From positions 1 through 11,113 of the forward strand of contig JBHHXN010000171.1 in assembly GCA_046757025.1 (NCBI GenBank): a DNA stretch of 11,113 nt. Reading direction: 5' to 3'. This DNA comes from a bacterium (lineage in GTDB: Bacteria; Zhuqueibacterota; Zhuqueibacteria; Oceanimicrobiales; Oceanimicrobiaceae). How positions within the stretch are numbered: position 1 is the first letter of the stretch; every line of letters begins with the position of its first letter. The position numbers and the translations under genes were made by a program. The notes under the pieces are model-generated. The model worked only from the letters and a program-made list of their open reading frames with translations, was not told where the DNA came from and did not search any database. Positions 1 to 11,113 of this stretch are shown one piece after another.

Positions 1-60
1 GAAGCAATCTCCTGCCTAACTAATTGGGAGATTGCTTCGCTGCGAAACGCTCGCAATGAC
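1..60. repeat. REP-like palindromic element (GTCATTGCGAG...CTCGCAATGAC type), left end truncated by the window
   Basis: Perfect 12-bp stem GAAGCAATCTCC (1-12)/GGAGATTGCTTC (27-38), small GCG-AAA-CGC hairpin (42-50), terminal CTCGCAATGAC (50-60). The same motifs recur at 4705-4793. Confidence 0.8.
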
Positions 61-153
61 AGTAAAAATTGTGTTTTCTGTCAATCACTAAATAAATCAC
101 ATGTATTGTCAATTCACAATTAACCAATCACCATTATATATTAAAACACCAGC

Positions 154-1677
154 ATGGCTGAGACTTCTTTATTAGAATACCTGTTAGAAATTGCACGCGG
201 GGTTTTGTCAGAACAGGATTTGGACCGCATCTTGTCTGCAGCCATGGATGGCGCCATCGAAATCTCCGGCGCGGAACGGGGATTAATTATCCTATTTGAT
301 GAGAGCGGGAAAGTGCGTTTTCAAACCGCACGTAATTTAAATAAAGAAGAACTTGCACAGCCAAAGTACGAGATTAGCCGCACCATCATCGAAAAGGTTA
401 GAACGACTAAGCGCCCACTCTATGTGAAAAACGCCCGCGAGGACCCGGAATTTCAGGCAAGCCAGAGTGTGATCAAACTGAAAATATTGTCGGTGATTTG
501 CCTGCCGTTAATACATGAAGGACGGGTCTTTGGGGAGGTTTACCTGGACAACCGCACGGTTCGGGGAGCCTTTAAGCCAGCAAGCTTTCAGTTTGCGCAA
601 AAGTTTGCCGATTTCATCTCGGTGGCCGCTCATCATGCCCTGGAACGCCTGCAATTAAACAGCCATGTGCATGCGCTTCAGAAAGAGCTTCGAGAGCAGT
701 TTCATTTTGAGGCTATCATTGGGAAGCATCCGGCCATTGTTGAAATATTAGACCTGATTGCACAGATAGCCGATACCGACGCCACCGTGCTTTTGCAGGG
801 AGAAAGTGGCACCGGCAAGGAGCTGATTGCACGCGCGCTGCATTTGAACAGCCGTCGCCGCGACAAACCATTTGTTCCGATAAATTGTGGCGCCCTGCCA
901 GACAACTTGCTGGAGTCTGAGCTTTTTGGACATGTACGGGGGGCTTTCACTGGCGCCACGGCCAATAAAATCGGCTGGTTTGAACGGGCTTATGGCGGGA
1001 CTGTTTTTCTGGATGAAGTGGCAGAAATGTCGCCCGCCATGCAGGTGAAGCTGTTGCGAATTTTACAAACCGGTGAATTCTCGCCGTTGGGAAGCACCGT
1101 CATCCACCAGGGCGATGTGCGCATCGTAGCTGCAACCAATAAGAAATTAGAGCGGGTCATCAAGCAAGGCAAGTTCAGGGAAGACCTTTTTTACCGGTTG
1201 AAAGTGATTGGAATTGAGGTACCTCCCCTGAGAGAACGCAAAAGCGACATTGCCCTTTTAGCCGAGCATTTTATACAGATTTTTGGTCAAAAATACCATA
1301 AAATGAATTTACGTCTTTCCGACAAAGCTAAAGACCAGTTGTACCTGTATGACTTTCCCGGCAATATTCGTGAGCTTGAGAATATTATTCAGCGGGCCAC
1401 CATTTTAGCAAGGGGTGAAGAGATTGAACCGCGCCATTTGCCCGTAAACCTGGCCTCCTGCGATGATGGTTTGTCGGCAGACGGCGAAGCGCTCACTTTT
1501 AAAGCAGCCAAACAGCGCTTAGTGCAAAAGTTTGAACGTGAATTCATAATCGAGCGTTTGATGAAAACCAAAGGCAACATAAGTCGTGCGGCACAGCAGT
1601 CTGGAATGGATGTGAAAAATTTTTATACCAAAATGAAGAAGTATGATATTGATGCAAAGGTATTTAGTGGGGAATGA
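154..1677 (+). CDS. Sigma54-dependent transcriptional activator (bEBP) with GAF, AAA+ and Fis-type HTH domains (NifA/FhlA-like architecture)
   Basis: N-terminal GAF-like region (ISGAERGLIIL...SVICLPL...GEVYLDNR), Walker A GESGTGKE, ESELFGH, intact GAFTGA loop, Walker B FLDEV, FREDLFYRL, FPGNIRELEN, C-terminal HTH GNISRAAQQSGM...FYTKMKKY. Confidence 0.95.
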   Translation: MAETSLLEYLLEIARGVLSEQDLDRILSAAMDGAIEISGAERGLIILFDESGKVRFQTARNLNKEELAQPKYEISRTIIEKVRTTKRPLYVKNAREDPEFQASQSVIKLKILSVICLPLIHEGRVFGEVYLDNRTVRGAFKPASFQFAQKFADFISVAAHHALERLQLNSHVHALQKELREQFHFEAIIGKHPAIVEILDLIAQIADTDATVLLQGESGTGKELIARALHLNSRRRDKPFVPINCGALPDNLLESELFGHVRGAFTGATANKIGWFERAYGGTVFLDEVAEMSPAMQVKLLRILQTGEFSPLGSTVIHQGDVRIVAATNKKLERVIKQGKFREDLFYRLKVIGIEVPPLRERKSDIALLAEHFIQIFGQKYHKMNLRLSDKAKDQLYLYDFPGNIRELENIIQRATILARGEEIEPRHLPVNLASCDDGLSADGEALTFKAAKQRLVQKFEREFIIERLMKTKGNISRAAQQSGMDVKNFYTKMKKYDIDAKVFSGE

Positions 1678-1692
1678 TCCAACCTAATAAAG

Positions 1693-2094
1693 CTATTTAA
1701 TTGTCACAAACTTTTCAGCCCAAATAAGAACTTTCTGTGTAATTTCCAGAGCCTTCAGGTATTCTACTTCAGAAACTTCTTCAAAGAAGCCTGGGTATCG
1801 AGTTTCAACAGCGTATTCACTTAATTCAGCCGCCTCGTCCAATTCCTCCGGCCACGTTATTCCATTTTCTTTGATTAAGGTTATGAGTCTGGCAATATCA
1901 TGAACGAATGGAAAATCCACCCCCTTAAAAAGCAACACAGATTTTATGGCTTTTTCTACCGCCTGTTGTAAATTAAAACAGAGATCCTCCCAAAATATGT
2001 CGTCGGTCTTATCGGTTTGCGCTAACTTGAAATTGCTTTGTGCTCGCGCTAACCATTCTTGTGGAGAAACTAAATGATTATTTCCCGCTGGCAT
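1693..2094 (-). CDS. HEPN domain protein (PF05168/COG2250-like), partner of the adjacent MNT
   Basis: Motifs EWLARA, CFNLQQAVEKAIK, HDI..L, ETRYP; 133 aa. Overlaps the end of the MNT gene by 17 nt and has an AGGGAG SD upstream. No canonical RX4-6H motif. Confidence 0.88.
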   Translation of the reverse strand: MPAGNNHLVSPQEWLARAQSNFKLAQTDKTDDIFWEDLCFNLQQAVEKAIKSVLLFKGVDFPFVHDIARLITLIKENGITWPEELDEAAELSEYAVETRYPGFFEEVSEVEYLKALEITQKVLIWAEKFVTIK

Positions 2095-2401
2095 AAATTT
2101 CTCTCCCTTCTTGAACTGCAGAATTGTATATCAGACCGATTTTATTGCCATATACCTGCAAGTCAGTTTCAGTAGCTACAATGATATCTACTGCACATTG
2201 GAATCCGATCATATGACGATATATCATCTGGGCGGTACGCCGTCGTTGGGTACCGTCGGGAACTATTACGAGAATGTCGAGGTCGCTGTTCGAATCCATT
2301 TCTCCACGCGCGGCAGAACCAAATAAAATAATCTTTTTGGGTTGTACAACCGTAACAATTCTTTGAATTAACCTATCAATTAATTTGGTATCAGGATACA
2401 T
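2078..2401 (-). CDS. Minimal nucleotidyltransferase (MNT), antitoxin-like; start reassigned to ATG at 2401 (107 aa)
   Basis: IILFGSAARGEMDSNSDLDILV is the GSX10DXD motif; also VDIIV and EGREIY. The 39 extra codons up to 2518 look like AT-rich intergenic DNA, and a TATAAT hexamer lies at 2417-2422 on the minus strand just upstream of 2401. Confidence 0.88.
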   Translation of the reverse strand: MYPDTKLIDRLIQRIVTVVQPKKIILFGSAARGEMDSNSDLDILVIVPDGTQRRRTAQMIYRHMIGFQCAVDIIVATETDLQVYGNKIGLIYNSAVQEGREIYASGK

Positions 2402-2576
2402 TTTTCGTGTTTCCAAATTATATTCTATTACTAAAATATGGTTATTTTTCGTCAAAATAAAGTTAAAATTCAGTTCTTCTGTAATTTTTTCTATCCCCAA
2501 AATGTTTTTACATTTCAAAAGATAGAAGGTGCGTTTTCTCCACTTACATGCAAATTCAGTGTATTCGTAGTTTTAT

Positions 2577-2613
2577 TTTGGTAACATTACCAAAGTGCTT
2601 TGGTAATGTTACC
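2577..2613. promoter_or_regulatory. Tandem palindromic protein-binding sites, probable bEBP upstream activator sequence
   Basis: Perfect 16-bp inverted repeat GGTAACATTACCAAAG (2580-2595)/CTTTGGTAATGTTACC (2598-2613). Each arm contains its own palindrome GGTAA-N2-TTACC, with centres 22 bp apart. It lies ~120-150 bp upstream of a sigma54-like promoter. Confidence 0.6.
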
Positions 2614-2728
2614 TCTTTTCTCCTCAAAATAACCTCCCTTATATTCTCAAAGCACTTTTGTCCTTATTTCCTTAAAAACAATTAATTATGCTAACATCTG
2701 GTTAAGCAAATACTTTGATTGTCGTATC

Positions 2729-2745
2729 TGGCACACAAGTTGAAT
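2729..2745 (+). promoter_or_regulatory. Putative sigma54 (-24/-12) promoter
   Basis: TGGCAC-ACAAG-TTGAAT versus consensus TGGCAC-N5-TTGCW: perfect -24 box, correct spacing, GA instead of GC at -12. A bEBP gene and a UAS-like palindrome lie upstream. Confidence 0.6.
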
Positions 2746-2775
2746 GTAATTTCTTCAAACAAGACAAATGGAATA

Positions 2776-3141
2776 ATGCAAAAACCTTATGTGATAATTT
2801 CTGGCCCAACTATCACTTCAGATGAAGAACTGTTTCACGAACTGAATAAATATATGACGACTGTGAAATGCCTGGAGAGTAGTGAGATTGAAACTTTGCT
2901 GGCAACCCACAAAGTTGACATTCTCCTGTTTGAAATAACAACTGATTCAAAAGTCGATTTGAACATTATTAAAAACATTAGAAATAAATTTTCGATGGTT
3001 GAGATAATTTTGATCGATGCGATTGGCGATCGCAATGTCCTTGCCCGCGCCTTTGCTTCAGGCGCCAGAGACGCCTTTCCGATTGCGTATAATCGCGCTT
3101 TGCTTCTGGAAAGAATACAAGCGCTTTTACGGCGGATTTAA
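2776..3141 (+). CDS. Stand-alone atypical (pseudo-)receiver domain protein; start reassigned to ATG 2776 (121 aa)
   Basis: CheY-fold pattern VDILLFEI...IIKNIR...EIILIDA.GD....RAF.SGARD.F...Y...LLLERIQALLRR. The phosphoacceptor Asp position is Glu, and the acidic pair, T/S and KP are replaced. The TTG start at 2719 would lie upstream of the sigma54 box. Confidence 0.8.
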   Translation: MQKPYVIISGPTITSDEELFHELNKYMTTVKCLESSEIETLLATHKVDILLFEITTDSKVDLNIIKNIRNKFSMVEIILIDAIGDRNVLARAFASGARDAFPIAYNRALLLERIQALLRRI

Positions 3142-3199
3142 AACTCTAAATATTCACTATTCGAAAGTAGATGGAACACTGTTTAAATTAACATTAACA

Positions 3200-3289
3200 G
3201 TCATTCTGTAGGAATCTTTTTTTGTGTTTAGAAATAATCCTTAAATATGTTCCATTGCTAGAAATCGACAAGATTCCATCCTGAATGAC
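3200..3289. repeat. REP-like inverted repeat (GTCATTC...GAATGAC type)
   Basis: GTCATTC (3200-3206)/GAATGAC (3283-3289) and GGAATCTT (3211-3218)/AAGATTCC (3270-3277) enclose a 51-nt AT-rich spacer. It shares the GTCATT/AATGAC termini with the other elements. Confidence 0.6.
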
Positions 3290-3358
3290 AAATTTAATTT
3301 GCTTGTGGGAAAAAGCCACCAATCAATCTAACTAAGAAATGTGAGTGATAATTATTTT

Positions 3359-3498
3359 CTGAGTTGAGCGATTTAAATTTGCAAATACACACATAGCGGT
3401 CGATTTGTAAGAGTGTGGGTGTTTACGCTTCAGCGTGTTCCTCCCTCCCTCCCCCCGACACACCGAAATTTCCATCGATAATGAATCGCTCAGTTCAG
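3359..3498 (+). ncRNA. Candidate structured leader RNA or sRNA with a C-rich loop
   Basis: 16-bp closing stem 3359-3374/3483-3498 (three G-U pairs), inner stem 3383-3394/3413-3424 (11 of 12 pairs), and hairpin GUGUU/GACAC (3435-3439/3457-3461) with loop CCUCCCUCCCUCCCCCC. Nearly all deviations are G-U on the + strand. Confidence 0.4.
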
Positions 3499-3536
3499 GT
3501 GTTTATTAATTAAACCAAACTTTGAAGGACGACATG

Positions 3537-4670
3537 ATGAAAGTAAATAAATCTATTTATTGTGGACTAATGCTGTATCTGCTTTTGATCTTGCCAGAGA
3601 ATCTGTTTTCTCAACAAATCACCATAACCTCTGATGATATGCTGAATATGATTGGCTCCGCTCAAATCTTACGGGAAGATACGCGGTTCAGTATTCCGGT
3701 AAATGTTGGTTCACCCGGACCTGCTCAAACGTGGGATTTTCGAACAACAACCCTGGTCAATCCTTTTTTGGTAGTTTTTGAGTATTTAGCGCCGCAGTCA
3801 ACGCTTTCCAGCGCTACCTATCCTGAATCCAACCTGGTTGAGAAGATCTCAGACCCTGAGAGGCCGGGGTTTGAAGCGTACAATTACTTAAAAGTGACGA
3901 ACTCGCATTTTATAGATTTAGGAGATAGTACTAAAATGATCTCACCGATGGATACCTCATTTGTCTATTTTCAAAACGATACCCTTGCCCCGCTGCCACT
4001 GGCCTTTAACAACACCTGGATGAGCACGGAACGTGATACCACGGGTCTTTATCCTGCTACCGCCAATATTTCCATCGATACAACGATAAATGTGGTGGAT
4101 GCCTGGGGTACGGTACGCTTACCCATGGGTGATTTTCAATGCCTGCGATTGCGCCAGGATGTAAAGGTCATCAATCAGACTATCTTCAATGGGTCGATTA
4201 TTTCCACTGGCATTGATACGTATATTCAATACAATTGGCTGGCGAAAGGGATTAGTCTGGTGGCCCGAATCCAAAGCCAGAACGGAGAAACCAATCCGAA
4301 TTTCACGAACGCGCAAGGATTTGGACGGCTCGATTCAATGAGTACCTCTCCTGCAACCGGCGTGGAGCAAGCCGATGATATGCAGGTGCCGGCGCAATTC
4401 GAGCTGTTTCAGAATTATCCCAACCCATTTAATCCCCAAACAACCATTCGTTTCAGGTTGAAAGCATCGTTGGAAGTGACTTTGGAGGTTTACAACATCC
4501 AGGGCCAGTTGGTGCGCTCACTGATTGCCGGAAAACTTAGCGCCGGCAGCCACAGCGTGGTGTGGGGTGGCCGGGATGAGCAGACAAAGCTGGTTCCAAG
4601 CGGTTTGTACATCACCCGCATGCAAGCGGGGGAATTCGTGCAGCATAGTAAAATGCTGCTGATCAAGTGA
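3537..4670 (+). CDS. Secreted protein of unknown function with T9SS type A / FlgD-Ig-like C-terminal sorting domain
   Basis: AAGGA SD (3525-3529) favours ATG 3537 (3534 also possible). Signal peptide ...ILPENLFS|Q. Beta-rich body with QITIT, TWDF and DAWGTVRLPMG motifs. CTD FELFQNYPNPFNPQT...SGLY...KMLLIK. Confidence 0.85.
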   Translation: MKVNKSIYCGLMLYLLLILPENLFSQQITITSDDMLNMIGSAQILREDTRFSIPVNVGSPGPAQTWDFRTTTLVNPFLVVFEYLAPQSTLSSATYPESNLVEKISDPERPGFEAYNYLKVTNSHFIDLGDSTKMISPMDTSFVYFQNDTLAPLPLAFNNTWMSTERDTTGLYPATANISIDTTINVVDAWGTVRLPMGDFQCLRLRQDVKVINQTIFNGSIISTGIDTYIQYNWLAKGISLVARIQSQNGETNPNFTNAQGFGRLDSMSTSPATGVEQADDMQVPAQFELFQNYPNPFNPQTTIRFRLKASLEVTLEVYNIQGQLVRSLIAGKLSAGSHSVVWGGRDEQTKLVPSGLYITRMQAGEFVQHSKMLLIK

Positions 4671-4704
4671 CTATATAGTGCTTGACGGAAAACTGCTGGA
4701 GGCT

Positions 4705-4793
4705 GTCAATGCGAGCGCTTTTCAGCGAAGCAGTTCCCCTCTGTTACACAGGAGATTGCTTCGTCCCGCAAACAACGCGGGACTCGCAATGAC
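4705..4793. repeat. REP-like multi-branched palindromic element, complete copy
   Basis: Terminal inverted repeat GTCAATGCGAG (4705-4715)/CTCGCAATGAC (4783-4793) with 1 mismatch. Inner CGAAGCAGTTCCC/GGAGATTGCTTCG stem, perfect 7-bp GTCCCGC/GCGGGAC hairpin (4763-4783), and CGCT-TTTC-AGCG hairpin. Homologous to 1-60. Confidence 0.8.
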
Positions 4794-4861
4794 CAGGAGG
4801 TACATGAGTTTTCGATTAACCACTATTTTAGAGCGAACCTGAGAAATGGGAAAAAAATCTC

Positions 4862-4990
4862 ATGACTAACACAACACGACTCTTCCTCTCGGCCCTTGTG
4901 ACGGGCACATTTGTTCTTGGCTTGAGCCCTGGGCACGCTTATTTCAACAAGCCCTGCAAACCGCAGACGCGCCGAAATCGCCAGCTTTGA
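4862..4990 (+). pseudogene. 42-codon ORF with signal-peptide-like N-terminus; possible remnant of a secreted-protein gene or a small exported peptide
   Basis: Translates to MTNTTRLFLSALVTGTFVLGLSPGHA-YFNKPCKPQTRRNRQL*, with n/h/c regions typical of a Sec signal peptide. Too short for the ORF track. Confidence 0.3.
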
Positions 4991-5053
4991 CCTGCCAATT
5001 TTACCTGGCTCCACTTCAGTCCAAGGCGGGAAACTAAAAGAGGAAGAAAAGAT

Positions 5054-8000
5054 ATGAGTACTGCTAAGCGAATAATATCGAAAAATTGGATCGCTTCCAC
5101 TACTAATCCAGAACAAAAAACAAACGTATCATTTCTGCACTATGTTGTTTTCACCTGTGTTTATCTCGTACTTATTAGTCCAGTATTCTGGACATACGAT
5201 GTTTTTGCACAGTACGAGGGCTGGGTTCAAAAGGGTCCTTCGACCATCTTTATAATTGAAGATCAGGCGATCACTGGCATTGGAACCCAGATAGCCGTCG
5301 GTGAATCCGGACATGTGATGAAAACAACCGATGGCGGAGAGAACTGGACAAATTTAGTAAGCGGGACGACGACAGATTTGCATGCGATTTCTATTCCTGT
5401 CGGCGATATTGGTTATGTTGTTGGCAACTTGGGTAAAATTATCTGCACGACTAGTGCTGGTATGAATTGGTTCGATCTCAATAGCGGAACAGCAAAGAAT
5501 CTGTACGGCGTTTTTTTTACCGACGATAGTACTGGTACCGCTGTGGGGGAGAATGGCACCATAATCAAGACCACTGACTGGGGAACGACCTGGAATCCAC
5601 AAAACAGCGGTATCAACAAAATTCTCTATGATGTCTATGCAATAGACCAGCAGAAGGCTGTGGCGGTTGGCGAAGGCGGGATTATCCTGCGCACCGAAAA
5701 TGGCGGAGCGGACTGGTCACAACAGGTAAGCGGAACCACGGAAGATCTGATGGCAGTTGACGGTCACGGCGACAATAAATTGATCGTTTCGGGAAATAAA
5801 GGTGTCATATTGCATTCAATTTCCGCCGGAATGACCTGGACGCCTCGCGTAAGCGGAACCCTCGTACACCTGCCCGATGTGATCTTGTTGGATGAACCCT
5901 TCGCTGCTGTCATAGGACATGATGGCACCATTCTCCGAACAAAGGATGGCGGGATCACCTGGGTGCCTCAGGAGAGCGGAACAACCGAAAATCTTTTGTC
6001 CGTTGCCTTTTATGATAAAAACCATGGCAGCGCTGCGGGTGAAAACGGCACCGTACTGTACACAAGAACCGGGGGGAAAACACTGCCAATCATATTTGTC
6101 GATAATTCCAAGCCAAACGGCAACGGTCGTTTTACCAATCCTTTTGATAATTTGGCCGACGCGCTGAATGCAGCGGATTCAACACGCGCGGTGTGGGTCT
6201 CCAAAGGTTCAGGAGTCTATGCGGGCGGAATGACATTGAAGGAGCGGCAAACCGTGCTGGGACAAGGCGTCGATTTGAAATATGGCAACGAGATTCTGAT
6301 TCCTGCTGCAACGGCGCCAATTATTACCAATCAAAATGGAGATGGTGTCAGACTCGGGAAAAAAACAATGCTGGAAGGTTTCCAGATAGATAATTGCAAC
6401 GGCGCAGGAATTTTTGTAGGTCCTGATGTTGTGGATACTGTTCTTGTTGCCAATACAACCATCACCCGTGGAAAAAGAGGAATAGAAATTGACGGCAGTT
6501 CCGGGAAATTAATTTTTTCAAACGTGGACATTGTAAATACGGACGGCCCAAGTTTTCGCCTGTTGGATTCCGGTGGTTTGGGCACAAACAGCGCTGACGT
6601 CACTTTTACCGGCCAAATTACGCAAAGCACGTCTGCGGCAACAGTTGAGATCCAGGATCACCGGGGCACGGTTAACTTCACTGCCGGCTCGACAATCAAC
6701 GCCAGCAACGGCAACGGTTTGCAATTCAACAATGCTGACGGAAAATATTCTTTCATCGGGCTGAGCGTACTTAACAAAGGCCACGGCAGGATCGAAATCA
6801 TCGGCGGTTCGTCTGGCACCTTCACCTTTGACGACTTGACGATTACGGACTCTCGCGACGTGGGCATCCGGATCGATGGCAGCGACGGCGTCTTCGAATT
6901 TGGCAAAGTAAGCATTTCCAACACAGATAGCGCCGCCGTTTCCATTCGCAACTCCAGTGCAGACGTCACCTTCAAGAAGCTGGATATCGACAGCGCACTC
7001 GTCGGTGTTAAAATCGACAGTCTCGCCGGTAAGTTCGCCATCACCGGAGATGGCACACTTGGTTCGGGCGGTAGGATTCAGGATATGATTAAAAGCGGTA
7101 TGACTTTGAACAATGTTGGTATAGCCGCACTCAAAGATATGTTTTATCAGAATTTTGGCGGCAATGCTATAGAAACGTTGACTGTTGAGAATTTAGAGCT
7201 GGAAAATATCAGTGTTACCGGCGCCCAAAATGGAATCTACATTGATAACAAAACAAGAAAACCTGGCACAATTATAATTAATGGCGGAAGTATTAATGAC
7301 ACAGTTAACGACGGCTTATTTGTGCGAAATATGAACTTATTTGCGGACGGTGTCATCTTCGCCGATAGCAAATCTATTCGCGGTGACGCGATGGATTATG
7401 ATTTTAAGGGTGCGACGGAGGCAATAGTAGAGAACTGTAAATTTAAGGAAGTTAACATAAACTCTCTCTTGATCGAATTGAGTGAAAACCCTGGTCTAGT
7501 AGATAGCAGCGAAACGAACATCCTGTCCAACCATAAGAATTCAAATATGAAAGCCGGAAGCGCAACATTGCTGATTGATAACAATATCATGACCGCTCAA
7601 GGCCCTGAAGCCATAAAAGTGCAGGTCGGAGGTGTTGCAACTGCGAACAGTGTGGAAATAACCAATAATACCGTAATTGCTGACAGCGGTAATGGTATTG
7701 TTATACAAACAACCGATTCCAGTTCGGCTTTGGTCACTTTTGCAAACAACGACGTTTCTGCGGCTGCCAACGATTTCGTGCTCGTTCAGGATAGCAGCAG
7801 CACGTTCCAGTTAGCCGGTTTTGCCGGCGGCGATGCAGCGGCGGTGGCGGCGTTCATTCAGGACAACAACGTGGGCACGCCCTCGGTGGCAGTGAACGGC
7901 AGCATCAGCGCGGACCCAACCACGTCGGTTGAAGAATCTGATCCTGCTGTGATTCCGAGTGCCTTTCGTTTGGAGCAGAACTACCCGAACCCGTTCAATC

Positions 8001-8236
8001 CGTCCACCACAATTCAGTTTGACCTGCCGCGACAATCCGGGGTCACGCTGAGCATTTACAACCTCAAAGGGCAGTTGGTGCGCACTTTGGTTGACGGGAA
8101 ATTCACCGCCGGCAGCCACAAAGTGGTTTGGGATGGCCGGGATGAGCGGGCAAAGCTGGTTCCAAGCGGATTGTATATAAGCCAATTGACCGCGGGTGCA
8201 TTTGTTAAACAGCTCAAGATGCTGTTGATCAAATAA
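5054..8236 (+). CDS. Large secreted mosaic protein: YCF48/BNR (Asp-box) beta-propeller + right-handed beta-helix + T9SS/FlgD-type CTD
   Basis: GAGGA SD; long signal peptide ...YDVFA|Q53. Seven BNR-like repeats (KTTDGGENW, TTSAGMNW, KTTDWGTTW, RTENGGADW, HSISAGMTW, RTKDGGITW, YTRTGG) in ~5210-6076. Beta-helix cap IFVDNS...NPFDNLADAL, then G/N/I-rich coils. CTD FRLEQNYPNPFNPST...WDGRD...KMLLIK. Confidence 0.88.
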   Translation: MSTAKRIISKNWIASTTNPEQKTNVSFLHYVVFTCVYLVLISPVFWTYDVFAQYEGWVQKGPSTIFIIEDQAITGIGTQIAVGESGHVMKTTDGGENWTNLVSGTTTDLHAISIPVGDIGYVVGNLGKIICTTSAGMNWFDLNSGTAKNLYGVFFTDDSTGTAVGENGTIIKTTDWGTTWNPQNSGINKILYDVYAIDQQKAVAVGEGGIILRTENGGADWSQQVSGTTEDLMAVDGHGDNKLIVSGNKGVILHSISAGMTWTPRVSGTLVHLPDVILLDEPFAAVIGHDGTILRTKDGGITWVPQESGTTENLLSVAFYDKNHGSAAGENGTVLYTRTGGKTLPIIFVDNSKPNGNGRFTNPFDNLADALNAADSTRAVWVSKGSGVYAGGMTLKERQTVLGQGVDLKYGNEILIPAATAPIITNQNGDGVRLGKKTMLEGFQIDNCNGAGIFVGPDVVDTVLVANTTITRGKRGIEIDGSSGKLIFSNVDIVNTDGPSFRLLDSGGLGTNSADVTFTGQITQSTSAATVEIQDHRGTVNFTAGSTINASNGNGLQFNNADGKYSFIGLSVLNKGHGRIEIIGGSSGTFTFDDLTITDSRDVGIRIDGSDGVFEFGKVSISNTDSAAVSIRNSSADVTFKKLDIDSALVGVKIDSLAGKFAITGDGTLGSGGRIQDMIKSGMTLNNVGIAALKDMFYQNFGGNAIETLTVENLELENISVTGAQNGIYIDNKTRKPGTIIINGGSINDTVNDGLFVRNMNLFADGVIFADSKSIRGDAMDYDFKGATEAIVENCKFKEVNINSLLIELSENPGLVDSSETNILSNHKNSNMKAGSATLLIDNNIMTAQGPEAIKVQVGGVATANSVEITNNTVIADSGNGIVIQTTDSSSALVTFANNDVSAAANDFVLVQDSSSTFQLAGFAGGDAAAVAAFIQDNNVGTPSVAVNGSISADPTTSVEESDPAVIPSAFRLEQNYPNPFNPSTTIQFDLPRQSGVTLSIYNLKGQLVRTLVDGKFTAGSHKVVWDGRDERAKLVPSGLYISQLTAGAFVKQLKMLLIK

Positions 8237-8292
8237 CCGCACATCAGATTCTAAGATACTATCGAGGTCTTTCATTCAAAGAGGAGGTTTCC

Positions 8293-9801
8293 GTGGGAAA
8301 AATAAACGTTTCTTTTCACCTGATGAGTCTTCTCATCATAGGATGTCTGGGAAGCTCACTCCTGGCTCAAACGCGTCGTATGCAAGTCAGCCCGGACGTG
8401 CCACGTGTGCTCGATTATCAGGGCATCCTGACCAACCCCGATGGCGAACCTTACAACGGCGCCTTCAATCTTACTTTTACCATTATCAACACAAAGAACG
8501 ATTCGGTGCTATTTACAGAAACCGTGCAGAATCTCGAAGTGACGGATGGACTGGTGCACCACCTCGTTGGCAGTGTTGCCGGAGACCTTGACCCGTTCAT
8601 CTTTCAGAAAGCCACGGCACTGCGGATAAACGTGAACGGCGAGACCCTCTCCCCTGATGTGGTTATTGCGCCCGCACCCGTGGCTTTGGTGGCGCTCTAT
8701 GCCGATTCACTGACGTCGCCTTTGCCACAAGGCTCATTCACCAACGGACTGAGAGTATCCAGTAGTGACACGGCCATCGTCGCATACAGTGCCGCCGGCC
8801 CGGCCATCGTCGGGATTCAAGGCGAGTGGAGCGGAGGCCAGAGCCACATTGAAGGCGGCTCAAACCTTGCGAAGGTAGTTACAGACAATGAGCCTTTCGG
8901 CGCTGTATACTTCAGTAATAGCGGCACCGGCGTTGGCGGCTTCAGCAACACTGGCACAGGTGTTTCTGGCAGCAGTGGCACCGGCACCGGCGTTTCTGGC
9001 GACAGCGGCACTGGCACCGGCATCGGTGGCACTAGCAGCAGTGGTAACGGTGTTTCTGGTGAAAGCTTTAGCGGTAATGGTGTGTATGGAAAAAGTACAA
9101 CTGGCCTGGCGGGCAAGTTCGATGGCAACGTGGAAATCAATGGTGATTTGAATATCAATGGCGGCAAAATCAGAACCGACAGCGACGGCGAGATTTATGC
9201 GCATAGCTTTCATACAGTAAACGATGCTGGCGTCACCACTTCCGGTATCGATACCGATGGCAAGGCAAACTTGAAGTCTGTCACCTCTCCGGAGGGGTTG
9301 ACCGTTCCTGCCGATGGCGGCGGGGAAAATTGGTATTGCAATACCGGGATATTCCTTACGGACAAAGGCAGTTGGAACAGCACGACGGGCGATTTTCACA
9401 CCAATGGGAATTTTGGTGTAAACGGCACCAAGAACGCTGTGGTACTCACCATCAGTTATGGCACACGCAAACTCTATGCAGACGAATCCGCTGAGGTCAG
9501 CTTTTTCGACCGGGGCCGGGGACAACTGGTCAACGGCGAAGTCAGCATCGAGCTCGATCCCATGTTTCTCGAAACCGTCACCATTGACAATGAACATCCC
9601 ATGCTGGTGCAGGTCACCCTCACCGCAGACTGCAATGGGGTGTTTGTCTCAAATCAGACGGCAACGAGCTTCACGGTAAAGGAACTCATGGGCGGCAAAT
9701 CCAGCGCCACTTTCAACTGGGAAGTGGCTGCCAAACGCAAAGGTTACGAGTCCGTGCGCATGGAAGAATTTGAATCTTTAACCACAGCGAACAGGAGGTG
9801 A
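8293..9801 (+). CDS. Secreted trimeric fibre/adhesin-like protein (YQG N-terminal domain, Gly-rich repeats, phage tail-fibre-like C-terminal domain); no T9SS CTD
   Basis: GAGGAGG SD (8281-8287) with GTG start; signal peptide ...SSLLA|Q. N-domain VPRVLDYQGILTNPDG...LTFTI...VNGE.L.P...APVAL. Six 10-aa GxGVxG repeats, then a GKFDGNVEINGDL stalk motif. C-domain GTKNAV...YGTRKLYA.ES.E..F.D.G...LDP.FLETV...F.WEV.AKRKGYE. Confidence 0.75.
   Translation: MGKINVSFHLMSLLIIGCLGSSLLAQTRRMQVSPDVPRVLDYQGILTNPDGEPYNGAFNLTFTIINTKNDSVLFTETVQNLEVTDGLVHHLVGSVAGDLDPFIFQKATALRINVNGETLSPDVVIAPAPVALVALYADSLTSPLPQGSFTNGLRVSSSDTAIVAYSAAGPAIVGIQGEWSGGQSHIEGGSNLAKVVTDNEPFGAVYFSNSGTGVGGFSNTGTGVSGSSGTGTGVSGDSGTGTGIGGTSSSGNGVSGESFSGNGVYGKSTTGLAGKFDGNVEINGDLNINGGKIRTDSDGEIYAHSFHTVNDAGVTTSGIDTDGKANLKSVTSPEGLTVPADGGGENWYCNTGIFLTDKGSWNSTTGDFHTNGNFGVNGTKNAVVLTISYGTRKLYADESAEVSFFDRGRGQLVNGEVSIELDPMFLETVTIDNEHPMLVQVTLTADCNGVFVSNQTATSFTVKELMGGKSSATFNWEVAAKRKGYESVRMEEFESLTTANRR
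8914..9093 (+). repeat. Six tandem 30-bp / 10-aa repeats (S-x-x-G-[TN]-G-[VI]-x-G-x) in the fibre gene
   Basis: SNSGTGVGGF, SNTGTGVSGS, SGTGTGVSGD, SGTGTGIGGT, SSSGNGVSGE, SFSGNGVYGK. DNA units recur, e.g. GGCACCGGCGTT and GTTTCTGG. Confidence 0.9.
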
Positions 9802-9806
9802 AGATC

Positions 9807-10376
9807 GTGCCTATCCGACAAAACTTTTCGACCAGAATTATATTGATGTTACTTTTTGCATTGAGCGTTGGCTCGCATCGATTATATAGCCAAGCAAGTT
9901 TAAATTATCAAATTAAGGCTTCTACCATCAGCAGCGGGGCAGAACAAAAACAAACAACCGCAAGCTGGCAAGCCACGAGTTCAGTGGGCCAATGCACTTC
10001 CAGTCCGCAGTTAAAAGGCACGCAATATTTCATGCAATCCGGATTTAACCCTATTGTCAAGGGACTGCAGATGGTCGTCACAGTCAATACCCCAGAAGCG
10101 GAAACAAAACCGACGGTCTATCGCATGTACCAGAATTATCCCAATCCATTCAATCCGACCACGACCATTCAATTCGATCTGCCAAATCGATCAAAGGTAA
10201 CCCTCAAGATTTATAACGTATTGGGAGCCGAAGTGGCCACATTAATTGACAAAGAGATGGATGCTGGAGAATACAAGTTTGATTTTGATGCCCACGGTTT
10301 CCCCAGTGGGGTGTTTTTTTTTCGGATTCAGGCCGAGGGATTTGTAAAATCGAGGAAACTTTTGCTATTAAAATGA
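9807..10376 (+). CDS. Small T9SS-CTD protein (signal peptide + ~60-aa Ser/Thr/Gln-rich segment + CTD), putative adaptor for the upstream fibre; start reassigned to GTG 9807
   Basis: AGGAGG (9793-9798), formed by the fibre's last codons, overlaps GTG 9798 but is 8 nt from the in-frame GTG 9807. Signal peptide ...HRLYS|Q. CTD YQNYPNPFNPTT...SGVFFFRI...KLLLLK. Confidence 0.82.
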   Translation: MPIRQNFSTRIILMLLFALSVGSHRLYSQASLNYQIKASTISSGAEQKQTTASWQATSSVGQCTSSPQLKGTQYFMQSGFNPIVKGLQMVVTVNTPEAETKPTVYRMYQNYPNPFNPTTTIQFDLPNRSKVTLKIYNVLGAEVATLIDKEMDAGEYKFDFDAHGFPSGVFFFRIQAEGFVKSRKLLLLK

Positions 10377-10389
10377 AAGGAAAAATTTC

Positions 10390-11073
10390 ATGAGAAAAAT
10401 AACTGCTTGTTTAATTGCGCTCTCTACAATCATTGTTTTTAACTGCAAAAATGCCAAATCCGGAAACAGTGCTTCGTCAAACCTGAAGCGCTATGGCCTG
10501 AAAGAGGGTTACATCCAGTATTCCATCAAAGGCGACATGATGAGTGGCACCCAGGAAATCTGCTTCGACCGTTACGGTGCCAGAGAGGTGGAGATTAAAA
10601 ATATGGAAGTAAAAATTATGGGCATGAGTCAGAAAACCAAAACCGCCACGTACACCGATTTTAGTGAAGGTGGTACAATTTATACTGTGGACTATTCAAC
10701 CGATCCGCCGACCGGCACCAAAACCGTCAACCCGATGATCAAGTCGTTCGAAGGCAAAGACTTGCAGGAAGTCGGTAAGGATATGCTGGTGCAGATGGGT
10801 GGCAGGATAATCGGTAAAGGGAAAGTGCTTGGCAAGGAATGTGATATTTGGGAAGTCAAAAATATGGGCACAAAAGTCTGGGTCTGGAATTGGATAACCC
10901 TGAAGACCGAGATCCTGATGGGTATGAAAATGATAATTGAAGCCACGAAAATTTTGGAGAAATGTGACAAAAAGAAGCTGGTGAAGCCAAATATCAAGTA
11001 TAAAGACATGAGCAATGTGATGAAAAGTATGAAAGGTCTGGACGCTTTGAAAAAGCGATTCCAGAAAAAATGA
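10390..11073 (+). CDS. Lipoprotein of unknown function (beta-rich, possibly DUF4412/LolA-like fold)
   Basis: AAAGGA SD; lipoprotein signal MRKITACLIALSTIIVFN-C19. Motifs KRY..K.G.I.Y, FDRYGARE and G...VLGKEC..W...WVW..ITLK. The fold assignment is inference. Confidence 0.7.
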   Translation: MRKITACLIALSTIIVFNCKNAKSGNSASSNLKRYGLKEGYIQYSIKGDMMSGTQEICFDRYGAREVEIKNMEVKIMGMSQKTKTATYTDFSEGGTIYTVDYSTDPPTGTKTVNPMIKSFEGKDLQEVGKDMLVQMGGRIIGKGKVLGKECDIWEVKNMGTKVWVWNWITLKTEILMGMKMIIEATKILEKCDKKKLVKPNIKYKDMSNVMKSMKGLDALKKRFQKK

Positions 11074-11113
11074 TTTCAACGTCTCATCCCAAGTTTTTTT
11101 TTCAGGATGACTA

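Follow-up and report, generated by a model that had tools for sequence, protein, structure and literature searches.

A three-repeat module encoded beside CTD-less fibres is a candidate fibre-docking adaptor with a possible role in T9SS export

The DNA analysed here (the window, 11,113 nt, which is the entire contig C171 of a 5.96-Mb genome that is 94.8% complete) carries a secreted, phage-like fibre gene followed by a gene for a small partner protein, and the two appear to encode a fibre and the adaptor by which it is mounted on the cell surface. The fibre is without a T9SS C-terminal domain (CTD), and the partner consists of a signal peptide, a module of three short repeats, a linker and such a CTD (Table 1). 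Judged from sequence, the module is likely to be a general fibre-docking adaptor, binding in a 1:3 ratio, with T9SS piggybacking being the use that one lineage makes of it. We consider it quite probable that the module docks and anchors the fibre, and give about an even chance to the whole chain of events, in which the module would grip the fibre base, the CTD would export the complex via SprA and the trimmed adaptor would then serve as anchor.

Table 1. Features of the fibre and partner genes in the window
Feature	Positions	Strand	Description
Fibre gene	8293..9801	+	502 aa, Sec signal peptide, without CTD
YQG N-terminal domain	8395..8685	+	MAT-N-like; NF053851 E=1.3e-7, 31.6 bits, cut-off 60
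Shaft	8914..9102	+	six 10-residue GxG(V/I)xG repeats, Gly at residues 211-261
C-terminal tip domain	9394..9777	+	common to phage tail proteins and fibres of other lineages
Shine-Dalgarno sequence of partner	9793..9799	+	AGGAGGT, within the last fibre codons, 7 nt before GTG 9807
Partner (putative adaptor) gene	9807..10376	+	189 aa: signal peptide, module, linker, CTD
Three-repeat module (putative docking module)	9891..10046	+	about 52 aa, period of about 19 aa
T9SS type A C-terminal domain	10119..10373	+	TIGR04183 38.7 bits, PF18962 40 bits

The fibre gene starts at GTG 8293 behind a Shine-Dalgarno sequence of its own (GAGGAGG). That of the partner is built from the last codons of the fibre, as the original prediction had it, and the two genes would be translationally coupled through this element. 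For the partner the likeliest start is GTG 9807 and not GTG 9798, because the AGGAGGT motif is correctly spaced for the former while the latter would overlap it, and because the same layout of fibre stop, short spacer and start codon (there an ATG) is seen in a homologous locus, L001. An assembly split of a single gene was considered as the origin of the pair and rejected, as the stop is kept in L001 and no fusion of fibre and module was found.

The absence of a CTD, which the original prediction had also singled out, is peculiar to the fibre among the four signal-peptidase-I proteins of the window. The ORFs at 3522-4670 and 5054-8236 and the partner all pass the T9SS type A CTD models (TIGR04183 scores of 35.4, 29.4 and 38.7 bits, respectively, against a cut-off of 23), and the fibre matches no CTD model and no Pfam model in searches with the Pfam and NCBIfam collections. 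With a signal peptide (called by eye, as was that of the fibre) and a CTD over the cut-off, the partner has the features of a T9SS type A substrate.

The other genes of the window may be described briefly. The two further CTD-bearing ORFs look like ordinary T9SS cargo, one (3522-4670, +) encoding a 382-aa protein of no clear family and the other (5054-8236, +) a YCF48/BNR propeller with a beta-helix-like region. Upstream of this cluster of secreted proteins lie a GAF and sigma-54 activator (154-1677, +) and a receiver domain that stands alone (2719-3141, +), together with a nucleotidyltransferase and HEPN pair of the MNT-HEPN toxin-antitoxin type (1693-2518, -). L057 and L061 have a similar activator upstream of their fibres. 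Beyond the partner is a lipoprotein-like ORF (10390-11073, +), which is conserved 3' of the partner in L001 and is followed by a hairpin with a T-run at about 11096-11110.

The N-terminal YQG domain of the fibre, which we propose as the docking site for the partner module, is predicted to be a seven-stranded beta-sandwich (pLDDT 86). A wide fold search of the PDB with this model gave no clear structural relative (best Z 7.2), and Foldseek searches of the PDB and BFVD gave no match at E<=0.001. Against T9SS CTD-like folds it reached Z 6.1-6.6, the highest being the mirolase CTD, values which are under the noise line of 8; the idea of the YQG domain as a cryptic N-terminal CTD, derived from this model, is thus a lead only. 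The shaft that follows would form a trimeric beta-roll, and from its repeats and from homology the fibre is expected to be a homotrimer. The C-terminus was predicted to carry a domain other than a CTD, and this is borne out by its match to phage tail proteins: the tip domain matches the phrog_6616 tail protein (E=7.9e-16) and has an Atlas TM of 0.89 with a phage tail spike cluster. No Peptidase_S74 domain was found at the C-terminus of the window fibre (no Pfam match); PF13884 is present on other YQG fibres, and the paralogues of the fibre have varied tips behind the same N-domain. Searches of phages, plasmids and IMG/VR gave no match at the sensitivity used that would indicate a phage or plasmid origin, and sequence searches of the PDB with the module, N-domain and fibre profiles gave nothing significant.

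Relatives of these domains occur in other settings as well. A group of Bacteroidota fibres (P0072-P0120) has the same tip domain behind a different N-domain, often with PF26696 (PTL_trimer), and these may use a different anchor. In the cytochrome c maturation (ccm) operon of the window's own genome (L007, G000:C58:12585-13097, -) a 170-aa ORF has a YQG/MAT-N-like domain fused to a CcmD-family segment (TIGR04391 over the cut-off), and short YQG ORFs of 160-180 aa that are similar to it are found in other genomes of the phylum. Tandem arrays of two to five YQG fibres are also seen (L124, L095, L082, L198, L199). Behind the array there is often just one module gene, and one adaptor may therefore serve several fibres.

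The partner had been described beforehand as having almost no cargo, with about 60 residues between signal peptide and linker, and this short stretch proves to be a discrete conserved family. At E<=0.001 a profile search picks up 10,007 representatives of clusters formed at 50% identity, and no Pfam or NCBIfam model covers the module above its cut-off. The profile is similar to itself at offsets of 19 and 38 (z 3.75, p=0.004, 2,000 column shuffles), from which we take the module to be made of three repeats; the same period was recovered from a largely separate alignment of 206 copies taken from the representative search (p=0.001). When folded alone the module is predicted poorly (pLDDT 40-67, with two tentative hairpins) and the CTD well (above 90). 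That the module might be a piece of the YQG domain was considered and discarded (hhalign probability 0.8%), and an Atlas search with the module gave leads that were all under 0.9.

The association of fibre and module is seen within the window's own genome and well beyond it. In this genome an iterated HMM finds the module in 5 of 36,480 stop-to-stop ORFs, and each of the five is located downstream of a fibre that shares its contig and strand; three adjoin it (C171, C99 and C353), one is separated from it by a gap of 630 nt (C83) and one by four genes (C147). Only 3 of the 185 CTD-bearing ORFs carry the module, which, with the five of five that follow a fibre, argues for a pairing beyond chance. 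Among 151 genomes of the same phylum the YQG profile has 237 matches in 96 genomes and the module profile 148 matches in 77, and comparison of the two match tables places the module in 73 of the 96 YQG-positive genomes as against 4 of the 55 YQG-negative ones. Since the genomes are kin, we give these co-occurrences, and those of the loci below, as counts, without a statistical test.

The neighbourhood survey called for by the original prediction was carried out on loci from the same set, taking one long fibre per genome among the matches listed (150 of 237), which gave 67 picked loci, 60 of them examined. A module lies within the stretch examined at 48 of the 60, on the downstream side of the fibre in 43 and on the upstream side in 5, with one gene intervening in 2 of these; of the 12 loci without a module 6 run into a contig edge and 1 seems to be frameshifted. 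When the HMM was trained on half of these modules at a time, 47 of the 48 were recovered by the model trained on the other half, the two models having a four-sequence seed in common. Outside the training set, the module is near 53 of 74 other fibres of 250 aa or more among the matches listed. In the opposite direction, a fibre among the matches listed lies within 8.5 kb of 52 of 94 held-out module matches, and an examination of 20 of the remaining 42, chosen in favour of upstream room, revealed a YQG fibre at 14, a 5'-truncated fibre at 2 and none at 4. The module is also present in 24 of 201 genomes of a second phylum (that of G151), where 20 module loci, each the best match of its genome, comprise 15 with a YQG fibre, 2 with a truncated fibre, 2 with a fragment or remnant and 1 with none. 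Metagenomes give a looser picture: 23 of 41 loci found via the shared tip domain show a YQG domain, and a module gene lies beside it in only 8 of the 23, being absent despite kilobases of flank from L123, L133, L135, L153, L154, L159 and L160. Either fibre and module do not always go together or divergent modules escape the HMM. A contig scan with a single fibre query yielded 2 loci.

The two partners are on separate polypeptides in the proteins examined. Among 90 complete fibres in the loci examined none has a CTD or a module in cis, the same is true of 182 further YQG proteins, and none of the 150 best module proteins has a YQG domain, so the natural fusions of YQG domain and module that had been suggested as a check did not come to light. 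The module proteins themselves vary greatly in how they end. In the loci examined a CTD is present on 76 of the 83 module ORFs that are complete, and in 53 it lies within 30 residues of the module. The C-termini of the best 150 module proteins, sorted by simple motif rules, comprise 43 CTDs, 43 xLPL tails, 18 dockerin-like segments, 8 transmembrane (TM) segments, 1 IFxDxFE motif and 37 that are other or partial, and many of these proteins have two or three tandem copies of the module. In metagenomes the tails include YLPLV in L120 and L125, a TM segment with basic residues in L129, a CTD in L131 and other C-termini in L128, L137, L138 and L140; these we take to be sorting signals of the Chloroflexota, Planctomycetota and Verrucomicrobiota types. 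A module protein in L064 has a PEP-CTERM-like C-terminus.

Some module proteins are considerably larger. P0133-P0138, P0153, P0157 and similar proteins are xLPL-tailed, with two internal tandem modules beside OmpL47-type domains, and are possibly multi-fibre scaffolds. Two longer module proteins of the window's own genome (G000:C83:1-1231, -, and C147:1-907, -), which are cut by contig ends, have by eye cohesin-like and dockerin-like segments, and these too are possible scaffolds for the display of fibres.

The module also varies together with the base of the fibre. In a mirror-tree comparison of 66 adjacent pairs the fibre N-domain correlates with the module at rho 0.51, as against 0.24 for the N-domain with the partner CTD and 0.17 for the module with its own CTD; the first exceeds the second by 0.27 (subsampling range 0.15-0.37), with the strongest signal coming from the C-terminal half of the N-domain. 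This excess could also arise if CTDs were exchanged or made uniform within genomes, and the pairs, being kin, are not independent. At the level of residues, MI-APC on the same 66 pairs was not above shuffles (maximum z 4.6, null mean 4.6).

The host has much of what T9SS export would call for. In this genome SprA, PorV-family proteins and PorU score above their cut-offs, in line with the expectation of a T9SS. Of the motor and ring components (GldK-N, or PorK-N), whose lack the original prediction had named as counting against it, GldK gave a partial match below the cut-off, and GldM and GldN gave no match in the 94.8% complete genome, the GldN control matching nowhere either. With 17 PorV-family matches over the cut-off and 185 CTD ORFs, yet no match to GldM or GldN, the genome possibly has a T9SS with a different energiser. 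A secretin is also present and would provide another possible export route.

Taken with the machinery of the host, these data suggest the following sequence of events. Fibre and partner would both cross the inner membrane via Sec, and the fibre would trimerise as MAT and phage fibres do. The module, poorly folded by itself, would fold onto the three YQG domains, each repeat of about 19 residues gripping one N-domain of the predicted trimer, so that there would be one adaptor per trimer. PorV and SprA might then draw the complex outward by its CTD with the base leading, which is the least certain step, and PorU, going by T9SS biology, would remove the CTD and link the remaining residues, some 65, to a surface glycolipid. 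With its base fixed in this way the fibre would point its tip outward as an adhesin. In lineages without a T9SS the same module would be fused to their own sorting tails. The original prediction, that the small protein binds the N-terminal YQG domain of the fibre and lends it a T9SS signal in trans, agrees with the co-occurrence, the want of a CTD in cis, the covariation of module and N-domain and the presence of SprA, PorV and PorU. Its restriction to the T9SS leaves too much out, because this module also occurs beside the same fibres with non-T9SS tails and carries many other C-termini; docking and anchoring would therefore be what the module does in general, with T9SS export as a lineage-specific addition.

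Whether the fibre travels with its adaptor or only meets it at the surface is the question on which the principal alternative turns. The T9SS might export the adaptor alone, with the fibre leaving by a secretin/T2SS-like route or by means of a signal that its YQG domain itself supplies, and being captured outside, an account that we rate as rather unlikely while giving it some weight. It sits well with the non-T9SS tails borne by modules beside the same fibres, with the secretin, with fibres that have no adjoining module and with the weak, sub-noise likeness of the YQG sandwich to T9SS CTDs noted above. The case for piggyback export is weakened further by Bdellovibrio, which displays MAT fibres and is not, to our knowledge, known to have a T9SS. 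On the other hand, two proteins that are coupled and exported together would be expected to meet first in the periplasm, and no dedicated export gene lies beside the pairs among the immediate neighbours in the loci read.

Two further accounts, both of which we think improbable, do away with lasting attachment or with binding altogether. The threefold repeat of the module, its poor fold alone and the tight coupling of the two genes would also suit a transient template for folding or trimerisation of the fibre base, which is released after secretion and leaves no lasting anchor; however, the consistent fusion of the module to retention-type C-termini (CTD, TM, dockerin-like and, in L064, PEP-CTERM-like) and its two or three tandem copies on large surface proteins fit display better than chaperoning. 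Alternatively, the two genes might simply be inherited together without their products binding each other, the module having some other function, such as attachment to a surface polymer or a role as a target of glycosylation. The lack of a residue-level covariation signal and the existence of module genes without fibres and fibres without modules are compatible with such linkage, but the genes stay neighbours whichever comes first (module downstream in 43 loci and upstream in 5), in two phyla and with several types of anchor, and the module tracks the fibre N-domain better than it tracks its own CTD. Docking of the fibre base by the module remains our preferred reading.

Such an arrangement has parallels in cohesin-dockerin scaffolds, which use a small module to attach a functional protein to a partner that is anchored separately, and in the adaptor proteins of phage tail fibres, which bridge trimeric fibres to a base, although the module and the YQG domain differ from them in having no sequence match to any PDB chain. 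The fibre itself resembles the MAT fibres of Bdellovibrio bacteriovorus, which have a related N-domain, a signal peptide and a mosaic shaft and, like the YQG fibres, bear phage-like variable tips in S74 and non-S74 forms; 67 of 69 aligned YQG relatives match NF053851 at E<=0.001. The window fibre differs in falling under the cut-off of that model, of which it covers about 60 of 162 positions, and in having a dedicated adjoining partner gene and a T9SS-bearing host. Passages of Caulton et al. 2024 (PMC10769870) report that Bdellovibrio displays these fibres on its surface, state that how they are held on the cell is open, and suggest that the MAT N-domain would presumably bind an unidentified surface element.

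The partner likewise resembles type A cargo of the T9SS, with its signal peptide and type A CTD in a host with SprA, PorV and PorU. It differs from such cargo in having a passenger of only about 65 residues, in its proposed role as the carrier of an untagged trimer and in coming from a host in which the motor parts GldM and GldN were not found. Substrates of this system are described, in part of the text of Lauber et al. 2024 (PMC10994853), as leaving CTD-first with PorV, and, in part of a review (PMC13721041), as undergoing CTD cleavage and then surface attachment.

A further likeness is to PamT (NF058579), the predicted tip pilin of the CPR Pam pilus, whose model the module matches at positions 7-80 (E=7.5e-7), as do 28 of 50 module members at E<=0.05. 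It differs in scoring 28.8 bits against a cut-off of 240 and in showing no match to the truncated Ig pilin domain. According to passages of a preprint (PMC13278184) a tail fibre-like gene consistently adjoins the pam operon, and those passages give no role for the PamT N-terminus and draw no link between PamT and the fibre; we would suggest that a trimeric fibre docks there. The fibre and the export tag are of known kinds, and the adaptor was not found described, nor was the pair of fibre and adaptor, in a literature search that had subscription papers mostly outside its reach. A CASP16 paper (PMC12750041) is, judged by passages from it, unrelated.

At somewhat below even confidence, we tentatively propose that the module, as a pseudo-threefold peptide, and the YQG domain of a homotrimeric fibre base are a widely shared plug-and-socket pair that is mounted on the display systems of different lineages, and with the same reserve that these mounts may include the T9SS CTD, xLPL tails, TM or dockerin-like anchors and the PamT of CPR pili. 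The pair is a testable candidate both for the attachment of MAT-type fibres and for the T9SS export of a substrate without a CTD. T9SS export has been described as needing a CTD on the substrate, and here a trimer without a tag would borrow that of the adaptor. The module also links these fibres to the CPR Pam pilus at its predicted tip. If the proposal is true, the plug-and-socket pair would supply the missing anchor of the MAT fibres and predict a trimeric adhesin at the tip of the Pam pilus, and the module would offer a small, portable tag for the display of trimeric proteins.

Follow-up and report, generated by a model that had tools for sequence, protein, structure and literature searches.

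A three-unit module in a small protein with a T9SS sorting domain is predicted to bind the N-terminal domains of a putatively trimeric phage-like fibre

The window, namely the whole 11,113-nucleotide stretch of DNA analysed here, carries near its downstream end two adjacent genes, which encode a fibre-like protein and a small secreted protein, hereafter the adaptor (Table 1). The start of the adaptor gene overlaps the stop codon of the 502-residue fibre ORF by 4 nt. The adaptor N-terminus is basic-hydrophobic and, judged by eye, ends at a conserved A-x-A/Q junction; read from the sequence, the mature adaptor would likely begin at Q32. A 60-residue segment forms the mature N-terminus of this 192-residue ORF, and is connected by a linker of ~20 residues to a C-terminal sorting domain (CTD) of a type IX secretion system (T9SS). 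The CTD scores above both curated cut-offs, with 40 bits against PF18962 (cut-off 27) and 38.7 bits against TIGR04183 (cut-off 23), and a profile search of the same genome found SprA, PorV-family proteins and PorU, all over cut-off. Downstream of the adaptor, both here (10390-11073, forward strand) and at locus L001, lies a 227-residue lipoprotein-like ORF of no clear family. Two more T9SS CTD proteins are encoded upstream in the same direction (3522-8236, forward strand), one of 382 residues with a faint DUF3108-like match and the other of 1060 residues with a Ycf48/BNR propeller and beta-helix-like repeats. A pair of HEPN and minimal nucleotidyltransferase genes on the reverse strand (1693-2518) resembles an ordinary toxin-antitoxin-like module.

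Table 1. Features of the fibre and adaptor genes, in window coordinates
Feature	Position	Strand	Basis or remark
Fibre-like partner, 502 aa, secreted, without CTD	8293..9801	+	ORF list; no Pfam family
Fibre Ig-like N-terminal domain (NTD), residues 26-147, related to Bdellovibrio MAT NTD	8368..8733	+	NF053851
L-D-Y-Q-G-I-L-T-N-P strand, fibre residues 40-49, predicted docking edge	8410..8439	+	
Small secreted adaptor, 192 aa from GTG	9798..10376	+	ORF list
Alternative adaptor start (ATG), giving 176 aa	9846		relative P0002 begins at residue 17
Likely Sec signal peptide of adaptor	9798..9890	+	read from sequence, and homologues with the module after A-x-A/Q
Unit 1: Y6-x-I8, G16-A17 turn at end	9891..9950	+	GG in most homologues
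Unit 2: W26-x-A28, then G33-Q34	9951..10010	+	G33 and Q34 conserved in 98% and 93%
Unit 3: Y46-x-M48, then near-invariant G51 and F52	10011..10070	+	predicted to pair antiparallel with residues 44-49 of the fibre
T9SS type A CTD, adaptor residues 114-189	10137..10364	+	PF18962, TIGR04183

In the fibre-like protein, residues 273-496 match the PHROG tail families 6616 and 33972. Its NTD scores 31.6-36.6 bits against NF053851, the model of the Bdellovibrio mosaic adhesive trimer (MAT) fibres, below the cut-off of 60, and is by this test a relative rather than a member of that family. Among homologous fibres, 83 of 84 NTDs match NF053851 at E ≤0.001, and the Y, Q, G and L of the docking strand are conserved in 95-100% of the 84. 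AlphaFold2 predicted the NTD monomer as a beta-sandwich, with a mean pLDDT of 80.5 and 82 of 140 residues at pLDDT of at least 90. Structural similarity search revealed only generic Ig-like matches, the best of which (VIA) has a Z-score of 7.4 and an rmsd of 2.5 over 81 aligned residues; Foldseek gave no match at E ≤0.001, and the module, the NTD and the fibre body have no sequence match in the PDB. These missing matches are no proof of a new fold. The S74 chaperone and collagen repeats are hallmarks of trimers, and one or the other is present in 29 of the 83 fibre bodies scanned (24 S74, 5 collagen), out of 93 before short or masked ones were set aside. Pfam gave neither S74 nor collagen for the fibre in the window. 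Five fibre paralogues in the same genome differ in their bodies and ends and share a constant NTD. Across the phylum, the NTD was found in 107 of 167 genomes vs 69 of 167 for the module, two counts that come from different profiles and thresholds. At one further locus (L261:589-1074, G000:C58), a fibre-type NTD is joined to a membrane segment of the CcmD family (TIGR04391, 41.6 bits, cut-off 24). The gene comes directly after ccmC in an operon for cytochrome c maturation, on a contig with no fibre body or module.

A preliminary description of this DNA had divided the 60-residue segment into three exact 20-residue pseudo-repeats. The aromatic residues Y6, W26 and Y46 stand as claimed, 20 residues apart in the confirmed frame, and so does the hydrophobic residue at +2 of each unit (I8, A28 and M48), which recurs in 98, 92 and 69% of homologues. 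Small residues at +4/+5 (AS, SS and SG) hold in the window, but at +4 of unit 1 in only 24% of homologues. Exactness applies to the spacing of the window copy and not to identity, as the pairs of units share 3, 2 and 1 of 20 residues; we thus rejected an exact tandem-repeat protein, given units 1-3/20 identical and a period of 19-20. None of 20,000 shuffles of the window segment reproduced the described pattern, which was itself set down after the fact. By BLOSUM self-similarity, the segment reaches p = 0.029 at the chosen lag vs 0.34 with any lag from 12 to 25, and therefore the window sequence alone is only suggestive.

A 13-sequence module profile matched 117 places in 69 of 167 genomes of the phylum. 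Homologues carry the source labels KSB1 or Calditrichaeota, which makes a KSB1-type lineage likely for the genome of the window. We took 100 of them as homologue loci, giving 101 sequences with the window, and left out 17 (four from the same genome, one already in the set, one inside another locus, one at a contig edge, one further weak match and the nine weakest). Single-sequence searches gave close relatives only, and in one of them five of nine matches were unrelated repeats and were dropped. The docking positions are spaced 19/19 in 46 of the 101 sequences, 19/20 in 45 and 20/20 in two, with other spacings or gaps in eight. F, W or Y occupies positions 6, 26 and 46 in 67, 69 and 60% of them, and all three positions in 40 of 101, whereas the best-conserved residues, G16, G17, G33, Q34, G51 and F52, had escaped the preliminary description. 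A profile-lag test without gaps did not reach significance (its best lag, 19, was matched by 172 of 2000 shuffles), probably because two spacings are mixed. Anchored comparison of the unit profiles over 88 dereplicated sequences gave an in-register peak for all three pairs, with scores of -0.2, -1.9 and -2.5 vs -9.9, -5.1 and -7.5 for the next-best registers; hhalign between the module thirds gave only 22-40% probability over 8-11 columns. For a blind test, a DNA pattern fixing units 2 and 3 only retrieved at least 120 metagenome stretches, of which the 80 listed ones, 79 distinct proteins and 77 with enough upstream sequence, were analysed. Among these matches listed, unit 1 (aromatic-x-hydrophobic) lies at -19 in 60 of 77 and at -20 in nine of 77, compared to at most 19 of 77 in other windows of three offsets. 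Altogether, the three-fold aromatic periodicity is conserved in the 101 sequences, in the unit profiles and in the blind test (69/77), and chance was rejected as its source: the three-unit repeat is genuine, with the consensus S-x-S-x-x-[YF]-x-hydrophobic and a period of 19-20. One query against plasmids gave no match to the module, and ESM Atlas gave only leads under 0.9. The strict module motif had 0 matches in viral contigs, so that, by this one strict pattern, a phage origin of the module is unsupported.

The module and fibre genes are linked. A same-strand fibre NTD gene lies within 6 kb in 85 of 100 module loci, and in 50 of the 55 with long flanks, leaving five of 55 without one. As a background from the same genome, only six of 182 CTD domains lie that near an NTD, three of the six being in this window. 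Four of the five fibre genes of this genome share a contig with a module gene, and the fifth is on a contig of 3.1 kb. The sorting domain is divided unequally, with a CTD in 88 of 96 complete module ORFs vs 0 of 91 complete fibre ORFs, and no module-fibre fusion occurs among 102 module and 93 fibre ORFs. Distances among fibres are correlated with those among modules (rho 0.54). Co-variation of cognate pairs also holds inside single genomes, where none of 3000 permutations was as good (43 pairs in 16 multi-cassette genomes). Co-variation and linkage could also stem from cassettes that move as a unit, and kin are not independent.

The preliminary description had proposed three beta-strands, each complementing one NTD of a homotrimeric fibre. 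A complex of three NTDs (residues 26-147) with one module was predicted with scores of 0.86, 0.86 and 0.87 in three runs, compared to 0.00 for the best of three controls. The mark for a pass is reached by 116 of 157 solved vs two of 215 mismatched pairs, a calibration that is rough for a 3:1 job with our own alignments, and by the tool's own warning a pass can also come from close cousins and side-by-side chains. As neither profile matches a PDB sequence and no close fold was found, a score that merely echoes known structures is less likely. Agreement among the runs covers at least 97% of contacts, with a partner pLDDT of at least 85 and an NTD trimer pLDDT of 89. In the model, all three NTD copies dock via the same surface (residues 15-24, 26, 28-29, ~60-64 and 85-105) onto module residues 1-60, forming 276-307 contacts with an expected error below 8 Å for all copies. 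The best-resolved pairs join fibre residues 44-49 with module residues 46-49 in opposite directions, which we read as a predicted antiparallel ladder at the YQGxL motif. The modelled Y46 lies beside T47, V114, L119 and Y54, and M48 beside L46, V88, I112 and L119. As residue pairs are given for unit 3 and one copy only, we infer one unit per subunit for units 1 and 2.

Predicted alone from the same alignment by another predictor, the module has a pLDDT of 51 and a pTM of 0.21, with short low-confidence strands at residues 8-14, 17-22, 27-32, 46-48 and 51-56. At this low confidence, each unit is probably not a bare strand but a hairpin made of a turn and the strand that docks. Conservation is higher at the 30 interface positions shared by the copies than at the remaining 73 (0.65 vs 0.53, p = 0.005), a difference to which the buried core contributes. 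Inter-chain covariation by mutual information is weak, with nine of the top 20 pairs on interface columns, where ~6 are expected. The NTD, confidently predicted as a monomer, may not need a donated strand. The docked strand may either complete a partial fold of the NTD or extend a sheet that is already whole. The model and the conserved periodicity together support 1:3 docking by strand addition at the YQGxL edge as a prediction, with two corrections to the original proposal, a period of 19-20 and a unit that is probably a hairpin.

The same module also stands before other C-termini. At locus L074 of the phylum, a PEP-CTERM end takes the place of the CTD. Rule-based sorting of the 79 metagenome proteins gave, among the matches listed, 62 CPR-like proteins (~240-310 residues), 10 tiny proteins with a YLP-type tail, which we take to be a Chloroflexota-type motif, four dockerin-like and three others; none of the 79 carries a CTD, in a sample biased by the search pattern. 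Pfam confirms the dockerin of L160, not that of L153 or L188. A same-strand MAT-like NTD gene is present in 13 of the 79 loci among the matches listed, mostly short ones, including three of 10 YLP-tail, two of four dockerin-like and seven of 62 CPR-like loci. At CPR-like loci of at least 6 kb it is present in five of 25, and these low counts make the CPR link weaker.

The module matches positions 28-78 of NF058579, the model of the predicted CPR tip pilin PamT, in 11 of 13 module sequences (best E 3.3e-06). Membership of the window protein in PamT was rejected, as it scores 28.8 of 240 bits over residues 14-86 only and its C-terminus is a T9SS CTD. Three CPR-like proteins score 32.7-51.1 of 240 bits against the PamT model, below the cut-off, that of L155 over the whole model. 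Eight loci (L155, L156, L162, L168, L179, L185, L203 and L216) are pam-like CPR operons with pilin-like and chaperone-like genes, and their PamT-like genes open with three clear units. In L185 and L203, MAT-like fibre genes lie 2-3 kb downstream of the PamT-like gene; the nearest Atlas clusters of L203 are Minisyncoccota and Saccharimonadota. L185 also has an exact-looking tandem duplication of the pilin-like/chaperone-like pair (1054-4789), possibly an assembly artefact. The preprint PMC13278184 independently reports a tail fibre-like gene as a consistent neighbour of the pam operon, within windows of 30 kb.

We consider it probable, though well short of settled, that the adaptor is a lasting 1:3 anchor, whose module binds the fibre trimer and whose CTD fastens the CTD-less fibre to the surface of the cell. 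Judging from their signal-like N-termini, fibre and adaptor would both cross the inner membrane by Sec. One adaptor chain would then cap the base of the fibre trimer, where in the model each aromatic-x-hydrophobic strand pairs antiparallel with a YQGxL strand and packs in the adjoining groove. PorV and SprA would read the CTD and likely pull the complex out, or else the adaptor might capture the fibre outside. In Bacteroidota, PorU removes the CTD of T9SS cargo and attaches the protein to the surface; by analogy, PorU would remove the adaptor CTD and fix the ~70-residue module to the surface. Other lineages would fuse the same module to other anchors. A monomer that caps a homotrimeric fibre has a counterpart in the gp38 adhesin of T-even and S16 phages, which caps the gp37 trimer at its distal tip through a helical domain and binds the receptor. 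The adaptor differs from gp38 in its predicted place at the base, as an anchor.

The 3:1 model and the linkage data would also fit a module that bound 1:3 solely to pilot export or to template assembly. Once the CTD is cut, the complex would be set free or the adaptor would fall away, and the fibres would be shed or held otherwise; T9SS cargo can be freed after CTD removal. We regard this as unlikely, since fusions of the module to PEP-CTERM, dockerin and pilin-like domains also occur, and these domains are attachment devices and not export tags, and since an interface of so many contacts over all 60 residues looks permanent. A spurious model pass is a more improbable account: the module would be a small domain that folds by itself or binds a barrel, its target would be unrelated, and the two genes would co-travel as a surface-protein cassette. 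The scores of 0.86 vs 0.00 for the controls, three equivalent sites matched to three units, and linkage at 85 of 100 loci vs a background of six of 182 all speak against it, as does the recurrence of the linkage with non-T9SS anchors (L074, L153, L154, L160, L182 and L183). In its favour, inter-chain covariation is weak, a low monomer pLDDT is no proof of disorder, and 55 of 62 CPR-like copies, among the matches listed, lack a fibre NTD gene at the locus retrieved.

Stoichiometry leaves room for one more arrangement, in which binding is 3:3 or mixed, with one adaptor to each NTD and a single small sheet built from the three units. The models cover 3:1 only, with residue pairs for one unit and one copy, and the units have diverged to GG, GQ and GF ends, all of which would suit it. 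We nevertheless hold it to be very improbable, because one chain engages all three copies via the same surface at an expected error below 8 Å, and three internal repeats would be needless at 3:3.

The lasting-anchor reading can be compared with several known systems. Bdellovibrio MAT fibres (Caulton et al. 2024, PMC10769870; NF053851), as described in the available part of that source, share with the present fibres a related NTD, phage-like bodies, and the occurrence of S74 and non-S74 forms. They differ in the NTD, which in the window reaches 36.6 of 60 bits, and the available text of PMC10769870 names no partner; nor do the MAT passages of PMC13689555 name an anchor. PamT, predicted to be the tip pilin of Pam pili in CPR bacteria, shares the N-terminal three-unit segment, whereas the window protein has a T9SS CTD in place of the pilin domain. 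In the available text of PMC13278184, PamT is a lone truncated Ig domain, and neither the N-terminal segment nor the fibre is assigned a function. The adaptor resembles donor-strand complementation, as known from chaperone-usher and Pam pili (in part after the same source), in that a strand of one chain is predicted to dock on an Ig-like domain of another. The adaptor differs from donor-strand pili in using one chain with three pseudo-repeats for three identical acceptors around a three-fold axis, with no head-to-tail polymer, and no chaperone or usher gene was seen among the window ORFs scanned. Compared to T9SS type A cargo (Lauber et al. 2024, PMC10994853, as far as available), the adaptor likewise has a CTD over cut-off and SprA, PorV and PorU in its genome. 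It differs in a passenger of only ~70 residues, the functional cargo being a non-covalently bound, CTD-less trimer. We found no case of such piggy-back export by the T9SS in the open-access text consulted, including PMC9251779.

Three elements of this reading are each known already, namely the addition of a strand to an Ig fold, sorting by the T9SS, and MAT fibres. The open-access text consulted contained no description of a 1:3 pseudo-symmetric adaptor with anchor swapping. The attachment of MAT-type fibres to cells is described as an open question in PMC10769870, and so is the engagement of the host by the Pam pilus in PMC13278184; a 55-60-residue peptide predicted to bind the NTD trimer of a fibre 1:3 bears on both questions. 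This reading would also add a class of hitch-hiking T9SS cargo overlooked by searches for CTDs, account for a two-gene cassette common in uncultured bacteria, and provide a short tag by which trimeric proteins could be displayed. More tentatively, and with rather less than even confidence, we suggest that the module might be a universal plug for MAT-like trimeric fibres, fused to the attachment device of each lineage (T9SS CTD, PEP-CTERM, dockerin, short hydrophobic tail or CPR Pam tip pilin). The T9SS might then export a CTD-less homotrimer by piggy-back, and PamT might be a socket for swappable host-binding fibres on the tip of the CPR pilus.

The organisation of the cassette varies among the homologue loci. 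At L119 (5986-6258) and L120 (5899-6255), module-only ORFs of 91-119 codons contain cysteines and lack a CTD, and neither locus has a fibre gene within 6 kb. At L043 (G135:C23:19234-31410), four fibre and two module genes are interleaved in 12 kb as a cassette array. In addition, the module proteins of L004, L013, L018, L023 and other loci are 400-900 residues long and carry cohesin or Ig domains before the CTD (P0021 and P0023), which suggests scaffold-like adaptors.
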